From the NCBI GenBank assembly GCA_945859975.1, contig CAMAPH010000008.1, forward strand, positions 16,121 to 80,120: 64,000 nucleotides of DNA, written 5' to 3'. A program made the translations under genes and the position numbers. Below the pieces are notes generated by a model, which worked only from the letters and a program-made list of their open reading frames with translations, was not told where the DNA came from and did no database searches. Numbering within the stretch: the first letter of the stretch is position 1; each line of letters opens with the position of its first letter. Source of the DNA: Chthonomonas calidirosea (GTDB taxonomy: Bacteria; Armatimonadota; Fimbriimonadia; Fimbriimonadales; Fimbriimonadaceae). This document shows, in pieces, positions 1 to 64,000 of this stretch.

Positions 1-510
1 CTCGGATCGCTGGCCCAAATGAACCCACCCATCCGAAGTGAAGAAGACCGCGCCGGGCTGTGGCGCGCGCTGGACGAAGGTCTCTTCGATGTGTTCGGTA
101 GCGATCATGCACCGCACACCCTCGAAGAAAAGTCCAAGCCCTACCCTGCCTCGCCGAGCGGAATGCCCGGAGTCCAAACGCTTCTGCCGGTGCTTCTGAC
201 TTTTGTAGCCCAAGGTCGGCTTGCGCTTGAAAAGCTAGTGCGGATGTCTTCAAAGCGCCCTGCGGAGCTCTACAGCATCCAGGGCAAGGGATCGATTGCA
301 GTTGGCATGGACGCGGATCTGACCATCGTGGACCTCAACCGAAAGTGGACTTTTGAACGATCCTACGTTGAAAGCAAATGCGGATGGTCGCCTTACGAAG
401 GGGAAACCTTCACCGGCGCGGTTGAGCACGTCATCCTAGACGGCTCCGTGGCCGTCCGTTCTAGCGAGCGCATCGCGAAACCGACCGGCCAAATGCTCGA
501 ATTTCGGTGA
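1..510 (+). CDS. pyrC: Dihydroorotase / amidohydrolase, C-terminal part (5' truncated by window)
   Basis: NPPIR, GSDHAPH, GMPGVQT, KG.IAVG.DADL and SKCGWSPYEG motifs of type I dihydroorotases. Confidence 0.85.
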   Translation, partial: LGSLAQMNPPIRSEEDRAGLWRALDEGLFDVFGSDHAPHTLEEKSKPYPASPSGMPGVQTLLPVLLTFVAQGRLALEKLVRMSSKRPAELYSIQGKGSIAVGMDADLTIVDLNRKWTFERSYVESKCGWSPYEGETFTGAVEHVILDGSVAVRSSERIAKPTGQMLEFR

Positions 511-1986
511 TTACTTGGCGTCCATCGCATTGACCCCGTCATACGTGTCGAACGGATCGCTCAGATCGATGTGCCGATCACGAGCGGTCTGAACCCCGTT
601 CCAGTCGAACACGTAATAGCGCGACTTCTTCTGCAGCACCTGCTCCACCAACCGCGCGCGGCCCTTGGCCCGCGTGTTCTGCGGCGGATCGGTCATCGCG
701 GTGACGATATCCAAGTCATCGACCATCCGCTTCGTCTTGCCCATCTCTTGATAGGCATGGAAGAGCGACGCCGCGGGATCGATGTTGTGATACTCAAGGT
801 CGACGGAATGCAGCGCGTCGTCCTGCCATTCTAGTCCCTCTTCCGTTCGGTACTGATCGACAATCTGCCGCTTCGCAACCCAGTCGATTCGATCTCCAAG
901 CTGCATCGGGTCCTTCTCCAATCCGTCCAAGATCGACGCCCAGTTGTCCAGCGTCCAGTTAATCTGCTCGCTCTCGTCCCGATACGCCTGCGCGAGTTCC
1001 AGATATTGGCGTTGGATGTCTATCGCGTTCGAAGTCGAGCCGTCCAGCATTTCGACCTTCCATTGGTAAGAAGGATCACGCGAAACCTGACGGAGCGCAA
1101 TTAGCGGCTGAGCGATGATCATCGACTCAGGAATGCGGCCTTCCTCGGCTAGTCGGAGCGCAATCAGCGTCGTACCGATCTTGAGCGCATACGCAAACTC
1201 GTTCTGGTTGCTCTCGCCGAAGAGCATGTGGAGCCGCGTGAACCCATTGTGCGAATAGAAGTGCTCCCACTTCGGATTGATCAGCGCGCGGTTGAACCGG
1301 ACGCGCGAGGCGAGCGTTTTGATAATGTGGTCGGCGCGCTGGCTAAGCTGAAAATCAACGCCGTCGTCTGGAATCACGCCATACACGTTCGAAACCCAAA
1401 TGTAATCGACCGGGTTGTTCGCCATCTCCTGATAGCTCGGTCGATATCCGCCGGCGGTCAAAACATGACCACCGACTCGTCCAACTCCAGCAAAAATTTG
1501 GCGGGTCACGAGGAACGGATACAGCAACACAACGCCGGACTCGAGGAGCGAGTCATCCGCCCGGACCATGTAGTTCTCGTGGCAGCCAAACGTGTGCCCT
1601 CCAAAGTGGTCAACGCTGTTGTTGTAAACGCTGACCACATCCTGAACGCCGAGATCATAAATTGCTCGAACAATCTGCCGTTGCCCTGCTCGGTCGTTCG
1701 CCACTAAGTCCGTCAACGAAAGACATTCCGCCGTTGCATATTCAAGGTGACTTCCGACCGCGTCGATGTACATTCGCGCGCCATTCATCAGGAATCCGCC
1801 GGATTGTGCCGGCTCAAAAACGTCGTCTCTCGAATGAAGGTCGATTGCGCCGAGCTTCATTTCATAGAACAGCGTGTCCTTGATGGCCTCAACCACGCCC
1901 TCCGGAGTTCCAAGGTTCTCGTCCGCGACGAGGCATCCAAACTCTGTTTCAACTCCGAAAATACGATCACCGGGGCGGCGGCTCAT
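511..1986 (-). CDS. pafA: Pup/UBact-protein ligase family (PafA-like)
   Basis: RIFGVETEFG, NGARMYIDAVGSHLEYATAEC, GCHENY, SQRADH, DLEYHNI, PPQNTRA, DPF; second ATG (1986) follows TAGACT by 6 nt. Confidence 0.85.
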   Translation of the reverse strand: MSRRPGDRIFGVETEFGCLVADENLGTPEGVVEAIKDTLFYEMKLGAIDLHSRDDVFEPAQSGGFLMNGARMYIDAVGSHLEYATAECLSLTDLVANDRAGQRQIVRAIYDLGVQDVVSVYNNSVDHFGGHTFGCHENYMVRADDSLLESGVVLLYPFLVTRQIFAGVGRVGGHVLTAGGYRPSYQEMANNPVDYIWVSNVYGVIPDDGVDFQLSQRADHIIKTLASRVRFNRALINPKWEHFYSHNGFTRLHMLFGESNQNEFAYALKIGTTLIALRLAEEGRIPESMIIAQPLIALRQVSRDPSYQWKVEMLDGSTSNAIDIQRQYLELAQAYRDESEQINWTLDNWASILDGLEKDPMQLGDRIDWVAKRQIVDQYRTEEGLEWQDDALHSVDLEYHNIDPAASLFHAYQEMGKTKRMVDDLDIVTAMTDPPQNTRAKGRARLVEQVLQKKSRYYVFDWNGVQTARDRHIDLSDPFDTYDGVNAMDAK

Positions 1987-2085
1987 GGTCATAGTCTACG
2001 TACGTGAAGGCCAGTTTGCCCACCAGCCTTTGTCAGCATAGGCAACTCGCCGTCGGAAGGACCCGGTCTGGTATCTTGGATAGCC

Positions 2086-2907
2086 TTGAGAAGTCCGGCT
2101 AGCGGTCCCGATGGAGCATTCCTTCAGTGTCAGAACTGCAAGAAAATTATCTTCTCCGTGGAGTTCGAACAGAATTTGCGGGTGTGTCCACACTGTCAAC
2201 ACCATCACCGGTTGACCGCGCAAATTCGCATCGACTGGACGTTTGACGAGGGCTCCTTCGTCGAGCACGACACCGGCCTAAGCTCGGTAGACCCACTTGG
2301 GTTCCCAGATTACGGCAAAAAGCTCGAACAACTGAACGCAAAGGGCGAGAATCACGACTCCGTTCTAAGCGGTACGGCGACGATTGAAGGCCTTAAGGTC
2401 AGCGCGGCCGTTTGCGATTTCGCCTTCATCGGCGGCTCGATGGGTAGCGTTGCCGGCGAAAAGATCACCCGCGCGCTTGAGCGAGGCATCGAACTCAAAT
2501 GTCCAGTAATCATCTTCTGCGCCTCGGGCGGCGCTCGCATGCAAGAGGGACTGCTGAGCCTGATGCAAATGGCAAAAACCACCGGCGCCGTCGAAAAGTG
2601 CCGGGCTAACGGCATCCCATACATCGCGGTGTTCACCGACCCAACGATGGCCGGCGTTCTCGCAAGCTATGCCAGCGTGGCGGACGTCATTATCGCGGAG
2701 CCGAAAGCGCTCGTGGGTTTTGCGGGTCTCCGCGTAAGCAAGCAGGCGGGCGTTGGTAAAGTGCCCGACGATTTCCAAACCGCCGAATTCGTTCTCAAAC
2801 ACGGCATGATCGATCGCATCGTCTCTCGAAAAGAACTCCGAGCAACCCTAGCAGGCCTCGTCCGAACCCTTGGCGGACACCTTCTTCATGCGGAGGCAGA
2901 AGCCTGA
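2086..2907 (+). CDS. accD: Acetyl-CoA carboxylase carboxyltransferase beta
   Basis: CxxC...CxxC zinc finger, GGSMGSVAGEKI, SGGARMQEG, LMQMAK. Confidence 0.97.
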   Translation: MRSPASGPDGAFLQCQNCKKIIFSVEFEQNLRVCPHCQHHHRLTAQIRIDWTFDEGSFVEHDTGLSSVDPLGFPDYGKKLEQLNAKGENHDSVLSGTATIEGLKVSAAVCDFAFIGGSMGSVAGEKITRALERGIELKCPVIIFCASGGARMQEGLLSLMQMAKTTGAVEKCRANGIPYIAVFTDPTMAGVLASYASVADVIIAEPKALVGFAGLRVSKQAGVGKVPDDFQTAEFVLKHGMIDRIVSRKELRATLAGLVRTLGGHLLHAEAEA

Positions 2908-3896
2908 TGGCAAAGGAAACCGCAAAAACGCACAAAGAGTGGGAAAAGCCACTGCTAGAGCTAGAGGACACGATTGCCAAGCTCCGAGAAGCAGCCAGAC
3001 GCGAGGCAGACCCGGTCAAACAAGCCAACTATATTGACAAGGCCGAGACCTACCAAGAGCAGTGCAATCGATACGTCAAGCTGATGTACTCCAACCTCGG
3101 AGACTGGGAGAAAGTCCTTGTCGCCCGGGCCGAAAAACGGCCATACACCTTGGACTACATCCAGAGCATCTTTAACGGCTTTATCGAACTCCAGGGAGAC
3201 CGAAACGGATTCAACGATAACGCGATCGTTGGCGGACCCGCCGAGTTCAATGGCCGTCCCGTCATCGTTCTGGGCCACCAGAAGGGCCGAAATATCCAAG
3301 ACCGCCAAATGCGAAACTTCGGAATGGCAAAGCCGGAAGGCTATCGAAAGGCGATCCGCCTCTTCGAAATGGCAGAACGTTTCCGAATGCCGGTGATCTC
3401 TTTCGTGGACACCCCAGCCGCCGATCCCGGCGTGGAAAGTGAATCCCGAGGGATCAGCGAAGCCATCGCCGCCGCGATGCTGAAGATGTTCCAACTCACG
3501 GTGCCTACCGTTTCCGTGATCATCGGCGAAGGCGGCAGCGGCGGTGCCATCGGTATTGCCGTCTCAAACCGCGTACTCATGCTCGAACACGCGGTCTACT
3601 CAGTGATTCCTCCGGAAGGTTGTGCGGCCATTCTCTGGCGAGCGCCTGAGCGTGCACCAGAAGCTGCCGAGGCTCTCCAAATCACTGCAAAGTCGGCGCT
3701 CTCGTTTGGCATCATCGATGAGATCGTTTCCGAACCCGAAGGGGCCGCCCACCGCGATCCGGCTGGCGCCTCGGACCTGATCAAAGAAGCTATCGTTCGG
3801 CACCTTGATGAACTGTTGCTGCTTTCACCGGCAGAACTTCACGCTGATCGCCACGCGAAGTTCCGCAAGCTCGGTAAGTTCGCAGAGACTCTTTAG
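2907..3896 (+). CDS. accA: Acetyl-CoA carboxylase carboxyltransferase alpha
   Basis: RPYTLDY, GHQKG, NFGMAKPEGYRKA, GEGGSGGA; overlaps accD stop. Confidence 0.97.
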   Translation: MAKETAKTHKEWEKPLLELEDTIAKLREAARREADPVKQANYIDKAETYQEQCNRYVKLMYSNLGDWEKVLVARAEKRPYTLDYIQSIFNGFIELQGDRNGFNDNAIVGGPAEFNGRPVIVLGHQKGRNIQDRQMRNFGMAKPEGYRKAIRLFEMAERFRMPVISFVDTPAADPGVESESRGISEAIAAAMLKMFQLTVPTVSVIIGEGGSGGAIGIAVSNRVLMLEHAVYSVIPPEGCAAILWRAPERAPEAAEALQITAKSALSFGIIDEIVSEPEGAAHRDPAGASDLIKEAIVRHLDELLLLSPAELHADRHAKFRKLGKFAETL

Positions 3897-6052
3897 CGTT
3901 CTTCCCAGTTCACTTGGAAGCTCGCCGCGTCTCCCGGAATAATGTCCCCGATGAACTCTCGAGTCACCTTGCCAAAGGTGACCTTGATTCGGTGCGTTCC
4001 GTAAAACGGTCGGAACTTCGCCATGCCGTTTGAATCCGTGGCGATCGTTTCGTTGGTCCACCATTTCTTAAAGACGAGGTCTCGGTACGCCTTGACCGTC
4101 GGGCGAGCGGTCCAATCTCGACGGAACATTGCCCCGCCCTCGTTCGCCCGCCAATGAGCGCCTTCCCAGAATCCCCACATGATGAACCCATCCATCTTCG
4201 GATGGCTAAAGCACGTCGTCAGGAAGTCAGTCAGGTGTTCGGCGTGAACTTTGTCGTCCTGCACGCCAAGGTCGTACTCCGTAATCTCGAGTCGAGGACC
4301 CAGAGCGGCCATCTCGTCAAGTGCCTTAAAGACGGTCGGCATCGGCGTCATCGGAGTTCCAACGTGCGCCTGAATGCCGATGATGTCCACCGGTGCACCT
4401 TGATTCAGCAGCTGCTGGACTCGCTCTTTGGCTTTCTGCTTGTGACCAGTGCCAGCCTGGGATTCTTCCGTGATGTTGAAATCGTTGTAGGCCGTAAGAG
4501 CCGTTGGATCGGTAACCTTCGCGATCCGGAAAACCTGACCGAACGATTCCCAGCCGATTCGATCCCACAGCGAAGACTCGGTGACCGCTTCGTTCACGAC
4601 ATCCCAGAGATAAAGCTGCCCCTTATAGCGCGTCACGACTTCCTCGACGCGGTCGGACACTCGTTCCTTTAGTACGTCGTCCTTCATTGCCCATGCACCC
4701 GCCGGGATGTTTCGCTCCGAACCCCAAACGCCGTTATGTCCGCGAATCTTGAAACGGTTCTGCTTGAGCCAAGCGATCGCCTTATCTGGGGCATCGTAGC
4801 CATCGGCATCCGTGTTGGGCCACTTCAAGTCGTTTTCGAGCGTTACGGTGTTAAACAGGCTCTTCAACTCGGCCCGGAACCGGGTGCTCGTAGCATCAGT
4901 TCCGTTGATCAGCGATGCCGGTGCCGCGGTTCCGAAGCGGAAAGCATGTTCCATCATCTCCACGTGAACTTTCGACCCAGCCAACGGCTTCCCATCCCGG
5001 ACCACATTCACCACCAACGGACCCCGTCGCTGCTTCTCAATCCGCGCCTCCGCTGCAGCTAGCCAGGAAAGATCACGCTTGCCAGATGTGTAGTATTGGA
5101 TCGTTTGCTTGACCGAACTGAGCGGCTTAAATCCGAGGTTCTCAACTACAACTTCTTTCAGTTCGACTTCTCCAGACTCATAGCCCAGGAAAATCGTAAG
5201 TTGCCCTTCTTTTGTCTCAAGGCTCCGTGGCACAATTCCCGCGAAGCGGAACGCCTGCCAGGTTGGCGTTAGCGCAACTGGACCGTTGACGTACTTCGCG
5301 TTCGGCGGATTGCTCTCTTCGATGTGAACGGTCGCGCGAGATTTTGTCTTGCTTCGCATCTGAAGTGAAACAAGAACGGTTTGCCCGGCGACGATCGGTT
5401 TATCCAAGGGAACCCCGATGAGGTTGTCCCATGGAGACGCTCCCGGCTTAACCGCAAACTTAGCGAACAGATTTCCGGCTGAGTTTGTGAGTGTCGATCC
5501 ATTCGTTCGCCAGTCTGAAAGTTTTGGCGCGGTGAGCAAGCTCTGCGGTTTCGCCAGGGGTGCCGGATCGATTGCTTCCAAGCTCACCGAGGACAGTTCT
5601 ACGGTGCCGCTTCCGAAGTTTAAGTGAAACCCAGCTTGCGCCTGTTTCGCGGCAAACGAGGCATTCGCCAGTCCAGAAATCTTGTACGACTTCCACTCGG
5701 GAGTCAAAGTAAATTCTCGGCTGATCACATCGGTGTAGGGTGCGGTCGCACCTTGCACAAATGCGTTGATTCGATTTTGGGTGATGCTGCGCGCCCAAAA
5801 ACTTAGCTCAAGAACCTGACCTTGCTTTAGCGGGCTGTTAATCGGCTGCTGGCATTGCACTTCCCAGCCCGGTGCTCCAGGAATTTGCTTAAGGTCCAGC
5901 TTGACCGCTTTGCCGCCTCGGTCCGAGTTCACAATCTCGCGCTGACAAAACTCGGAAGCGGTGATTTGCCACCCCTCCGTCCCAGCACTAAAGTCAGGAT
6001 TCGAGATGAGATTTCCCGCGAGGGCGACCGATGCAAGCAGCACGGACAACAT
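3893..6052 (-). CDS. Secreted GH10 endo-beta-1,4-xylanase family enzyme with two N-terminal carbohydrate-binding-like domains
   Basis: Signal peptide; NLISNPDF CBM-like start; ENDLKW, RGH, WDVVNE (acid/base), ITEYD (nucleophile), WGFW. Confidence 0.88.
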   Translation of the reverse strand: MLSVLLASVALAGNLISNPDFSAGTEGWQITASEFCQREIVNSDRGGKAVKLDLKQIPGAPGWEVQCQQPINSPLKQGQVLELSFWARSITQNRINAFVQGATAPYTDVISREFTLTPEWKSYKISGLANASFAAKQAQAGFHLNFGSGTVELSSVSLEAIDPAPLAKPQSLLTAPKLSDWRTNGSTLTNSAGNLFAKFAVKPGASPWDNLIGVPLDKPIVAGQTVLVSLQMRSKTKSRATVHIEESNPPNAKYVNGPVALTPTWQAFRFAGIVPRSLETKEGQLTIFLGYESGEVELKEVVVENLGFKPLSSVKQTIQYYTSGKRDLSWLAAAEARIEKQRRGPLVVNVVRDGKPLAGSKVHVEMMEHAFRFGTAAPASLINGTDATSTRFRAELKSLFNTVTLENDLKWPNTDADGYDAPDKAIAWLKQNRFKIRGHNGVWGSERNIPAGAWAMKDDVLKERVSDRVEEVVTRYKGQLYLWDVVNEAVTESSLWDRIGWESFGQVFRIAKVTDPTALTAYNDFNITEESQAGTGHKQKAKERVQQLLNQGAPVDIIGIQAHVGTPMTPMPTVFKALDEMAALGPRLEITEYDLGVQDDKVHAEHLTDFLTTCFSHPKMDGFIMWGFWEGAHWRANEGGAMFRRDWTARPTVKAYRDLVFKKWWTNETIATDSNGMAKFRPFYGTHRIKVTFGKVTREFIGDIIPGDAASFQVNWEER

Positions 6053-6135
6053 AGCTTCACTTTACTGCGAACTGCCCAAAACCGAACAGCTGTCACGAAC
6101 AGACAATCAGACCGAACCGGTATCCTTCCGGTCCC

Positions 6136-7953
6136 ATGGGGTTTGTAAAACGCACGCATACATGCGGCGAAATTCGCGCCGAGCACGTCGGAGAAACGGT
6201 GTCACTGAACGGCTGGATCCACCGCGTTCGAGATCTTGGCGGAGTAAAGTTCGTGGATCTTCGGGATCGCACCGGACTTGTTCAGCTCGTTCTCGCGCCT
6301 GAAACCTTCCCCGATTCCTCGAACCTCCGGGCCGAGGCTTGCGTTAGCTTTACGGGCAAAGTACTAGAACGATCGGACGAGGCAAAGAACCCCAAAATGC
6401 CGACCGGCGATATCGAAATCGAAGTTCAAAGTTTCGAGCTACTTGGCCCAACTAAACCACTCCCATTCCAACTGAGCGATGAGGAACAGATGCAGTCGGT
6501 CAACGAGGAGCTTCGCGTTAAGCACCGGTACCTCGACCTTCGACGCCCATCGATGCATCGCCGCTTTGCCGTCCGCAGTTCGGTCATTCGTCGGTATCGA
6601 AGTTATCTCGACGCTCGTGGCTTCCTCGAAATCGAAACTCCGATCATCACGAAGTCCACCCCGGAAGGTGCGCGCGATTACCTAGTTCCGTATCGAAACG
6701 AATCTGGTCTTTGGTATGCCTTGCCGCAGAGTCCGCAGCAATACAAGCAGCTCCTTATGGTCGCCGGCATGGAGCGGTACTACCAGGTTGCGAAGTGCTT
6801 CCGCGATGAAAGCAGCCGCGCCGACCGCCAACCCGAATTCACCCAGCTCGATATTGAAATGTCGTTCATCGATCAGGAAGACATCCTGACGTTGATCGAA
6901 GCCATGACTCAAGATGTCGTGAACGGCACGATAGAGGAGTTTGGACTCGATAAAGAGCCCGTTGGACCAATGGAACGCATCACTTACGATGAAGCGATGC
7001 GGGACTATGGCTGCGACAAGCCCGACACGCGATTTGGCCTTCAGCTGATCGATCTCACCGGCTGCTTCCCAGATACGCAATTCGCGGTTTTCAAGAACAC
7101 CATCGAGACCGGCGGCGTTCTGCGTGCGGTTCGCTTCCCAGGTGCCGCGAGCTACTCGCGAAAGGAAGTCAGTGGCCTTGAGGAGTTCTGTAAAGAGCTC
7201 GGCGCTAAGGGAATGGCTCATCTTGCCGTCCTGCCTGCAGCCGAGGCTGGCGAAGGCGCGTACATCAGCCCGAACGGTCTTGCGATCAAGAGTTCGATCG
7301 TCAAGTTCCTCGCCGAAGCAGAACTGGAAGCCGTCCTCGAAACCTCAAAGGCCGAGGCGGGAGACTTGATCTGCATTGTCGCCGACGCTTGGCAGACGAC
7401 GAACGACGTTCTCTATCGCCTCAGGTTAGAGATCGGCGATCGCCTTAAGCTGCGCGATCCACGAATTCTGAAGTATCTGTGGGTCGTTGACTTCCCGCTC
7501 GTCGAGTGGAGTGACACCGACGGACGATGGAGCTCGATGCACCACCCGTTCACGATGCCAAAGTGGGAGGACCTGCCAAAGATCGAAACGGATCCAGGCA
7601 GCATCCGCGCGCAGGCATATGACTTGGTCTGCAACGGAATGGAAGTCGCCGGCGGTTCGATCCGAATCAACCGACCCGATATCCAAGCCCAGATCTTTGG
7701 CCTTCTCGGCATCGATGAGGCAACTCAGCAAGATCGATTTGGCCACTTGCTCGAAGCGTTCAGCTACGGAGCGCCGCCTCACGGTGGCATCGCACCGGGA
7801 ATCGACCGGCTCATCATGCTGCTAACGGACACCGAAAACATTCGAGAAGTCATAGCCTTCCCGAAGGTTGCTGGGGGCCAAGACCCAATGATGGGGGCCC
7901 CCAGCACAATCGACTCTCAGCAGTGGGCCGAACTCGGCCTACGGCGTTCCTGA
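6136..7953 (+). CDS. aspS: Aspartate--tRNA ligase
   Basis: RTHTCG, RYLDLRR, TPEGARDY, LPQSPQ, CFRDE..RADRQPEFTQ, PPHGGIA.GIDR. Confidence 0.98.
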   Translation: MGFVKRTHTCGEIRAEHVGETVSLNGWIHRVRDLGGVKFVDLRDRTGLVQLVLAPETFPDSSNLRAEACVSFTGKVLERSDEAKNPKMPTGDIEIEVQSFELLGPTKPLPFQLSDEEQMQSVNEELRVKHRYLDLRRPSMHRRFAVRSSVIRRYRSYLDARGFLEIETPIITKSTPEGARDYLVPYRNESGLWYALPQSPQQYKQLLMVAGMERYYQVAKCFRDESSRADRQPEFTQLDIEMSFIDQEDILTLIEAMTQDVVNGTIEEFGLDKEPVGPMERITYDEAMRDYGCDKPDTRFGLQLIDLTGCFPDTQFAVFKNTIETGGVLRAVRFPGAASYSRKEVSGLEEFCKELGAKGMAHLAVLPAAEAGEGAYISPNGLAIKSSIVKFLAEAELEAVLETSKAEAGDLICIVADAWQTTNDVLYRLRLEIGDRLKLRDPRILKYLWVVDFPLVEWSDTDGRWSSMHHPFTMPKWEDLPKIETDPGSIRAQAYDLVCNGMEVAGGSIRINRPDIQAQIFGLLGIDEATQQDRFGHLLEAFSYGAPPHGGIAPGIDRLIMLLTDTENIREVIAFPKVAGGQDPMMGAPSTIDSQQWAELGLRRS

Positions 7954-7957
7954 TGTC

Positions 7958-8920
7958 TTACCAAGCGTAATCTTCTGGGCTGGTCTTCCGGCCCGGGAAG
8001 ATTGCGTCGATCTTCTTCAGAACTTCCGCGTCAAGAACGATATCAACTGCCTTGGCGTTGCCGTGAAGCTGCGCCATCGTTCGTGGTCCAATGATTGGTC
8101 CGGTAACGCCTGGCTGGTGCAAGGTCCAAGCAAGCGCGACGTCGGCTGGGTTTTCTCCCAACTCAGCGCAAAGCGCTTCCCACTTTTCGAGCTGATCCGC
8201 GTGCTTGACTCGTGCTTCGGCCGTTCCGCCTTCGTTTCGGCGGGCACCCTGATCTTCCGTCTTTCCGCCGAGCAAGCCGCTCGCGAGTGGGCTCCAAGGA
8301 ATCACTCCAAGGCCGTATTCGCGGCAGGCTGGAAGTACTTCAAGCTCAATGTTTCGGTTGAGTAGGTGGTAGATCGACTGCTCACTCACCAAGCCAAGCA
8401 TGTTCTGGGCCGATGCGCGCTCGTTGAACCGTGCGATGTGCCAAGCACCAAAGTTCGATGAGCCGAAGTAAAGCACCTTGCCCTGCTGGCGCAACACCGA
8501 GAAGGCTTCCAGAATCTCTTCCGTCGGCGTCAGACGATCAATGTGGTGCATTTGGTAAAGATCGATAAAGTCCGTCTGCAAGCGAGAGAGAGACGCATCG
8601 CAGGCCTTTCGAATATGTAGTGCGCTGCATCGGCCAGAGTTTGGCCACTCGCCCATGTCGCCATAAGCTTTGGTTGCGATGACCGTTTTGTCGCGTCGAC
8701 CGCCGCCTTGAGCAAACCATCGGCCGATGATGCTCTCCGTCCAGCCATCTTTCTTCCAGCCGTAAACGTCCGCCGTATCAAAGAAGTTGATCCCAAGGTC
8801 GTGCGCCTGGTCCATGATCTCAAAGCTGTCAGCTTCCGTTGTCTTCGGTCCAAAGTTCATGGTGCCAAGACAAAGTCGGCTGACCTTTAAGCCACTGCGT
8901 CCAAGTTGCGTGAATTGCAT
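7958..8920 (-). CDS. Aldo/keto reductase
   Basis: LGRSGLKVSRLCLGTMNFG, DTADVYG, SL.RLQTD.IDLYQMH, PWSPLA.G. Confidence 0.95.
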   Translation of the reverse strand: MQFTQLGRSGLKVSRLCLGTMNFGPKTTEADSFEIMDQAHDLGINFFDTADVYGWKKDGWTESIIGRWFAQGGGRRDKTVIATKAYGDMGEWPNSGRCSALHIRKACDASLSRLQTDFIDLYQMHHIDRLTPTEEILEAFSVLRQQGKVLYFGSSNFGAWHIARFNERASAQNMLGLVSEQSIYHLLNRNIELEVLPACREYGLGVIPWSPLASGLLGGKTEDQGARRNEGGTAEARVKHADQLEKWEALCAELGENPADVALAWTLHQPGVTGPIIGPRTMAQLHGNAKAVDIVLDAEVLKKIDAIFPGRKTSPEDYAW

Positions 8921-8992
8921 ATCAAGCTCGTTCTACCGTGCAAAGGTCCCGAACGCATTGCAGACGGGACATTTTCACGCACAATTGGCTGA

Positions 8993-9478
8993 ATGGAACT
9001 CGTGCGCTATCGACCTGACCAAGCCATCCGCTGGCTACGCATGGGAGCCGAGACCCAAAAGCAAACCGCGAAAGAGAAAACGAAAAAGGTCTCTGATCCG
9101 AAGCAACGGTTTGCGGATCATCTCAAAAACGCCGCGAGCGCAATCATGGACTACGGCAAAGGTACTTACACCGAAGCTATGCACAGCGTCGCCGAGGCGA
9201 ACGAGTTCGTGATCCAAGAAACGCAACTTGATATCGTTCGTAACGGCACGATCAAAACCGTGCCGTATGATCGCATCAAGGCAATCCAACTTCGCACCGA
9301 TCGCGCGACGCTAGTCCTGGATAAAGGCACCGTCGTCATAAAACCGTTCGCCTACTTGAGCGCCGGCCGAGCAAAAGTTCCGGTCGGTTGGCAACGCAAT
9401 GGACTCGACGTTCCGTTTGAACTCCTCTTCGAAGAAATAAGTGCGCGAAGTGGCATTCCCCTAACTGAAACAGAATAA
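8993..9478 (+). CDS. Hypothetical protein
   Basis: 161-aa ORF filling the intergenic space, protein-like composition. Confidence 0.7.
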   Translation: MELVRYRPDQAIRWLRMGAETQKQTAKEKTKKVSDPKQRFADHLKNAASAIMDYGKGTYTEAMHSVAEANEFVIQETQLDIVRNGTIKTVPYDRIKAIQLRTDRATLVLDKGTVVIKPFAYLSAGRAKVPVGWQRNGLDVPFELLFEEISARSGIPLTETE

Positions 9479-9508
9479 CCGTGTCCTGAGAAAAGGTACA
9501 CAGGACGG

Positions 9509-10363
9509 GTGAGCGCATGGCATCAGCCAGAACCACAGCAGTGGTGGCACATCGTAGAAGACGCCCTCAGCGAAGACGTGGGTAGCGGCGACATTACCGG
9601 CGCGGCCCTTTCTGCGACCGACATGGTTCGCTGGCACATTGAGGCTCAAGCCGACGGCATTATTTGCGGTCTCGGAATTGCGGAGTTTCTTCTTGCGCCC
9701 TCCCCAGCCGACTCGGGGCGCGCGAATATCGAAGTCCTGAAGAACGATGGGGATGCAGTTTCGCGCGGCACCATCCTCATCCGCGGCTACCTCAGCGCTC
9801 GCCAAGTCATGATGGCGGAACGAACCGCCCTGAACTTCCTGATGCACCTGAGTGGAGTCGCAACCTTAACGCATGAATTCGTGGAGCGAGTCAAAGACAC
9901 GGATGCCCGCATCGTGGACACCCGAAAAACGATCCCGATGCTCAGGTCTTTACAAAAGTACGCCGTCCGGTGCGGTGGCGGACATAACCATCGGATGGGT
10001 TTGTATGACGGCGTCATGCTGAAAGACAATCACATCGCCGCTCTGGGCGGAATCAAACCGGCGGTAAAAGCCGTTCGGGGTTACGCATCCCACATGCTCA
10101 AGATCGAAGTTGAGTGCGAAACCCTGGAGCAGGTGGCAGAAGCAGTTGAAGCCGGTGCAGACATCGTGATGCTCGACAACATGGATCCGTTCATGATGCG
10201 AGAAGCCGTAAAGGCGTACAAGCATCAAGTACTACTTGAAGCAAGTGGCGGTGTTTCTCTCGAAACCGTTCGCGGAGTTGCCCTCACCGGGGTTCATCTC
10301 ATCTCTGTCGGGGCTCTGACCCACTCTGCCGTTTCGCTGCCCATGCATTTGGAATTGCTGTGA
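9509..10363 (+). CDS. nadC: Nicotinate-nucleotide pyrophosphorylase (carboxylating)
   Basis: EDVGSGDIT, ERTALN, DTRKT, HRMGLYD, KDNH, EVECE, MLDN, EASGG. Confidence 0.97.
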   Translation: MSAWHQPEPQQWWHIVEDALSEDVGSGDITGAALSATDMVRWHIEAQADGIICGLGIAEFLLAPSPADSGRANIEVLKNDGDAVSRGTILIRGYLSARQVMMAERTALNFLMHLSGVATLTHEFVERVKDTDARIVDTRKTIPMLRSLQKYAVRCGGGHNHRMGLYDGVMLKDNHIAALGGIKPAVKAVRGYASHMLKIEVECETLEQVAEAVEAGADIVMLDNMDPFMMREAVKAYKHQVLLEASGGVSLETVRGVALTGVHLISVGALTHSAVSLPMHLELL

Positions 10364-11067
10364 AATTTGACATTTCCGCTCATCAGCCTTTTTTCCGGTT
10401 TGCGGAGCTCGATTCAACGCAAACCTACGTTTCAGCGTCGATTCGTGACGGTGAACCGATCTCTGGCTGCCTCACGGAGAGCCAAACCAACGGACGTGGA
10501 CGATTTCAGCGCGAATGGATTGCTGGTCCCAACTCTAGCCTGACCACCACTTTGGTGTTCAATGCCTACAAAAACCACCCGGAGCCTCACCTAATTGGTA
10601 TGGCGACGGCGATCGCCGTGGCTAACGCTTTCGACGCAAAGCTACAGTGGCCGAACGACATCGTAGTTGGCGGCAAGAAGCTTGCCGGAATTCTAACCGA
10701 GGTAATTGTGGGCCCAGATGGTGATCGTCGAACCATCGTCGGCATTGGGCTTAACCTTGGACAAACGCGGTTCCCTACCGAAATCGCCTTTCGGGCAACG
10801 AGCCTCGCCATAGAAGGACGTGAAGTACCGACAATTGACGAGGCGCTTCAGAGAGTTATTGCCAGCATCCATGCCGTTCCGGAGCCAGATGCCTGGTCAG
10901 CCCTTAGAGATCACTGGGATCGCCGCTGCGCAACCCAAGGAAAGATCTTCCTCCTCCCGGGGGGCGACATGGCGCTCGGCGTCAGAGTAAACGAAGCTGC
11001 GTGCCTTGAATGCACGGTTGATCAGCAAACACGCGTGGTAAGCGTGGGAGAAGCCTTATTTGGCTAG
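10360..11067 (+). CDS. birA: Biotin--[acetyl-CoA-carboxylase] ligase (no HTH)
   Basis: DST, QT.GRGR..REW, WPNDI, KKLAGIL.E, GIGLN. Confidence 0.9.
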   Translation: MKFDISAHQPFFRFAELDSTQTYVSASIRDGEPISGCLTESQTNGRGRFQREWIAGPNSSLTTTLVFNAYKNHPEPHLIGMATAIAVANAFDAKLQWPNDIVVGGKKLAGILTEVIVGPDGDRRTIVGIGLNLGQTRFPTEIAFRATSLAIEGREVPTIDEALQRVIASIHAVPEPDAWSALRDHWDRRCATQGKIFLLPGGDMALGVRVNEAACLECTVDQQTRVVSVGEALFG

Positions 11068-11082
11068 AACTTCGAATGAAGT

Positions 11083-11157
11083 TGGAGCGGGCGACGAGAT
11101 TCGAACCCGCGACCTATTCCTTGGCAAGGAATCGCTCTACCACTGAGCCACGCCCGC
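11083..11157 (-). tRNA. tRNA-Gly (GCC)
   Basis: Reverse complement GCGGGCGTGGCTCAGTGGTAGAGCG...TTCCTTGCCAAGGAA...GGTTCGAATCTCGTCGCCCGCTCCA: cloverleaf, TTCGA loop, encoded CCA. Confidence 0.97.
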
Positions 11158-11244
11158 TCGCGGATTAGTAAGTTACCCGAACCCGCATCCATTGTCAACC
11201 CTAACCCACCTTCTTCCAAGCTAGATTCCCTTCATAATGCCGGT

Positions 11245-12006
11245 ATGCCTATTGATCTCAATGTTCTTGCCGAAATAGGCACTCGTGCGGGACTACTCGC
11301 TCAAGAGGAACGGAAGCGACTCGCGACTGAACTTAAGTCCGACGGCAGCCTTGTCACGAACGCAGATCGAAAAGTCGAAGAATTCTTGCGGTCTGAACTC
11401 GCTCCCCTGGCGACCAACACGTCGGTCTGGGGCGAAGAGTTTGGCCGCGCGGACGAAGATACGAACGGCATCTGGCTTCTAGACCCCATCGACGGCACAT
11501 CCAACTTTGCCATGGGCCTGCCTACGTGGGGCGTGAGCATTGCTCGTTGGCATGATGGCGCCCTTCGTGAAGGCTGCATTTACCTTCCAGACCTCGGAGA
11601 ACTGTATGTCGCGGGAGAGGGCCGAGGAGCTACCTTGAATGGCGAGCCCATTAGCGTGGTCGTGCCCGGAAGACCAAAGGCATTTGAGTTGATCTCGTGC
11701 TGTCCGCACATCGCACCGCTCATCGGGAGCGAAAAGGTGCCCGGAAGACTACGTTGTTTCGGCGCATCCGTCGTAGACGGCAGTTGGACGGTTACCCAGC
11801 GTCTACGGGGCTTGTATGGGATGGGAGAGCGACTTTACGATGTTGCTGCGACCCTGGTGATGGCCGCCGAGGTCGGACTGATCGCGAGCTACACGGACGG
11901 TACGCCGCTAAATCTTCCTTCACTGGTTGCTGGAACGCCGATTCACCGACCGTGGCAGATCATGCCACAGGCAGACAAAGCAACTTCCGCAAATCCTCGG
12001 GGGTGA
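11245..12006 (+). CDS. Inositol monophosphatase family protein
   Basis: K.DGSLVT.AD, GEE, WLLDPIDGTSNF, YDVAA. Confidence 0.92.
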   Translation: MPIDLNVLAEIGTRAGLLAQEERKRLATELKSDGSLVTNADRKVEEFLRSELAPLATNTSVWGEEFGRADEDTNGIWLLDPIDGTSNFAMGLPTWGVSIARWHDGALREGCIYLPDLGELYVAGEGRGATLNGEPISVVVPGRPKAFELISCCPHIAPLIGSEKVPGRLRCFGASVVDGSWTVTQRLRGLYGMGERLYDVAATLVMAAEVGLIASYTDGTPLNLPSLVAGTPIHRPWQIMPQADKATSANPRG

Positions 12007-12472
12007 CATTGTCCGAAGCGTCCTTGGCCTTTCGCGACCAAGTGACCTTTCCTTCGGCATCAATAACAAACGCCCCACCAAGCTGGATTGGATCGGTTGT
12101 AGGCAAGAAACCACCTTTCGTGCCGGACTTAATCACCGCAAATCCTCGCTTAACAACGCTCGGGCCGAAGAGTTGCCCAATCGAAGCCCGCTGCAGCCCG
12201 AAGTGCAAATAAAGGTGGTGCTGCGGGTCCGAAATGAACGTGTGGGGAGATCGCGTTGCGTCCTTTAAACGTTGCGATTCCTCTGCGGAGCTTAGTGTCA
12301 CGAACGCGATCGGCAAATCGAGCGCATCGTTCAGAAGCTGAATCTGTTCACGGCAAAAGATGCAACCGGAATGCCGGAGGAAGATGAGGGCAAAAGGCAA
12401 ACCGGGAAAGAGCTTGGCAATGGCGACCTCTTGCCCGGTCGAAAGCAGAACCGTTCGATCTGGCAGATTCAT
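11960..12472 (-). CDS. Peroxiredoxin-like (AhpC/TSA-2) protein
   Basis: LIFLRHSGCIFCRE, SDP...LY..FGL, QLGGAFVID; ATG at 12472 lies just after the sigma stop. Confidence 0.85.
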   Translation of the reverse strand: MNLPDRTVLLSTGQEVAIAKLFPGLPFALIFLRHSGCIFCREQIQLLNDALDLPIAFVTLSSAEESQRLKDATRSPHTFISDPQHHLYLHFGLQRASIGQLFGPSVVKRGFAVIKSGTKGGFLPTTDPIQLGGAFVIDAEGKVTWSRKAKDASDNVTPEDLRKLLCLPVA

Positions 12473-12483
12473 GTTAATGCGTA

Positions 12484-13521
12484 CTACGCATCGACCGCAA
12501 CATCTATCAACTCTTGGAACGGTTTCATTTTCGATGGGTGCTTCAATTTCTTGAGCGACTTCTGCTCGATTTGCCGAATTCGCTCTCGAGTGACCTGGAA
12601 ACACCGCGCCACTTCTTCAAGCGTGTGAGGTTGGCCATCTAAAAGGCCGTACCGCATCATGATCACTTCCCTTTCGCGTTCCGCTAAAGTCGAGAGCAGA
12701 TCATCGATCTGGCCTCGCAAAATTGATCGTAGCGCTGCATCGGCCGGGTTCTCGCCGGAACGATCCACAAGAAACTCAACCAGCGACGTATCTTCGCTGT
12801 CGCCGATAGGAGAATCCAGCGAAAGTGGCTCGGCAATGGCGCGTTGAAACTCTTCGACTCGCTCGACCGAAATGTTGAGACACTCCCCGATTTCCTGGGA
12901 AGTTGCTTCTCGGCCAAGAGTCTGCTGAAGCTGTCCCGTCGATCGCATCATGCGATTGACGGCTTCAAGCGTGTGGACTGGAATTCGAATCGTCCGCCCG
13001 TGATCGGAAAGGGCACGAGAAATAGCCTGTCGAACCCACCAGGTGGCGTAAGTGCTGAACCGGAAGCCTCGCTCGGGGTCAAACTTCTCGACGGCGCGAA
13101 TCAGACCCATATTGCCTTCCTGGATCAGATCCTGCATGGAAAGACCGCGGCTGATGAATCGCTTTGCAATGGACACCACAAGGCGAAGGTTTGCCTCGAT
13201 GAGCATCTGCTTGCAACGATCGCAACCTGTTCGTGCGCACCGCGCCAAGTTGACTTCGTCTTCGGCATTCAGAAGGGGAATGCGACCGATCTTTTGAAGC
13301 CACATTCGAACCGAGTCTTCGAAGTGATGCTCAACTTCGGAAGGACTCGCCTCAACGTCTCCCTCGGTTTCGAACGATTCTTCCGAGACCGAGCGATTAC
13401 GTGCGTTTTGGTTCGCCGCAAGCATCCTAGCCGGACAACGTGGTGTCCGATGGAAAACGAGTGCGGTTCCCCCTCCGCACTCCGTAGTGCCCTCCGTCAA
13501 TTCCTTCCCTGAAAGCATCAT
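12484..13521 (-). CDS. RNA polymerase sigma-70 factor, RpoD/SigA-like (start uncertain)
   Basis: [58 protein letters not shown]...[11 protein letters not shown]. Confidence 0.95.
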
Positions 13522-13614
13522 TAGATCACGCGACCTCCGTTGGTGAGCGCGAACGTCTTACACTATAGCAAAGGTTTTCCGAGTCTCCTTCAGAATTCTT
13601 CCGAACCGCGTGAA

Positions 13615-15378
13615 TTACCAGTCTTCATGCGTCGATTCGGCTTCCTGAGGCGGAATTGGCTTGAGTTTCTTGAGCTGCTCAAGATACTTTTGCCGTTCCT
13701 CATCGCTATCAAGAAGAGGACGGGCGGCGGTCGTTTTCTGGAGCGTGGCCTTTTCTCGAAGTTTAACAATCGACTCGGTGATGTAATCCTCTTTCAGCAT
13801 GTCGCCACGAAGGTCTTCTTCGATGTCGGCAAGGATTGATCGCAATCGCTCCGGTTCGAGATTTCCCAGCCACTGACTCACCTCACCATTTGGCGCAGAG
13901 GTTGGAAAGGTAAGCGCAATCGCGGCGGAAAGCTCCTTCCCGAGCGAAGTGACGAACAAGTCGCCGTGCCTTGAAAACATCCAGCCTTCCTTCCTGAACT
14001 TACTGCTGAGAAAAGCCCGAAACACCACGACCTCGGCCGATTCCAGGTCCTTCACGGTCGTCCTGGCCCGAGTGATCGACCGAGCCGCCTGTCGAGTCGC
14101 CTCCGGATCAAATGCCCGAGCTCGACGGATGTTGCCTACGGTCCGTTTGAGCGCCTTTTGCGCCTGGATCGGATCCGTTAGGCCGGGATACTTCGGGGCA
14201 AGGCGAACCAATTGCCGATCAAGCTCCAACTCGTTCGGAGCGTCAGCAAGAATCTCCAGTGCTTCCTGCCAAAAACTCTCATCCGCCGGATCCACTTTCT
14301 CTTCGAGCCGACGAATCTTGAAGTCAATCGGTGGCAGACCTTTCGCCACCGCCTCAGCAACTGCTCCCGGTCCCTTTTGGCGAAGCAAGGAATCTGGGTC
14401 ATCCCCCTTTGGAAGCAAAGAAACCCGCACCCGAAGGCCCTCCGCCTGCATCACCGCAATAGCGCGATCAGCCGCCTTCTGCCCAGCTTCGTCGCTATCG
14501 TAGAGAATCGTAACTTCTTCTGCCCAGCGCTTCAGCAACTTTGCTTGCTCCTCGGTCGCCGAGGTGCCAAGTGAAGCCACCGCTTGCGTGACCCCTGCCG
14601 CGTGGCAAGCGATGACATCCAGATAGCCCTCAACCAGGACCGCCCGCTTTAACTTTCCAATCGAGTCCCGCGCTTCGCTGAAGCCGTAGAGCACTCGGCT
14701 CTTCCGATACAGCGGCGTGTCTCCGCTGTTGATGTACTTCGGCATGCCGGTGCCAAGCACGCGTCCTCCAAAGCCAACCGTCGCACCGCGCTCGTCCTTG
14801 ATCGGAAACATGAGTCGGCCGCGAAACTTGTCGAAGAATCCGCCCGATGGATCGGTGTCTACCAAGAATAAGTCTTTACAGTCCTGAAGCGAAAATCCCA
14901 GCTTCTTAAGGTGGTTCGCCAGGGCTTCACCGACCTCGGGGGCATAGCCGATTCCCCACTTGGACAGCGTGTCCGAGTCCAGTCCACGCCTCTCGCAGTA
15001 CTCTCGGGCGGTTGAACTCTTGGAGAGTTGTTCTTGGAAGAACGCCAGCGCCGCCGCCATTGGCTCAGCGTAAGACTTGGACTTTTCCCCGCCCTCGCGG
15101 CTCTTGAGGGTGACTCCCGCCTCTTTCGCAAGAATTCGAAGTGCTTCAACAAAATCGACGTTCTGCCGATTCATGACCCAGTTGAAGATATCTCCCGTCG
15201 CTCCGCAAGACCAGCATTTATAACGTCCGGTGGAGGGTGAAACCGTCATCGACGGATTCTTATCGGGATGGAATGGGCAGAGCCCTTGAAAATTTTTGCC
15301 GACCTTCTTGAGGGGCATTTCAGATGAAATAAGCGAGACGATATCGACTCTTTGTCGAATCTCGTCTCGCTCATCCAT
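13615..15378 (-). CDS. dnaG: DNA primase
   Basis: CPFH..K.PS...C.SC zinc finger, FRGRLMFPI, KYINS, VEGYLD, SLGT, YDSDEAG, DPD. Confidence 0.97.
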   Translation of the reverse strand: MDERDEIRQRVDIVSLISSEMPLKKVGKNFQGLCPFHPDKNPSMTVSPSTGRYKCWSCGATGDIFNWVMNRQNVDFVEALRILAKEAGVTLKSREGGEKSKSYAEPMAAALAFFQEQLSKSSTAREYCERRGLDSDTLSKWGIGYAPEVGEALANHLKKLGFSLQDCKDLFLVDTDPSGGFFDKFRGRLMFPIKDERGATVGFGGRVLGTGMPKYINSGDTPLYRKSRVLYGFSEARDSIGKLKRAVLVEGYLDVIACHAAGVTQAVASLGTSATEEQAKLLKRWAEEVTILYDSDEAGQKAADRAIAVMQAEGLRVRVSLLPKGDDPDSLLRQKGPGAVAEAVAKGLPPIDFKIRRLEEKVDPADESFWQEALEILADAPNELELDRQLVRLAPKYPGLTDPIQAQKALKRTVGNIRRARAFDPEATRQAARSITRARTTVKDLESAEVVVFRAFLSSKFRKEGWMFSRHGDLFVTSLGKELSAAIALTFPTSAPNGEVSQWLGNLEPERLRSILADIEEDLRGDMLKEDYITESIVKLREKATLQKTTAARPLLDSDEERQKYLEQLKKLKPIPPQEAESTHEDW

Positions 15379-15420
15379 GCTATCAGCCTACTTCAGGGTC
15401 CATGCCCTGCGCAGGTTGAC

Positions 15421-16302
15421 TTACGACTTTCCGGCCGCAACCACGACGCCAACGACGACCTGTGGTTTCTTTGGTGCAAGCCGAGCAAATCGGAATGCAA
15501 CCTTGCCTCGGGTGAGGTACTTCACGAACATGTTGTCACCGGCAATTTCATAACCGTCCGGATTCGCATACTTGCCGACAACGGTCTTGAAGTTCGCGCC
15601 AAACGTAACGCCGTTTCGGGTCTTGACCATGGGATCCTTCAACCCGATGGCTTCGATCTGAACAACTCGACCGAGTCGGTCGATGATGAACGCGTACTTC
15701 GAGGACTTCTTGTTGTAGACCCATCGAGTAAACGTCACTCGCGTTCCGGCTCCTGCAGCCGGAGGAGCACCCGCTGCGCCACCGCCAGCTGGAGGTGCGC
15801 CTGCACCCGGTCGTCCACCGCCAGGGCCACCGACTCCCGGAGGAGGGCCGCCGCCATTGGGAACGCCTGGAGGCGGACCGCCAGGACCAAACGGGCTAGA
15901 GCCACCGCTTTGGCGGCCACCAGGGGCAAACTGTCGTAGATCGTCTTCGGACGAAAGAGGTGGCATAAAGTCAGCTAGCTGTCCGCCTGCCGCTCCGCCT
16001 CCACCCGCCGCACGGCCACCGCCGCCAGCACCGGCTGCACCGGGTCTTCCGGCAGGTGCGCCAGGAGCACCAGCTCCACCGCCACCACCGCCGAACTGGG
16101 CGCCGCCACCGAGGGTCACCGGTAGGATTTCATCCGGTGTACCAAACTTCTGCAATACGCGGGTGCTTTTGTCAAACAGGTTGATTCCTAACAACCCTGT
16201 CTCCGCACGCTGCGCGAGTGCACTCGCAGCAAGCGGAACCATTGCAAGCACCGTTAGCGTTTTTTGAACAATCCTCGTCTTCAAAGGGAATTCGTCCTCC
16301 AT
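15421..16302 (-). CDS. Secreted hypothetical protein with Gly/Pro-rich central linker
   Basis: Signal-peptide-like ASALA; long G/P/A tract between two globular-looking parts. Confidence 0.75.
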   Translation of the reverse strand: MEDEFPLKTRIVQKTLTVLAMVPLAASALAQRAETGLLGINLFDKSTRVLQKFGTPDEILPVTLGGGAQFGGGGGGAGAPGAPAGRPGAAGAGGGGRAAGGGGAAGGQLADFMPPLSSEDDLRQFAPGGRQSGGSSPFGPGGPPPGVPNGGGPPPGVGGPGGGRPGAGAPPAGGGAAGAPPAAGAGTRVTFTRWVYNKKSSKYAFIIDRLGRVVQIEAIGLKDPMVKTRNGVTFGANFKTVVGKYANPDGYEIAGDNMFVKYLTRGKVAFRFARLAPKKPQVVVGVVVAAGKS

Positions 16303-16433
16303 TGTGGGCGAGACATCCTGCCTGCCCTTACGCTAGTTATTGACGTACCTAGGACCCGGATTCGTAACAGGTCCTAGAAAGGAACCTCAGGTATACACCC
16401 GGTATTAGTTCAGTTAAGGAAACTGACAATCTC

Positions 16434-16757
16434 ATGGCAGCCAATTTAGAAATCAGCAGCTCGCAGTTCGAAGCCGAAGTCATCAACTCGGAACTTCCCG
16501 TCCTCATCGACTTCTGGGCACCTTGGTGCGGCCCTTGCCGAGCCATCGCTCCATCGGTCGAAGCTCTCGCCGAAGAGTTCGCCGGAAAAGCGAAGGTCTT
16601 CAAGATCGACGTCGACAAGGAACCAGACCTCGCCTCTAAGTACGGAGTAATGAGCATCCCTGCTCTCCATGTCTTCAAGGGCGGACGAGAAGTCAACAAG
16701 GCCGTCGGTGCCTTGCCAAAGGATCAGATCAAAGCTCTGATCGAATCCGCACTCTAA
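16434..16757 (+). CDS. trxA: Thioredoxin
   Basis: DFWAPWCGPC, SIP. Confidence 0.97.
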   Translation: MAANLEISSSQFEAEVINSELPVLIDFWAPWCGPCRAIAPSVEALAEEFAGKAKVFKIDVDKEPDLASKYGVMSIPALHVFKGGREVNKAVGALPKDQIKALIESAL

Positions 16758-16774
16758 ACGAGTCCAGCGTTCAG

Positions 16775-16807
16775 AAGGGCCCGATTCCGCAAGGATCGGG
16801 CCCTTTT
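16775..16807 (+). terminator. Intrinsic terminator after trxA
   Basis: AAGGGCCCGAT..GCAA..ATCGGGCCCTT hairpin followed by T-run. Confidence 0.8.
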
Positions 16808-16822
16808 CGGTTTAATTGACCT

Positions 16823-18421
16823 GTGAGTTCCGAACCCAAACCGGCCGATGTTGGCACCAGCGTGGCCAAAGCCGGCGGAATCATGGTCGTCTCGCTCTTC
16901 CTGAGCCGAGTTCTCGGCATGGTCCGGGAGATGGTCATGACCGGAAAGTTCGGGTCCGGCAGTCAAACCGACGCCTACAATCTGGCCTTTTCTTTGCCAG
17001 ACTTGCTCTTCTTTCTCATCGCCGGCGGCGCACTGAGTTCGGCATTCATCCCGGTCTTCACGGAGTACTACCAAACCGAACGCGAAGACGAGGCTTGGCA
17101 TGTGTTCAGCGTGGTCGCCACCGTGATGTCGATCGTCGTCCTGACCTTCATCACGATTGCCTGGATTCTCGCTGAGCCGATCACTCACCTCCTCGCGCCG
17201 TCAGCAACCGGGCAAAAGTTCAACGACATCGTGCTGATGAGCCGAATCGTGTTGCCAACCCAGTACGCGTTCTTCATCGGCGGCCTAATGTTTGGAACCC
17301 TTTACGCAAGGAGGGTTTTTGCCATTCCGGGCCTGGGACCGAACGTTTACAACATTGGGATCCTATTCGGCGCCCTCGTGCTGTCCAGCTTCACCAATCC
17401 ACCCATTGCTGGTATGTCCTGGGGAGCGCTCGGCGGAGCGATGATCGGCAACCTGATCATTCCATTCCTGACCATGCGCAAGCTCGGGTCGAAGTTTGCC
17501 TTCTCGCTCGATGTTCGCCATCCGGGCGTCGTTAAGGTCTTCAAGCTGATGCTGCCGGTGGTCCTTGGGCTCTCGCTACCCGGCGTTTACGATCTGATCT
17601 CCCGTTATTACGGGCAGATGTATTCCGACGGGTTGGTCACCAACCTCAAACTCGGCAATGTCCTGATGCAAGCGCCCCTTGCAGTGTTCGGCCAATCGCT
17701 CGCTCTGGCTGCCTTCCCGGTGCTGTCCCAACACTTCGCCCGTGGCGAAACCGGACTCTACCAGTCCCAGATGAACGCAACCATCCGCCAGGTGCTGTTC
17801 ATCTCGATCCCGATTTCCGCGCTCATGTTCGCCGCGCCCGAGCCGATTGTCGTGGCGATCTTCCAGCACGGCGCTTTTACGGTTGAGAGCTCCCGAATCG
17901 TTTCCGACCTGCTGCGTCTTCTGAGCCTTGGCATTTGGGCCTGGTGCCTGCATCCGGTTCTCATGCGGGGATTCTTTGCCGCGCAGCATTCGACAACCCC
18001 AATCGTTATCGGCACGATCACTACGGGCGTGTTCTTCATTCTCATCAACCTCGGACGGCAGACCTCGCTCAGCTATCTGGCGATTCCATTAGCATCCTCC
18101 CTTTCCGGCCTATTTCTGGTGGCGGCTCTCCTGTTTGCTCTGCACCGCCGAATGGGCGGGGTTGACTTTGCCGGAATCCTATCCACGATGGGTAAGGCCC
18201 TGCTGGGTTCGATCGTGTTCGTTGGTGTTACTTACGGCTTGCTCCAAGTTCCATACCTGCAGTCGATCCAGACCAACAAACTCGGCGCGGTGCTGATCCT
18301 GCTGCTCGTTTGCCTTCCCGGATTTTCGCTCTACGTGATCATCGCTCGGGCGCTGAAAATGCCAGAAACCGCCGCGCTTGACCGGACCTTTGACAAAATC
18401 CGTAGCCGGGTTGGCCGCTGA
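16823..18421 (+). CDS. murJ: Lipid II flippase MurJ (MviN)
   Basis: SRVLGMVRE, GGALSSAFIPVF, about 14 hydrophobic segments. Confidence 0.93.
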   Translation: MSSEPKPADVGTSVAKAGGIMVVSLFLSRVLGMVREMVMTGKFGSGSQTDAYNLAFSLPDLLFFLIAGGALSSAFIPVFTEYYQTEREDEAWHVFSVVATVMSIVVLTFITIAWILAEPITHLLAPSATGQKFNDIVLMSRIVLPTQYAFFIGGLMFGTLYARRVFAIPGLGPNVYNIGILFGALVLSSFTNPPIAGMSWGALGGAMIGNLIIPFLTMRKLGSKFAFSLDVRHPGVVKVFKLMLPVVLGLSLPGVYDLISRYYGQMYSDGLVTNLKLGNVLMQAPLAVFGQSLALAAFPVLSQHFARGETGLYQSQMNATIRQVLFISIPISALMFAAPEPIVVAIFQHGAFTVESSRIVSDLLRLLSLGIWAWCLHPVLMRGFFAAQHSTTPIVIGTITTGVFFILINLGRQTSLSYLAIPLASSLSGLFLVAALLFALHRRMGGVDFAGILSTMGKALLGSIVFVGVTYGLLQVPYLQSIQTNKLGAVLILLLVCLPGFSLYVIIARALKMPETAALDRTFDKIRSRVGR

Positions 18422-18441
18422 CCGGCTGGTATCTTGATGCC

Positions 18442-19623
18442 ATGGACAACGTGGTCATCGTTTCTGGCGCCCGCACCGCAATCGGCGCATTTCAAGGCAG
18501 TCTTAGTAGCAAATCCGCCCCTGCGCTAGGTTCGGTCGCCCTTCGCGAAGCAATCTCACGGGCTGGAATCGATGCCGCGGAGATTAGCGAAGTCCTCATG
18601 GGCAACGTGCTCAGCGGCGGTCTTGGTCAAGCACCGGCTCGACAGGCTGCGCTTGGCGCGGACCTTCCAAACTCCGTCCCGTGCACCACCGTCAACAAGG
18701 TTTGCGGCTCGGGCATGAAAACGGTCATGATGGCCGCCCAGGCCCTCCGCGCCGGAGACGCCAGGATCGTCGTTGCCGGCGGAATGGAGAGCATGTCCAA
18801 CGCGCCCTATGCCCTCGAGAAAGCCCGAACGGGTTACCGGATGGGTAACGGCACGCTGCTCGACCTGATGATCCACGACGGCTTGTGGGACCCATACAAC
18901 AACTGCCACATGGGCAACTGCGGAGATTCCACCGCAAGCGAGTTCAACATATCGCGCGAGGAGTTGGACGCCTTCTCCGCCGAAAGCTATCGTCGCGCCA
19001 TGGCCGCCCAAGCCGAAGGACGATTTGAGCGAGAAATCGCACCGATTCTGATTCCGCAACGAAAAGGCGACCCAGTTCAAGTCAACCAAGACGAAGAACC
19101 CGGCAAAGGGGATCCCGCAAAGCTTCCTTCCCTTCGAGCAGCGTTCAGCAAAGACGGCGTCACGACCGCCGGCAACGCAAGCTCGCTCAATGACGGCGGC
19201 TGCGCTCTCGTGCTCATGCTCGAATCTGAAGCCCAAAAGCGCGGCCTCAAGCCACTCGCTCGAGTTGTCGCTCAGGCACAATTCGCGCAGGCACCCGAGC
19301 GGTTCACCAGCGCACCGACTGGCGCCATCCAAGCCGTTTTGGCCAAGGCAAAACTAAGCGTCTCCGACGTCGACATCTTCGAAGTCAACGAGGCTTTCGC
19401 CGTCGTGGCCATGCTCGTTGCCCAACAGGCCGGGATTCCACACGAGAAACTGAACTTAAACGGCGGCGCAGTTGCCCTGGGGCACCCAATCGGCATGACC
19501 GGTGCGCGTCTGATTCTGACTGCCGCCTACGAACTCCAAGCGCGAGAAGCCCGGTACGCCGTTTGCTCGCCCTGCATTGGCGGCGGCGAAGCAACGGCCG
19601 TTCTTCTGGAACGAGTCAGCTAG
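18442..19623 (+). CDS. Acetyl-CoA C-acetyltransferase (thiolase)
   Basis: NKVCGSG, GGMESMS, NEAFA, GHPIG, CIGGG. Confidence 0.96.
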   Translation: MDNVVIVSGARTAIGAFQGSLSSKSAPALGSVALREAISRAGIDAAEISEVLMGNVLSGGLGQAPARQAALGADLPNSVPCTTVNKVCGSGMKTVMMAAQALRAGDARIVVAGGMESMSNAPYALEKARTGYRMGNGTLLDLMIHDGLWDPYNNCHMGNCGDSTASEFNISREELDAFSAESYRRAMAAQAEGRFEREIAPILIPQRKGDPVQVNQDEEPGKGDPAKLPSLRAAFSKDGVTTAGNASSLNDGGCALVLMLESEAQKRGLKPLARVVAQAQFAQAPERFTSAPTGAIQAVLAKAKLSVSDVDIFEVNEAFAVVAMLVAQQAGIPHEKLNLNGGAVALGHPIGMTGARLILTAAYELQAREARYAVCSPCIGGGEATAVLLERVS

Positions 19624-20569
19624 CCTCGGACCGATTCTTCAGGTTCAACTTCACGTTGCGGACTAGACCATCGAATCCGGCTCGGCGAATCGCTGAGCCG
19701 GCAAACCGTTCATCCCAATCTTCCCGGCTCATGTTCGCGAGTTGCACCAAACTCGGATACTCACGGGCCGCAAAATCGGGTTCCGTCGTGACCTGCCCCC
19801 GTTCCGGCTGCCGTGGCCCGGTGTGGTTAAACGGACAAACGTCCTGGCAAACGTCGCATCCAAAACTCCAGTCCCCAACACCCTTGGCCAACCCTTCGGA
19901 GATCTCGCCGCGGTGCTCAATCGTGAGATAGCTCACACATCGGTTTGAATTGATGAACCATCTTCCGTTGCCAAATTGAATCGCTCCGGTCGGACAGGCC
20001 TCAATGCATGCGCGGCAAGTCCCGCAGCCGCCTAACGCCGGTTGATCGCGCTGAATGTCCAGCGACGTGAGAATGAGGGCAATGAAACAGAAGCTGCCCC
20101 GCTTGCTATCGATCAGGCACGTGTTCTTCCCAAACCAACCAAGCCCTGCCAAGTGGGCGTACTCACGTTCAAAAATCGGCGCGCTGTCGATGCATCCTCG
20201 GAACTCCGCCCCCGGAAACTCCTGTTCCCACCGGGCAATCAGCCGGTTCATCTTGCTGCGAATAACCTTGTGATAGTCCCGACCTCGCGCATATTGCGCA
20301 ACCCGAAAGTCTGCCGCCACCGCTGCTGGTTGGCGATAATTCAAAGTCAGCGCAATTACCGTCTGGGCGGACTCTAACAACCGCCGGGGGTCGCTTCGCA
20401 GCTCAACCGAGTTCGGCAAGTACTCCATCCCCGCGTGATTCCCGTCAGCAAGCCACTGCTTGTAAAAGTCAAGCCCTGCGGGCGGCTCGATCGCGCAGAT
20501 TCCAGCCGTTGTAAAGCCAAACTCGATCGCGTCGGATTTAAACGGGCCAGAATCCAGGAACTCGCTCAC
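19616..20569 (-). CDS. queG: Epoxyqueuosine reductase
   Basis: YARGRDYH, DSAP..ER, AGLGWFGKN, CGTC..C...CPT, GCDVCQDVCPFN. Confidence 0.95.
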   Translation of the reverse strand: MSEFLDSGPFKSDAIEFGFTTAGICAIEPPAGLDFYKQWLADGNHAGMEYLPNSVELRSDPRRLLESAQTVIALTLNYRQPAAVAADFRVAQYARGRDYHKVIRSKMNRLIARWEQEFPGAEFRGCIDSAPIFEREYAHLAGLGWFGKNTCLIDSKRGSFCFIALILTSLDIQRDQPALGGCGTCRACIEACPTGAIQFGNGRWFINSNRCVSYLTIEHRGEISEGLAKGVGDWSFGCDVCQDVCPFNHTGPRQPERGQVTTEPDFAAREYPSLVQLANMSREDWDERFAGSAIRRAGFDGLVRNVKLNLKNRSEAS

Positions 20570-21356
20570 AGATCAATTTTAGGAGACGCCACCATTCTTC
20601 GTTGGTCAATTCTTGTGGACGCGCCCGCGGGGAAATCTCCAGCTCAACCAACCAATCGGCAATCTCGGCCTTAGATTTTCGCAATCCGGTCGCCAGGTTG
20701 TTCTCCAGGGTTTTCCGACGCTGCGCAAATCCGATGTTCAGCGCCTTTCCTAGCCCCTTTCTGTCCGACTGGGAGACTGAGCGGGGAGTGAAGCGCAAAA
20801 CCACGCTATCGACCTTTGGAGGGGGGAAAAAGGCGTCTGGCGGCACGTCAGCCACGCGGGAAATCTCAAAACCGCATTGCATCGCCACAGAAAGCCCGCC
20901 GCGCTCGCTTCCTCCCGCGGGCGAAAGAATGCGATCACCGACTTCCCGCTGCATCATTAGAACCGCCCGATCAAGTTCTCCCGCCAATTCTTCAATCCGG
21001 CCGAGCAACGGGCCGGTGATGTAGTACGGCATGTTCGAAACGATGACCAAAGGCTTGGGCATCGCGGAAACAATCTCGGGCAGATTCAGCTTCAGCGCAT
21101 CTCCCCAAGTCACCGGAACGCGCGGCGCACACACAGAAAGCGGTTTTGCCATCCGCTCATCGAGTTCGACGGCGTGAACGTGTTCGAAAGCATCCGACAA
21201 GGGACGCGTCAAAATGCCGGGGCCAGGGCCGATTTCGAGGATCGATCCGGCACCATCGCAAGCGTCCAAGATGGCGGACACCGCTGGCGCGGAGATCAAA
21301 AAGTGTTGCCCAAAGCTCTTATCTGCTTTGAGCTGGTGCCGCTTGAGAAACGGCAC
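20538..21356 (-). CDS. rsmA: 16S rRNA adenine dimethyltransferase
   Basis: GQHFL, EIGPGPG.LT, SNMPYYIT, MMQREV, F.PPPKVDS, QRRKTL.N. Confidence 0.95.
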   Translation of the reverse strand: MPFLKRHQLKADKSFGQHFLISAPAVSAILDACDGAGSILEIGPGPGILTRPLSDAFEHVHAVELDERMAKPLSVCAPRVPVTWGDALKLNLPEIVSAMPKPLVIVSNMPYYITGPLLGRIEELAGELDRAVLMMQREVGDRILSPAGGSERGGLSVAMQCGFEISRVADVPPDAFFPPPKVDSVVLRFTPRSVSQSDRKGLGKALNIGFAQRRKTLENNLATGLRKSKAEIADWLVELEISPRARPQELTNEEWWRLLKLICERVPGFWPV

Positions 21357-21378
21357 CAGTTCGTCAACCGACCATATT

Positions 21379-22008
21379 CTAGGAGGCTGACTTGAGTACG
21401 TGGACCGTCACCTTTCGGCGTCCAAAGGAGAAGGCTCGAGCCCGAGAATCGTAACAAAGATCGATTTTCTTGCCCTTGATTGCTCCGCCGGTGTCGGAAG
21501 CTAAAGCAAAGCCATAGCCTTCGATGTAGAGCAGCGAACCGAGCGGAATGACTCTAGGGTCTACGGCAACGTGACCAAACTTGGCACGATGGCCAAGCTT
21601 CGTTCGGCCAGAACCGCCTCTTGGGTTCGGATCGTAGGCACTGGCGCTCATGTTGATGACCGACCCGCGTACGAACGAACCACGACTGGTTGGAAAACCA
21701 GCTCGACTAATCAGGAATACGGTGTCTTTGGCCGGAGTTTTAGTCTCCGAAACGAGTTTGTATTCGACGGGTTGGTCGTTGACATAGGTGACAACGAAGT
21801 TTCTTTCAATCGAACCTACGGTTCCATCCTGAATCTTGCGGATGGCGCCCGGTCGGAGCGATCGATCGAATTGATAACGAACGGTGGGTTTGATCTCCGT
21901 TCGCCGGACCTCAGTCCTGGTTTTTTCTTCGGACGTTCCAGCAAATGCCATTCCGGCAAAAGCTAGAAGCCCTATAAGCAAACTCCCTTTCGGTGAGCAG
22001 TTGCGCAT
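21379..22008 (-). CDS. G5 + 3D domain cell-wall protein (YabE/Sps-like)
   Basis: ASAY, AVDPRVIPLGS.LYIEGYG...A.DTGGAIKG.KIDL; G5-like middle; AGGAGG before ATG 22008. Confidence 0.88.
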   Translation of the reverse strand: MRNCSPKGSLLIGLLAFAGMAFAGTSEEKTRTEVRRTEIKPTVRYQFDRSLRPGAIRKIQDGTVGSIERNFVVTYVNDQPVEYKLVSETKTPAKDTVFLISRAGFPTSRGSFVRGSVINMSASAYDPNPRGGSGRTKLGHRAKFGHVAVDPRVIPLGSLLYIEGYGFALASDTGGAIKGKKIDLCYDSRARAFSFGRRKVTVHVLKSAS

Positions 22009-22082
22009 TCGGTACCTCCTGCTTGGCTGCAAAGCCTATGGCTAAGCGACGAGTCATAGTACCAAACAATTGCCTCAAATGT

Positions 22083-22945
22083 CTACTTTCTGCGAATGAC
22101 GGATACCAGACAGGGCGTGTTTTCGGCCGTGGTGATGAGAGATTTGCCGTCTGCTGAGTACGCAATTCCCTCGCCCTGAAGGTCCAAATTAGTCCGAATC
22201 GCCATCGGCTCCTTCTTGGTCCAGCCGGCTGCACCCGCCGAAATATCCCACTCGTAAGCCGACATATAGGTTCGAAGCGCGAGGAATTTCCCATCTGGCG
22301 ACACCGCTCCGCCTGTCACCATGCGCGATTCTTTGATGAATCCGCCCAGGTCCACTTCCCCAACAAAAGTCAGCGTCTGAATTCCCTTGGTTTTCTCGAG
22401 CGAACCTTTGAAAACTTTTGATTTCCCCTTCTGCATTTTCACGCAAATCTGGAATTCTCGACCGCCGGGCATGATCAAAAGTGCCTCAGCATTGTAGGCA
22501 TCGGGATAAACAAACTCGACCTTTTCGGCGAATTCGACCTCCTTAACCTGGTCATCCGGCTCCTTGACGATGTACAGAACGAGCGACTTTCTTTTGCGCC
22601 CATTGTTTCCAATGTCACCAATGGCCAGGTACTTCTCGCCATCTCGCTCGAAGCTCGCGATGTCTTCCCAATCTTGCGCGGTCGCGCCCTTTACGCGGAC
22701 TTCCTGGGTGACCTTGCCGTCTTCGGTAAACCGGTAAAAGCGGGGATAGTCACCGCTGTCGTTGTGGGTGAAATAGGTACCGGGATACCGAAGGCTCGCC
22801 GCCACGCCAGAAGATTCTTTAACCCGGGGGTCCTTGATTAAGCACAGAGTTTCTGGCCGGAGGTAGGTCCGATCCATCCTTTCGTCGGGGGAAAACCCGC
22901 ACCCGGCGGCGAGCAAAACCGATGCCGCAAAGATGGGGCTAACTC

Positions 22946-22949
<4 letters not shown>
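22083..22949 (-). CDS. Lipoprotein, probable beta-propeller (SdiA-regulated/phytase-like)
   Basis: Lipobox LAAGC; ESSG, THNDSG, DWEDI, GDIGNN, NAEAL, LRTY, QGEGI. Confidence 0.7.
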
Positions 22950-25842
<2,893 letters not shown>

Positions 25843-26352
25843 TCAAACCAAGTCGGAATCGACGTCGAGCAATTCATCCGCGACGTAAATCGGTGCTTCG
25901 AATCGTAGGGCCATCGCGATGGCGTCGGAAGGGCGCGAGTCAATCTCAACTTCGGCGTTTCCAGACTGCAGGTACATCTTCGCATAATAGACCGCGTTCC
26001 AGAAGTCGTCAATCACGACTCGGTCGATATCGCAACCAACGCGATCCAGGATGTTCTTGATCAGATCGTGCGTCTGCGGCCGATCCGGCCGCTTCTGCTC
26101 GATGATGTACATGATCGCGTTGCTTTCCGATGCCCCAATCAGAATTGGGAGTTTTCTCACTCCGTCGGTCAGGAGCACAAAGTGAGAGATCCGGCCCTTG
26201 GTTTCGGCACCAAAGACGCCCTGCACGGAAACCTCTACAAGCTCGCCAAAGTTTCCTGGCTCACGCTCCGGATTCGACCCGCTATAGGGGAAAAACGAAG
26301 GCGGCGTCTCTAGGCCTTCGCCACCTTCTCCACCCTCGTACTCCTCTGCCAT
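25843..26352 (-). CDS. Bifunctional nuclease family (DUF151)
   Basis: LPILIG..E..AI, RP.THDL, ID.RPSDAIA.A. Confidence 0.9.
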   Translation of the reverse strand: MAEEYEGGEGGEGLETPPSFFPYSGSNPEREPGNFGELVEVSVQGVFGAETKGRISHFVLLTDGVRKLPILIGASESNAIMYIIEQKRPDRPQTHDLIKNILDRVGCDIDRVVIDDFWNAVYYAKMYLQSGNAEVEIDSRPSDAIAMALRFEAPIYVADELLDVDSDLV

Positions 26353-26386
26353 CGAACGTAGGTTACCCGCCGCTCAACCGGCTCTT

Positions 26387-27766
26387 CTAGACCGTTGCCT
26401 TAGTTCTTGCGATGACGGATTCGAGGAAGATGTTGTTCGTCGGCGTGCGCTTCAGGAGCTTGATGAGACCTTCAGTAGCTTCCACCGAATTGTTCTCCTT
26501 TGCCATGAGTCGGCGAAGCTGAACAACACCTTCGAGTTCAATCTTCTCGAAGAGCAATTCTTCGTGTCGAGTGGAGGAACGTCGAATGTCGACGGCCGGC
26601 CAGATTCTTCGTTCTGACAAATCACGGTCAAGGACGATTTCCATGTTGCCGGTTCCCTTCAGTTCTTCGAAGATCGCTTCATCCATCTTCGATCCTGTCT
26701 CCACGAGAACCGAAGCGACGATCGTGAGAGATCCGCCTTCTTCGATGTTTCGCGCGGCGCCGAAGAATCGACGTGGGCGATAAAGTGCCGCTGGGTCCAA
26801 ACCTCCCGTAAGGGTTCTTCCAGAAGGATTGATGGTCAAGTTGGATGCTCGCGAAAGTCGAGTGAGCGAGTCGAGCAGAATGACAACGTCTCGACCGGCT
26901 TCGACCAATCGCTTGGCCTGTTCGAGGCAAAGATCGGTCACTCGCATGTGATTCTCGGCGGGCTCATCGAAGGTCGATGAAATGACCTGACCGCGAACCG
27001 ACCGCTTCATGTCCGTGACTTCTTCTGGCCGCTCATCAACGAGCAGAACCATCAAAGCAACTTCGGGATGGTTGATGCCGATTGCGTTGGCAATCGACTT
27101 CATCATCGTCGTCTTTCCGGCCTTTGGCGGAGAAACGATGAGGCCGCGCTGGCCCTTTCCGATTGGAGATATCAGATCAACAATTCGCGTCGCGATGTTG
27201 TCTGGTCCGGTCTCCATCACTAGCTTTTCATTAGGGAAAAGCGGGGTGAGTTCGTCGAAGTTCTTGCGGCGCTGCATCTCGGGGCTCTTGGATGCAATGC
27301 CGTTCACGCCTTCGACACGCAGAAGGGCGGGATACTTTTCGCCTTCTCGTGGTAATCGGACTTGGCAGAAGACCGTGTCTCCGGGCTTCAGGTTCGCTTT
27401 CTTGATCGCCGCGCCACCGATGTAAACATCCGATGGGGTCTGGTGGTAGTCGTCCTTGCGAAGGAATCCGTAACCATCAGGAAGGACTTCGAGAATGCCG
27501 TACGCGTAGTTGGAATCTGGGTTAACCAGTTGGAGGAGCCTTTCGATCAGCTCATGTCGCAGCAAGGTTTTCGGGTCGAGTTTGGCGGCTTTGGCTTCCT
27601 TGAGGAGGGCAGCCGGGGTCATTTGGTCGAAGAAGTTGTAATCCTTCTCCGGTAGTAGCTGCTCAATCTCCTGCTCGTTGGTCTGCGGAAGTCCGGGTCG
27701 CTGATTCTGATTTCCACGTCGGCGACGTCCGCCCTCTTGCTTACGAGGTCTGAAACTATGGGTCAT
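26387..27766 (-). CDS. rho: Transcription termination factor Rho
   Basis: [40 protein letters not shown]. Confidence 0.98.
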
Positions 27767-27825
27767 ATGATTTGCCTGGAATGTTGTGGCTTGCGTCTTC
27801 TGTTTCCGCTTCAGCGTGCTAGACG

Positions 27826-28428
27826 CTAACCAGCGAAGAGTTCAGGTTGGGAGTTATCGTCCTGATTCCGAAGGATTGCGATGTACGGCAGATTGCGATA
27901 TCGCTCGCCGTAATCGAGTCCGTATCCTACCACGAACTCATTCGGAATTTCGAAACCTACGTAGTCGACCTGTGCGTCGACGCGGTGTGCATCTGGTTTA
28001 GAGAGCAGCGCGGCAATTCGCAGAGTCTTCGGCTTTCGTGTGAGGAGGAGTTCCCTCAAGTGGTTCACCGTTGTTCCGGTGTCCACAATGTCCTCCACTA
28101 GTATAACGTTAAGACCGGCAATATTGATGTCCAAATCTTTCCGAATCTGAACCAAGCCAGTCGTTTCACGTGCACCGTGGTAGCTGCTGGCTTGAAGAAA
28201 GTCCAGTTGGCTATCCAAACGGAGGTGTCGTGCCAGGTCGGAAAGGAAGTGGATGGACCCCTTAAGAATGCCAACCAAGAGCACCGATTCGCCTTCAAAA
28301 TCAGCTTCGATCTGCCGCGCCATCTCGGCAACCTTCGCCGTGATCGCCGCGTTGTCGATCAAGACTTCGGTGTTTTGCTCAATCGCAAATACAGGTTCAT
28401 TTCCCATTTTTTGACTACTCAAGTTCAA
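27826..28428 (-). CDS. hpt: Hypoxanthine phosphoribosyltransferase
   Basis: LKGS, ASSY, VEDIVDTG.T, FVVGYGLDY.ERYRNLPY. Confidence 0.96.
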   Translation of the reverse strand: MNLSSQKMGNEPVFAIEQNTEVLIDNAAITAKVAEMARQIEADFEGESVLLVGILKGSIHFLSDLARHLRLDSQLDFLQASSYHGARETTGLVQIRKDLDINIAGLNVILVEDIVDTGTTVNHLRELLLTRKPKTLRIAALLSKPDAHRVDAQVDYVGFEIPNEFVVGYGLDYGERYRNLPYIAILRNQDDNSQPELFAG

Positions 28429-29938
28429 TCGTCGCCGGTGGCTTGCTGGTGAGATCGTAGAACACGCGGTTCACCCCATCGACCTCGTTTACGATCCGCG
28501 TTGCAATGTGCTCAAGAGTTGCAAACGGAATGTTGACCGCCCGGGCCGTCATCGCGTCCTCACTCTCCACGGCTCGAAGCACAATCGGCTGCTCGTATGT
28601 TCGCTCGTCTCCCATCACGCCGACGCTTCGAACGTCGAGCAGCGCGGCGTACGACTGCCAAATTCCAACGTGCTGATTCCGCGCCCGAAGCTCGCTACGG
28701 AAAATCCAGTCTGCGTCTTGGGTCATTCGTACGCGTTCTCGGGTGACTTCTCCCAAAACTCGAACGGCGAGCCCAGGTCCTGGGAACGGTTCTCGATCCA
28801 CCATGTCATCAGGCAGGCCCAGCTTTCGCCCGACTTCCCGAACTTCGTCTTTGAACAACCACCGCAGTGGCTCAATCAGCTTGAGCTGCATCCAGTCCGG
28901 CAAACCGCCAACGTTATGGTGAGTCTTGATCTTCGCCGCCGTAGGTGAGCCGCTTTCGATAACGTCAGGATAAAGCGTTCCTTGTGCCAAGAAGTCACAG
29001 CCCGCAAGCTCGGATGCGTGGTCTTCAAAGACCCGAACAAACTGCTCTCCGACGATCTTGCGCTTCCGCTCTGGTTCGGTCACTCCAGCCAGTGCGCCAA
29101 AGAATCGATCCGATTCTTCGAAGACCTTAAAGTTGCCGCCAAAGTGATTCTGGAAAGTCTCCGCAACTTGCGCGCCTTCGCCCTTTCGCAAAAGACCATG
29201 GTCAACGAAGACGCAAACTGCCCGCTCGCCAATGGCTCGAATCAGCAACGCAGCCATTACGCTGGAGTCGACGCCGCCCGAGACTGCACAAAGCACCTTC
29301 CCGGTTGGTCCAACTTGCTCTTGGATCGCCGCAACCTGCTGCTCGATAAACGATTCGCTGGTCCAATCTGGCTTCAAATCCGCGACATCAAATAGGAATC
29401 GTCGCAGCAGCTCTTTGCCAGATGGCGTGTGGCTGACCTCGGGGTGGAACTGAATCCCGTACTTGCGCGTCAACGGATTCTGCATCGACGCGACCGGGCA
29501 CGTGGTCGTGCTAGACGTGATCGAAAACCCAGCAGGCACGGCAACAACCTGATCGCCGTGGCTCATCCAAACCGTCGTGCTGGCCAAATCTCCGACGAAG
29601 CCCTCCGCATTCTCAAGCACCCGGAGGCCGTACTCCTTGAGCGAAGCCGATTCAACTTCCCCGCCAAGCCGGTACGCCATCAGCTGGTGCCCGTAGCAAA
29701 TGCCCAAGACCGGAATGTCTTCGAGCAAGCCAAAGTCGATGGTCGGCGCATCGGCCCCAAGGACTGAGCGAGGTCCACCGCTCAGGACAACGGCATCCGG
29801 CTTAAGCGCACGAATCCTATCCCCGGCGGCGGTCCACGGGATCATCTCGGAGTAAACGCCAAACTCACGGATTCTTCGAACGATGAGCTGCGTGTACTGG
29901 CCGCCAAAATCGATGACGTAAACGGTCTGATGGGCCAT
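28415..29938 (-). CDS. guaA: GMP synthase (glutamine-hydrolysing)
   Basis: DFGGQY, GICYG, QFHPEV, SGGVDS, IKTHHNVGGLP, KPPATIE. Confidence 0.98.
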   Translation of the reverse strand: MAHQTVYVIDFGGQYTQLIVRRIREFGVYSEMIPWTAAGDRIRALKPDAVVLSGGPRSVLGADAPTIDFGLLEDIPVLGICYGHQLMAYRLGGEVESASLKEYGLRVLENAEGFVGDLASTTVWMSHGDQVVAVPAGFSITSSTTTCPVASMQNPLTRKYGIQFHPEVSHTPSGKELLRRFLFDVADLKPDWTSESFIEQQVAAIQEQVGPTGKVLCAVSGGVDSSVMAALLIRAIGERAVCVFVDHGLLRKGEGAQVAETFQNHFGGNFKVFEESDRFFGALAGVTEPERKRKIVGEQFVRVFEDHASELAGCDFLAQGTLYPDVIESGSPTAAKIKTHHNVGGLPDWMQLKLIEPLRWLFKDEVREVGRKLGLPDDMVDREPFPGPGLAVRVLGEVTRERVRMTQDADWIFRSELRARNQHVGIWQSYAALLDVRSVGVMGDERTYEQPIVLRAVESEDAMTARAVNIPFATLEHIATRIVNEVDGVNRVFYDLTSKPPATIELE

Positions 29939-29960
29939 TAATCCTTACGATTGTGGCGAA

Positions 29961-30995
29961 TCATCCGCCCGTGGTGCCGCGCTTGTCTCGAAACCGCTGG
30001 GTTTTTGGATTTTTTGCGTCCCACTCCGGGGCAACCGTCGCGTCTGCAACCGTAAGGACCGTCCATCCAACGAACTTCACGATCTTCTCCATGTTCGCGT
30101 AGTCGAGCTTTTCCCAGTGATCGCCAACCTTGTGATAGTCCGCAAATGAGAACGCCGTGCAAATGGTGTGAGCTGGAACTCCGGCCATTGCGAGAGCCGC
30201 GTTGTCACTCGCGACAAAGTACGCGTCGCTGAACTGCGGGTGCTTCTGAACTTCAACGCCCGACACCTTACCGACGGACTTCATCCAATCTCCCAGCGTC
30301 GAAAAGTCAGCGCCAGTGACCGACACCGCATTCACTCGAGGCCCCTCGCTGTCATCCGTTCGCCCAATCTGCTCAAGGTTGATATCGGCAACGGTCTTTG
30401 CCAGCGGGAATACCGGGGTCTTCGCATATTCGCGGCTACCCAAAAGCCCTCGCTCTTCGCCCCAAAATGCCATGAAAACGATGGTCCGCTTTGGCTTGAG
30501 CTTGGCAGTGCCGAAAGCGCTCGCAAGCTCAATCAAGCCGGAGGTTCCGCTGGCATTATCGTTCGCACCGTTAAAAATCAGATCCCCTTCTCCCGTCTTC
30601 TTGACCCCAAGGTGATCGTAGTGCGCGGTAACCAAAACGTATGTGTCTTTCAGCTTCGGGTCGGTGCCGGGCAAAATGCCGATGACGTTCTTAACCTTCT
30701 TGTCCTCGAACGTGAACTCTTGGAAGTACGAGCCCGTTGGCAATTCGCTGAGTCCCGCTCGGCGGTAGGCCGCAGCAATGTATTCGGCTGCCGCATCCAG
30801 ACCAACCGATGGCGTTCCTCGGCCGGCCAGGGCATCGCTAGCCAAAAACGCTACGTGCCCTTTCAGGCTCTGTGAAGTGACCGTATCGATTGCGCGCTTG
30901 TAATCTTTGTTATCAACCGGTACGGTTTGCGCGATGCCGAGGCTGGTCGCAAGACCGAGAACAAGGGCGGGGAGAAAAGTACGCCGAAACACCAT
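29961..30995 (-). CDS. M28 family metallopeptidase, secreted
   Basis: Signal peptide; AHYDHLG, NGANDNASG, GEERGLLGS, SDN, YH..GD. Confidence 0.92.
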   Translation of the reverse strand: MVFRRTFLPALVLGLATSLGIAQTVPVDNKDYKRAIDTVTSQSLKGHVAFLASDALAGRGTPSVGLDAAAEYIAAAYRRAGLSELPTGSYFQEFTFEDKKVKNVIGILPGTDPKLKDTYVLVTAHYDHLGVKKTGEGDLIFNGANDNASGTSGLIELASAFGTAKLKPKRTIVFMAFWGEERGLLGSREYAKTPVFPLAKTVADINLEQIGRTDDSEGPRVNAVSVTGADFSTLGDWMKSVGKVSGVEVQKHPQFSDAYFVASDNAALAMAGVPAHTICTAFSFADYHKVGDHWEKLDYANMEKIVKFVGWTVLTVADATVAPEWDAKNPKTQRFRDKRGTTGG

Positions 30996-31004
30996 TCAGG
31001 CATT

Positions 31005-31769
31005 CTATTCCGGTTTCTGCTGCTTGATCGTAAGGATAGTCACCAAACGCCGTTCATAAGGCTCTTTTCCAGTCGGAAAGACCTTGTCCACCGAAACCGC
31101 CCGAATTTTTGCCAGAGTGACCGATCGCGTCTTCCGGTCGAAAGTCGCCGTTCCGTCTCCGGTAATCGTGGACTCCACCCTTCGGGCACCCGGAGCTTCG
31201 GCTTCGAGCGCGTTTCCGGTCTGGTCCTCAAATCCATCCACCGTCTGGGCGATTTTCACGGCCATCTCCACGCGCTCTTCCAGAATCTTGGTGGGCGTCA
31301 CCGTGTATTTTGCTTGGCTCCCGTTGAACGCCTTCTCGAACGTAAACGGGATGTTCAGCTTGACCTCCGCGGCCGGAAACTCCAGCGGCAAATACGTAAT
31401 GTCCGGAAACTTCTGCGAGTCCAGGCCCGGCAAGCGCACCGGAAGCTTGGTTTTCGGCGCATCCGTCGACTCCACCTTTCCGCTTCGCGTGGCAACCACG
31501 GTGGTCGGCGGGAAGAAACCTTGAATGTTCTTCTCTGTGAACGGCAACTCGGCGCCATCCAGGCTCATGCGAAACTTTTCGATTGTGCTGAGCGCTTGGA
31601 GCTTCTTTTCTGGAGCCTCCTGACCATCGACCCGAACCAGAAACTCCACCTTCGCCTTCGATTCCCGCCCCCCAAGAATGGGAACGTAGCCATCGAACTC
31701 GACCGACACATCAAACCGCTGCATAGACCCGGCAACGATGCCGTACGCCAAGATCATAAGCGGCCTCAT
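31005..31769 (-). CDS. Hypothetical protein (probably exported)
   Basis: 254-aa ORF overlapping the upstream stop by 4 nt; hydrophobic N-terminus. Confidence 0.7.
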   Translation of the reverse strand: MRPLMILAYGIVAGSMQRFDVSVEFDGYVPILGGRESKAKVEFLVRVDGQEAPEKKLQALSTIEKFRMSLDGAELPFTEKNIQGFFPPTTVVATRSGKVESTDAPKTKLPVRLPGLDSQKFPDITYLPLEFPAAEVKLNIPFTFEKAFNGSQAKYTVTPTKILEERVEMAVKIAQTVDGFEDQTGNALEAEAPGARRVESTITGDGTATFDRKTRSVTLAKIRAVSVDKVFPTGKEPYERRLVTILTIKQQKPE

Positions 31770-32977
31770 CCCACGCTCCGACGGTGCCGCAGCGGCACAA
31801 CGGGCATGCCAAGGCCCTCACCTGGCGCGGTCGCCACGTTCAGAATCCGATCCAAAATCACCTTCACTGCCCCCGAAATCGGAAAGGCCAAAACCATTCC
31901 CGGCAATCCGAACAACGCCTGCCCCGCCATCACGACGAAGATCGACAAAACCGGACTCAAACCAACCGACTCGCCCACCACATTCGGCACGACGAACGTG
32001 TCAAACGAGGCCCCGATCAGCATGTAAATGATCGCCACCAAGATGCCGTACAGCCATGGATTCCCAACGCTGAACATCGCATTCCCCGCAACGCCCGTAA
32101 AGCCCATCAAGACGAAAATGCAAAACGCCGTGATGAAATTCCCGATGATCGGAATCAGATAAAACGCCCCGAAAACGATCCCGAGCAGGATCGAATAGGG
32201 CAAGCCCAAGAAGGTCAAAACAATCGTCTGAACGATCGTGAAGTACACGATGAGCAAGCTCATGCCCCGGAGGTAGCCGAAGAAAACGTCCGAAACGTCA
32301 CGCGCAATCGAAAGCGTTTGGTTGCGAATCGAAGGTGGAATCCACTTCGGCGACTTCTGCCGGAGGTTGTCCATCTCAAACAAAATCATCATCACGATGA
32401 CCGGAATGAGGAACACCACAAAGAACTGCGACAGCAATCCAGTGAGCAAGCCAAAGAACGAATCGAACGCGCCCTGAACAAAATCCGCGATCTTTTGCCG
32501 GTTAGAGTTGAAATACCGGTCGATCAGACCGCGTCGAGTGGAAGGCAACCCAGCTTGCTCGAGGGTCGTGCCATACCGCTGCAGAATCTTGTCCAGCTGG
32601 CCGGAGGGCGTATCTTCTCTCTCCGTAATCGTGACCGGCTGCCAGCGGACGAAGTAGTTGTCCCGCTCGCCATCCTCAATGATCGTGCGCGTGAGGTCTT
32701 GCGCCTTGATCGAAACGCCCGCAATTTGCCGAACCACCGTCGGCGCAGCCAAAGCGACCACGACTCCGACGATGATGAAGAACGTGGCAATGGTGCCGAT
32801 GACGGCAACGCGTTTTGGCACCCCTCGAGCCGAGAGCTTTCGAATCAGCGGCTCAAGCAGCGCCGCAATCGCGACCGAGAGAACGAACGGGAATAAAACG
32901 CCCCGGACGAGCCACAAAAACACAAGTGCGGCGATAACCACCGCACTCCATATCGCAACTCGCCAGCCGGGCTTCAC
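31766..32977 (-). CDS. AI-2E (PerM) family transporter
   Basis: PF..S..IA.LL.P, YLRG, IP.IG, VPNVVG..VGLSP, G..LFG..G..LA.P. Confidence 0.9.
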   Translation of the reverse strand: MKPGWRVAIWSAVVIAALVFLWLVRGVLFPFVLSVAIAALLEPLIRKLSARGVPKRVAVIGTIATFFIIVGVVVALAAPTVVRQIAGVSIKAQDLTRTIIEDGERDNYFVRWQPVTITEREDTPSGQLDKILQRYGTTLEQAGLPSTRRGLIDRYFNSNRQKIADFVQGAFDSFFGLLTGLLSQFFVVFLIPVIVMMILFEMDNLRQKSPKWIPPSIRNQTLSIARDVSDVFFGYLRGMSLLIVYFTIVQTIVLTFLGLPYSILLGIVFGAFYLIPIIGNFITAFCIFVLMGFTGVAGNAMFSVGNPWLYGILVAIIYMLIGASFDTFVVPNVVGESVGLSPVLSIFVVMAGQALFGLPGMVLAFPISGAVKVILDRILNVATAPGEGLGMPVVPLRHRRSVG

Positions 32978-32983
32978 GACAGA

Positions 32984-33214
32984 TTAAACGCCGAGCTCTT
33001 CGGGAGCGGCCTGTTCAATCTTCTTTCGGTTCTCGGCAACCCACTCTTCGGTCTTTGCCTTGATTTCCTTCAGCTTTTCGTTCAGCTCGCTTCGGAGTTC
33101 ATCGCCTGCCTTAGGAGCAAAAAGAATGCCCGCAGCCGCGCCGATGATGGCTCCCAGGCCAACGCCTGCGAGTAGGTAAAGCATATTGTTCTGGTTGTTT
33201 TGCTCTTGACTCAT
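32984..33214 (-). CDS. YtxH domain protein
   Basis: GAIIGAAAGILFAPKAG.ELR; GGAGG before ATG 33214. Confidence 0.88.
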   Translation of the reverse strand: MSQEQNNQNNMLYLLAGVGLGAIIGAAAGILFAPKAGDELRSELNEKLKEIKAKTEEWVAENRKKIEQAAPEELGV

Positions 33215-33302
33215 TTGAAATTTCCTCCTCCGGGGAACCCGGAGTGATTCATTACACCCTAAAACTCCGCAATAACCAAGCACAGCGACCTAACGCTGGG
33301 CC

Positions 33303-34433
33303 TTATTCGGTTGCCACGAGTTCCGGGGCCGTTCGGGTTAGACGCACGCCGCCAACGATCGTTCCGCCAGCCGCAACCGACTTCCCACGATACGCCACCG
33401 CGATCTGACCCGGCGTTACCGCACGAACCGGCTCCCTAAACACAAGCTTCGGCTTCTCACCGCCCACCAACATTGCCGGTTGCGGAGCCATGTTGTAACG
33501 AATCTTGGCTTCCACCGAAACCGGCTTACCCGAATCCGCCACCGAGCCCCAATACATGTCCTCGAGCTCAACCTCGGACCGCAGAAGCTCGCCCTCTTCC
33601 CCAACCACCACGCGGCCCGTCTTCGGCTGCAAGTCCAAAACGTACAACGGCCGACCGGATCTGCTCGCAATCCGCACTCCGCGTCGCTGGCCAATCGTAA
33701 AGCCCGCTGTGCCTTCGTGCTCGCCCAGCGTCTCGCCCTCGGTGGTCACAACTTCCCCGGCTTTGAAAATCTCCGGCCGCTGCTTTCGTAGGAACTCCGC
33801 GTACCCACCCGCTTCGCTGACGAAGCAAATCTCCTGACTGTCCGGCTTATCCGCAAGGTGCAAGCCCAAATCATGCGCTAGGCTCCGAACGTAAGCCTTG
33901 CTCGGCATTTCTCCCATCGGGAACCACGTATTGCGAAGCTGATCCTGGTCCAGCATGTAAAGCACGTAGCTCTGATCCTTATCCTGAGCCCGAGATCGGA
34001 GCAACCGGAATCGTCCCGTGTTGGCGTTCTGGCGAATCCGAGCGTAGTGCCCGGTCACAAGCTTGTCGCAGCCAAGCTCCTTCATCTTCTGCATCAGCAC
34101 TTCAAACTTCACGTGCTTGTTGCACTGCACACACGGGTTCGGAGTTCGACCCGCGGCGTACTCGTCAATGAAGTTCTCAATCACGTTCTGCCGGAACTCT
34201 TCCCGGAAGTTCATGACGTAGTGCGGAAAGTCCAGTACTCGCGCAACGCGCCGAGCATCTTCAACCGCCCCCAATGAACAACAACCCGCATGGCGCGGAT
34301 CAGTCTGGCTCTCCTGCCAAATCTGCATCGTCAGGCCAATAACGTCGTAACCGCGACGCTTCAAAAGCGCCGCGGCTACCGAGCTATCCACTCCGCCAGA
34401 CATGGCCACAAGGACCGTTGGTTTCTTCGCTAT
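33303..34433 (-). CDS. mnmA: tRNA 2-thiouridine(34) synthase (probable ATA start at 34433)
   Basis: VLVAMSGGVDSS, GRTPNPC..CN, TGHYAR, KDQSY, KPDSQEICF, TIGQRRG, TPGQ. Confidence 0.96.
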   Translation of the reverse strand: MAKKPTVLVAMSGGVDSSVAAALLKRRGYDVIGLTMQIWQESQTDPRHAGCCSLGAVEDARRVARVLDFPHYVMNFREEFRQNVIENFIDEYAAGRTPNPCVQCNKHVKFEVLMQKMKELGCDKLVTGHYARIRQNANTGRFRLLRSRAQDKDQSYVLYMLDQDQLRNTWFPMGEMPSKAYVRSLAHDLGLHLADKPDSQEICFVSEAGGYAEFLRKQRPEIFKAGEVVTTEGETLGEHEGTAGFTIGQRRGVRIASRSGRPLYVLDLQPKTGRVVVGEEGELLRSEVELEDMYWGSVADSGKPVSVEAKIRYNMAPQPAMLVGGEKPKLVFREPVRAVTPGQIAVAYRGKSVAAGGTIVGGVRLTRTAPELVATE

Positions 34434-34442
34434 CGTTTGCTC

Positions 34443-35579
34443 CTACTTCTTCCCGTTCAAGATCGCCTTGTACTCCGGCTGGGCCAGAAGTTCAAAGATC
34501 TTGTTGGCGCGAGCCGTCTTGGTGCTCATTCCTGGCGCGGTGACAATAAAGGTCGGCGTAGAATCCACTCCGAGCTTTGCCGCCGCATCCGCATCATCCG
34601 CAATTCTCTGGAACACCGGGTTCTTCGTGTCCGAGAGCGCCTTCTTCATTTCATCAGGATCAAGTCCGACCAATCGCGCCGCTCCAAAGAACGGTGCAGG
34701 CTCTTCCGGAATACTTCCGTTGAGTCCCTTCATCGTCGTCTCGATGAACTCGTAAAACTTGCCCTTTGTACCGGCATACTCCGCCGCTGCCGCGGCAAGT
34801 GGAGCCATCTTGTGCGAAGGGATCAAGAAGTGACGGTAAACCCACCGAACCTTGCCGGGGTACTTGTCCACAAACTCCGCAATCTTCGGCGAAGTCAACT
34901 GACACGACGGGCAGCAGATATCTGCAAACTCGACAATCGTGATCGGTGCATCCGCCTGGCCGTAAATGTACACGTCTTTCGGCACCAACTCAACCTGCCG
35001 AAGCGATGCATCTGGGACCGTCGAAACGTCGCCCAGAACCTTCTCCGCCATCTTGGTTTGCACCGTTAGACCGACCACACTCGCAATCGCGAGCCCAGCC
35101 AACAACGGAAGATTCTGCTTTGAAGCGAACTCGCCATCGGCGCCAGCAGGGCTAGAAACCTTCTGCCACATCAAAATGTGAACCACCAGCGAAATGACCA
35201 TCGCCACCGCCTGGGTGAAGCAATAAGGGCAAAACGCCTTGATCACCGTGAAGCTCACAAACTGGAGATAAACGCTAGCAATCGCGCCAAATCCCGTCAA
35301 CACGAGGCCGAATTGAACAAGACCCTTCTGTTGTCGAAGGTCTCCCGAGGCGCGACTGATGGCCAACGCCAAAATTGCCGCCCAACCAAGCGCCCCAACG
35401 AACGCAACCGGAAAAACGAGCCAATAAGCGCTAGTGTGATTCGAAACTTGCGAACAGCCGCCGCTCGCCCCACAGGGTAATTCGAGTTTTAGCAGCTTCT
35501 CAAGGCTGAGCAAAGCCGCAATGTAAAAACCGACAAATCCAAGGACAATGGAAATTCGGTTCAGGTTGATCGCCGTCAC
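34443..35579 (-). CDS. Vitamin K epoxide reductase (VKOR)-DsbA/thioredoxin fusion
   Basis: C....GC..V..H.SA and CPYC in the TM domain; ITIVEFAD..CPSC and GV.STPTF; GTG 35579 lies 6 nt after TATAAT. Confidence 0.88.
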   Translation of the reverse strand: MTAINLNRISIVLGFVGFYIAALLSLEKLLKLELPCGASGGCSQVSNHTSAYWLVFPVAFVGALGWAAILALAISRASGDLRQQKGLVQFGLVLTGFGAIASVYLQFVSFTVIKAFCPYCFTQAVAMVISLVVHILMWQKVSSPAGADGEFASKQNLPLLAGLAIASVVGLTVQTKMAEKVLGDVSTVPDASLRQVELVPKDVYIYGQADAPITIVEFADICCPSCQLTSPKIAEFVDKYPGKVRWVYRHFLIPSHKMAPLAAAAAEYAGTKGKFYEFIETTMKGLNGSIPEEPAPFFGAARLVGLDPDEMKKALSDTKNPVFQRIADDADAAAKLGVDSTPTFIVTAPGMSTKTARANKIFELLAQPEYKAILNGKK

Positions 35580-35639
35580 TGGATAATTATACGTTCGTGC
35601 AAGATAACGCCTCCGCGATGGTTCAACCTTAGAGGTATC

Positions 35640-37037
35640 GTGAACGTTCCAATGACAACGCTTTCCCCCCGCGATCTCCTCGCGCCAAAGGGACGGCCCG
35701 AACCGAGACCCGGCACCTATTTCATCCAAACCTGGGGGTGCCAAATGAACGAGGAAGACAGCGAGCAGATGGCGCTGTATCTCGAAGACCTCGGATTCAG
35801 CCCGGTCGACAGCGTGTGGGAAGCTCAAATTGTTCTGCTGAACACCTGCAGCGTTCGCAAAAAGCCCGAAGATAAAGCGTTCAGCCTCATGGGAGAACTC
35901 CGCTCGCTCAAGCGCTACAACCCAGATATGGTGCTCGGCGTCTGCGGCTGCATGGCCCAAACCCGCGCTAACGAAATCCGCCACCGAAACCCCCACGTCG
36001 ATTTCGTCCTCGGCACCGGAGACCTCGCCCTCCTCCCCGGCCTCGTCACCGAATCCCTCCAAACCCGCCGATTCCGAAAGCGAACCGAACTTCCCGAAAG
36101 AAAGGGCAAAGTCGTCACCGATATTCCCCGTCGCCACGTCGGCCGAACCGCGAAGTTAAAAGCCTTCGTCCCCATCCAGTACGGCTGTGATAAGTTCTGC
36201 ACCTATTGCATCGTTCCCAGCACCCGCGGTCGCGAGCGGAGCCGACCCACCGTCGAAATCCTCGAAGAAATCCAGAAACTCGCCGACCTCGGCACGAAAG
36301 AAATCACCCTCCTCGGCCAGACCGTCAACAGCTACGGCAAAAACTTGCTAGAAGGAAATGTCCAGTTCGCTCAGCTCCTCTGGAAAATCTCCGAAATCCC
36401 CGGCATCGAGCGAATCCGCTACACCTCCCCCTACCCCCGCGACTTTAGCCAGGAGCTCGTGGAAACCATCCGCGATTGCCCCGCCGTCATGGAGAACGTC
36501 CACCTGCCCATCCAAAGCGGAGACGACGAAGTTCTGCGCGAAATGCGGCGGGTCTACACCGTCGAGAGCTTCAAAGAAATCGCCACCCGAATCCGAGAAA
36601 CCGTCCCCGGCGTCACCTTCTCCACCGACATCATTGTCGGATTCCCCGGCGAAACCGAGGCACAGTTCGAAAGCACCTGCCAAGCCGTCCGCGACATCCG
36701 CTTCGATGCCGCCTTCACCTTCGCCTACTCCACCCGCCCCGGCACTCCCGCCGGTGACCGCAAAGACCAGATTCCGCGAGAAGAAAAACTCCGTCGCCTC
36801 GCCCACCTCATCGAAGTCCAAAACGACATCACCCGCGACATCAACATGGCGTATGTGGGCCAGGAGCTCGAAGTCCTGTTCGATTCCGCCTCGCCCAAGT
36901 GGCCCGGCACCATTCAGGGCTATTCCCGCGAGTTCAAACTCGTCCAAGTTCAAGGCTCCGAAGACCGAATCGGCCGGATCGCCAAAGTAAAAGTCACCGA
37001 ATCTCACCTTTGGGGTTTCAGCGGCACGCTCGTCTAA
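35640..37037 (+). CDS. miaB: tRNA-2-methylthio-N6-dimethylallyladenosine synthase
   Basis: TWGCQMN..DSE, NTCSVR, GCMAQ, CDKFCTYCIVP, SPYPRD, TRAM domain. Confidence 0.96.
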   Translation: MNVPMTTLSPRDLLAPKGRPEPRPGTYFIQTWGCQMNEEDSEQMALYLEDLGFSPVDSVWEAQIVLLNTCSVRKKPEDKAFSLMGELRSLKRYNPDMVLGVCGCMAQTRANEIRHRNPHVDFVLGTGDLALLPGLVTESLQTRRFRKRTELPERKGKVVTDIPRRHVGRTAKLKAFVPIQYGCDKFCTYCIVPSTRGRERSRPTVEILEEIQKLADLGTKEITLLGQTVNSYGKNLLEGNVQFAQLLWKISEIPGIERIRYTSPYPRDFSQELVETIRDCPAVMENVHLPIQSGDDEVLREMRRVYTVESFKEIATRIRETVPGVTFSTDIIVGFPGETEAQFESTCQAVRDIRFDAAFTFAYSTRPGTPAGDRKDQIPREEKLRRLAHLIEVQNDITRDINMAYVGQELEVLFDSASPKWPGTIQGYSREFKLVQVQGSEDRIGRIAKVKVTESHLWGFSGTLV

Positions 37038-37063
37038 ATAGACCCGGTACAGTTGGAGGCAGA

Positions 37064-37579
37064 ATGTCGCTGTTAAACGCAAAGATCGGCCTGCACGCCC
37101 CAGAAATCTTCAACGTCGTTGTAGAAATCCCTCGTGGTAGCACCAACAAGTACGAAGTCGATCCCGAAACCGGCCTCATGCACCTAGACCGGGTGCTGTA
37201 TTCCCCGCTGTTCTATCCGTTCGATTACGGCTACATTCCGCAAACGCATTACCTTGACGGCGACCCCCTCGACGCCCTCGTACTCCTCTCGCACCCCACC
37301 TTCCCCGGCTGCGTCATCGAAGTCGCCGCCATCGGCGTGCTCTACATGACCGACGACAAAGGCCCCGACGAGAAAATCCTCACCGTCGCCGTAAAAGACC
37401 CTCGCTACGGCTACCGCCGCTCCCTAACCCAACTCAACGACCACACGCTGAAAGAACTGCAGCACTTCTTCGAGGTCTACAAGCAGCTCGAAGAAAAGGC
37501 CGTCGAAATCCACGGCTGGCGCGAACGAGAAGACGCCCTCGGTCTCATCGAGAAGTACCGGACCGACCGAAGCGCCTAA
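37064..37579 (+). CDS. ppa: Inorganic pyrophosphatase, family I
   Basis: EIP.GS.NKYE, DRVL, YGYIP, DGDPLD, FFEVYK; GGAGG before ATG 37064. Confidence 0.96.
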   Translation: MSLLNAKIGLHAPEIFNVVVEIPRGSTNKYEVDPETGLMHLDRVLYSPLFYPFDYGYIPQTHYLDGDPLDALVLLSHPTFPGCVIEVAAIGVLYMTDDKGPDEKILTVAVKDPRYGYRRSLTQLNDHTLKELQHFFEVYKQLEEKAVEIHGWREREDALGLIEKYRTDRSA

Positions 37580-37632
37580 CCGCGCTGAGAAAGGTTAGAG
37601 CGCCCACGTTGAACTGAGATGGCCCATCTCCT

Positions 37633-38931
37633 ATGAACCAAACCTTTCACGACTGGCAGAGCCAAGCATGCCAAAGCGACGACGCTCTCAGCCTCATCCA
37701 AAGCGGAGCCAAAGTTTTCATCCACGGGGCAAGCGCCACGCCGATCCCCTTGGTCCAGGCCCTCACGCGTTACTCCGGTGCCGAGGAGGTCACCACCTAC
37801 CACCTCCACATCAACGGGGTCGAAGAACTCGGCTCGCCCGATGTTAGGCACATCCGGCCGGTCTCCCTTTTCACCGGCGCACATTTGCGAAAGCCCATCA
37901 ATCAGGGCTTTGCCGACCACGTCCCGATCTTCCTCTCCGATATTCCGAACCAGTTCTATTCGCGAAACATCGATCTAGACGTTGCCCTCGTGCAGCTTTC
38001 CCCGCCCGATCGCCATGGCTACTGTTCCCTCGGCACCAGCGTCGATGCTGCCCGCGCCGCCGTCGATACCGCGCGCATCGTCATCGCCGAGATCAATGAG
38101 CAGATGCCGCGAACCTTCGGGGCATCTGCCGTCCACTTCAGCAAGGTCGCAAAGTTCATCCACACCAATCGCCCCCTCGGCGCGCACTCCGTAAAACAGC
38201 CATCCGCCGTTGAAGCGCAAATCGGCGACATCGTCGCCGAGTTGGTGACCGACTGCGCAACCTTGCAAATGGGCATCGGCGGAATCCCCGACGCCGTTCT
38301 CTCCCGCCTCCACAACCGGCAAGATCTCGGCGTCCATACCGAAATGTTCTCCGACGGTTTGGTCGATCTGTACAACGCCGGCGCCATTACGAACGCCCGA
38401 AAGACCATCCACCCTGGCCGAATCACCACCAGCTTTGTCACCGGAACGCAGAAAGTCTTCGATTTCGTCAACGACAATCCGCTCGTGGAATTCCACCCCT
38501 GCGATCGCACGAACGACACCAGCCTGATCCGGAAAAACGATAGCGTCGTCGCCATCAACTCCGCACTCCAAATCGACCTCTCCGGCCAAGTCTGCGCCGA
38601 TTCCCTCGGCTACTCCATCTACTCCGGCATCGGCGGCCAAATGGACTTCATCCGCGGCGCTGCCCTCTCCCGCAACGGCAAACCCATCATCGCCCTCTCA
38701 TCCACCGCCGCCGGCGGCACCATCTCCCGAATCGTCGCCAGCCTAAGCGAAGGCGCGGGCGTCGTCACCACCCGCGGCCACGTCCACTATATCGTCACCG
38801 AATTCGGCGCCGTCAACCTCCACGGCAAGTCGCTCAGGCAAAGAGCCGAACTCCTAATCGGCATCGCCCATCCCGATTTTCGGAAAGAGCTCACCGACAA
38901 AATCAACCACGTCCGCTTCTTCCAGTTCTGA
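37633..38931 (+). CDS. Acetyl-CoA hydrolase/transferase (4-hydroxybutyrate CoA-transferase-like)
   Basis: SPPD.HGYCSLG, TLQMGIGGIP, HTEM, GIGGQMDF.RGA, VTEFG, IAHPDFR. Confidence 0.93.
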   Translation: MNQTFHDWQSQACQSDDALSLIQSGAKVFIHGASATPIPLVQALTRYSGAEEVTTYHLHINGVEELGSPDVRHIRPVSLFTGAHLRKPINQGFADHVPIFLSDIPNQFYSRNIDLDVALVQLSPPDRHGYCSLGTSVDAARAAVDTARIVIAEINEQMPRTFGASAVHFSKVAKFIHTNRPLGAHSVKQPSAVEAQIGDIVAELVTDCATLQMGIGGIPDAVLSRLHNRQDLGVHTEMFSDGLVDLYNAGAITNARKTIHPGRITTSFVTGTQKVFDFVNDNPLVEFHPCDRTNDTSLIRKNDSVVAINSALQIDLSGQVCADSLGYSIYSGIGGQMDFIRGAALSRNGKPIIALSSTAAGGTISRIVASLSEGAGVVTTRGHVHYIVTEFGAVNLHGKSLRQRAELLIGIAHPDFRKELTDKINHVRFFQF

Positions 38932-38995
38932 AATCGCCTCAATTGTGTCTTCGGTTCGGTGGCCGAGGAGGAGGGGATAGCGAAGAAGACAAGCC

Positions 38996-39194
38996 CGTTT
39001 GAACCCCCTCTCCACTCCGGTGGACGAGGGGGCAGGGGGTGAGGACACGCACTGCCGAAACTCGGAACGCAATTGCTCAGCGTCCAAGCCCCCTCCTTTC
39101 GTTTCCGAACGAGAGGAGGGGGGTGGAGAGTCGTTTGAACCCCCTCTCCACTCCGGTGGACGAGGGAGCAGGGGGAGAGGACGCACTGCCGAAA
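38996..39194. repeat. Tandem REP/BIME-like palindromic units (two ~64-nt copies with an intervening palindrome)
   Basis: CGTTTGAACCCCCTCTCCACTCCGGTGGACGAGGG.GCAGGGGG.GAGGAC..GCACTGCCGAAA at 38996-39060 and 39132-39194. Confidence 0.85.
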
Positions 39195-39224
39195 AGTTTC
39201 GCAGCACCACAACCTGTAATCGGC

Positions 39225-39500
39225 TCACTTTTCCCGCGACGCACGTGCTCGCCTACGGCAAAATTCCACATACTCCCAGACACCCCAGACCACTAGCAGC
39301 AAGACACCGTAAAACGCAGTTGAAAGCATTCTGTCGCGTACCATTTCCGGCGAAAAGCGCGCGAGTGCTCTCTCGCGGTACATAAAGAAGTCGAGCCATC
39401 TGCCGATATTCGCTAGAACTGTAAAAGGCACGAATACGCACGCAAACAACAGTACAAGCCGCCGAACTGAGTCGGCTCTGAACCTCACGTTAACAAGCAC
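39225..39500 (-). CDS. Small two-TM hypothetical protein
   Basis: 91-aa ORF with two hydrophobic segments and a basic tail. Confidence 0.55.
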   Translation of the reverse strand: MLVNVRFRADSVRRLVLLFACVFVPFTVLANIGRWLDFFMYRERALARFSPEMVRDRMLSTAFYGVLLLVVWGVWEYVEFCRRRARASREK

Positions 39501-39727
39501 CTTGAGTCATCGCAAATTTCGGCACTACACAAGAATGACATGCCCCAGATCCGTTGCTCTTTGGCAGCTTGAGATGTCAACGGTATAGGGCTCTTTCCGC
39601 AATCTACTATGCTTACGCTTTCACCCTCACTCTCGGCCGTCTCTTTCCCGTTCCGATCGAAGGTGTAAGTAGTAAGAACCGCCCGCGGAACAGAAGTCAC
39701 CATCCGCGACCCGGCATTGTTGTCCAT
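39485..39727 (-). pseudogene. Possible RHS/YD-repeat remnant
   Basis: DNNAGSRMVTS...LTTYTFDRNGKET resembles YD-repeat text; the 5' side is replaced by a REP-like repeat. Confidence 0.4.
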
Positions 39728-39751
39728 CGTAATTGGGCTCGAACAACGTCC

Positions 39752-40145
39752 GACCCCGGTAGGGGTCAAAGAAGGTAGCCAGGCATTGAAACTTCCTGGT
39801 GAGCCAACCCGACCCGCAAAAGTCCAAGTCGCCCCGCGACCCCCGCGCGGACTGAAACCACCGACCACGCTCACATTGTAAGGCAACTCCGGTCGGTTTA
39901 TGGAGTCAAATTCCAAAATCAAATCCGTACTTCAGAACGAAGCCGAACCAACCCGAACGCAGCCAAAGTAGCTCACTCGTCCCGAGTGAGTTCACCCAGC
40001 CAAATCTGGGCCCGAAGCCAAATCACCTGACCCCGTGAGGGGTCAAAGAAGGTAGCCAGGCATTGAAAATGCCTGGACCGCCAAACTGGCCCGGAAAATT
40101 CCACGGAGCAAAGCGACCCCCGCGCGGTCTGAAACTACCGACCAC
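39752..40145. repeat. Two 117-nt GTAG-type REP-like elements (39752-39868, 40029-40145)
   Basis: Shared GACCCC..AGGGGTCAAAGAAGGTAGCCAGGCATTGAAA...CCTGG and GCGACCCCCGCGCGG.CTGAAAC.ACCGACCAC. Confidence 0.85.
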
Positions 40146-40259
40146 CTTCCCATGGTAAGCCCAGGCATCCAACTGTGACGAGACAATTTTCAAAGTCAAC
40201 TCCGAACACAACGACATCGAAAGGGGCGTGCCCCAGCAACTCCGAATCCGTGGGTGTCA

Positions 40260-40997
40260 CTAGCCCTTGTGATCGACCACCACTAGCATACAAACTGCCG
40301 TTTTGCGAACTTCTGGGTCTACATCATCGAGCAACTTTGCAATCTCGAACCGCGTTTCAGGACCTCTGGTTGTAGCTAGAGCTTGGATTGCGTACCTCCT
40401 CACCTTTGCTGAAGGATGGGCGAGATGCGATACAACTGCCTTCCACCAAATTGTCGAATCAAACCGATACGATTGCAGCATGACGGCACACAACCCACTT
40501 AAAATATTGGGTTCCCTAGCTTCCTGCTCTAATATATCTACGACAAACTTGATATCAAACATCGAATGTTCTCGCGACATGGCGATGAGAACAGCGGCTC
40601 TTAGATGAGTATTGCGGATTGAAGAGTAGAACTGTAAAAGGCTTGAGTGCGAAGACTCGGAGTCAATCTCCCCGATAGCGCACAAAATTGACGCAAAAAA
40701 GATGCGGTCTCTTTCTTTGGGAAGCGTATTTTCGTCGCATTCTTCCGATTGAATGCGATTGGCCACGGACCAAGCTGAGTCTTCCAAGGCCCTAAGTCCC
40801 CGCCGACACCGAAGCGCACGAAGCATATTGAGACAGTACATCTGATCATCCGTTGCATCGCAAGAAGATCTGACTTCAGCTAACAGTAAGCCGCACACGG
40901 TGGACCTTGTAGGATGCTTTCGCCGCATCCTGTCTATAAAATCAAGTAACTCAGGACTCAACCCAATGTGTCGGTAGAACCTCATAGATTTGGTCAT
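40260..40997 (-). CDS. HEAT-repeat-containing hypothetical protein
   Basis: L.HPSAKVRRYAIQAL, LLDD.DPEVRKTA; lower GC than flanks. Confidence 0.7.
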   Translation of the reverse strand: MTKSMRFYRHIGLSPELLDFIDRMRRKHPTRSTVCGLLLAEVRSSCDATDDQMYCLNMLRALRCRRGLRALEDSAWSVANRIQSEECDENTLPKERDRIFFASILCAIGEIDSESSHSSLLQFYSSIRNTHLRAAVLIAMSREHSMFDIKFVVDILEQEAREPNILSGLCAVMLQSYRFDSTIWWKAVVSHLAHPSAKVRRYAIQALATTRGPETRFEIAKLLDDVDPEVRKTAVCMLVVVDHKG

Positions 40998-41208
40998 AGT
41001 CCATCTTCCGTTAGCTGTTTGATGATCCAGTCCGTCGTAGCCCGGGCCCTAGCCAAGCGCCCCGAACTCGTGATCGGTCGAACTGATGTCGCCTGCCTCG
41101 TTCCCATTGTAATCTAAGCTACAACACCTCGGGAACGCGTTGTAACCTGAGAAATTCCAGATGAGGCGAAAAAACCCGGAACGTCACCCAAGTCCACGGT
41201 CCCCAAAC

Positions 41209-41850
41209 CTACTTTGCCACCGTGCCCGCTGAGCGCGCTCCCGCGAGAAGCTCCTTGTATCGAGTCTCGGATAGAACCTTTTCCGAAAACGATCCACTTT
41301 CGATGACAGCCCGGAACCGCCGGATTTCATTGTCCAGAGAATCGTAAGCGGCCGATCTAAGCGCGGGTTCCGGCACTGCGATCCTCTGCAACCCATGAAT
41401 GACTTCTAAATGGCCCCATCGCTCGCTTAGGCAAGCGTCCGGAATGACAAGCTCCCTACAATTGACCTCTACCGAACTCAGCTTTTCGATCCAATCTAAG
41501 GCTACGACTCTAATAGCCTTGCCATCCGGGCGTTTTGCCCGCTCTCCTAATCCAATCGTCAAGATCATCCAGTCCGAGACCCAGGTCAAGTTTTGATTCG
41601 GATTCGTAGCGCCGATCCGATTCATATCTTCCAGCAGCCGAGTAACTGCGCGGACCACGTCCTCGTTTGATGCTTTCTTACTCCGGGCTAAGATAGAAGC
41701 CGCAATCTCATCTGGGACAAGCACTTTCGGTTTTTTGAGCTTAGTCACCGGGATCGACCGATTATCGTCTCCGGAAGATTGGCAACCCGCGGCAGAGATC
41801 ACCGCAAGACACGCACACCACAGAGTTGCCTTTAGCTTTGGCCGTACCAT
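41209..41850 (-). CDS. Hypothetical lipoprotein
   Basis: Lipobox-like SAAGC after a hydrophobic stretch; AAGGA SD upstream. Confidence 0.65.
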   Translation of the reverse strand: MVRPKLKATLWCACLAVISAAGCQSSGDDNRSIPVTKLKKPKVLVPDEIAASILARSKKASNEDVVRAVTRLLEDMNRIGATNPNQNLTWVSDWMILTIGLGERAKRPDGKAIRVVALDWIEKLSSVEVNCRELVIPDACLSERWGHLEVIHGLQRIAVPEPALRSAAYDSLDNEIRRFRAVIESGSFSEKVLSETRYKELLAGARSAGTVAK

Positions 41851-42287
41851 CTAGTCCTTTCCACACCCAACAGCAAAAGTCCGAGGACCACAGCACACCC
41901 CGTTCGGACGCAAACTGACAATCACAACCCCAGTGTAAATCAAATCTGGGCCCTTGACTTGGTCAAATTCCAGAGAGCAAATCCGAACCCCCGAACAAAC
42001 CCGAACGAACCCGAACCCAAAAAAGTTGGTTGACTTTCCGCCCCACCAGCACCTATAAGCTAGATGCAATCCAGCCACCCAGCAAGGCCACCGAAACCCG
42101 ATTCCGACGGATCCAAAGCGGCACGCGAAAAGTTAATTTACACTCGTCGCCAAGGCGGGAGCATTTATAAATAAATTCTCGGACCAAGAACCAGACCGCA
42201 GAATGCGGGCCCGCGACGTCCCACATTCGGATCGAAACCAACCCGAACTCCCGAACCAACCCGAACCTAAAACGACCTGTAATTAGT

Positions 42288-42319
42288 TAATCCGCCTGAG
42301 GGGGAACGTTAATTAATTC
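42288..42319 (+). repeat. Conserved 32-bp element, copy 1
   Basis: TAATCCGCCTGAGGGGGAACGTTAATTAATTC; inverted copy at 63968-64000. Confidence 0.75.
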
Positions 42320-42410
42320 GGCCGCACAGGCCCCAAAGAGCCACCCAAGGCCACTCAAAGCGCGAAGCTCAAGGCGCAAAGCTCAAAGCGCCGCCCCAAG
42401 GCCATACTAT

Positions 42411-43136
42411 TTGCCGATGACGGCAATAATCCCCGCCGCCGGGAAAGGCGTTCGAATGCAGGCCCTCACCGGTGGGCTGCCAAAGGAGCTGCTGCCGCTG
42501 GGCGGAAAGACCGTGCTCGGCCGGATCGTCGAAGAGGCACAAACCGTCGCCGAACGTGTCATCGTCGTATCCGCTCCCGATAAGCCGGAGATCGAAACCT
42601 GGGCCGATGAGAACGATGTCGAACTCGTTTACCAATACGAGCGGCACGGATTCGCCGACGCCGTCGCTTGCGCCGATGTCGAGGATGACGTCGTCGTCCT
42701 CCTCGGAGATTGCCCCTACCACGGCGGTTCGCCCCTGAAACGAATGACCAACATCGTTCTTCGCGGAATCGACGGCTGCATCGCCGTCGAAGAAGTGTCC
42801 GAAGAAGCCATGTCGCGCTACGGAATCACCGAAGTCAACGACTGGGGCGGCATCACGAACATTTTGGAAAAGCCGAAACCGGACCAAACCGCCAGCCGCT
42901 GGGCCATCGCCGCGCGCTACGCCTTTTCGATTCGGACAATGGCGCAAATCCAGCGCGTCGTCGCCGAGCAAAAAGCCGCTCGTCCCGGACAAGAAGTTGG
43001 ACTCACCGAAGTCATCGTAACCCTCATTAAGGAAGGAGCCGACTTCAAAGCCGCCGCCCTGCAAGACGGCCAACGCCGCGCCGATTGCGGAACGCCGAGC
43101 GAATACGAAGCCGCCCAGAGGTTGCGATGGAACTAA
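42411..43136 (+). CDS. Sugar-1-phosphate nucleotidyltransferase (GalU/NTP_transferase family)
   Basis: AIIPAAGKG.RM....PKELLP, G.ADAV, RYG, EKP, DCG. Confidence 0.88.
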   Translation: MPMTAIIPAAGKGVRMQALTGGLPKELLPLGGKTVLGRIVEEAQTVAERVIVVSAPDKPEIETWADENDVELVYQYERHGFADAVACADVEDDVVVLLGDCPYHGGSPLKRMTNIVLRGIDGCIAVEEVSEEAMSRYGITEVNDWGGITNILEKPKPDQTASRWAIAARYAFSIRTMAQIQRVVAEQKAARPGQEVGLTEVIVTLIKEGADFKAAALQDGQRRADCGTPSEYEAAQRLRWN

Positions 43137-44056
43137 CCGTCAAGTTCAGCGCCCCCGGCCGCTGCGGCATTATCGGCAACCCGAGCGACATCTACGGCGG
43201 AAGGGTCCTCTCCTGCTCCCTCCCGCTCCGGAACAGCGTTATGATCCAAACCGGCAAAACCGCCGAACCGAATCTGCCCGACGACCGGCGGCTCTGGAAC
43301 GCCGCTCTAGCCGAGCTGCCGCTAAGCGTTCCGGTGAAATCGGTCGAGTACCACAGCGAGGTACCAAAATCCAGCGGCCTCGCCGGGTCAACTGCCCTGC
43401 TCTCCGCCCTCGTCGCCGCGATCCGCTTCTTGCGAAACGAGCCGTTCCACCCCAGCCCAGAGCTGGCCGAGCAGGTTCGGTACATCGAGCGACACCACGC
43501 CGAGGTCATGTGCGGCTACCAAGACGCCTACATGACCGTCCACGGCGGCCTGCAACTGATGAACTTCGCTGGAAAGCACCCGGTCCAACCCGGCCCCGCC
43601 GCTTCCCTGAAACCGATCGAAGCCGAACTGCCGTTCCTGATCATCACCACCGGCGTCGAGCGCCTCAGCGGCAGCGTCCACGGCCCCATGTCGGAACGCT
43701 GGCTAGAAGGTGAGACCGCTGTTGTAGACGGAATCGCCGCCATCTCCGCCCTCGCCGAGCCCGGCGCAGCCGCGCTTCAATCCGGCGACTGGAGCACCCT
43801 AGCCGCGGCGATGACCGAAAACCAGCGCATCATCCGCGAACTCGGCGGATCGGGCGACCAGATCGACGAACTGATCGCCCGCTGTCTGGAGCACGGAGGT
43901 TTCTCGGCCAAACTCGCCGGAGCCGGCTTGGGCGGAACGGTCATCGCGCTCACGCAAGACGCCGCAGGGTTAGAAGAAAAGCTCAGGGAAAATGGCTACT
44001 CCCGATTCACCCGACCCGTGATTTCCGAAGGCGTTCGACAAGAAACTTCGGGGTAA
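43127..44056 (+). CDS. GHMP sugar kinase, glucuronokinase-like
   Basis: APGR.GIIGNPSDIYGG, VPKSSGLAGS, CGYQD, AKLAGAG.GG; ATG overlaps the upstream gene end. Confidence 0.85.
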   Translation: MELTVKFSAPGRCGIIGNPSDIYGGRVLSCSLPLRNSVMIQTGKTAEPNLPDDRRLWNAALAELPLSVPVKSVEYHSEVPKSSGLAGSTALLSALVAAIRFLRNEPFHPSPELAEQVRYIERHHAEVMCGYQDAYMTVHGGLQLMNFAGKHPVQPGPAASLKPIEAELPFLIITTGVERLSGSVHGPMSERWLEGETAVVDGIAAISALAEPGAAALQSGDWSTLAAAMTENQRIIRELGGSGDQIDELIARCLEHGGFSAKLAGAGLGGTVIALTQDAAGLEEKLRENGYSRFTRPVISEGVRQETSG

Positions 44057-44066
44057 CGTTTCGGGC

Positions 44067-44897
44067 ATGACCGACTTTGTTCTCACCGGTTTCGCCGACG
44101 AAATCAGCCCCGACCTCGGAGTCCAGCTCGACACCATCTCCGGCCTCGGCATCAAAGGTCTCGACCTCCGCGGCGTCAATGGCCTCAACGTGCTGGCCCT
44201 ATCCGACGATGACTTGAAGACAGTGAAGGAAAAGTGCGATCAATTCGGCCTCCACGTCAGCTGCATCGGCTCCCCGGTCAACAAGGTTGGCCTTACTCCG
44301 GAAAACCGAAAGGGCGAATTCGAAAAGCTCGAAAAGGCCATCCACGCCGCCAAACTCACCGGCACCGATCGAATCCGCTTCTTCAGCCCCGAAGTCGGCC
44401 CGGACGAAAATGAATCCAAGCGCGATGATGTCCTCGACTGGGTCCGCGAGCAAGTCGCCCTCGCCACCGACCACGGCATGATCCTCCTCCACGAAAACGA
44501 CGGCCGATTCTGGGGCGCCTATCCGGAGAACGCCAAAATTCTCTTCGAGGAAATCACCACGAAGCACCTCGTCGCCGCCTTCGACTTCGCCAACACCGTC
44601 CTCATCGGCTACCGCCCAATGACCGACTGGTTCCCCTGGCTCCTTCCCCACCTCCACACCCTCCACATGAAGGACGCTCTCGAAGCCGAGCACAAAGTCG
44701 TCCCCGTCGGCCAAGGCGAAGGCCAGGTCGAGGAAACCCTCCGCTGGCTCATCGGCCAAGGCTGGAGCGGCCCGCTGACGCTGGAACCGCACCTCCAAGC
44801 CGCCGGCACTTTCGGTGGCTTCAGCGGCCCGCAGCTCTTCGAAGTCGCGACGAACGCGGTCAAAACGACCCTGCAAAAGGCTCACGAACCCGCATGA
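44067..44897 (+). CDS. Sugar phosphate isomerase/epimerase (AP2Ec TIM barrel)
   Basis: GFADEI, IGSP..K, HEN, FDFAN, HMKD, G.GEG, LEPHL. Confidence 0.88.
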   Translation: MTDFVLTGFADEISPDLGVQLDTISGLGIKGLDLRGVNGLNVLALSDDDLKTVKEKCDQFGLHVSCIGSPVNKVGLTPENRKGEFEKLEKAIHAAKLTGTDRIRFFSPEVGPDENESKRDDVLDWVREQVALATDHGMILLHENDGRFWGAYPENAKILFEEITTKHLVAAFDFANTVLIGYRPMTDWFPWLLPHLHTLHMKDALEAEHKVVPVGQGEGQVEETLRWLIGQGWSGPLTLEPHLQAAGTFGGFSGPQLFEVATNAVKTTLQKAHEPA

Positions 44898-45640
44898 AGT
44901 TCGGAATGTGCGGATCGCTCGACGAAGCCCCGCTGATCCTCGAGGCCGGCTTTGACTACGTCGAAGGCTGGGCAGCGAACCTGTTCTCGCCCACCGTCGA
45001 ACCCGACGCCCGAATCGCGGATAGCCGAATCATTCGAACCAACGGATTCTTCGGCGGCGACGTGAAGATCTACGACGCCACCCAAGCCGCCATCGACCGC
45101 GGCGTCGCCACTGCGCTCAACGCAGCCGAAGCGGGAGTCGAGCTGATGGTCGTCGGCAGCGGCGGCGCCCGCCGCGCCCCGGAAGGTGCCCCCGCTTCGG
45201 CCTACACGGCGATCTTCATGTCGGTGGTTGGCGCAATCCAAGCCTCAGTCGGCGACCGAATCATCCTTGCGCCAGAGCCGCTCAACCGATTCGAGTGCAA
45301 CGTAGGAACCGACCTTTCGGAAATGGCCGCACTCAGCGAGGTCGTAGGCTGCAAGTACTGCGCCGACTCCTACCACGTGCTCAAGGAATGGGCCGAAGAC
45401 GAGGTTCCGGCGACGATCCAGAACTGGCGCCTCGCCATGCCCTTCGCCCCCGCGCACGTCCACATTTCCGGTGGCGATCGCAAGCCACCACGAGCGGACG
45501 ACCCGGACCTGCAAACCTTCGTTGCCCGCCTCAAAGAGTTCGGCTACGACGGCACGGTCAGCGTTGAGGCCAGTCGCGAAGCGACGTTGGAGTCCTTCCA
45601 AGCAATCCTCGCCGAACTGCGCAATCTATTCGCCCGCTAG
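44894..45640 (+). CDS. Sugar phosphate isomerase/epimerase (tagatose epimerase-like)
   Basis: GFDYVE, GSGGAR, EPLNRFE, D.YH, HVH, R..P, GYDG.VSVE. Confidence 0.85.
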   Translation: MKFGMCGSLDEAPLILEAGFDYVEGWAANLFSPTVEPDARIADSRIIRTNGFFGGDVKIYDATQAAIDRGVATALNAAEAGVELMVVGSGGARRAPEGAPASAYTAIFMSVVGAIQASVGDRIILAPEPLNRFECNVGTDLSEMAALSEVVGCKYCADSYHVLKEWAEDEVPATIQNWRLAMPFAPAHVHISGGDRKPPRADDPDLQTFVARLKEFGYDGTVSVEASREATLESFQAILAELRNLFAR

Positions 45641-46545
45641 GCTGAAACGCGGAGGAAGCTGAGCAAATCGGCTTCCTCCAACTTCGGCTCACCCGGCGCG
45701 ACATTGTCCAGCTTCCCCGCCCGCATCCAAGCCTCCAATCGATCCACAAGGTCGAACAAGTGGTCAAACGATTCGACCCAAAACAGCACGGGTTGGAAGT
45801 GGTCGATCTCAAAAGACTGATTGATCACCCACTCCAGCTGAAGCGGATACCTCTGAACCTTTGGCGAAACGATGGAATGCTCGATCTCGCCGTAGCTGCT
45901 CAACAGGCCGCTGCCGTAAACCTTCAGCCCTTTCGGGCTATTCATGAGCCCGAACTCGATGGTGAACCAGAAGAACCGCGCCATCGCCTGGATGATGCTG
46001 GTCAGGCGTTGAATACGCTCGGTTTCGTCCGAGATGCTGTTCACGATCTCCGCCGCCGTATGCGCGCAGTCTCCAAACCGAACTAAAGCATCGGCAAAGG
46101 CGCGATCCGTATGCATCGGAACGTGCCCAGCGATATCGTGGAAGATGTCCGGCTCGGGCAAGTAATCCAGTCGGTCGCTGCGCCGAATCGTAATGGTCGT
46201 TGGGAACTCACGATTCCTCAAGCAGTCGAAAAACAGAAACGCCGGAACGTAGCCACTGACCGCTTTAGCTCGGAATCCCGTAAGCGGATCCAGGAACCGG
46301 TTAACGTCTTCTAGCCGAGGCACTTGATTCGGATCGAGGCAGAGTGACTCGATCCCTTTAAGAAACCACGCGTTGGCGTATAGCTCCCATCGAGGCTGCA
46401 TCCGCTCGAATAGGCGCGCCCACGCCAAGTGGTTCTCCTCCGAGTAGAGCTCGAACGGCTGCTGAATATAAAGCTGGCCGCTGGCCTGCGCTTCCTCGAT
46501 AAAGGGCGACTCCGTTGTCGTGAGACCGCTTAATCTCGTTGCCAC
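45637..46545 (-). CDS. phhA: Phenylalanine 4-hydroxylase
   Basis: DYLPEPDIFHDIAGHVP, FWFTIEFGL, YGSGLLSSYGE. Confidence 0.93.
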   Translation of the reverse strand: MATRLSGLTTTESPFIEEAQASGQLYIQQPFELYSEENHLAWARLFERMQPRWELYANAWFLKGIESLCLDPNQVPRLEDVNRFLDPLTGFRAKAVSGYVPAFLFFDCLRNREFPTTITIRRSDRLDYLPEPDIFHDIAGHVPMHTDRAFADALVRFGDCAHTAAEIVNSISDETERIQRLTSIIQAMARFFWFTIEFGLMNSPKGLKVYGSGLLSSYGEIEHSIVSPKVQRYPLQLEWVINQSFEIDHFQPVLFWVESFDHLFDLVDRLEAWMRAGKLDNVAPGEPKLEEADLLSFLRVSA

Positions 46546-46570
46546 AGGTCTAGGATATCACTTGGACCGG

Positions 46571-47440
46571 CTACTGGACGCTCTCGCTAGCCCAATTAAA
46601 GCCCGCGGCCCTAAAATCGATTCGCCGGCCATTCGCGTCTTCGCAGGTCTCTCTGCCGCACGGGTGAAGCTGGTTGACGGAAGCCGAATCGGCATGGCCA
46701 TCGAAGTAGCTCACATTGGATCGCGTTCCAAAGAAGCCCTTAAAATTTTTGCCCCAGTAGTTGGCCATCGCTGGCTCCGTATCCGAGCCGTGCTCGCAAT
46801 TGCCGTCCACACAACCACCGGGCCATTGGGTTCCGATTGATGGGAAGTCGCTCCACATGGCCACTTTGGCGATGTTTGCGATTCTTGCTGAGCTCTGCGT
46901 GATGCCTAGATCGACCGCCGCAATGGTGAGCGGGTCACCCCAGTGAGGACCGATGCAAGTAGCCCCACCCGCACGCTCCGTGAGAGAGTCGTTCCACTGG
47001 TAATCCAACGGTGGATAGACGTCGGCGAAGAACTCCTTTCGACCAAGGGCCGACTTTGCAATGTTTCCCACGCAGTTCGAGCTCGGATCCTCCATGAAAT
47101 TCCCAAAGGGGTTGTTGCCTTGGCGTTGTTGCCAGGTTCCAATGCCAAATGGTGAGACGGGATTTTTGAAGATTGATCGACTCTTCGTGTACGGTATGAA
47201 TCGAGCCGCGTTGGCGTAAAAGTCGGGCCAAGGGCAGAATGGAGTCGTATCGTCGTGGTCGCTGCTGTACAGCAAAGCGCCGACCGTGGACTGCTTCAAG
47301 TTCGAGAGATCAACTTCTTTTTTTGCGGCAGATTTTGCTTGTGCCAGCACGGGAAGCAACATGCCTGCAAGGATCACCGTGATCGCCATAACGACGAGCA
47401 GCTCGGTGAGTGTGAATCCTCGCTTCAAATTTCCTTGCAT
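46571..47440 (-). CDS. Prepilin-type N-methylation / H-X9-DG-type (DUF1559-like) protein 2
   Basis: KRG|FTLTELLVV, AQAK..AK....LSNLKQ, Y..D.DD, SNVSYFDGHA. Confidence 0.9.
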   Translation of the reverse strand: MQGNLKRGFTLTELLVVMAITVILAGMLLPVLAQAKSAAKKEVDLSNLKQSTVGALLYSSDHDDTTPFCPWPDFYANAARFIPYTKSRSIFKNPVSPFGIGTWQQRQGNNPFGNFMEDPSSNCVGNIAKSALGRKEFFADVYPPLDYQWNDSLTERAGGATCIGPHWGDPLTIAAVDLGITQSSARIANIAKVAMWSDFPSIGTQWPGGCVDGNCEHGSDTEPAMANYWGKNFKGFFGTRSNVSYFDGHADSASVNQLHPCGRETCEDANGRRIDFRAAGFNWASESVQ

Positions 47441-47614
47441 ACCGCGGTGCCCCAAAACTTAGTGATTTGTATATCACAAATTTCAAGGCAGTCACGGTCA
47501 CGGGAAAGGGAAAAAGCCTAGCTTCGGATTTCCGTGCGATTCGTACCTTGATTTATAAGTCTTATTGAGCTTCGAATCGTCTGCCCGCCATTGAAAACGG
47601 GCAGTTCAGTTCTG

Positions 47615-47899
47615 TTAGCCGCCACCCGGAACGGGGGCTCCAGAATTTGAGTTGAGGACATCCTTGGCTTTTACACCACTGTCAGCCTCAATTTTCGCGT
47701 ACTCCTTTTCTTTCTCGGCCTGCGGCATCGGGCTGCTCGCGATCGCTCGAATCTTGTCTTCTGGGGACATTCGCGCGATTGCGTTTTTAGCGTCATCGCC
47801 AGACATGCCTGCGGGGGCATTTCCAGCGTCGCATCCCGTGACAGCGCCAATTGCGGCAACTGCCAAGAAAGCTAGAGCAAAGGTGTTTAGCTTAATCAT
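47615..47899 (-). CDS. Small lipoprotein (94 aa)
   Basis: MIKLNTFALAFLAVAAIGAVTGC lipobox. Confidence 0.8.
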   Translation of the reverse strand: MIKLNTFALAFLAVAAIGAVTGCDAGNAPAGMSGDDAKNAIARMSPEDKIRAIASSPMPQAEKEKEYAKIEADSGVKAKDVLNSNSGAPVPGGG

Positions 47900-47916
47900 A
47901 TCGTTTGGAAAAGGTA

Positions 47917-47940
47917 TGGAACCGCCGATAGGCGGTTCCA
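47917..47940 (-). terminator. Perfect 10-bp stem-loop after prepilin 1 (partial terminator or RNA stabiliser)
   Basis: TGGAACCGCC-GATA-GGCGGTTCCA. Confidence 0.7.
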
Positions 47941-47950
47941 AGTCGTTGAC

Positions 47951-48901
47951 TTACTGGTGCTCAGGAGCAGCCCAGTTAGTTCCCCACCAGTTGAACGCTC
48001 TACCGTTCTGCTCTGGGTGTGGAGCGCCTGCAGACCAACCGATGTTGGCTGGGTTGGATCCGCCTTCGCCACCGTTCCAGGTGTCGTTGAAGATCAGGTT
48101 GCCCTGCGCATTGACGTTTGGCAGAAGCTTCGTGACTTGGTAGTACTGAGCGTGACCGTCCATGTGAGCGACGTTCGAACCGCCGTTCCAGTATCCAGTC
48201 CGGAAGCCCCAGAACCCGCTGAGACCGTTCTGGTTGCCTGGCCAGGTATTTCCGCTTGGCGGGAAGTCGGACCAAAGAACTACCTTAGCGATGTTCACGA
48301 ACTGGGTCGTGCCTCCGCCAACGCCCTCTACTCCGCCGTTGCTTCCGCTACCCGAACCGCCCGAAGACGAGGTGTTTGGAGCTGGAGCGAAGTAGCCGTA
48401 TGCGCCAGTGCAAGGCCCCTGCTGGTATCCGAAAATGTTCGGGTTCAAGCGATAGTCCATTGCTGGATAGATGTCACTGTAATAGCGAGCGCCACCCACG
48501 ACGGAAGTCCCGAGTCCAACGCAACCGTCGTTTGGCGGGAGCATGTAACCAGGAGCTCCTCCAGCGAAACCATTGTCAGCCTTCTGTCGCTGAACAGCAC
48601 CCTGCCTTGCAGTGCTGGACGGGTTCTGGAAGATGTTTCGGTTCTTGGTGTATGGAAGAACACGTGCAGCAAACACGTAATCTTCTTGCCAGTTCGTGTG
48701 AGGCAGATAGTCGTCTGCGTCGTTGCTGTAAATCAACGATGCGGTCATGTTCTGCTTCAGGTTCGAAAGGTCAGAAGTCTTCTTTGCAGCAAGCTTAGCT
48801 TGAGCGAAAACTGGGAACAGGATAGCGGCAAGAATCGCGATGATCGCGATAACGACGAGAAGTTCAATGAGCGTAAAGCCCTGTCTGCGTTGACTCTTCA
48901 T
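47951..48901 (-). CDS. Prepilin-type N-methylation / H-X9-DG-type (DUF1559-like) protein 1
   Basis: [47 protein letters not shown]. Confidence 0.93.
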
Positions 48902-48902
48902 G

Positions 48903-51014
48903 TTAGTTTGAGACTCCGGTTCTTTCTAGTGAATCGGCGTATAAGGACATGGCCCGTCTGGTTTTGACCTTCGGAGCAGAGATGGATGGTTCAGCCGGCA
49001 ACGGTCGCAAGATTGCGCTCGTCATCGGATCGAGGGTGAAATCGAGTTTGCGACCTGCGCCGCGGGGTGAAATTTTTTCTCCGGTAAGTGCGTTTTGCCA
49101 CTTAGCAGTCGGTAGTTGGCTTGTCGAAATCGAAACTGCTCGGCGCTCGTTGGAACGATTTAGCACGACAATCGCTGCGTCACCCTTACTCTTTCGAGCA
49201 AAAGCCAGCACGCCAGCCGCGTCATCGGAAGCAAGGCGAATTGGCTCACCTACTTCGAGCGCTTCGCTACTTTGGCGAATCTGACTCAACCGCTTATAGA
49301 ACTTCAGGAGATCGTTTTGCTCCGTCGCTTTGGACCACTCCATACCATGGCGATTTTGAGGATCAACCCCACCTTGCATACCGATTTCTTCGCCGTAGTA
49401 CACCGACGGAGTACCAGGCCAGGTGAACTGAACCGAAGCAGCTAACATCTGCTTTCTTTGATCCCCAGCGCAGAGGGTTAAAAACCTCGGCGTGTCGTGG
49501 CTAGACAGTAACAGCATCAGATTTCGGCTGACTTGCGGAACATAGCTGTCATAGACTCGGAAAAGCGTGTCGAGATACTGAGAGGCCGTGGTTCTCTCTT
49601 CCGCGATGAATCGCAAGTTTGCGTCGCGGAACTGATAGCCCATCATGGAATCCCACTGATCGCCACTTAGCCAGGCCCGCCCATCGCCCCAGTGCTCGCC
49701 CACAATCCATAGGTCTTTGTTCAAGCCTTTGACCTTCTTTCGGAAAGCACGCCAGAAGTCCATTTCAACTTCATTTGCAACGTCCAGCCGAACACCCTGC
49801 AGCCCAGGCGCAGTCTTGTACCAGAACGGAGCTACGGAGAGAAGATGTTCTCGCGTCTGCCGATTTGCTGTATTCAGCTTCGGCATACTTGGGAAGCCAA
49901 ACCAGGCTTCGTAATCAGGCTGGTTCTTAACCACGACCGGGAATTTCTTAATAAAGTACCAGTCGAGATACGTCGACTGCGGTCCTTTCTCAACAATATC
50001 GTTAAAGGCGAAGAATCTCGGTGACGTATGGTTCAGGCAAAGGTCTAGGATGTATCCAAGGCCCTGCGCCTTCATCGCTTTGCCAAGTCCGATGAACTCC
50101 GCGTTCGTTCCAAACTGCGGATCCAATTCGAAGTAGGTATCCGCCTCGTACCGGTGATTCGACGGCGACTTGAAGATTGGGTTGAAGTAGACCGTACTGA
50201 CGCCAAGAGACTTTAGGTAGGAGAGTTTGCTCTGAACGCCGGCGACGTCTCCACCAAATCGATTGCCATAGGTGGGAGTTCCGTCCCATGGCATCACGTC
50301 TTTGGGATCGTTATCCTTTGAGCCATTGGCAAAGCGATCGGGGAAAATCTGATAGACAATTCCACGACTCACCCAGGATGGCGTTACGAAGGCTGGGGTC
50401 TTGGCAGGATCAATCTGGTAGGTGCCAAGTTTGCGGTTCGCGGTTCCATCTTTCAACAGGATGCTGTAAGTAAACCGACCCGACTTTACAGGGACTGCGG
50501 CTTTAAAGCCTTCATACAACTCGTCACCAGCGATTCGGCTCATTGGCACCGTTCGACCGCCGATGAGCAGGCTTGCCGATGCAACGTCGGCCGTTCTAAC
50601 CCGAACTGAAACGTGCGCTTGTCCCTGATCGACATTGAAGTACGGGATCGCGGTCGAGTGTTTGATTGCGCTAGCCGTGATTCGCCCGTCACCGAGGGCA
50701 GCCGGAATTTTGAAGTCAGCGGGTTGCACGAACAGAAGCGAGTTCGTATTCCCGCCGCCATCGTCTTGTGATTTAGCCTTGGGATCAACAACCCAATTGC
50801 TGCCATTCAGGACAAACTTGTACTGATGCTGTCCAAGCGAAAGCGGAAGCGTGACCGTCCATGTGCGGCCATCCGGATCGACTTTCATCGGATTCTTGGC
50901 ATTGTTCCAGCCATTGAATGTCCCAGCAACATGAACCGAAGTCAGAGCAGTGTCTGCAACATAGCGGAATGTATGCAGCGAAGTTTCCGCCTGAGCCGCA
51001 GCCAACAGCATCAT
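48903..51014 (-). CDS. GH13 alpha-amylase / neopullulanase-cyclomaltodextrinase with N-terminal CBM48-like domain
   Basis: [50 protein letters not shown]. Confidence 0.93.
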
Positions 51015-52033
51015 TCTAGTACCGCCTCTCGCCGACTGCTACCCCTGACGGATAGCGATGTCGGAACGATGACGCGTCGATCTTCCCAGGTGTCTTCGCC
51101 GTCCAAAATTTGCAACAGGCGAGCACAGGCAACGCGGACGATCTCGCCCATGTTCAAACTGACCGAGGACAAGCCGCCGTCAATCATCTCGCAAAGATGT
51201 GTATCGTTGAAGCTAACAAGCCCCAAGTTCTGAGGGACCTTTAGACGCATCTCTCGAGCCGCACCCACAACACCGAGCGCCATGTAGTCATCGAGAACCA
51301 CCAAGGCGTCTGGCGCGTCTCCTGAATTCAAAATGCTACGCGCAACTTCCCGCGCTGAAACCGCTCCAAAATCGGCATGCCAAATTCGGTCCGGCATGGA
51401 TCCGCCTCGTAGCGCGCGCTGATACCCCGCAACGCGATCGTCGCTCACGGTAACCCCAGTCCGACCGGCGAGCATGCCAATTTTCTTGTATCCCATGTCG
51501 ACCAAATGTCGAGTTGCGAGTTCGGCCGCTGCAACGTTGTCGTTATCCACGGAATGAATCTGGTTATTGTTGAGTGGATTCCCGATTAGGACGAAAGGAA
51601 AATTGTCCTGCTGCAGCCGACCGATCCGAAAGTCGGTTGCCTCACTTTCAACCAGGATCAGGCCGTCCACGCGGCGAGTCCGAAGCATTTCATCGTAGAT
51701 GTAGGATTGCCCTGCAACAGACGTGACCATGTCAAGGCAAAGGTGGTACGGCGAACCGTTCAGGACATCAAGAATTTCTGCGACCAATCCTGCAAAGAAC
51801 GGATCGTCACTCAGGCCGCCCATGGGGCGATTAAGCACAAGGCCAATCAAGTTAGTGCGCTTACTTCTAAGGGATCGAGCGCGCACATCCGGCTGGTAGT
51901 TGTGCGCCCGCATCGCTTCCACGACGCGGTCTCGAATGGCGGCTTCGACCTTTTCGTCACCCGCTAGGACGCGAGACACAGTTGCCTGTGAAACGCTTGC
52001 TATTCTTGCGATGTCCTGCTGCGTGACCCTCAT
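51011..52033 (-). CDS. LacI family transcriptional regulator (MalR-like)
   Basis: VT..DIA..A.VS.ATVSRVL, Y.P...ARSL, VD.DN, VP..L..VSFND. Confidence 0.95.
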   Translation of the reverse strand: MRVTQQDIARIASVSQATVSRVLAGDEKVEAAIRDRVVEAMRAHNYQPDVRARSLRSKRTNLIGLVLNRPMGGLSDDPFFAGLVAEILDVLNGSPYHLCLDMVTSVAGQSYIYDEMLRTRRVDGLILVESEATDFRIGRLQQDNFPFVLIGNPLNNNQIHSVDNDNVAAAELATRHLVDMGYKKIGMLAGRTGVTVSDDRVAGYQRALRGGSMPDRIWHADFGAVSAREVARSILNSGDAPDALVVLDDYMALGVVGAAREMRLKVPQNLGLVSFNDTHLCEMIDGGLSSVSLNMGEIVRVACARLLQILDGEDTWEDRRVIVPTSLSVRGSSRREAVLE

Positions 52034-52052
52034 AGGTTCTTCCGATCTCAAC

Positions 52053-52106
52053 TGTGAGAATACGAATTCTTGTCGACACTATACACAAGAATTCGTATTC
52101 TCACAA
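52053..52106 (-). promoter_or_regulatory. Twin LacI-type operators flanking a sigma70 promoter
   Basis: Perfect 21-bp inverted repeat (52053-52073 / 52085-52105); each arm holds AGAAT-A-CG-A-ATTCT; minus strand TTGTGA-17-TATAGT. Confidence 0.8.
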
Positions 52107-52169
52107 GCATTTCCGAAAATATTCTCAGAAATTTCTTCAGAGGTCGAGATTTGAGGGACGTAAAAAGCA

Positions 52170-52199
52170 AAAACCGGATGGTCTTCACCATCCGGTTTT
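52170..52199 (-). terminator. Intrinsic terminator after the response regulator
   Basis: AAAACCGGATGGT-CTTC-ACCATCCGGTTTT. Confidence 0.85.
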
Positions 52200-52224
52200 C
52201 TTTCACACAACAGGCGAGATTGCC

Positions 52225-52626
52225 TTAAATCTCGTAGCGCTTGGATCCAGAATCGTCTGTGCCCTGAGCAATTCTCTTGACGAACGTCACGAGTTCCATC
52301 GGGTTGAACGGCTTCGTAAGGTACATGTCCGCCCCGTAGTGATATCCCTCGAACACGTCCTTGTCCTGTGCCTTTGCCGTCAACATGATGACCGGGAGAT
52401 TTTCCGTCTCCGGCTCTCGACGAATCGACTTCAACACTTCGAAGCCATCCATGTACGGCATCATGACGTCAAGAACCACTAGGTTCGGCTTTTCTGCTCG
52501 GATCTTCTCCAAACCTTCTTTGCCATCGAACGCCGTTACCACTTGGTAACCCTGACGCTCCAAATTGACCTGAATAAGCCGCACAATGTGGCGCTCGTCA
52601 TCGCAAACCAAAACTTTCAACGCCAT
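52225..52626 (-). CDS. Single-domain response regulator (receiver)
   Basis: VLVCDDE, LDVMMP.MDG, MLTA, YLTKPF; no output domain. Confidence 0.93.
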   Translation of the reverse strand: MALKVLVCDDERHIVRLIQVNLERQGYQVVTAFDGKEGLEKIRAEKPNLVVLDVMMPYMDGFEVLKSIRREPETENLPVIMLTAKAQDKDVFEGYHYGADMYLTKPFNPMELVTFVKRIAQGTDDSGSKRYEI

Positions 52627-52774
52627 GAGTTGTCTTGTTCCTCTCATTCAGCGGGGCTAAGCCCAGCGCCGAACGCGGTCTATTCTACTCATATCTCCAG
52701 AGTTTGCGGAACGGTCCGCGAAATATTCTTCGGCATGGAAACGTGACCGGCCAATATCTGCGACAATCTGAGGC

Positions 52775-53983
52775 ATGTTTCCGGATCACGATATGGATGT
52801 CGCGACCATTCTCGCCCACTTAGGAGAGCAACCCAAGAATCAGGGCGCGGTCGTGCCCCCGATCTTTCAAAACTCGCTGTTCACCTTCGAAAGCACCGAT
52901 GACCTGCTGCACGCCTTGGAACAGAAGCCGCTAGGTCCTCCCCACCACTACAGCCGTTTGAGCAATCCGACGCTCAGCGTCATCGAGCAGAAAATTGCAG
53001 CCCTGGAAGGTGCAGAAGCATGTAAGGTGACTGGCTGCGGGATGGCTGCAATCACAGCTGCCGTGACCCACTTCCTCAAGGCTGGATGTCACGTTGTCTG
53101 CCCAGACACGGCGTACGGCCCTGTGCGCAGACTCCTGTCCGAGTTCATGGCGCGATTCAACGTGTCGGTAACTTACGTCTCGGGCATGTCCACCGACGAA
53201 GTGGTGGCCGCATGTCGTCCAGAAACGACGTTGATCTACTTGGAGAGTCCAACTTCCGCGCTGTTCCGATTGCAAGATCTCCCGGCAATCACAGCGTATG
53301 CACGTGCAAACGGAATCAACACGGTCATCGACAACACGTACGCCACTCCCCTTTTGCTGAATCCGATCAAGCTTGGCGTGGACGTCGTCTGCCACAGTGC
53401 AACAAAATATATGTCAGGGCATAGCGACCTCACCGCAGGCGCAATTGTCGGAAGCGAGAAGCTCATCTATGACATCACGATGAACGAGGTGAACATGATG
53501 GGGAACATCTTGCATCCGTTCTCCGCGTGGCTCCTACTTCGTGGCATCCGGACCTTGGCCGCCAGACTTCCCTTGCACGCGAAAACAGCCGACGAGATCT
53601 CGAACTGGCTCGAAGGGCATCCATCTGTTGCGAAGGTGCACCACATATCTCTTGACTCGTATCCGCAGCGTGACCTCTACCAGAAGATGTTCAAGGGCTC
53701 GGGCGGCCTCTTCTCGTTCGAACCCGTTGACCAATCTCGCGAGGGCGTGCTTGCATTCTGCGATGCCCTTCAGGTGTTCCAGCGTGGAATCAGTTGGGGT
53801 GGATTCGAGAGTCTTGTTGTTCCACTCAAGACATCTCCGGCAGACTACGAAACTCCGCGATGGGTGATTCGGCTGTTCTGTGGCCTAGAAGGGGTTAACG
53901 ACCTGAAAGCCGACATTAGCCAGGCGTTCGAGCGTGCCAGCTTGGTACAAGGCACGCAACCGTCACAGGTCACGCACGCCTAA
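52775..53983 (+). CDS. Cys/Met metabolism PLP enzyme (cystathionine gamma-synthase / methionine gamma-lyase family)
   Basis: YSRLSNPT, GMAAI, ESP, DNTYATP, HSATKYMSGHSD, SWGGFESL. Confidence 0.92.
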   Translation: MFPDHDMDVATILAHLGEQPKNQGAVVPPIFQNSLFTFESTDDLLHALEQKPLGPPHHYSRLSNPTLSVIEQKIAALEGAEACKVTGCGMAAITAAVTHFLKAGCHVVCPDTAYGPVRRLLSEFMARFNVSVTYVSGMSTDEVVAACRPETTLIYLESPTSALFRLQDLPAITAYARANGINTVIDNTYATPLLLNPIKLGVDVVCHSATKYMSGHSDLTAGAIVGSEKLIYDITMNEVNMMGNILHPFSAWLLLRGIRTLAARLPLHAKTADEISNWLEGHPSVAKVHHISLDSYPQRDLYQKMFKGSGGLFSFEPVDQSREGVLAFCDALQVFQRGISWGGFESLVVPLKTSPADYETPRWVIRLFCGLEGVNDLKADISQAFERASLVQGTQPSQVTHA

Positions 53984-54594
53984 GATTTATCGGTTGCTGG
54001 ATTCTTTCCGAAATACATCGGAAGGTTCAAGTCTTTCAGGGACTCCCACGGAAAACCTGCCGGATCGCTCTTGCGCCCGGCAGGCACAGCGATAAACTCG
54101 TGGCTGACAATCTGTTTCAGAGGAAAACGTCGCTTTAGCCCGGCGATAATCCACTTCAGCACCTGGAGTTGCTCCTTAGGATACGGCTGCTTTCCGTCGT
54201 TCAGATTCACAAGCTCTATGCCAATAGAGTAATGATTAAGGTTGGTGCGTCCGTTCGGGTCAACGCTAACTCCAGCATGCCAAGCCCGATCAAAAGTGCT
54301 CACGTGCATAACGTACGAACCATCCCGACCGATGGTGAAATGCGCGCTGACTTGGCTCGATTCCCGCAAGAACGCGTTCGTTGTCTGTTCGAGGGTAGGA
54401 ATGACGGTGCTGTGAACTACAACGGTATCAACGATTGCACCCTCTGGCCGCGGGCCAAAGTTCGGCGACTGAATCCACAGGAACTTGGCGAAACCAGGAT
54501 CCTTCCACGGGCTCGGCATTGGGTCTCGCGGATCTGATGGCAAGCCGGATTGCAGCGAAAGGACGACGGAAGCAACGATGCCCAGCGAGTGCAT
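53980..54594 (-). CDS. N-acetylmuramoyl-L-alanine amidase (AmpD/Amidase_2)
   Basis: SPNF..R, VVHST, VSAHF, RAWHAG.S, N..SIGIEL, H..IA...RK.DP. Confidence 0.92.
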   Translation of the reverse strand: MHSLGIVASVVLSLQSGLPSDPRDPMPSPWKDPGFAKFLWIQSPNFGPRPEGAIVDTVVVHSTVIPTLEQTTNAFLRESSQVSAHFTIGRDGSYVMHVSTFDRAWHAGVSVDPNGRTNLNHYSIGIELVNLNDGKQPYPKEQLQVLKWIIAGLKRRFPLKQIVSHEFIAVPAGRKSDPAGFPWESLKDLNLPMYFGKNPATDKS

Positions 54595-54630
54595 GGCGGC
54601 GGTTTACCCGATGGGCTGCCAAGACGGGAG

Positions 54631-56355
54631 CTACGCCGACTCGGGCGAAACCAACGCTTCCCGGTGCAAAACGACAAGCCAGAGAAGAAATCCAGCAATG
54701 AGCGAATCATAGAGCTTGGGCTCACTTGCGGGTAGGAGCAGGCCCGCGACCAGGACAAAGCTCGTTGTTTTCACGAGTAGCGAGTTCTGAATGGTCCGCT
54801 TTAGCTGGCGGAAATAGAAGCGATCTCCCAGAATCGCTAAGAAGATGCAAAGCCCGACGGCGAACCAAAACGCGGGATCACGCAGGCCGAACCCGTACCA
54901 CCACAGATTCACCGCGGGAATGTCCCAGAAGGTCACGAATCGATCTTGTGGCGCAAACGTAACGGCATGTCGCAGACCATTCACGGCGCCGCAGCCAAAG
55001 ATCGCACCTGCCACGAGCCAATTGGGTACCCATCGTTCTCCGACGATTACTGCCCAAATTGGAGCGCACAGCACAACGATGCCTGCTGCGGCACACCACC
55101 CAGGTTTCACCAAACCGATGCCGAACGCCGCGGCTAGCAGCAGCCTGGAGCCCCATGCCCAGAGAGTCGGTTTTCCGGCGCTGATTGAGGCGATTCCAAT
55201 TAAACTCAGCATCCAAGCGCCAACCCACATTCCAGCGAGTGGTCGATCCGTATCATGGAACACGCTCGAAAGCGCGCTCCAAGACGGTTCGCCCAGCGAG
55301 AGTGCGACCACGTTGATCCCGAAAAGGACGGAGATATGAGATATTGCTCCATTTGATGGGAGAACAAGCTTTCCAATCAATGGTCCAAGTAAGACCAACA
55401 CAACGATTAGCGGCGGAACGCAAAGCCAAAGCAGCTCCGGTCCAAGATATCGAGCGGCAGTGCCCGACAGAGAAAGGCACGCAGGCAAAACAAGGAGCGC
55501 ATCAAGGCCAGTTCGCGCGAACGCCGAATTCCGCTCTTGGGAGATGCACCAAGTTGCGATTCCGACGATAACAGTGAATAATGCTGCGACCACGCACAGC
55601 CCGAAACTGAACCCAAGGGACTCGCCACCCCATCGCCGCGCAACTTCCCCACGATTTAGGCTCGTAAAAGTGAATCGTTTCGGAACGGCAAGCAACGCCC
55701 CTATCTCGGTGAGAGCCAACGTACCGGCAATTCGAAATTTGTTTGATCGTGGCGTTCCTATCGGCCAGCCTTCTCCGAGAAGCCAAACGTGGGACAGCAT
55801 CCGAGCAGGCTCATCTGACCACTCGAGCACCAGAATCCGTCCTTTCGTACGCTTGCGAACCGCCGCAACTTCGTCCCAATGCCGAGCCTCCGTGACGTAG
55901 AGAGCGTTTTCCTCGAGCCGCTGCGCTGGGGGAAGCACATTAACAAGATCGGAGTTTGGCGAAATTGCGGCGATCAGCGCGAGGCGAGAGGCTCCACCTG
56001 CTGGGTTTCCAAGAACTTCAAAATACCGGCCATCAAGGTTTTTCTGAAGTTGGATGGCAATACCGCGATTGACGAAGCTAACATGCTCGCCATAAACCCA
56101 ATTTGTGTCGATGCTCGAAACAGTCAGCTCAGATTCCGTAATCCTCCAATCCTGGCCCGTGGTTACTGACAGAACGGGCCAGAGAACGTCGCGGGCCTCG
56201 CGTTGCGGCCACTTCACCCAGAGGGAATGATCATCAATTTGTTCTGGGATCGCTGGACCGGCGTACTTCGTTTTGATGAACACGAGTACCGATGCGGGTT
56301 CGGCCGCACAAACTTGACTGAGAACAACGAGGATCAGCAGCCAAAGCCAACGCAT
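54631..56355 (-). CDS. Multi-pass membrane hypothetical protein
   Basis: Signal peptide, soluble N-half, many TM segments in the C-half. Confidence 0.7.
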   Translation of the reverse strand: MRWLWLLILVVLSQVCAAEPASVLVFIKTKYAGPAIPEQIDDHSLWVKWPQREARDVLWPVLSVTTGQDWRITESELTVSSIDTNWVYGEHVSFVNRGIAIQLQKNLDGRYFEVLGNPAGGASRLALIAAISPNSDLVNVLPPAQRLEENALYVTEARHWDEVAAVRKRTKGRILVLEWSDEPARMLSHVWLLGEGWPIGTPRSNKFRIAGTLALTEIGALLAVPKRFTFTSLNRGEVARRWGGESLGFSFGLCVVAALFTVIVGIATWCISQERNSAFARTGLDALLVLPACLSLSGTAARYLGPELLWLCVPPLIVVLVLLGPLIGKLVLPSNGAISHISVLFGINVVALSLGEPSWSALSSVFHDTDRPLAGMWVGAWMLSLIGIASISAGKPTLWAWGSRLLLAAAFGIGLVKPGWCAAAGIVVLCAPIWAVIVGERWVPNWLVAGAIFGCGAVNGLRHAVTFAPQDRFVTFWDIPAVNLWWYGFGLRDPAFWFAVGLCIFLAILGDRFYFRQLKRTIQNSLLVKTTSFVLVAGLLLPASEPKLYDSLIAGFLLWLVVLHREALVSPESA

Positions 56356-57290
56356 TACTTCTCCAAGTGAGGTAACGCCGCAGCAAGGATCTGTTCGGCG
56401 GGCACGCTCGAAATCTGGCCATCGGGCGCAGCAATCACCGTATGAGGCTCGTATCTATGGCCCCACTTGAGATGGGGTGTCGGGCCAAAGACGGTGACAG
56501 TTGGACAATTCACCGCTGCGGCCATGTGCATCAATCCGGTGTCACTGCCAATCATTACTTTGAGGTGCTTGAGAGACGACATCGTTTCACGGATCGATGT
56601 CTTACCTACAAGGTTAATGGGTTCAAAGGTCAGCTTTGATAAGAAGTCGGCAAGGAACTTCTCCTCATCTGGTCCGCCGAAAAGGGCAACGCGATGACCG
56701 TCGCGATGAAGACGATTCGCAATCTCTGCGGAGGTTTCGATCGGAATCTGTTTCTGGCCAAACCGGGCGCCAGGTTGAAGGCCAACAGTGGCACCGTCAA
56801 CGAGTGGCCGCACGCTCAACATTTCTTGTTCGGAAACCGAGAGGTGCGGATGCGAGAACTCATACGGTATCCGAAGTTTTTCCAGCAAGTCAAAGCAGGA
56901 TTGAGTTTCGTAATCGTCGTGACCATAAGCAACGGGATGGCTCAGCATCGGGCCACGAAACTCTTGTGCATGACCGACGCGAACACGAATCCCAGCTAGG
57001 AGTGCTGTCAGCGCAGATCGAAAGCTGTGATTGACGATGACCGCAACTTGAAATCGCTCTTGTCGAAGGTAGATCGCCTCGGCAAATACTTCATTTGGTT
57101 TCCGAACTTTCTTGCTGCGTATGAATGTTCGCTTTGCAGTTGGATGCGCGAGAATCTGCTCGACAACCCCCATGGTCAGGCAAGTGACCGAGCTAAACTG
57201 CGCCTCGAGCGCCGGCAATACCGGCGAGGCCATAACGGCGTCGCCTAGATATGACTTGAAGCTGACAAGTACCCGCTCATAAGACGCCAA
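56355..57290 (-). CDS. Glycosyltransferase family 9 (heptosyltransferase-like)
   Basis: YLGDAVM..P, SFRSA, NLVGKTS, DTGLMHMAAA, FGPT. Confidence 0.9.
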   Translation of the reverse strand: MASYERVLVSFKSYLGDAVMASPVLPALEAQFSSVTCLTMGVVEQILAHPTAKRTFIRSKKVRKPNEVFAEAIYLRQERFQVAVIVNHSFRSALTALLAGIRVRVGHAQEFRGPMLSHPVAYGHDDYETQSCFDLLEKLRIPYEFSHPHLSVSEQEMLSVRPLVDGATVGLQPGARFGQKQIPIETSAEIANRLHRDGHRVALFGGPDEEKFLADFLSKLTFEPINLVGKTSIRETMSSLKHLKVMIGSDTGLMHMAAAVNCPTVTVFGPTPHLKWGHRYEPHTVIAAPDGQISSVPAEQILAAALPHLEK

Positions 57291-58290
57291 AGAGTGCCTC
57301 CTTTGCGGTCGAAACCGTAATGTCCGCCACTGTGCCTTCCGCTGTCGAGACTAACGGGAGCACGTTTCCGTAAGGCGGCGTCCAGAGTCGATGAATTCCG
57401 TGACGAAACAGCGCCACTACGGGCTGATCAAATGCTGAAGCCAAGTGCATGATCCCGTTATCCAGCGTAAAGACGGCCTTTACTCGGGACAATGCGCCGG
57501 CTACTTGGGGCAATGTGAGCATCCCGCGAAGGTCTGCGACGAGGCCCTCCGAAACGACAGCGTCCTCGTCTGACAAGCCCTTCCAGTACTGCCCTTGCGA
57601 CTTCGGCTTTGCGCCAATCAAACCAACCGTGACTCCACGCGCCTTCAAGTCACTTAAGAGTTCGACCCAAGACGAAACGGGCCAAAGCTTTTCGGGCAAA
57701 CTCGCGCTCATGGCGATTAACACATCGGGCAAGTCTTGGCCAGGATCTTCGGAGTGAACCTTGTACCGTGGAACTTCCCCATCGCAGTACGCCAGCCGAC
57801 AGAAGAGCTCCCCAATGAACCCAGTCTCAAGGAATGGATAGTCTATAGGCAGTGACTCTCGAATCCACTCACGATCTTCCCAGAGAGAGCCGCGCAGATT
57901 CTGTTCGAAGGCAAAGCGGCCCCGCGATTCTGCGTCAATGCACGGGCCGGTAACATGCCCCTTCTTCCCTGCTAGTATGGGGACCAGCATTCGTGCCCAG
58001 TCGTTGCTCTCAACATTAATCACCCAATCAAACGGCGGCAATGACAGTGCATGGGCCATGGCATCGCGCGGCTCCGCACCCAAAAAGCTGACACCAGACG
58101 AAATCGATGCATCGTTGCGCCAAAGTTCTGCTGAGCGGTTGCCAGAAAAATACACAAGATCCGCGCATGGGTGCTTTGCACGAAGCATTTGCAGTAGCGG
58201 CGTGATTACGACCGAATTACCAAGGGCATCGTTCGAGACCACCGCAATTCTCGGTGCATCGCCAAGCGTTTCTCCCTCAAAACGTATCAC
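57277..58290 (-). CDS. Glycosyltransferase family 9
   Basis: ALGN.V..TP, K.WP...W, DLRG.LTL, DNGIMHLA. Confidence 0.87.
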   Translation of the reverse strand: MIRFEGETLGDAPRIAVVSNDALGNSVVITPLLQMLRAKHPCADLVYFSGNRSAELWRNDASISSGVSFLGAEPRDAMAHALSLPPFDWVINVESNDWARMLVPILAGKKGHVTGPCIDAESRGRFAFEQNLRGSLWEDREWIRESLPIDYPFLETGFIGELFCRLAYCDGEVPRYKVHSEDPGQDLPDVLIAMSASLPEKLWPVSSWVELLSDLKARGVTVGLIGAKPKSQGQYWKGLSDEDAVVSEGLVADLRGMLTLPQVAGALSRVKAVFTLDNGIMHLASAFDQPVVALFRHGIHRLWTPPYGNVLPLVSTAEGTVADITVSTAKEALFGVL

Positions 58291-58379
58291 GCCAGTGGTT
58301 TTACCCGCACATCAGGTTCGGTTCCCGTCGGAAGGATTGGCGGTAAATTGTGTGATGGCGGGCCTGTGAGCCAACAACA

Positions 58380-59270
58380 ATGAGCGTTTTTGTCGGGTTG
58401 GATTGCGGTGGATCTTCTAGCCGTGTGATTGCAGTTGACGGGAACGGTGCGGTCCTATTCCAAGGTCAGTCCGGTGCGGCTAATTTATCGACAACCCCAG
58501 AAAAACGCTTGATGAGGAACCTAACGCAGGCCACAAAGGGCTGTCCTTCGGCCACCTATGTCTGTGGATGCTTTGCGGGGCTCATTGGACCGGAAACCAA
58601 GGAACGTGGTGAGGCTACATTACAGCACCTGTTTCCCGAGGCTTCAGTACGTGCCGAACCTGATTTCACCGCGGCCCTTTATGCCGCCCCAGCAACCACA
58701 GATATCCTGATCATCTCTGGAACAGGCTCTCTCATCTGCAGCCGAACCGCTCATGGAATTGTAAAATCTGGCGGTCGGGGCTACGTTTTGGGAGACCAAG
58801 GAAGTGGTTATCAGTTCGGCCGAGATGTTCTAGTGAATTATCTCGATAACCCGGACGAAGCCAGCGAAGCCCTGAAGCAAGCCCTTCTTCAGCAATTTGG
58901 CGGTCTAGCGGAGAACACGATTGTTCCGAAAGTTTACGGCTCGGGCGCACCAGCAACCACACTTGCCAGGCTTGCAAAGTTCATTGGCCAGGATGCAAAT
59001 AAAGATCGACCGTACGCGATCCAAAGTATCGACCGAAATTTGGGCGCTCTCATCGATGTGCTGGAGCATCACATTCGAAAGCACTTTCCGGACCAATCAA
59101 AACTTGAAATTGTCCTGAGCGGCGGCGTATGGAAAAGCGCGCAAATCTTTCGTCAGCGACTGATACAGTTGCTCGAGGCCCGCTTCCCCTCACATGTCTT
59201 TGCTGTAAACCGTATTACTCAGCCGCCGCTATACGGCGCTGTTGAGCTCGCGAAGGAAATGCTGGCCTAG
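58380..59270 (+). CDS. BadF-type ATPase, N-acetylglucosamine/N-acetylmuramate kinase-like
   Basis: GLDCGGS, ISGTGS, GG.GY.LGD.GSG; adjacent to murQ. Confidence 0.85.
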   Translation: MSVFVGLDCGGSSSRVIAVDGNGAVLFQGQSGAANLSTTPEKRLMRNLTQATKGCPSATYVCGCFAGLIGPETKERGEATLQHLFPEASVRAEPDFTAALYAAPATTDILIISGTGSLICSRTAHGIVKSGGRGYVLGDQGSGYQFGRDVLVNYLDNPDEASEALKQALLQQFGGLAENTIVPKVYGSGAPATTLARLAKFIGQDANKDRPYAIQSIDRNLGALIDVLEHHIRKHFPDQSKLEIVLSGGVWKSAQIFRQRLIQLLEARFPSHVFAVNRITQPPLYGAVELAKEMLA

Positions 59271-59308
59271 AAAGGGCACACTGTTAGCTGCAGGAGAAAG
59301 GAAAACAA

Positions 59309-60127
59309 TTGGGAACAGAAAACCGCAATCCACGTTCATACGGCCTCGACACGATGTCGGCCAACCAAATTGTTCGCTTGATGAACGAGGAAGAGATGGC
59401 TGTGATGCGGTGCCTTCAGCTGGCAGAGGAGGCCATTGCCGTTGCCGCAACCAAAGCCGCGGAAGCCTTCCAGAATGGCGGACGAGTGTTCTACGTAGGC
59501 GCCGGAACCTCGGGCCGGATGGCGACCATGGACGCAGCGGAGATGCCGCCGACCTTTGGAATTGAACCGGGCCACTTTATCGCGATTATTGCCGGCGGTT
59601 CCAGCGCCGGGCAAACGGCGATCGAGGATGCCGAGGACGATACTCATGCCAGTACGGTCGCCTTGAACGAATACGGGATTACCAAGTCCGACATCGTGAT
59701 CGGCATTGCCGCAAGCGGCTCGACCCCGTTTGTCGTCTCGGCCGTTCGGCATGCACGGCAGAAGGGTGTTTGGACCTGTGGGATCTCAAACAACCAAAAG
59801 ACGCCGCTCCTCGAAGCTGCGGATCATCCGATTCTCTTGGACACCGGACCGGAGGTTCTGACCGGATCCACCCGCCTAAAGGCAGGTACCAGCCAGAAGT
59901 TGGTTCTGAACCGAATTTCGACCGCCGCCATGGTACTGAGTGGAAAGGTGATCGAAAACCTAATGGTGGACGTTAAAGCGAAGAATTCTAAGCTTAAGGA
60001 GCGCTGCATCCGGATCGTGCGAGAGCTTGCCCCGGTGACGAAGGATGAAGCGCTCGAAGCGCTTGAACAGAATCGTTGGAACGTGCGACAGGCCCTTGGC
60101 GCCCTCAACGCGATTCGGTCTCGATAG
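59309..60127 (+). CDS. murQ: N-acetylmuramic acid 6-phosphate etherase
   Basis: TE.RNP, GAGTSGR, DA.E.PPTFG, AED, TGPEVLTGSTRLKAGT.QK, NLMVDV. Confidence 0.95.
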   Translation: MGTENRNPRSYGLDTMSANQIVRLMNEEEMAVMRCLQLAEEAIAVAATKAAEAFQNGGRVFYVGAGTSGRMATMDAAEMPPTFGIEPGHFIAIIAGGSSAGQTAIEDAEDDTHASTVALNEYGITKSDIVIGIAASGSTPFVVSAVRHARQKGVWTCGISNNQKTPLLEAADHPILLDTGPEVLTGSTRLKAGTSQKLVLNRISTAAMVLSGKVIENLMVDVKAKNSKLKERCIRIVRELAPVTKDEALEALEQNRWNVRQALGALNAIRSR

Positions 60128-60129
60128 AC

Positions 60130-60579
60130 CTACGCCAGTACCGATTCCAGCATCCAATCCGACTTTTCCAAGCTGTGCAACTGCGAGTGAATCATGTCGG
60201 CAGAAACGGCGTCCTCGTCTTCAAGCGGTCCTAGGCGAGTTCGTACGCCTTTGACCACTTCCGCGATTCGAGCGATCACGATTTCCACCGCAAGGTCGTC
60301 CTCAAGCTTTCCGTCCGGTAGCGCGTCTGCTCCATCTGTAAGAGCGACCAATCGAACATCGCCGTTTGGAAACTCGCCGAGTTGCCGAATTCGTTCGGCG
60401 GTGTCATCAATCGCCGTTTGTAGCTCGCCAAACACTTGATCTAGAAATGGATGCACGCTCAGAAACTTCGGCCCGACGACGTTCCAGTGCGCTTGTTTAA
60501 CCTGCGAACTGAGGAGTAGGTAGCTTTGCAGGTTCAACTGCAAAGCACCGGTGATGTTTTGCGCACTTGATAGGGGCAT
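60130..60579 (-). CDS. dps: Dps/ferritin-like DNA protection protein
   Basis: KQAHWNVVG..F...H, D..AERI..LG, EK..WML. Confidence 0.9.
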   Translation of the reverse strand: MPLSSAQNITGALQLNLQSYLLLSSQVKQAHWNVVGPKFLSVHPFLDQVFGELQTAIDDTAERIRQLGEFPNGDVRLVALTDGADALPDGKLEDDLAVEIVIARIAEVVKGVRTRLGPLEDEDAVSADMIHSQLHSLEKSDWMLESVLA

Positions 60580-60592
60580 ACCCCTGCGTACG

Positions 60593-61324
60593 TCAGTTTT
60601 CGATAACTTGACCAAAAGAATCGGTCATCGGCTGGCTCAGGAAGAAGTCTTTGTAAACGATAGCAAGGCATATGCAAAGTACGGGCAAGCCAACGACGAC
60701 GCCGATGCAGAAGGACTGACTGACGGAGAAGATGAGCGTTGTGAGGAAGAAGTACCCGGCGGCTTTCCAGATATGTGGCTTGAGGGTTTCCCAGCTTTTG
60801 CCCATGGCTTCAAACACGCCGAGTCGCTGCTCAACGATCAATGGATAAGTGAGCATGAACGCGCCTGACGCCAAGAACCCAGGGACGCAACAGGCGATAT
60901 AGCCGAGGGATGTGAGGATGCCGATGGAGATCGCCGCACCAATCACTTTGCCTACGGTTCCATCAAACTTGAACGCATCTGAAACCTGAATCGGAAGGCC
61001 GTTCAGGTCTCGAACCGCCATGCGCATAATGCCGGCGATTTGCCATGCGATCACGAAGTACATGAGGAACATGGAGCCGTACTGCAATGCGAGAGCTGGG
61101 CCGAGTTGGGCAAGGTCATTGCTGCCAGAAAGGCCCGACATGAATGAGGCACCAAATGAGATCGCGAAGTAGACCACCAGCGCTACAAGCGACGGGATGG
61201 AGGCTGGAACATAGGTTTTCCAGTTTCGGGCGAAGATTTGGAATGCTTCACCGATTGCATCAAACCGGATCTCAGGGTTATTGAAACGCGGATACTGGGT
61301 GTAGGTTGGTGGCGGGGTCAGCAT
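60593..61324 (-). CDS. Integral membrane hypothetical protein
   Basis: Several TM segments; CCVPG, G.FEAM..SW pattern. Confidence 0.75.
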   Translation of the reverse strand: MLTPPPTYTQYPRFNNPEIRFDAIGEAFQIFARNWKTYVPASIPSLVALVVYFAISFGASFMSGLSGSNDLAQLGPALALQYGSMFLMYFVIAWQIAGIMRMAVRDLNGLPIQVSDAFKFDGTVGKVIGAAISIGILTSLGYIACCVPGFLASGAFMLTYPLIVEQRLGVFEAMGKSWETLKPHIWKAAGYFFLTTLIFSVSQSFCIGVVVGLPVLCICLAIVYKDFFLSQPMTDSFGQVIEN

Positions 61325-61375
61325 TGCTATTCGTTGTACTTTAATCTGGCCTAGATTAAAGTTGAGGCTAAAGGA

Positions 61376-61708
61376 TCAGACGGCTACGTAGGCCCAAACG
61401 GACTCGCCGTTGGAGGTTTTTGCTTCAGTTCGACGATAATCGGGGACTTCGTAATCGTCGGCGGCTTGGAGTTCTGCTTCGGTGAGATCAAGCAGGTGAC
61501 CTTCGATTGGGCTTGCCTCGGCGTCGGGCACAAGGATGCGGTGGGTGCTTTTGCCGCTGAGAGAGACGACGAGTTCGTTTTCGATCTCGATAGTCGTAAG
61601 CGCGTAGCCTAGGAGTCGGGCGGGACGCATAGGAACCTTGCGGCCGAAGAGTGCTTGCTGCACATGTTCGAGCCCCAAGGTTCCATAGATGAACAGTGGT
61701 CGTTCTAA
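61376..61708 (-). CDS. Gamma-glutamylcyclotransferase family protein (start anomalous)
   Basis: LFIYGTL upstream of the first canonical start; EL..AD.YE..DYRR, WAYV. Confidence 0.7.
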   Translation of the reverse strand, partial: LERPLFIYGTLGLEHVQQALFGRKVPMRPARLLGYALTTIEIENELVVSLSGKSTHRILVPDAEASPIEGHLLDLTEAELQAADDYEVPDYRRTEAKTSNGESVWAYVAV

Positions 61709-61730
61709 CGGTACGGCGAGGTTACCGAAC

Positions 61731-62186
61731 CTAGGGGACGGAGAAGGTAGTCGTTTGCGAGGTTAGGAGCGAACCAGTATCGCCGAAAACGTTGTGCTTG
61801 ATGGTGATCTTCTTGAAGTCAAGCGTCATGGTCTGTCGAATATTGCCTTCACCAGCTTGGCCAGATTCGGTGTGACTGCTGATGGTCACACTCTCTAGGG
61901 TCATTTCGATGATCTTCAGCGGGCCCTTGCCGAAACCGGTGACGGATCCTACAATGATGACCTTGTTCAATATTACTCCGAGCAAGTGCTTCTCCAAGAG
62001 GAGAATGCTGCCGAGTTGGAGGTCGTAGCTGATGTCCACAGAAGCGAGACTTACTGGCTTTACACCTTGCGAACCCCAGGACTGAGATTGAAGAACGAAC
62101 CAGTCCCTGAATCCTTCGGCCCGGCTTGAACCTTTGATTTGGCTGACGGCAGACCCGTCTGCTTGAACGAACATGTAGTAATTCAT
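61731..62186 (-). CDS. Hcp-like (type VI secretion tube) protein
   Basis: IKG.S...G..DW..L.S.SWG, L..V.ISS, T.TLDF.KI pattern of the Hcp1 family. Confidence 0.75.
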   Translation of the reverse strand: MNYYMFVQADGSAVSQIKGSSRAEGFRDWFVLQSQSWGSQGVKPVSLASVDISYDLQLGSILLLEKHLLGVILNKVIIVGSVTGFGKGPLKIIEMTLESVTISSHTESGQAGEGNIRQTMTLDFKKITIKHNVFGDTGSLLTSQTTTFSVP

Positions 62187-62194
62187 TTTGTTTC

Positions 62195-62743
62195 TTAAGG
62201 TTGAATTGCGATTTCTCTTAGATTCAAGTTGTAGGAGGTGCCACCGCCGGTTTGGCTGGTGACGAAGACGGTGCCGCGGGTTAGGGCGGCTTCTAGTTCG
62301 CCGCTGAGGGTTTCTAGAGGGGTTCGGTAGGACCACACGTTGGTGTAGGGGTCGTAGAGTTCGACGCTGGAGAGGTTCGTCGGGCTTTTGCCGCCTAGGA
62401 CGAGGACTTGGTCACCGGGGAGGGCTACCGTGGCGTGGTAGGCGCGGGGGGTGTTCATGGGGGCGGCGAAGTAGGAGTTGCCGGTGGTTGGGTCTAGGAT
62501 GAGGGCGGTGGAGACGGCTCGGGCTCGGGGGCCTTTGCCAAGGATTCCGCCGGTGACTAGGAGGAGGCCGTTTGAGAAGGCGGTGATGCGGTGGCCGGGG
62601 TTTAGGCGGGGCATCGGGACGGCTTCGGCTCGTTCTGGGATGGCGGCCCAGCCTAGTTTGGGGAGGAGCACGGTGCCGACGGTTGCGGCAGAGGCGGCTA
62701 GGAACAGTTTTCGCCGGGAGACCGTGTTGTCGTGCGGTTGCAT
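62195..62743 (-). CDS. Tat-signal Kelch-repeat protein
   Basis: SRRKLF twin-arginine; R..H....NG.LLVTGG, PMNTPRAYH....L.G..VLVLGG, VELYDP..N.W. Confidence 0.8.
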   Translation of the reverse strand: MQPHDNTVSRRKLFLAASAATVGTVLLPKLGWAAIPERAEAVPMPRLNPGHRITAFSNGLLLVTGGILGKGPRARAVSTALILDPTTGNSYFAAPMNTPRAYHATVALPGDQVLVLGGKSPTNLSSVELYDPYTNVWSYRTPLETLSGELEAALTRGTVFVTSQTGGGTSYNLNLREIAIQP

Positions 62744-62811
62744 GCGGTCAGCCTAGCCTCAGATGGGGCGGATGTCAACCTGGTAAACGGCTCAGGTTGC
62801 TAAAATAGGGC

Positions 62812-64000: not shown

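Follow-up and report, generated by a model that had tools for sequence, protein, structure and literature searches.

What do two prepilin-like proteins and a very small lipoprotein contribute to a starch/maltodextrin locus in which a sugar transporter would be expected? The genes lie on the minus strand of contig C8 of Chthonomonas calidirosea (Armatimonadota), here from a lake, within an analyzed stretch of 64,000 nt (the window), in the order LacI, GH13, prepilin 1, lipoprotein and prepilin 2, and all five were found where the first-pass annotation had read them, with gene calls that are crude (longest ORF, greedy choice). LacI (51011–52051) and GH13 (48903–51014) overlap by 4 nt, a single nucleotide separates the GH13 stop from the ATG of prepilin 1 (47951–48901), and a spacer of 160 nt lies between the lipoprotein (47615–47899) and prepilin 2 (46571–47455). 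The reported absence of ABC, MFS and TonB/SusCD genes from the locus and the window was upheld, as profile searches with BPD_transp_1, MFS_1, TonB_dep_Rec and Plug gave zero matches on the whole of contig C8.

A terminator-like hairpin followed by a T-run (52169–52200, minus strand; 14-pair stem, then GCTTTTT) terminates the response-regulator gene upstream of lacI and marks the 5′ boundary of the lacI unit. Two further minus-strand hairpins lie inside the gene run. One, with a 10-bp stem, was found by a hairpin scan past the stop of prepilin 1 and ahead of the start codon of the lipoprotein (47917–47940). The other was read from the sequence directly 3′ of the lipoprotein stop, inside the 160-nt spacer (47581–47604; 7-bp stem CTGCCCG/CGGGCAG, 10-nt loop); it has no T-run and is not among the calls of the terminator scan. 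In four freshwater RNA libraries, contigs of ~92–93% identity span prepilin 1 and the lipoprotein, and prepilin 2 is also reached in three of the four; these contigs stem from a related strain, their presence proves neither transcription nor one single transcript, and they lend weak support to the reading preferred below.

The LacI-family repressor (LacI HTH 55.1 bits, Peripla_BP_3 98.1 bits) reaches no equivalog cut-off, and its true start may be an ATG six codons inside the ORF. In its promoter/operator region (52057–52106, minus strand), the CG-centred 14-mer AGAATWCGWATTCT occurs twice (plus strand, 52057–52070 and 52088–52101). The two copies make up the arms of an inverted repeat of 21 bp and lie on either side of a −10-like TATAGT; a −35-like TTGTGA is at 52101–52106. 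Exact copies of the 14-mer number only three in the 3.12-Mb genome, two at lacI and one before an SBP-permease fusion gene; the predicted LacI operator GAATWCGWATTC likewise has two copies at lacI and one further exact copy. This third copy stands 27 nt 5′ of the fusion gene, which belongs to a CUT1-type ABC importer unlinked to the amylase locus; in it, SBP_bac_1 is fused to a MalF/UgpA-like permease, and a MalG/UgpE-like permease follows. A pair of GAATWCGWATTC copies at ~31 bp spacing precedes lacI in 9/9 same-genus loci checked, and the operator 12-mer, with a chance expectation of 0.002 per 10 kb, occurs upstream of the importer ortholog in 4/6 genomes checked and in degenerate form in a fifth. 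From sequence alone we infer LacI control and which sugar acts as inducer, and LacI is predicted to be autoregulated.

These data bear directly on the first-pass annotation, which had placed the prepilins and the lipoprotein in the position of a transporter and had named a maltodextrin transporter under the same operator elsewhere as counter-evidence: in silico, such a transporter exists. Genome searches returned a MalF/MalG-like ABC importer and no TonB-dependent (SusC-type) receptor, with zero barrel or plug domain matches in a genome that is 95.8% complete and no such receptor in any of ten additional genomes of the family Fimbriimonadaceae (0/10).

The GH13 alpha-glucan hydrolase (Alpha-amylase 220.7 bits, CBM48/AMPK1_CBM) carries a CBM48-type module at the N-terminus besides an amylase C-terminal domain. 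The nearest models are those of maltodextrin glucosidase (MalZ; 302 bits, cut-off 568) and cyclomaltodextrinase (296 bits, cut-off 540), both scoring below cut-off; such enzymes are usually not extracellular. The enzyme had been described as secreted, which is supported in part. Its N-terminus is a short hydrophobic stretch, because the start overlaps the lacI stop, whereas the N-termini of its sister-family orthologs are canonical signal peptides, and judging from this comparison the enzyme is probably exported.

Both prepilins exceed the N_methyl cut-off of 21.2 bits (prepilin 1, 316 aa, 38.7 bits; prepilin 2, 294 aa, 29.6 bits, with its start likely at an ATG at ~47440). Prepilin 1 carries a class III signal and an N-methylation motif, G|FTLIE, in which the Glu would become residue +5 of the mature protein. 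Such a Glu is typical of subunits entering filaments, and every one of the 48 other paralogs and 30 GH13-linked orthologs has it. Structure prediction, as proposed in the earlier reading, was run for the prepilin and gave a long helix at the N-terminus followed by a pilin-like globular head (pLDDT 82.2, pTM 0.80), in which an insert at ~residues 95–165 is conserved in the GH13-linked clade only. In a fold search with this model the best match was weak (Z 4.3, to the pilin PilA4); pilin or pseudopilin chains account for more than half of the 40 matches listed, and a periplasmic-binding-protein fold is absent from these matches, the best of which reaches just Z 4.3. Neither a carbohydrate-binding module nor a lectin fold was recognised in the prepilin. 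The predicted fold is pilin-like rather than binding-protein-like.

The family label attached to these proteins, DUF1559-like/H-X9-DG, fits in part. Like the DUF1559/H-X9-DG families of Planctomycetota, Verrucomicrobiota and Armatimonadota, they share an N-terminal methylation motif, SNLKQ, Y..D.DD and a C-terminal DGH and belong to a large paralog set (50 genes in this genome), and in the nearest Atlas clusters 30–54% of members carry N_methyl + SBP_bac_10. Unlike these families, neither locus prepilin matches PF07596/DUF1559 or TIGR04294/H-X9-DG at E <= 0.01, whereas some paralogs pass the respective cut-offs (four for PF07596, nine for TIGR04294), the PF07596 matches spanning profile positions 2–79 of 268 only. 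DUF1559 proteins are labelled as of "unknown function" in the literature found, and the literature searched yielded no account that ties this prepilin family to glycoside hydrolases, to repressors of the sugar-responsive kind or to a mini-lipoprotein partner.

A signal peptide and a VTGC lipobox mark the mini-lipoprotein; its small ORF spans 47615–47941, and the ATG at 47899 yields the 94 aa. It has no family match in the profile search and consists of a small four-helix part, which contains the conserved motif SPMP...K, and a tail rich in Pro and Gly. G22, C23 and K63 are invariant over 18 orthologs, and the structural model reaches a pLDDT of 68.5 (~79–94 for residues 40–80).

The LacI-GH-prepilin-lipoprotein neighbourhood is kept among relatives. 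A prepilin directly follows GH13 in 28/29 same-genus loci and in 8/8 loci of the sister family, where GH13 identity is ~40%; a LacI ortholog lies upstream of GH13 in 26/29 relatives' loci, the three others ending at contig edges, and a lipoprotein homolog lies 3′ of the prepilin in 21/29. The GH13-prepilin arrangement is far from chance. In the tree, prepilin 2 groups with the GH13-adjacent prepilin of G023 (96/97) and with the sister-family clade (97/94); it is a member of another, older lineage of prepilins that are linked to GH13 but lack a lipoprotein partner. Among loci fetched deep enough downstream, a prepilin 2-type copy past the lipoprotein is present just in L085, the nearest relative fetched.

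The genome contains the prepilin-lipoprotein module ~17–20 times, the pair at this locus being one of these copies: a lipobox mini-ORF directly follows 17/50 paralogs, and a small membrane-anchored ORF follows three. Five of the 11 LacI genes have a prepilin paralog immediately downstream (binomial p = 4.9e-7). Related cassettes combine LacI, prepilin and mini-lipoprotein with GH44 or PF10091, or a prepilin and a small membrane-anchored ORF with GH30; on contig C44, an ArsR-type regulator, prepilin, mini-lipoprotein, GH43 and ABC binding protein form one gene run. In other Armatimonadota, a mini-lipoprotein accompanies 23/97 paralogs and LacI is directly upstream of 11/97. With the pair sharing the lacI-GH13 operon and such cassettes recurring in the genome, its description as a real, conserved, locus-tied module under sugar control stands. 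Control also extends to vitamins: a TPP riboswitch (68.1 bits, gathering score 54.3) lies 75 nt 5′ of one paralog and a cobalamin-type candidate directly 5′ of another (AdoCbl-II, 36.2 bits, 0.3 under the gathering score of 36.5), both unique in the genome for their riboswitch type and neither paralog with an exported enzyme adjacent. Vitamins are imported by cells and not secreted, and these paralogs therefore favour a role in capture or uptake.

Taken together, the locus reads as a LacI-repressed alpha-glucan (starch/maltodextrin) utilisation operon, with regulation by LacI inferred, whose products are best explained as an exported GH13, a mini-lipoprotein and two proteins of pseudopilin type that are distantly related to DUF1559. 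Our preferred, still tentative reading, to which we assign a probability of roughly 45%, is that this Fimbriimonadaceae bacterium uses a ligand-specific pseudopilin with its lipoprotein to capture alpha-glucan at the envelope ahead of the ABC importer. A prepilin peptidase would cut the prepilin, which would become a minor, ligand-specific subunit of a type IV filament, either a T2SS-type pseudopilus or a pilus. The genome encodes both machineries: PilD, type IV pilus genes and a canonical T2SS cluster are present, together with three secretins and four PilB/GspE ATPases. Aided by the lipoprotein, the prepilin would capture alpha-glucan at the outer envelope or across it, the exported GH13 would trim the polymer, and the ABC importer would take up the products; the module would therefore work before the transporter, not instead of it. 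A large prepilin family of "unknown function" would gain a specific sugar to test. The importer owns a fused binding domain, however, and an extra binder is therefore not obviously needed. The weak fold matches with no recognised carbohydrate-binding module or lectin fold, the many paralogs beside housekeeping genes and the AdoCbl-II score below gathering also count against this reading.

An unlikely alternative is that the prepilin acts as a substrate-specific pseudopilin and the lipoprotein as a pilotin- or anchor-like partner that bring GH13 to a shared T2SS or to the surface. Its model is the Klebsiella pullulanase secreton, which combines a maltose-induced GH13, pseudopilins and the small lipoprotein PulS. 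Here, too, a starch-related GH13, pseudopilin-type proteins, a small lipoprotein and predicted maltodextrin-responsive control come together, GH13-prepilin translational coupling is kept over two families, neighbouring hydrolases bear signal-like N-termini, and the genome has the canonical T2SS cluster (GspDEFG and I/J/K-like genes; GspG 140 bits, cut-off 88.85; GspD 402.7 bits, cut-off 351). Unlike in Klebsiella, the machinery genes are elsewhere, only accessory prepilins adjoin the enzyme, and these fall under the GspG (29.5, cut-off 88.85) and GspH (27.5, cut-off 80) cut-offs. Minor pseudopilins are already encoded in the T2SS cluster itself. A crude predictor showed no excess of large signal-peptide-like proteins next to paralogs (13/50 against a background of 19%, p = 0.14), and the models nearest to GH13 point to enzymes that are not usually extracellular. 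The paralogs behind the TPP riboswitch and the cobalamin-type candidate would be left unexplained.

It is likewise improbable that the PilD-cut prepilin never polymerises and serves as an inner-membrane-anchored periplasmic binder handing sugar over to the ABC importer. Such a bindosome has been proposed for sugar-binding proteins of archaea that bear pilin-type signal peptides and are assembled in Sulfolobus by the Bas system, and NCBIfam includes a BasE model. A pilin-type signal followed by a large globular head (220–380 aa in the paralog family, above usual major pilins) would suit proteins serving sugar uptake before ABC importers, as would ligand-sensing control for sugars, B1 and, with a candidate riboswitch, B12, the ABC binding protein in the contig C44 cassette and the Pfam name of DUF1559, SBP_bac_10. 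The archaeal proteins are true ABC binding proteins, whereas the fold predicted here, from weak matches, is pilin-like, the importer already has its binding domain, and the invariant Glu +5 speaks for filament assembly.

Adhesion is a quite doubtful explanation. In this case, the prepilins would be interchangeable fimbrial or attachment subunits, nutrient-switched for sticking to particles, with no ligand-specific uptake role. The accessible part of the Fimbriimonas ginsengisoli genome paper links 79 PulG-type genes to fimbriae and attachment (PMC4072686), and many paralogs here adjoin housekeeping or unrelated genes; against this, the GH13 linkage of one prepilin clade with its own conserved insert is maintained over two families, and particle attachment is ill-matched with riboswitch control by soluble vitamins. 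That the prepilin and lipoprotein are themselves the uptake route, replacing a MalEFG/SusCD-type transporter as originally proposed, would fit the absence of transporter genes from the contig and of TonB-dependent receptors from the family genomes searched, but is very improbable and was not borne out, given the operator shared with the ABC importer, 25 BPD_transp_1 matches in the genome, the co-occurrence of the module with ABC genes on contig C44 and the lack of an inner-membrane channel in a pilin plus a 94-aa lipoprotein.

The envelope capture that we favour has partial counterparts elsewhere. As far as the accessible text goes, Streptococcus sanguinis PilA-PilC are low-abundance minor, modular type IV pilins with extra glycan-binding modules (PMC9934059); they serve adhesion in a monoderm host, whereas no lectin module was recognised here. 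In planctomycetes, a different phylum, gold-labelled dextran was located on pili-like fibres (PMC5394234), and a "fishing rod" hypothesis for these fibres is worded in the part of a review available to us (PMC12078418). The shared idea is that pilin-like proteins hold polysaccharide outside the cell before uptake; the accessible text on the planctomycete fibres assigns no genes, whereas here candidate genes and a predicted sugar are at hand, known from sequence alone. Bacteroidota Sus-type loci pair SusC/SusD with the surface glycan-binding lipoproteins SusE/F. Like them, the cassettes described here are substrate-specific and regulator-linked and join a hydrolase to envelope proteins, including lipoproteins, that would act before inner-membrane import; unlike in Sus, where a SusC-type TonB-dependent transporter not found in this genome takes part, the envelope side here consists of a pilin-type protein together with a lipoprotein of 94 aa.

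The five genes form one run on the minus strand, and open reading frame calls, Pfam and NCBIfam agree on the order and spacing that the first-pass annotation had described. The run starts with lacI (51011-52051), encoding a LacI-family repressor in which Pfam detects both the LacI HTH and the periplasmic-binding-protein-like sugar domain (PF00356, 55.1 bits; PF13377, 98.1 bits) and which reaches no equivalog cut-off in NCBIfam. It overlaps by 4 nt with the gene of a 703-aa GH13 protein (48903-51014), where Pfam and NCBIfam place a CBM48-type module at the N-terminus alongside the Alpha-amylase catalytic domain (PF00128, 220.7 bits, cut-off 22), below the subfamily equivalog cut-offs of NCBIfam. 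The ATG of prepilin 1 (47951-48901) lies 1 nt past the GH13 stop. Then follow a small ORF (47615-47941), which from its ATG at 47899 yields 94 aa with the lipobox VTGC, and, after a 160-nt spacer, prepilin 2 (46571-47455). Both prepilins exceed the family cut-offs of PF07963 (21.2 bits) and TIGR02532 (16.3 bits), with 38.7 and 35.1 bits for prepilin 1 and 29.6 and 27.4 bits for prepilin 2.

The amylase had been called secreted. At the locus itself its N-terminus shows only a short hydrophobic stretch, because the GH13 start overlaps the lacI stop, but the orthologs of a sister family carry canonical signal peptides, and export of the enzyme is therefore likely; the earlier label is supported only in part, by way of the orthologs rather than the local N-terminus. 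The absence of a transporter gene from the window was confirmed, as family searches of its contig (C8) returned no binding-protein-dependent ABC permease, no MFS protein and no TonB-dependent barrel or plug. Prepilin 2 is followed, 25 nt beyond its stop, by a phenylalanine 4-monooxygenase gene that is likewise on the minus strand (45637-46545; NF008877, 300 bits, cut-off 247). A 323-aa ORF and two xylose-isomerase-like TIM-barrel genes (AP_endonuc_2) on the plus strand (43085-45640) converge on the locus and may be further sugar metabolism genes.

Of 36 same-genus genomes, 32 contain an ortholog of the GH13 gene, as do eight of the ten genomes examined from one sister family; a search of 14 genomes from three further families of the order found none. 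Across 29 non-self same-genus loci (GH13 identity 44-97%), the prepilin comes directly after GH13 in 28 and lacI directly before it in 26; the one exception and the three exceptions are loci truncated at contig ends. A lipoprotein homolog follows the prepilin in 21. All eight sister-family loci (GH13 identity ~40%) have the prepilin directly after GH13, with frames overlapping or abutting; only one of the eight has lacI, and a lipoprotein homolog was found in none of them. The proposed check of neighbourhood conservation thus came out in favour of the arrangement, and lacI, GH13, prepilin and lipoprotein form a conserved unit. One relative carries two runs of the cassette (fetched locus L083, G024:C1:2410524-2422551): the first run comprises lacI, GH13, prepilin, lipoprotein, a GH13-like fragment and a further lipoprotein-like ORF, and the second comprises lacI, prepilin and lipoprotein, with the GAATACGAATTC site again preceding the second lacI.

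In both locus prepilins, a hydrophobic helix comes after the pilin-type motif, which has Gly at -1, Phe at +1 and Glu at +5. An alignment of 30 prepilin 1 orthologs showed F9, T10, L11 and E13 to be invariant; across the 48 other paralogs of the genome, F9, L11 and E13 are again invariant and T10 occurs in 47. The same alignment conserves SNLKQ, Y..D.DD, PY.K and a C-terminal DGH, near-invariant in the 48 paralogs too. Residues ~95-165 are conserved in the GH13-linked clade only and correspond mostly to gaps in the paralogs.

The AlphaFold model of prepilin 1 (pLDDT 82.2, pTM 0.80) consists of a helix (residues 11-61) and a globular head. PilA4 of Thermus was the best match of the structure aligner (Z 4.3, rmsd 3.9 over 116 residues), with all Z below 5; EpsG and PulG are among the type IV pilin and pseudopilin chains that make up more than half of the 40 fold matches listed at such Z values. 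No periplasmic-binding-protein fold, such as the Pfam name SBP_bac_10 suggests, occurs among these 40, whose Z is low throughout. Foldseek returned no match for the model at E <= 0.001, and when PDB sequences were searched with a profile of the prepilin, pilins matched in the N-terminal helix alone, with none for the head. The GspG, GspH, GspI, GspJ and GspK equivalog cut-offs are not reached, prepilin 1 scoring 29.5 vs 88.85 for GspG and 27.5 vs 80 for GspH in matches confined to the N-terminal helix.

The locus prepilins had been set beside the N-methylation/H-X9-DG (DUF1559-like) proteins. However, neither of them matches PF07596 (DUF1559/SBP_bac_10) at E <= 0.01 or reaches TIGR04294, the 22-position C-terminal H-X9-DG motif (cut-off 19 bits), which is reduced in both to a ...N..H.DGH end. 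Elsewhere in the genome, 14 paralogs match PF07596, four of them above cut-off and all within profile positions 2-79 of 268, and nine paralogs pass the TIGR04294 cut-off. In the nearest Atlas clusters, SBP_bac_10 is found in 30-54% of members. Profile matching of this kind places the paralog family in a DUF1559-like group, in which the locus prepilins are divergent outliers.

A tree of 30 GH13-linked prepilins, with a midpoint root only, contains two lineages. Prepilin 1 falls in the lipoprotein-carrying lineage; the tree neighbours of prepilin 2 are a prepilin adjacent to GH13 in another species (support 96/97) and the sister-family clade (97/94). On this midpoint-rooted tree, an origin of prepilin 2 as a recent tandem duplicate of prepilin 1 is rejected; by its placement, it is best read as a member of a second, old amylase-linked lineage. 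Where the fetched sequence reached far enough downstream, the two prepilin types were seen together only in the nearest relative fetched.

The 94-aa protein is a predicted bacterial lipoprotein: the signal peptide (...AVAAIGAVTGC) ends in the lipobox cysteine, G22 and C23 are invariant across 18 orthologs, and the genome encodes signal peptidase II (Peptidase_A8 at positions 1-525 of fetched locus L007). Neither Pfam nor NCBIfam gave a family match for the small ORF, and a fold search with its model returned generic helical matches only (best Z 3.8), from which no resemblance to a pilotin or foldase is drawn. A profile built from the locus lipoprotein finds the small ORFs linked to other paralogs weakly, 13 of its best 31 matches adjoining a prepilin paralog. 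Complex prediction for the mature lipoprotein and the head of prepilin 1 (score 0.05, mark 0.32) counts neither way.

The lacI promoter contains an inverted repeat with 21-bp arms, built from the CG-centred 14-mer AGAATACGAATTCT and its near-mirror, and the 14-mer copies flank a -10-like TATAGT. Besides the two copies at lacI, the whole genome has only one further exact copy of the 14-mer. This third copy, on contig C16, has an 18-mer in common with the lacI site and lies 27 nt upstream of a pair of ABC importer genes (locus L041). The CG-centred palindrome AGAATWCGWATTCT, with two copies at lacI and one at the importer, is conserved in relatives. The first importer gene encodes an 824-aa fusion of a solute-binding domain and a permease (L041:6313-8787; SBP_bac_1 106.5 bits plus BPD_transp_1; MalF-/UgpA-like), and the second a 582-aa permease with MalG-/UgpE-like matches (L041:8784-10532). 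These MalF/UgpA/MalG/UgpE-like matches are all below equivalog cut-offs. A family-1 solute-binding domain with two BPD_transp_1 permeases is the composition of a CUT1 (MalEFG-type) importer; BPD_transp_1 has 25 matches across the genome.

Relatives were scanned for the 12-mer GAATWCGWATTC, with 0.002 copies expected per 10 kb. A pair of copies ~31 bp apart lies upstream of lacI in 9/9 same-genus loci, and a single copy precedes lacI in one sister-family locus. Upstream of the ortholog of the ABC gene, the site was found in 4/6 genomes; the copy in one locus (L168) is degenerate, and none was seen in another (L169), where the ORF start is probably over-extended. Since lacI and the ABC importer have this predicted operator in common, the canonical importer belongs to the predicted LacI regulon of the locus. 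No further 14-mer occurs on contig C8 at up to two mismatches, so none lies near prepilin 2, which may be controlled by read-through or by its own promoter. The importer itself (L041:6313-10532) is unusual in that the binding domain is attached to the N-terminus of the MalF-like permease and the MalG-like permease has a ~370-aa N-terminal extension; ~800-aa frames with a permease domain are also found at C1:185877 and C20:307 of the genome and in relatives.

Based on phmmer (E < 1e-8), the genome contains 50 prepilin paralogs, both locus prepilins counted. An ORF of 50-110 aa with signal peptide and lipobox comes after 17 of the 50, in the same orientation and at a spacing of -16 to +75 nt, and a small membrane-anchored ORF after three more; a 47-aa downstream ORF was dropped as spurious, having no hydrophobic stretch. 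Pfam annotation of 242 neighbours of the paralogs revealed further cassettes: LacI, prepilin, mini-lipoprotein and GH44; LacI, prepilin, mini-lipoprotein and a PF10091 glucoamylase-like protein; prepilin, a small membrane-anchored ORF without lipobox and GH30; an ArsR-type regulator with prepilin, mini-lipoprotein, GH43 and an ABC binding protein; and a GntR/Peripla_BP regulator followed by a prepilin. A paralog is the immediate downstream same-strand neighbour of 5 of the 11 LacI genes (binomial p 4.9e-7, background 50 in 3070 genes) and lies within two genes for 6 of the 11. Housekeeping genes adjoin many other paralogs. Large neighbours with signal-peptide-like N-termini are found at 13/50 paralogs vs a background of 19%, no significant enrichment (p 0.14), with a crude predictor that scores 27% of genes positive. 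In other Armatimonadota (79 loci, 97 paralogs), a mini-lipoprotein lies downstream in 23/97 and LacI directly upstream in 11/97. These results show that the prepilin-lipoprotein module is repeated in the genome, under predicted nutrient-sensing control.

Two further protein groups were noted beside paralogs. Three paralogous proteins of ~795-837 aa (L009:800-3187, minus strand; L022:2036-4546 and L023:2509-5019, both plus) match Phosphoesterase PF04185 and each adjoin a prepilin paralog; one is encoded beside a GH9 gene, and one has weak beta-propeller matches too. FAD-dependent Trp_halogenase-like proteins of 566-581 aa are encoded in two prepilin cassettes (L029:3680-5422, minus; L009:5544-7241, plus), one gene coming after LacI, prepilin and mini-lipoprotein and the other having a 3-keto-disaccharide hydrolase gene in the same region.

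Vitamin riboswitches also occur next to members of the family. The only TPP riboswitch of the genome (L013:3034-3140, minus strand, i.e. C2:19231-19337 of the window's host genome G000; 68.1 bits, gathering score 54.3) precedes, at a distance of 75 nt, a prepilin paralog (L013:2192-2959, minus) that is apparently standalone, with no adjoining thiamine gene. The only cobalamin-type candidate, an AdoCbl-II element (L031:2792-2881, plus strand, contig C1 ~51125-51214), scores 36.2 bits at a gathering score of 36.5 and is located directly upstream of another paralog ORF (L031:2765-3757, plus). Members of the prepilin family are thus predicted to be switched by sugar and B1 sensors and probably, by a match just under the gathering score, by a B12 sensor. 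Switching by sugar and vitamin sensors is a pattern typical of acquisition genes.

The genome encodes the parts of type IV filament systems, with a prepilin peptidase of the A24 family (L003:760-1782; A24_N_bact 103.8 bits, Peptidase_A24 42.8 bits), four PilB/GspE-type ATPases, several PilT-type ATPases, five platform genes and three secretins. A canonical T2SS cluster comprises GspE, GspF, GspG, GspD and I/J/K-like minor pseudopilins; its GspG and GspD are above curated cut-offs, and the true GspG is on contig C7. What is probably the true locus of the type IV pilus, with many variants of the major pilin, lies on contig C6 (52911-57330, minus strand), where a PilC/PilB pair and a secretin flank eight small pilin genes (130-145 aa) in tandem. 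On contig C13, the prepilin peptidase gene opens a run (L003:760-10209) that continues with a prepilin-like gene and three large proteins (654, 761 and 1060 aa) without family match, the first with a PilV-like N-terminus; PilB, PilT and PilC lie just upstream of this run.

A genome-wide check for SusC-like TonB-dependent transporters, suggested earlier together with the module, found none: PF00593 and PF07715 have no match in this 95.8% complete genome, nor in any of ten further genomes of the family. Of the Armatimonadota genomes sampled, 72/121 carry one to six TonB-dependent receptors.

We favour, at a probability of roughly 0.45, the reading in which the prepilin is a ligand-specific minor filament subunit. 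Built into a type IV filament, it would capture alpha-glucan together with the lipoprotein at or across the outer envelope, and GH13, once exported, would act downstream of this capture, followed by the ABC importer. A Pul-like secretion or display adaptor seems unlikely to us, as it would not account for control by sugar, B1 and probably B12 sensors. We consider a bindosome-like binder, anchored in the membrane and outside any filament, about equally unlikely; the absence of a periplasmic-binding-protein fold among the 40 low-Z matches bears on it. Adhesion pilins switched by nutrients are somewhat less probable again, and here the Fimbriimonas ginsengisoli genome paper links 79 PulG-type genes to fimbriae and attachment (PMC4072686). 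The part of the original proposal in which prepilin and lipoprotein take the place of a transporter has become highly improbable, as the genome holds what had been named beforehand as the finding against it, a canonical MalF/MalG-like importer under the same operator and hence in the same predicted regulon.

Beyond the locus, the B1 and B12 riboswitch elements and the lack of detected TonB-dependent receptors point to a general role of the prepilin family in envelope nutrient acquisition, which bears on the open question of the polysaccharide uptake route of these bacteria. A far-reaching and rather doubtful extension of the filament-subunit reading is a plug-in pseudopilin system for TonB-independent nutrient acquisition at the outer membrane, in Armatimonadota and by extension in DUF1559-rich PVC phyla. 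Each nutrient regulon (alpha-glucan, other glycans, B1, B12) may contribute a pilin specific for its ligand, in many cases along with a mini-lipoprotein; these pilins may join a common type IV filament machine, which may capture the ligand and reel it through a secretin into the periplasm, to exported enzymes and ABC importers. If true, this would be a pilin-built functional counterpart of SusCD and BtuB.

DUF1559-type pilin-like proteins are among the largest paralog families of Planctomycetota and Armatimonadota, and the expansion itself is already known; for the 68 DUF1559 genes of Planctopirus limnophila, the paper on that species calls the function unknown. Dextran-binding fibres (PMC5394234) and a 'fishing rod' idea (PMC12078418) have been put forward for planctomycetes, the fibres being left without assigned genes in the accessible parts of these papers. 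Searches of the main text of freely available papers turned up no account that connects such prepilins with LacI operators, with glycoside hydrolases, with a mini-lipoprotein partner or with riboswitches. The parts, pilin-type proteins and an ordinary sugar regulon, are familiar; what is specific is the way they are coupled, and through this coupling the function of a large orphan family becomes testable. The locus ties one prepilin clade to alpha-glucans, a repressor with a readable operator, a partner lipoprotein and an identifiable ABC importer, which allows the direct design of binding, induction and knock-out experiments.

The genome holding the window comprises 3.12 Mb in 101 contigs and is 95.8% complete. 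Among public genomes with a name, proteins related to prepilin 1 belong to the Armatimonadota, the best match (69% identity) coming from a Fimbriimonadaceae MAG and further matches from Fimbriimonadales, Chthonomonadales, Armatimonadaceae and Capsulimonadaceae. Sequencing runs containing the stretch are lake-water and aquatic metagenomes. Four freshwater metatranscriptome libraries contain contigs ~92-93% identical to it, which therefore come from a related strain. In each of the four, one contig spans prepilin 1 and the lipoprotein, denoting presence in an RNA library only, and GH13 and lacI are found on separate contigs, with the breaks at the conserved prepilin N-terminus. In three of the four libraries, the prepilin 1-lipoprotein contig crosses the spacer and enters the 5' part of prepilin 2.
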